The position numbers and the translations under genes were made by a program. Shown here one piece after another: positions 1 to 6,792 of a stretch of DNA of 6,792 bases (the first letter of the stretch is position 1; each line of letters starts with the position of its first letter). Below the pieces are notes generated by a model. It had not been told where the DNA came from, searched no databases, and saw only the letters and a program-made list of their open reading frames with translations. This stretch comes from Nanopusillaceae archaeon (lineage in GTDB: Archaea; Nanobdellota; Nanobdellia; Nanobdellales; Nanobdellaceae): positions 1-6,792 of the forward strand of contig JAVYNJ010000021.1 in assembly GCA_038735675.1 (NCBI GenBank). The letters are read 5' to 3'.

Positions 1-134
1 CAAATCCTTCAGAAGAAAGATTAATATCAGTTGATATAATTTTATAAAAATCTTTTAACTAATGAAATAGTATTTATTCCGGCTGGTCCTCCAGCACCAG
101 TAACAAGTATAGTTATGTTACTATTACTACTCAT
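1..134 (-). CDS. 5' end of a gene running off the window: GxGGxxG nucleotide-binding N-terminus (possibly an ATP-grasp or Rossmann-type enzyme). The reading frame is broken after codon 30.
   Basis: ATG at 134-132 gives MSSNSNITILVTGAGGPAGINTISLVKRFL, then TAA at 44-42. The +1 frame stays open to position 1 and reads (K)DFYKIISTDINLSSEGF. The frame switch falls in the homopolymers at 46-50 (A5) and 53-56 (T4). The start is 8 nt downstream of the kinase stop. Confidence 0.35.
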
Positions 135-142
135 AAATAGTA

Positions 143-703
143 CTACAAAAAAATCTTTATAAAATTTTTTATATTGTTATAACTTTCTTTGGAATACAAT
201 TTCTTATACTCTTTTAGAAGATTTAATAACTCATTTGAAATATTTATTATTCTTTTATTTATCAAAAATTGAATAAATTGGTTTAAATTTTGAGGTTTCT
301 TAGTTTTTTTAGCTCTTTCCCAATCTATAAAAACAATTCTATTTTCTAATATTATTATATGCTTTTCAGGCCTGTGCATTTCTTCTTTATTAATTTTTAA
401 CTTATCTAAAAGATAGCAAATATCTAAAATTTTTTCGATATATTTTTTAATTTCTTCTTTATTCAAATCTTCTAAAAATTTTCCATTAATATATTCCATT
501 TCTATCCATTTTTCTTTATCGTCCCAAGAAATAATTTTTGGAACAAAGTCATAATTCTTTAATTCTAATAAAAAATTTTTTTCTTTTTCATAATTTTTTT
601 CTAATCCTTTTTTAAATTTTTTAATTATTGTATTTCTTTCTGTTAAAAATATTTCTGCATGCCAACCTTCATCTATCTTTTTCATTTTAAAATTTCTTTT
701 CAC
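143..703 (-). CDS. Small atypical protein-kinase-fold protein (Bud32/RIO-like); candidate KEOPS Bud32 or a related archaeal mini-kinase
   Basis: 186-aa ORF, with an alternative start at M7 (685). The motif order fits a minimal kinase: GWHAEIF...IIKKF (Gly-loop and Lys), WIEMEYINGKFL (hinge), then MHRPEKHIIIL...VFIDWERA where Bud32 has HGDLTTSN...IDFG. It overlaps the upstream endonuclease paralog by 17 nt and lies in the kae1 neighbourhood. Confidence 0.5.
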   Translation of the reverse strand: MKRNFKMKKIDEGWHAEIFLTERNTIIKKFKKGLEKNYEKEKNFLLELKNYDFVPKIISWDDKEKWIEMEYINGKFLEDLNKEEIKKYIEKILDICYLLDKLKINKEEMHRPEKHIIILENRIVFIDWERAKKTKKPQNLNQFIQFLINKRIINISNELLNLLKEYKKLYSKESYNNIKNFIKIFL

Positions 704-1166
704 TTATCTTATAATAAACTATTTTGTATTCAAAATCTATAATTCCCAATAGTAATTCGCAATTTATTTTTTTAGCCTCTTCTAATAAATCTAATATTTT
801 TTTCCAATTTAATATCTCATTTTCAAATACAGGATAAATTAAATAAATTGGTTTGTTTCTAAAACCTCTCTCGTGTAAAATTATTTTTCCATCATAAATA
901 TCAAAATAGTATCCTAAATCTCTAATATCCTTTAAAACTAAATATAGTTTATAATTTATTCTTTCTAAAAATTTTTCTAAAAATTCTCTTTTATTTAATT
1001 TATTTCCATTAAAATCTACCAATCCCCATTCTTTCTCTAAAATATATAATACTTCTTCAGGTTCTAAATATATCTTTTCGTTAATTTTTCCAATTTTTCC
1101 AATAGAATCATAAAATTCTTTTTCTAAATAGAATTTTCCATCAAATTTTATTATAACCTTTTCCAT
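687..1166 (-). CDS. tRNA-splicing endonuclease paralog lacking the catalytic triad (structural/beta subunit)
   Basis: 159-aa ORF. YLEPEEVLYILEKEWGLVDF...YKLYLVLKDIRDLGYYF parallels the EndA N-domain and the Y.VY.DLR..G motif of the neighbouring catalytic subunit. The C-terminal 51 aa align without gaps to the catalytic subunit, but Tyr, His and Lys are replaced: IILHE vs LRVYE, NKP vs EHS, NCE vs RKK. Confidence 0.7.
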   Translation of the reverse strand: MEKVIIKFDGKFYLEKEFYDSIGKIGKINEKIYLEPEEVLYILEKEWGLVDFNGNKLNKREFLEKFLERINYKLYLVLKDIRDLGYYFDIYDGKIILHERGFRNKPIYLIYPVFENEILNWKKILDLLEEAKKINCELLLGIIDFEYKIVYYKISEKKF

Positions 1167-1570
1167 TCTATTTCCAAATATTTAATATTCTTATCTATAA
1201 CAGCCACTAACAATTTTTTTCTAGTACTATGAGCTACCCTATTTTTTGCTAAAAAATCATATAAACTAAAATCTTCATTAATCCTTACTGGAAAGCAAAT
1301 CCATTTAGAATGCTCGTCTGTAGGATTTTCATAAACTCTTAAATTTCCTCCAAATTTTAATCCAGTACCAACAAAATACTTTTTATCTCTTAAATCTTTA
1401 TAAACAGAATATATTTTTTCTAAATTTTTTTCTTTTATTATTTTTTCAAAATTAATTTTTTTACCATAACAATCAAATATTTCGATTTTTCCTTTTTCAG
1501 ATAAATATAAAACTTCTAAAAATGGTAATGAGGTTCCAATAAATATACCATCTTTATATATAACTTTCAT
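1151..1570 (-). CDS. endA: tRNA-splicing endonuclease, catalytic (alpha) subunit
   Basis: I used M66 of the 204-aa track ORF (cat at 1568-1570), giving 139 aa. The upstream 65 codons are antisense to the kae1 start and look like noise. Hallmarks: YSVYKDLRDKKYFVGTGLKFGGNLRVYE (catalytic Tyr), DEHSKWI (His), RVAHSTRKKLLVAVID (Lys). It overlaps the beta gene by 16 nt. Confidence 0.85.
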   Translation of the reverse strand: MKVIYKDGIFIGTSLPFLEVLYLSEKGKIEIFDCYGKKINFEKIIKEKNLEKIYSVYKDLRDKKYFVGTGLKFGGNLRVYENPTDEHSKWICFPVRINEDFSLYDFLAKNRVAHSTRKKLLVAVIDKNIKYLEIEWKRL

Positions 1571-1595
1571 AATATTATTTTTCAAAGAAATATTT

Positions 1596-2789
1596 ATGAT
1601 AAGTTTAGGTATAGAATCTACAGCACATACATTTTCAATAGGAATAGTTGATAAAGAAAGAATATATTCTAATGAAAGAGTAATATATAAAACAGAAAAG
1701 GGAGGAATACATCCAAGAGAAGCTGCAGAATTGCATTCAAAAGAAGCAATAAATATTTTAAACAAGGCAATATGGAAAGCGGGATTTATTTATAAAAAAG
1801 TATATGATAAATATTTGATAGTTGATGTTTTAAGTGAAATAAAAGAAAATTTCCTTTGTGAAGAAAAATTTAATGAAGATCCTTGGAATAGATATAGATA
1901 TGTAATCTTAGAAGGAAAAAAAGTATGGATAGAGAATAATGAAATAAAATCAGAAGATAAAGATTTAGAAAAAAAATTAAATGAATATGTTAAAAATATT
2001 AAAGATTTTAATAAAAAAATAGATTTAATTTCTTTCTCTGCTGGACCTGGTTTATATCCAACATTAGTTCAAGGGAAATTTTTGGCAGATTTATTATCTA
2101 AAAAATTTAATTTAAAAAAAATAGGTGTAAATCATTTAATTGCTCATGTAGAAATTGTAAAATTTTATAATAAATTTAAAGATCCTGTAGTTTTATTAGT
2201 TACTGGCGCAAATACAATGATTTTAGCATTAGAAGGAAATAAATATAGAATTTTTGGAGAAACTTTAGATATAGGTGTCGGAAATTTTTTAGATAAAGTT
2301 GGGAGATTGTTAGGATTAGGATTTCCCGCAGGACCAAAAATTGAAGAAATTGCAAAAAATGGAAAAAATTTGATTAAATTACCATATACAGTTAAAGGCA
2401 TGGATATACAATTAGGTGGTTTATATACTTATATTAAAAAAATATTAGAAGAAAAAAAGTATTCTATAGAAGATATTGCATATTCTATTCAAGAATATGT
2501 TTTTTCTATGCTGGCAGAAATATCTGAAAGAGCAATTGCTCATTTAAATAAAAAAGAATTTGGTTTGACTGGGGGAGTAGCTGTAAATAAGAGGTTACAA
2601 GAAATTTTACAAAAGATGTGTGAAGAAAGAAACATAAAATTTGGAACAGTTCCTATAGATTTGGGAAATGATAATGGAGCAATGATTGCATATACTGGAT
2701 TGTTATGGTATGAAAAGGGAATTCAGGGGAAAGAAGATATAGACCCGTACTGGAGACCAGAGACAGTAGAATATACATTAAAAAAGTAA
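1596..2789 (+). CDS. kae1: Kae1 (tRNA N6-adenosine threonylcarbamoyltransferase, KEOPS catalytic subunit) with a lineage-specific internal insertion
   Basis: 397-aa ORF. GIESTAHTF, IHPREAAELH, SFSAGPGL, VNHLIAHVE (HxxxH metal site, 2133-2147), FGETLDIGVGNFLDK, YTVKGMD, LTGGVAVN, GNDNGAMIA and WRPETVEY are collinear with archaeal Kae1, as I recall the M. jannaschii sequence. Confidence 0.92.
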   Translation: MISLGIESTAHTFSIGIVDKERIYSNERVIYKTEKGGIHPREAAELHSKEAINILNKAIWKAGFIYKKVYDKYLIVDVLSEIKENFLCEEKFNEDPWNRYRYVILEGKKVWIENNEIKSEDKDLEKKLNEYVKNIKDFNKKIDLISFSAGPGLYPTLVQGKFLADLLSKKFNLKKIGVNHLIAHVEIVKFYNKFKDPVVLLVTGANTMILALEGNKYRIFGETLDIGVGNFLDKVGRLLGLGFPAGPKIEEIAKNGKNLIKLPYTVKGMDIQLGGLYTYIKKILEEKKYSIEDIAYSIQEYVFSMLAEISERAIAHLNKKEFGLTGGVAVNKRLQEILQKMCEERNIKFGTVPIDLGNDNGAMIAYTGLLWYEKGIQGKEDIDPYWRPETVEYTLKK

Positions 2790-3663
2790 TTATTGGTAAT
2801 ATTAAATTATCATCAATTTTTCTTATAAAATATTCTGATATAGAAACAACAATAGCAATTATTGGATTTGTTCTTGTTGCAAGTACAGAAATAATTCCAC
2901 CGATAAATCCGCCAAATAAGCCATAAATGCTTTTTTTATCTTCATTATTGAATAATTTTCCAAAAGTAGAAGATAGCCCATCTATCCAAGCTAAATAAAT
3001 TGGAATGAAATAAGGATTTATATCTAATGCATATGAAATAAGACTGGTAGAAAAAATACCTAAAACAAAAGTAAAAGCTTCATAACCTGTCGAATCTTTG
3101 CTATAATTTTGTAGAAACATTTTTATAAAGAAGAAATCTTTTAACAAATAGAGTATTACTCCAAATAATAATAAAAAAATCATAAATAAAAGTCCTAAAA
3201 AAGGATATAAAAATAATATATATCCTATCAAGCTTCCAAGCCCAATATGTATTACTTTTCTATGTATAAACCTCTCTAATCTTTTTTCCAATTTATTAAA
3301 AATAATAATAAAAAATATTGAAAAAATGTATCCAAACAAAACTTGAAATATATCATGTACTCCTGCTAAAATTCTAAAACTACCTATTATTAAAGAGTAT
3401 ACAAGAAATAAAAATTTGTATTTTATATTATCATAAACAAAAAATGGAATAATTGAGAGCGAGGCATGAGTACTTGGAAAAGAAAAAGGATCTATATAAG
3501 GTCTCTCTATTCTAAATATTAATTTAAGAGTTAAATTTGTTCCTAAAATCAGAAAAAAATATGAAAAATATTTTCTAACTTTATTTTCATCTTTCTTAAT
3601 TAATTTTATTAAGGCATCAACCGGAATTAATAATAAAAGAATAGTTGAAATTAAATCAAACAT
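2653..3663 (-). CDS. Polytopic membrane protein: N-terminal PAP2-type (polyprenyl-di)phosphate phosphatase fused to a C-terminal CTP-dependent polyprenol/dolichol kinase-like domain
   Basis: 336 aa. PAP2 motifs: KLIFRIERP (Kx6RP, 3499-3525), PSTH (3466-3477) and FRILAGVHD (3352-3381). From about aa 133 come dolichol/phytol-kinase (COG0170, CTP_transf_1 superfamily) hallmarks: RKVIHIG, WIDGLSSTFGKLF, KKSIYGLFGGF, IDDNLILPI. It is hydrophobic throughout. The last ~45 codons are antisense to the kae1 3' end. Confidence 0.7.
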   Translation of the reverse strand: MFDLISTILLLLIPVDALIKLIKKDENKVRKYFSYFFLILGTNLTLKLIFRIERPYIDPFSFPSTHASLSIIPFFVYDNIKYKFLFLVYSLIIGSFRILAGVHDIFQVLFGYIFSIFFIIIFNKLEKRLERFIHRKVIHIGLGSLIGYILFLYPFLGLLFMIFLLLFGVILYLLKDFFFIKMFLQNYSKDSTGYEAFTFVLGIFSTSLISYALDINPYFIPIYLAWIDGLSSTFGKLFNNEDKKSIYGLFGGFIGGIISVLATRTNPIIAIVVSISEYFIRKIDDNLILPIITFLMYILLSLVSSTGLYLLSPEFPFHTITIQYMQSLLHYHFPNL

Positions 3664-3710
3664 TTATTGATAAAATTTTTAAAAAATTTAAATAAATTTC
3701 TTAATTTATA
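3664..3710. promoter_or_regulatory. 47-nt divergent intergenic region, likely holding TATA boxes for both the membrane-protein gene (-) and the uL29-like/SUI1/Rpp29 operon (+)
   Basis: It contains ttttaaaa (3677-3684) and tttaaata (3687-3694), 17-34 nt upstream of ATG 3711. The complementary strand has A/T boxes about 15-30 nt upstream of ATG 3663. No room for long leaders. The background is ~100% AT, so specificity is low. Confidence 0.3.
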
Positions 3711-3842
3711 ATGATGTCTCTTGAAAAGGTCTTTGAATTAATAAAGTTAAGGAGTTTAGCTGGACAAAAAATTTTGAGTGGTAACGTAAAAGCTATAAGA
3801 AATTTGAGGAAAGAAATGGCTAAAGAAAAGGCAAAAAGATGA
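3711..3842 (+). CDS. rpl29: 43-aa uL29-like protein (short ribosomal protein L29 homolog)
   Basis: Not in the ORF track. ATG ATG at 3711 gives MMSLEKVFELIKLRSLAGQKILSGNVKAIRNLRKEMAKEKAKR. The stop TGA (3840-3842) overlaps the SUI1 ATG (3839-3841) as ATGA. LR..AGQ-x9-IR..RK..AK resembles the L29 core (E. coli, from memory: [28 protein letters not shown]). L29 - SUI1 - Rpp29 is the conserved archaeal gene order. Confidence 0.5.
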   Translation: MMSLEKVFELIKLRSLAGQKILSGNVKAIRNLRKEMAKEKAKR

Positions 3843-4147
3843 AAAAGAAACTTTTTGTAGGTTTACCTACAGATATAGAAGAGAGTTTAGAGACTATAGA
3901 AAAAGAGGCTCAGAAAATTATTATTAGAACGGAAAAAAGAAGTTATGGGAAGATAGTTACTATTATTAATGGAATTGAGCAAAATATAGCTGAAGGTTTA
4001 GTTAAAAAATTAAAACAGAAACTTGGTTGTGGAGGTACTTATAAAAATGGTGTTATTGAATTACAGGGGGATCATAGAGATAAAATAAAAAAGTTATTAG
4101 TAGATGAAGGATTTAGAGAAGAAAACATTGAAATTTCAAAAGATTAA
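3839..4147 (+). CDS. sui1: Translation initiation factor aIF1 (SUI1/eIF1 family)
   Basis: 102 aa. RTEKRSYGKIVTIINGIE...LKQKLGCGGTYKNGVIELQGDHRDKIKKLLVDEGF is the canonical SUI1 domain. Confidence 0.9.
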   Translation: MKKKLFVGLPTDIEESLETIEKEAQKIIIRTEKRSYGKIVTIINGIEQNIAEGLVKKLKQKLGCGGTYKNGVIELQGDHRDKIKKLLVDEGFREENIEISKD

Positions 4148-4415
4148 AAATTTTATAAGAGGGGAATTTATTGGATTAAAAGTTCAAGTTTTAGATAGCA
4201 AAATTAGCAGTTTAAAGGGAATATATGGGACCGTTGTTGATGAAACAAAAAATACAATAGTAGTTGAAGATGAAAGTGGAAGAAGATTTATAATTCCTAA
4301 AGCTCTTTCTAAATTTCTTTTTTATTATAATGATTATATAATTTTTATTAATGGTAAAATAATAAATAAAAGACCTTGGGAAAGACTGAAAATAAAAATA
4401 GTAAAAAGGATCTAA
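4104..4415 (+). CDS. rnp1: RNase P protein component 1 (Rpp29/Pop4 family)
   Basis: 103 aa. GEFIGLKVQVLDSKISSLKGIYGTVVDETKNTIVVED...IPKALSKFLF...INGKIINKRPWERLK matches the Rpp29 Sm-like fold signature (ELIGL.V.V..S...G..G.VVDETKNT...PK....F.....G..L..RPE.R). ATG 4104 overlaps SUI1 by 44 nt, and an in-frame TTG at 4128 is an alternative start. Confidence 0.85.
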   Translation: MKDLEKKTLKFQKIKNFIRGEFIGLKVQVLDSKISSLKGIYGTVVDETKNTIVVEDESGRRFIIPKALSKFLFYYNDYIIFINGKIINKRPWERLKIKIVKRI

Positions 4416-4420
4416 TTTTT
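4416..4420 (+). terminator. Oligo-T tract directly after the Rpp29 stop (possible archaeal intrinsic terminator)
   Basis: taa TTTTT g immediately after the stop at 4413-4415. Archaeal RNAP terminates at T-runs, but T5 is common in this AT-rich DNA. Confidence 0.25.
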
Positions 4421-4432
4421 GTTAATTATGTC

Positions 4433-4506
4433 TGGGGCGGGAGGGATTTGAACCCTCGACCCTCCGGTCTTCAGCCGGATGCTCTCCCGGGCTGAGCTAC
4501 CGCCCC
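4433..4506 (-). tRNA. tRNA-Phe (anticodon GAA), no intron, CCA not encoded
   Basis: Hand-folded reverse complement: GGGGCGG TA GCTC AGCCCGGGA GAGC A TCCGG CTGAAGA CCGGA GGGTC GAGGG TTCAAAT CCCTC CCGCCCC A. All stems are Watson-Crick, with U33, GG in the D-loop, TTCAAAT T-loop and discriminator A. Total 74 nt. Confidence 0.9.
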
Positions 4507-4554
4507 AAGATATATCTTAGAATTCTTATTAATTATTTCTTTAAATTCTTTAAG

Positions 4555-4562
4555 TTTATAAA
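4555..4562 (+). promoter_or_regulatory. TATA-box candidate for the AbiEii-like gene (leaderless transcript)
   Basis: tttataaa lies 24-31 nt upstream of ATG 4586 and is close to the archaeal TTTAWATA consensus. There is no Shine-Dalgarno-like element. Confidence 0.4.
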
Positions 4563-4585
4563 TTGTAACCACTAATAAATAGTAA

Positions 4586-5254
4586 ATGAGAGAGTATAAT
4601 ATATGGCAATCTAGTACAAGATCTATCTTAGAATATATAATCAAAGAAATACTCTATGAAATACCTTATTCAATTAGCGGAGGATTTGCAGTTCAAATAT
4701 ATTCTTATGTTAATAAAGATAAATCTTTTAGAAGAAATACAAAAGATATAGATATTTTGGTTTTGCGTGAATATAAAGAAAAGCTATTAGATATTTTAAA
4801 AGATAAAAAAATTTATTATAAACTACAAAAAAGCGTTGTCAGAGATTCTTTAGATATAATTATGGAAAAAGGACCAAAAATTTCTATATCTTTTGTGGAT
4901 AATTTACCTAACTATGAAAAATTGAATATAAACAAAATAACAGTAAATGTAGAAAATTTAGAGAGTTTATTAGTAAATAAATTTTCAACATATAATTTTA
5001 GAACAGTTGATAAAGATATTACAGATTTATGTCAAGTGATTAAATTATTAAAGAAAAAAGAAGTGAATATGGATGAAATTATTGGAGCTATGAAAAGATA
5101 TAACATAGTTGAAGATGCTGAAAAAATGTTTTTTGTATTTTTAGAATTAAATGGTTTAATTAAATCTCCAGAAAAATATGTAGATATAGATGCTGAAGAA
5201 AAAAATAATTTTTCTTATTATTTAAAATCTAAGAAACTTATATGTAAAGAATAA
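4586..5254 (+). CDS. AbiEii/AbiGii-family (DUF1814) nucleotidyltransferase, toxin-type, with no cognate AbiEi-like partner in view
   Basis: 222 aa. SGGFAVQIYSYVNKDKSFRRNTKDIDILV (4679-4753) fits the GG[TS]AL...R.T.D[IL]D[FL] NTase motif. VENLESLLVNKFSTYNFRTVDKDITDLCQVIKL (4979-5029 core) fits the family's E.l.aeK..A...R....kD.yDl motif. Its AT-rich composition matches the rest of the window. Confidence 0.65.
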   Translation: MREYNIWQSSTRSILEYIIKEILYEIPYSISGGFAVQIYSYVNKDKSFRRNTKDIDILVLREYKEKLLDILKDKKIYYKLQKSVVRDSLDIIMEKGPKISISFVDNLPNYEKLNINKITVNVENLESLLVNKFSTYNFRTVDKDITDLCQVIKLLKKKEVNMDEIIGAMKRYNIVEDAEKMFFVFLELNGLIKSPEKYVDIDAEEKNNFSYYLKSKKLICKE

Positions 5255-5266
5255 TAAAAATATATG

Positions 5267-5341
5267 GCCCCCGTAGTGTAGCTAGGACGACATTCCGGGC
5301 CTCGGTCCCGGAGATCCGGGGTTCGAATCCCCGCGGGGGCA
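5267..5341 (+). tRNA. tRNA-Arg (anticodon UCG) with C at position 33; no intron, CCA not encoded
   Basis: Hand fold: GCCCCCG TA GTGT AGCTAGGACG ACAT T CCGGG CCTCGGT CCCGG AGATC CGGGG TTCGAAT CCCCG CGGGGGC A (75 nt). The only 7-nt anticodon loop is CCUCGGU, so 34-36 is UCG with G37. There is a G10-U25 wobble. Confidence 0.8.
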
Positions 5342-5407
5342 TGCTTATTTCTTCAAAACCCATAAGTAGAGTATATAATCAAAGTTAAAAAAATATGAAT
5401 TTATACA

Positions 5408-5590
5408 ATGAAGAAAAACAATAGAGAATATCGTAAAAACCTATTAAAAAAATTAAAGGCCAATAATTATCCTAAAGAAAGAATATTAACAAATATTAAT
5501 TTTTTTTATAAAACATATAGGGAGTGTCAGCGTGTATTTTTATACTATGCTAGGGTGAAAGTAATTAAAGTAAGAATTTATAATTTTTGA
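5408..5590 (+). CDS. Hypothetical very basic 60-aa ORF (doubtful)
   Basis: The only support is an open frame: MKKNNREYRKNLLKKLKANNYPKERIL.... I recognise no motif. Its 3' end contains the best TATA candidate for hsdM. Confidence 0.15.
   Translation: MKKNNREYRKNLLKKLKANNYPKERILTNINFFYKTYRECQRVFLYYARVKVIKVRIYNF
5577..5584 (+). promoter_or_regulatory. TATA-box candidate for hsdM
   Basis: tttataat lies 26-33 nt upstream of ATG 5610, consistent with a leaderless or very short-leader transcript. Confidence 0.35.
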
Positions 5591-5609
5591 AATAATAACT
5601 ATATACAGG

Positions 5610-6792
5610 ATGAAAAAGAGGAGCTCTGTTAAGGTAAGTATGAAAGACAATTCAATAACTCAAGAAAGTTCATTTCCTGAAAAGATAACACGTGAGAAGC
5701 TAAATGCTCTTGTTGATAAAGCTGCTGATATAATAAGAACGGCAACCGATTATAAATTTATTTTAGTTTTACTTTTTTTGAAGAGAATAAGTGATGTTTG
5801 GAAAGAGGAGTTCGAAGAAAAAAAGAAGGAATTAATGCAATATTTAGATGAAAAATCTGCTGAAAAAGAGGCTGAAAATGAAGTTTATCATACTTTTAAT
5901 TTGAAAAGAGAGTTATTATGGGATGAAATAACCAAAGATATCAAAAAATTACCCGAAAATCTTTCAAACGCTTTAATTAAGATAGCAGAATTAAATCCTG
6001 AACTTAAAGGTGTTATTGATAAATTCAGCTTCCTAGGTTTTACTACTCAGGAGCATAGAGTAAAGCTAATGCAGTTGGTTGAACTTTTTAACCAATATAA
6101 CTTTGGAAATAAGTATGTTTCAAGCGATATTATTGGAGACGCCTATGAGCATATACTTTATAGATTTGCTCCAACACGAGCAAAAGAAGGAGAAGTTTAC
6201 ACCCCAAGAGAAGTCATACAGCTCTTAGTTGAAATCTTAGATCCAAAGCCAGGAGAAAGTGTTTATGATCCCGCATGTGGTTCGGGAGGGATGTTAATAG
6301 TCTCTTATAAGTATGTAAGGGATAAATATGGAAAAGAGAAGAAGCTTCTACTTTATGGTCAAGAGTACAATCCAGATATTTACGGACTTTGCAAATTGAA
6401 TCTTATAGCTCATGGAATCACGGATGCTTTTATCGAATTTGGAGATAGTTTATTATATCCAAAGTTTACTGAAGGAGGAAAACTAAAACAATTTGATGTT
6501 GTTATTGCTAATGTCCCATGGAATCAACGCGGATATGGTGAAGAAACACTAAAAAAAGCAGATTTCAAGGAAAGATTTTTTGATTATCCTCCCGACAACA
6601 CAGCTGATTGGGCGTGGGTTCAACACATGTTAGCTTCAGCTAAGGAAAACGGAAGGGTAGGACTTGTAATAGACAATGGATGTTTGTTTAGAGGTGGTAA
6701 AGAGAAAGTTATTAGAAGTAAGATAGTTGAGAAGGATTTGATTGAAGCTGTTATTCTTTTACCAGAAAAGTTATTCTATAACACTAATGCTC
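5610..6792 (+). CDS. hsdM: Type I restriction-modification system, DNA methyltransferase subunit HsdM (N6-adenine), 3' end beyond the window
   Basis: Not in the track because the frame is open to the window end. My translation gives 394 codons from ATG 5610, with an alternative ATG at 5640. HsdM_N-like ADIIRTATDYKFILVLLFLKRISDVW; FGNKYVSSDIIGDAYEHILYRFA; GEVYTPREV; motif I VYDPACGSGGML (6267-6296 core); YGQEYNPDIY; motif IV VVIANVPWN (6510-6521); ADWAWVQHML; RVGLVIDNGCLFRGG; LIEAVILLPEKLFYNT. Confidence 0.9.
   Translation, partial: MKKRSSVKVSMKDNSITQESSFPEKITREKLNALVDKAADIIRTATDYKFILVLLFLKRISDVWKEEFEEKKKELMQYLDEKSAEKEAENEVYHTFNLKRELLWDEITKDIKKLPENLSNALIKIAELNPELKGVIDKFSFLGFTTQEHRVKLMQLVELFNQYNFGNKYVSSDIIGDAYEHILYRFAPTRAKEGEVYTPREVIQLLVEILDPKPGESVYDPACGSGGMLIVSYKYVRDKYGKEKKLLLYGQEYNPDIYGLCKLNLIAHGITDAFIEFGDSLLYPKFTEGGKLKQFDVVIANVPWNQRGYGEETLKKADFKERFFDYPPDNTADWAWVQHMLASAKENGRVGLVIDNGCLFRGGKEKVIRSKIVEKDLIEAVILLPEKLFYNTNA

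Follow-up and report, generated by a model that had tools for sequence, protein, structure and literature searches.

To our knowledge, every DUF1814 nucleotidyltransferase (NTase) of known function (AbiEii, MenT1, MenT3 and MenT4) acts as the toxin in a module of two genes, and the present unifying model for the control of these toxins is antitoxin-induced auto-phosphorylation. How, then, might such an enzyme be used and controlled where no antitoxin gene accompanies it? This question is raised by the window, a 6,792-nucleotide stretch of DNA from a Nanopusillaceae (DPANN) archaeon, in which an NTase ORF lies between a tRNA-Phe(GAA) gene on the opposite strand and a tRNA-Arg(UCG) gene on its own strand (Table 1). 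ARAGORN and Rfam both confirm the two flanking tRNAs described in the initial annotation, and the upstream space, given there as 79 nt, measures 78 nt. Between the two tRNAs there are no candidate partner ORFs of at least 20 aa, spurious overlaps aside, and an Rfam scan of the window (E ≤0.1) returned the two tRNAs and two chance matches only, with no known RNA antitoxin or sRNA. The divergent arrangement with tRNA-Phe recurs in two related loci, L010 and L018.

Table 1 Features of the NTase locus, in coordinates of the window.
Feature	Position	Strand	Details
tRNA-Phe(GAA), divergent from the NTase gene	4432..4507	-	ARAGORN; Rfam RF00005, 70 bits
Spacer of 78 nt; tRNA-Phe and the NTase gene must both have their promoters here, facing in opposite directions	4508..4585	.	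Sequence
Predicted TATA box TTTATAAA	4555..4562	+	31 nt upstream of the NTase ATG; leaderless geometry
NTase gene, DUF1814 superfamily (MenT1/AbiEii-like)	4586..5254	+	222 aa, ATG start, TAA stop
NTase motifs I and II: G32-G33 ... R50, T52, D54-I-D56	4679..4753	+	
NTase motifs III and IV: K132-x6-R139, K143-D144-I-T-D147 (+DxxD)	4979..5026	+	
TTATAT, candidate TATA element of tRNA-Arg	5238..5243	+	In the final NTase codons; 29 nt upstream of the tRNA 5' end
tRNA-Arg(UCG)	5267..5341	+	ARAGORN; Rfam 53 bits; begins 12 nt after the NTase stop
Strain-variable segment, outside the NTase unit	5342..6792	+	60-aa ORF (5408-5590) and partial HsdM
Type I R-M methylase HsdM, N-terminal 394 aa	5610..window end	+	HsdM_N and N6_Mtase domains

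Since the single-sequence Pfam score of the 222-aa protein is sub-threshold, family membership had to be established from profile and fold evidence. PF08843 (AbiEii) scores 17 bits against the single sequence (cutoff 22.5; E 0.006) and covers aa 98-174 only; the PADLOC AbiEii model reaches E 0.0096, an NCBIfam search with the single sequence gave noise only, and phmmer found no match in the PDB. A profile of the 17-member family (A3), over positions 13-173, matches PDB 5uvd (E 1.4e-8) and MenT1 8an4 (E 1e-7); aligned to a MenT1 fragment with hhalign, A3 reaches a probability of 90% (E 1.4e-6, 142 columns), and PF08843 is matched by 14 of the 17 members (best E 1.3e-10). The AF2 model is confident (pLDDT 92, pTM 0.88) and two-lobed, with an N-terminal pol-beta-like alpha/beta NTase core and a C-terminal helical lobe, as in MenT1. 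Its best PDB match in Foldseek is MenT1 8an4 (E 5.7e-6; TM 0.53/0.59, a moderate superposition), followed by JHP933, 5uvd and TglT/MenT3, and the viral structures in BFVD offered generic NTase or poly(A)-polymerase folds only. We are therefore highly confident that the ORF encodes an NTase of the DUF1814 superfamily whose active site is intact. Among characterised proteins, it is closest to the short Mycobacterium tuberculosis toxin MenT1 and not to AbiEii proper, and because MenT1 has ~196 aa, the length of 222 aa, which had been described as short for the family, is unremarkable. The profile search and structure comparison suggested in the initial annotation thus support the superfamily, the former through the family profile and not the single sequence, and the latter with D54-I55-D56 in place and the C-terminal helical lobe predicted; the further claim that the ORF carries both AbiEii/DUF1814 signature regions stands at the level of motifs and falls short at the level of the single-sequence Pfam score.

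The protein has all four motifs that Dy et al. 2014 (PMC3985639) define for DUF1814; residue roles are taken from PMC11375011 and PMC3985639. Motifs I and II read I30-S-G32-G33 ... R50-N-T-K-D54-I-D56, motif III is K132-FSTYNF-R139, with Arg seven residues after Lys, and motif IV is K143-D144-I-T-D147. The catalytic residues are invariant although the 17 family members span 22-55% identity: G32, G33, R50, D54 and D56 are present in 17/17, as are K132 and D147, while K143 is kept in 15, D144 in 14 and R139 in 12, and position 105 is acidic in 13. Mutating the equivalent residues abolishes AbiEii toxicity (PMC3985639) and, with the exception of T39, the NTase activity of MenT1, in which T39A merely lowers activity (PMC11375011). 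The phospho-acceptor of these toxins is a Ser or Thr that precedes the first catalytic Asp by two residues (MenT1 T39, MenT3 S78; PMC11375011). The equivalent of T39 in the family is position 52, Thr in 15 members and Ser in the other two, so that T52 is, judged by sequence, a candidate phospho-acceptor. It is at the site equivalent to T52 that antitoxin-induced auto-phosphorylation takes place in MenT1, MenT3 and AbiEii (PMC11375011; bioRxiv 10.64898/2026.01.19.700257).

The subfamily is very small, with 16 cluster representatives among 1.84 billion proteins, and all of its readable contexts look archaeal. A metagenome scan added one ortholog (L018). In the GTDB genome scan (alignment A5), only N-terminal-motif matches of 35-76 aa were recovered, from CPR/Patescibacteria bacteria (L013-L017), and a pattern scan of GTDB species representatives found no window-type NTase gene. 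Such rarity and patchiness argue against a core housekeeping role. A marginal relative, P0025, lies in a toxin-antitoxin (TA) island and has an 88-aa ORF 12 nt downstream.

Gene neighbourhoods were compared in nine independent contexts (the window together with L002-L006, L001, L009, L010, L018, L025/26, L007/8, L021/22 and L023/24). The neighbours vary, and include tRNAs, Translin, a DUF4143 ATPase, a lipoprotein-like ORF, CTP synthase, DUF123 and RuBisCO; no adjacent partner, whether AbiEi/COG5340, COG4861, MenA or other, recurs across the nine. The adjacent, co-transcribed antitoxin that marks an AbiE/MenAT two-gene (type IV/VII) module is missing. This survey for a conserved partner had been proposed in the initial annotation, and it bears out the solitary state that was noted there. 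The absence of an antitoxin is, in the neighbourhoods surveyed, a trait of the whole small archaeal subfamily and not of the source locus alone, and it is very probable that the NTase has no cis-encoded antitoxin. Three ORFs were considered as partners and rejected: the 60-aa ORF downstream of tRNA-Arg lies in a strain-variable segment and is missing from L003/L004 and from the orthologous loci L001 and L009; the DUF4143 ATPase occurs only in L001 and L018 and is missing from the window, L009, L010 and L025; and a 135-aa ORF upstream of P0016 carries a signal peptide, resembles a lipoprotein and has no conserved counterpart in L021.

The solitary gene appears to have its own promoter. The 8-mer TTTATAAA occurs seven times in the window against three expected, which is not significant alone; in 7 of 11 related loci, L007 and L021 among them, it is placed 29-31 nt upstream of the ATG, and an eighth locus has TTTTTAAA at this place. 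TTTATAAATT does not vary between the window, L001, L009, L010 and L018. The conserved position of the TATA box across clades predicts a leaderless, single-gene NTase transcript, in agreement with the stand-alone transcript that had been proposed from the window.

The type I R-M gene downstream had been thought to form a defence-type locus with the NTase. This does not hold, since strains that are 99.4-99.7% identical over the shared region part ways right after tRNA-Arg, some of them carrying another tRNA-like sequence in the place of HsdM, and orthologous loci have Translin or other genes there. The GC content of the segment beyond tRNA-Arg is 0.29-0.36, against ~0.22 elsewhere in the window. 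The R-M gene is thus a strain-variable insertion and no partner of the NTase, at a hotspot of insertion where R-M, PIN-like and ATPase genes are found.

What is conserved on the downstream side is the tRNA. In three clades, with NTases as little as 30% identical, tRNA-Arg(UCG) comes directly after the NTase gene, whereas the flanks further out change; it is the downstream neighbour in L001, L009, L010 and L025/L026, which have only the NTase and tRNAs in common with the window. The spacer between the two genes is 8-12 nt in two clades. In the window and in L001, L009 and L010, TTATA(T/A) is found 24-29 nt upstream of tRNA-Arg, and the promoter of the tRNA, as a candidate TATA element, is likely to lie inside the last NTase codons. 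Neither the conservation of this adjacency nor the embedded candidate promoter was noticed in the initial annotation. An integrated element would be marked by directly repeated fragments of tRNA-Arg, and the window contains none of these.

The NTase is under purifying selection, with a whole-protein dN/dS of 0.12-0.27 between orthologs of 71-77% identity, and its reading frame is intact in every copy. Between near-identical strains, the NTase differs by 7 nonsynonymous and 3 synonymous changes in one comparison and by 5 and 4 in another, and SUI1 plus Rpp29 in the same strains by 2 and 8; constraint therefore appears weaker than on the housekeeping neighbours, as would be expected for defence genes, though the counts are small. 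No relatives were found among PLSDB plasmids, INPHARED phages or IMG/VR viral contigs. The conserved synteny, the purifying selection and the lack of mobile-element relatives incline us to see a cellular gene that is kept by vertical descent.

The explanation that we favour, somewhat above even chances, is that the NTase is a vertically kept, antitoxin-less variant of MenT/AbiEii, standing alone with its own promoter and intact catalytic residues, and probably tailing the 3' ends of RNA (tRNA) by analogy with its relatives. By homology, D54 and D56 would bind Mg2+, to which the frequent acidic residue at position 105 may contribute, and R50, K132, R139, D144 and D147 would, as in MenT1, MenT3 and AbiEii, bind an NTP, probably a pyrimidine. 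The NMP would then be passed to the 3'-OH of an RNA, most plausibly at tRNA acceptor ends. That the substrate is an RNA or tRNA 3' end is the more tentative part, at a little under even chances, as we infer tRNA targeting from ~17-22% identity and fold similarity to MenT1. With no antitoxin, activity would need to be limited in another way, be it low intrinsic activity, auto-phosphorylation of T52 or a trans-acting factor. The gene would be inherited vertically and physically locked to tRNA-Arg(UCG), unlike a mobile TA or Abi cassette. As to function, a cellular or domesticated role seems to us slightly better placed than a single-gene role in growth arrest or defence.

Among the alternatives, the one that survives best, although we consider it unlikely, is an orphan toxin of a MenAT/AbiE-type TA or abortive-infection system, which would block translation on phage or virus attack and whose antitoxin would be encoded elsewhere in the genome or be a very small unannotated peptide or RNA. 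Homology to MenT1 and AbiEii, the retention of all toxicity-critical residues and the conserved phospho-acceptor T52 are in keeping with it, as are the variable, defence-gene-rich locus, the raised nonsynonymous-to-synonymous ratio among strains and the TA-island setting of the marginal relative P0025. AbiE is moreover enriched in DPANN archaea (PMC12988326), and MenA1 is functional with only ~32 aa (PMC10435456), so that a very small regulator elsewhere in the genome would be easy to miss. Against this reading stand the nine independent contexts with no adjacent partner and a conserved promoter right before the NTase ATG. TA partners are almost always adjacent. Long vertical retention at one site under purifying selection and the lack of mobile-element relatives are likewise atypical of TA cassettes.

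The linkage to tRNA-Arg(UCG) could alternatively reflect a functional pair, in which the enzyme tails, repairs or marks that tRNA, or the tRNA serves as a substrate decoy or dosage control. The persistence of the adjacency down to 30% protein identity with all other flanks different, and a spacer of so few nucleotides in two clades, would be explained in this way; enzymes of the MenT type modify tRNA at its acceptor end, and MenT3 has a preference for certain tRNAs (PMC11541572). However, the more distant members P0016, P0017, P0018 and P0019 have no tRNA in the stretches of contig that were read, which reach up to 5-6 kb to either side where the contigs allow, and shared ancestry makes the three clades one ancestral arrangement, not three independent ones. 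A simpler account is the candidate TATA element in the last NTase codons: deletion or rearrangement at the junction would damage an essential tRNA gene. We therefore regard a functional pair as improbable, and the embedded candidate promoter would instead illustrate concretely how a gene that is not essential can become locked in place. Equally improbable, in our estimate, is a bolder version, in which ultra-small DPANN genomes turned a MenT/AbiEii-type NTase into a stand-alone enzyme genetically coupled to tRNA-Arg(UCG), as a two-part unit with overlapping promoter and coding end that is possibly co-transcribed. Such an enzyme might tail, mark or repair tRNA-Arg(UCG) or tRNA 3' ends generally, as an antitoxin-free translation throttle that regulates itself via auto-phosphorylation of T52. 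If true, the coupled unit would be a protein-tRNA gene module and not a protein-protein TA pair.

A shade less probable still is a small-molecule NTase that modifies antibiotics or metabolites, of the aminoglycoside or lincosamide type, rather than RNA. Foldseek also matches LnuA, ANT(2'')-Ia and TM1012 with TM-scores similar to those of the toxins (target-normalised TM 0.60-0.65), and there are weak matches to Pfam Aminoglyc_resit (E 0.024 for the protein itself; 4 of 17 members, best 0.0014). These sequence matches are nevertheless confined to the generic N-terminal NTase half (aa 14-86; E 0.024-0.058), whereas the C-terminal half aligns with MenT1 and 5uvd and includes motifs III and IV, which are specific to DUF1814. 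The Pfam family that most members match is AbiEii, and by query-normalised TM the fold matches are no better than that to MenT1, with no full-length resemblance, C-terminal substrate-binding lobe included, to ANT(2'')-Ia or LnuA. Lastly, a decaying TA-module remnant or a spurious ORF in AT-rich DNA, retained only as the carrier of the tRNA-Arg promoter, might account for the sub-threshold Pfam score, the candidate promoter in the NTase 3' end and the relaxed constraint among close strains, but it is close to refuted by a frame intact in every copy, catalytic residues invariant across so divergent a family, dN/dS well below one over the protein as a whole, a confident AF2 model and a conserved NTase promoter.

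Under the favoured reading of a stand-alone MenT/AbiEii variant, this subfamily retains the catalytic residues and the putative phospho-acceptor, with no neighbouring antitoxin, and purifying selection has maintained it in cellular genomes that rank among the smallest known. Being intact and yet antitoxin-less, it can serve to test whether control is possible without an antitoxin and whether there is a non-toxic function at RNA ends, and it suggests that the DUF1814 enzyme family is usable or controllable in a manner so far unstudied. It also adds to the picture of compact single-gene systems kept by DPANN archaea. Standard defence finders would probably miss the gene, given its marginal PADLOC and Pfam AbiEii scores and the lack of an AbiEi partner.

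Among known systems, the NTase is most like MenT1 (Rv0078A of MenAT1, M. tuberculosis; PDB 8an4/8an5), its best PDB fold match and second-best PDB profile match, at ~17-22% identity and TM 0.53-0.59. Both proteins are compact, at ~200 aa, and T52, D54, K132, D144 and D147 correspond to T39, D41, K137, D149 and D152 of MenT1, with a K-to-D spacing of 15 in both. MenT1 puts CMP on tRNA 3'-CCA ends (PMC10435456) and is turned off by auto-phosphorylation of T39 (PMC11375011). It is encoded with a 68-aa antitoxin, MenA1, whereas no such gene is found at the NTase locus or at those of its relatives; the NTase further differs in an extra C-terminal helical tail (aa ~176-222) and in being archaeal and, as it appears, vertically inherited. 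With AbiEii (AbiE, Streptococcus agalactiae; PF08843, COG2253), the NTase shares the four DUF1814 motifs hGG, R-x3-DxD, K-x6-R and +DxxD (PMC3985639), and Pfam assigns most subfamily members to AbiEii, although the protein from the window itself stays below the gathering threshold. AbiEii is longer (~290 aa against ~220 aa), has a motif I-II spacer of about 15-16 residues against 20 in the NTase, and comes with an AbiEi (COG5340) partner in a bicistronic operon, neither of which is present here. The best PDB profile match (E 1.4e-8) is 5uvd, an antigenic NTase-like protein of Paracoccidioides brasiliensis and, by its PDB title, a eukaryotic NTase of DUF1814-like type, away from the operon context of bacteria. 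Both 5uvd and Helicobacter pylori JHP933 (PDB 4o8s/4ok0) are among the top fold matches; they come from other domains of life, superpose more weakly (TM 0.42-0.49) and give no mechanistic lead. At E ≤0.1 the protein itself matches none of DUF6036 (PF19502), NTP_transf_5 (PF14907) and DUF2204 (PF09970), three uncharacterised groups of prokaryotic NTases. They are matched by 10, 7 and 4 of the 17 members, respectively, which places the subfamily between several named, uncharacterised NTase families.

Taken alone, the 222-aa nucleotidyltransferase (NTase) sequence was not convincing as an AbiEii/DUF1814 member: Pfam AbiEii matched aa 98-174 only (E 0.006, 17 bits, cutoff 22.5 bits), PADLOC AbiEii gave E 0.0096, an NCBIfam search returned only noise, and a phmmer search of the PDB gave no match. 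When 1.84 billion cluster representatives were searched exhaustively with HMMER, just 16 relatives were recovered at E <1e-3, so the subfamily is very small. All members of a 17-sequence alignment of this subfamily (A3) share G32, G33, R50, D54, D56, K132 and D147; 15 have T and two have S at position 52, and D144 and R139 occur in 14/17 and 12/17 members, respectively. The subfamily carries all four DUF1814 motifs (hGG; Arg + DxD; K-x6-R; +DxxD), which were defined by Dy et al. 2014 and whose mutation abolishes AbiEii toxicity (PMC3985639). PF08843 is matched by 14 of the 17 members (best 1.3e-10), some of which also match DUF6036, NTP_transf_5 or DUF2204 in Pfam. Against the PDB, the A3 profile matched the Paracoccidioides NTase-like protein 5uvd (1.4e-8) and the short Mycobacterium tuberculosis toxin MenT1 (8an4, 1e-7) over profile positions 13-173, and LnuA in the N-terminal core only (E 0.058); hhalign of A3 with a MenT1 fragment gave a probability of 90% (E 1.4e-6). 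MenT1 is also the best PDB Foldseek match (E 5.7e-6, TM 0.53/0.59) of an AF2 model built from 10 sequences (pLDDT 92, pTM 0.88), followed by JHP933, 5uvd, LnuA, ANT(2'')-Ia, TM1012 and TglT/MenT3. The alignment, profiles and predicted fold, with D54-I-D56 intact, settle the family assignment proposed in the initial annotation, which the single sequence left below the Pfam threshold, and point to a DUF1814-superfamily member of the short, MenT1-like type with an intact predicted catalytic set.

Positions of features in the window and in related loci
Feature	Locus	Position	Strand
186-aa ORF	window	143-703	-
Two adjacent tRNA-intron endonuclease genes	window	687-1765	-
Kae1/TsaD gene	window	1596-2789	
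PAP2-like membrane-protein gene	window	2653-3663	
43-aa ORF (MMSLEKVFELIKLRSLAGQKILSGNVKAIRNLRKEMAKEKAKR)	window	3711-3842	+
tRNA-Phe(GAA)	window	4432-4507	-
TTTATAAA, upstream of NTase ATG	window	4555-4562	
NTase ORF, 222 aa	window	4586-5254	+
Candidate tRNA-Arg TATA element	window	5238-5243	
Junction holding the candidate tRNA-Arg TATA element	window	5238-5267	
Junction holding the candidate tRNA-Arg TATA element	L001	790-840	
tRNA-Arg(UCG)	window	5267-5341	+
Type I R-M methylase gene (HsdM_N + N6_Mtase)	window	5610 to window end	
Point of strain divergence after tRNA-Arg	L003	7694-7725	
Point of strain divergence after tRNA-Arg	L004	5658-5678	
AAA_14/DUF4143 ATPase gene	L018	703-1962	
AAA_14/DUF4143 ATPase gene	L001	1-111	
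DUF3368 (PIN-like) ORF	L010	5-193	
DUF3368 (PIN-like) ORF	L018	101-406	
Region of P0025, marginal relative	L012	2271-3673	

All the features first described, namely the ORF, both tRNAs, TTTATAAA, D54-I-D56 and the R-M methylase gene, are present, and the NTase does lie alone between tRNA-Phe and tRNA-Arg, except that the upstream spacer, given as 79 nt, is 78 nt. Apart from spurious overlaps, the window holds no other ORF of at least 20 aa between the two tRNAs, and no AbiEi/COG5340-like gene was found there or at the relatives' loci read, in agreement with the claim that an adjacent antitoxin gene is missing. The contexts of relatives were inspected in order of falling identity to the query. 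Seven same-species contigs (L002-L006, L019, L020; 97-100% identical in protein and, over the shared region, 98.8-99.8% identical in nucleotide sequence) share the tRNA-Phe/NTase/tRNA-Arg block, and L010 (52% identical) has tRNA-Phe(-), NTase and tRNA-Arg(+) within unrelated genes. In L001 and L009 (50% and 47%) the NTase is followed by tRNA-Arg and Translin, and in L018 and L001 (49-50%) a 419-aa AAA_14/DUF4143 ATPase is encoded between tRNA-Phe and the NTase. Among more distant members, P0008 (L025/L026, 30%) has flanking genes on the opposite strand and a tRNA-Arg(UCG) downstream; P0016 and P0017 (L007/L008, L021/L022; 27%, or 27-30% by alignment) follow a lipoprotein-like or DUF123 gene and precede CTP synthase, or an unknown ORF and then ribonucleotide reductase; and P0018 (L023/L024, 25%) lies between DUF192 and form III-like RuBisCO genes. 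Across the window, L001-L010 and L018-L026, no gene recurs beside the NTase, so that the survey for a conserved partner yielded none down to 25% identity.

Two of the four clade-2 loci encode this ATPase, 41 nt ahead of the NTase ATG; since L009, L010 and the window lack it, it was rejected as a partner and probably represents a mobile or defence-type insertion. In L007 a similar ATPase gene is located upstream of the distant relative, at a distance of 3.5 kb. Clade-2 loci also carry a DUF3368 ORF upstream of tRNA-Phe, with three small minus-strand ORFs in between in L010, two of which look membrane-embedded by eye, and the DUF3368/tRNA-Phe interval appears to be a second variable junction. 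The marginal relative P0025 (profile match only 5e-11) sits in a bacterial-looking toxin-antitoxin island with MazE-PIN and RelE-HTH pairs; 12 nt downstream is an 88-aa ORF with no Pfam match, and next comes a second ORF that begins with a GGTAL-type DUF1814 N-terminus. Toxin-antitoxin contexts thus seem to reappear at the edge of the family.

The NTase is a solitary, promoter-proximal gene, and in the loci compared its upstream region is better conserved than its coding sequence. TTTATAAATT is invariant across the window, L001, L009, L010 and L018, and L007 and L021 likewise have TTTATAAA 29-31 nt upstream of the ATG, a position taken in L025 by TTTTTAAA. Archaeal transcription starts about 26-27 nt downstream of the centre of the TATA box. 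Given this geometry, transcription would start at or next to the ATG, and the mRNA is predicted to be leaderless and monocistronic; the conserved box lends comparative support to the stand-alone leaderless promoter suggested at the outset.

When the window was compared by tblastx with L001, L009, L010, L018 and L025, the NTase and tRNAs were the sole features in common, the block staying joined while its flanks change. The NTase stop lies 12 nt from tRNA-Arg(UCG) in the window, 8 nt in L009 and L010 and 79 nt in L025/L026, and in L001 the called ORF overlaps the tRNA. The last NTase codons contain a candidate tRNA-Arg TATA element, TTATA(T/A), starting 24-29 nt ahead of the tRNA; L009 and L010 have it at the same position. 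Because of this placement and the 8-12-nt gap, the C-terminal codons and the tRNA promoter seem to overlap; the simplest reading is a tRNA-Arg promoter embedded in the NTase 3' end, and rearrangements at the junction would therefore harm the tRNA gene. A functional NTase-tRNA-Arg relationship is possible, against which counts the lack of a tRNA in the contig sequence read near four more distant members (P0016, P0017, P0018, P0019). In its T-loop region, the window tRNA-Arg has G at 5325 (TTCGAAT), whereas the six other strain contigs in the comparison have A (TTCAAAT); in L003 the acceptor stem differs as well, with a G-to-T change at 5336.

The R-M gene lies outside this unit, since strains 99.4-99.7% identical over the shared region split directly after the tRNA-Arg 3' end, assemblies end there and GC rises. 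Beyond this point come a 60-aa ORF and HsdM in the window and L002, and another tRNA-like sequence in L003 and L004; three of seven assemblies (L004-L006) end at or within ~30 nt of the tRNA-Arg 3' end, and L003 and L019 soon after the divergence point; and GC from window position 5342 onward is 0.29-0.36, up from ~0.22. The junction looks like an integration or variation hotspot, and HsdM is part of a strain-variable insertion next to the tRNA. The proposed defence-type locus of NTase plus R-M gene, in which HsdM is replaced in L003 and L004, is not upheld.

The window is very AT-rich (~22% GC outside tRNAs) and encodes archaeal informational proteins, namely two tRNA-splicing endonuclease subunits, Kae1/TsaD, SUI1/aIF1 and RNase P subunit p29, along with a PAP2-like membrane protein. 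Identical or near-identical copies of the NTase are labelled 'hypothetical protein' in Nanopusillaceae archaeon MAGs, with one in an 'Aenigmatarchaeota' MAG, which argues for a DPANN/Nanoarchaeota-type symbiont as source. Kae1/TsaD (397 aa) has ~80 extra residues ahead of its TsaD-model match (aa 140-366, model positions 49-264), and its 3' end overlaps the convergent PAP2-like gene by 137 nt. One tRNA-intron endonuclease gene is catalytic (tRNA_int_endo, 3.7e-22) and the other degenerate (weak matches only), a pair that resembles the heterotetrameric alpha2-beta2 enzyme type; a 204-aa TTG-start ORF in this region is probably over-extended (139 aa in MAG annotations). Judged by eye, the 186-aa ORF beside them and near Kae1 resembles a minimal kinase of the Bud32 type, Bud32 being the KEOPS partner of Kae1; it has no Pfam match even at E <=1. 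Every MAG annotation includes the conserved 43-aa ORF, which shares 4 nt with the SUI1 start and is without a family assignment.

A dN/dS of 0.12-0.27 among orthologs 71-77% identical shows purifying selection on the NTase, which is thus no relic; against the window clade, values are 0.3-0.5 with dS near saturation. Among near-identical strains, nonsynonymous:synonymous differences are 7:3 and 5:4 in the NTase, none at motif residues, and 2:8 in SUI1 plus Rpp29, so that constraint, on these small counts, is looser than in the informational neighbours. No relatives were found in plasmids, phages or IMG/VR contigs. A pattern scan of GTDB species representatives, in which fragmentation of DPANN MAGs may hide copies, found no window-type gene; this result and the tiny family size point to a gene that is rare or patchily distributed and not to a universal housekeeping gene. 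Matches to the N-terminal NTase motif region only (L013-L017; 35-76 aa, 36-47% identity) came from several CPR/Patescibacteria genomes in the same scan, and may represent related small NTases in another reduced-genome symbiont group.

Judged by homology, the NTase would carry out Mg2+-dependent NMP transfer to an RNA 3'-OH, most plausibly at tRNA acceptor ends; its activity would be controlled without a cis antitoxin, possibly through T52 auto-phosphorylation or a trans factor. Given that synteny is conserved, that distant members lie among housekeeping genes and that no mobile relatives were found, we lean slightly towards a vertically kept cellular role such as RNA-end maintenance. Defence-type growth arrest is a serious contender, in view of the homology to toxins, the patchy distribution, the location at a hotspot and the reported enrichment of AbiE in DPANN (PMC12988326).

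The protein kind is already known. Both AbiEii and MenT3 are tRNA NTases specific for pyrimidines (bioRxiv 10.64898/2026.01.19.700257; PMC11162799), and MenT1 adds C to CCA ends (PMC10435456). By alignment, T52, D54, K132, D144 and D147 correspond to MenT1 T39, D41, K137, D149 and D152. In MenT1, D41, K137 and D152 are needed for NTase activity, auto-phosphorylation at T39 inactivates the enzyme, and D149 is predicted to contact the nucleotide (PMC11375011). What appears to be new is a coherent archaeal subfamily with the full catalytic and regulatory residue set, which seems to have lost, or never had, an antitoxin, has its own predicted leaderless-type promoter and is locked to a tRNA gene. 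Since the TM-scores are moderate and identity is only 17-22%, the NTase is best regarded as a distant member of the superfamily and not as a MenT1 ortholog.
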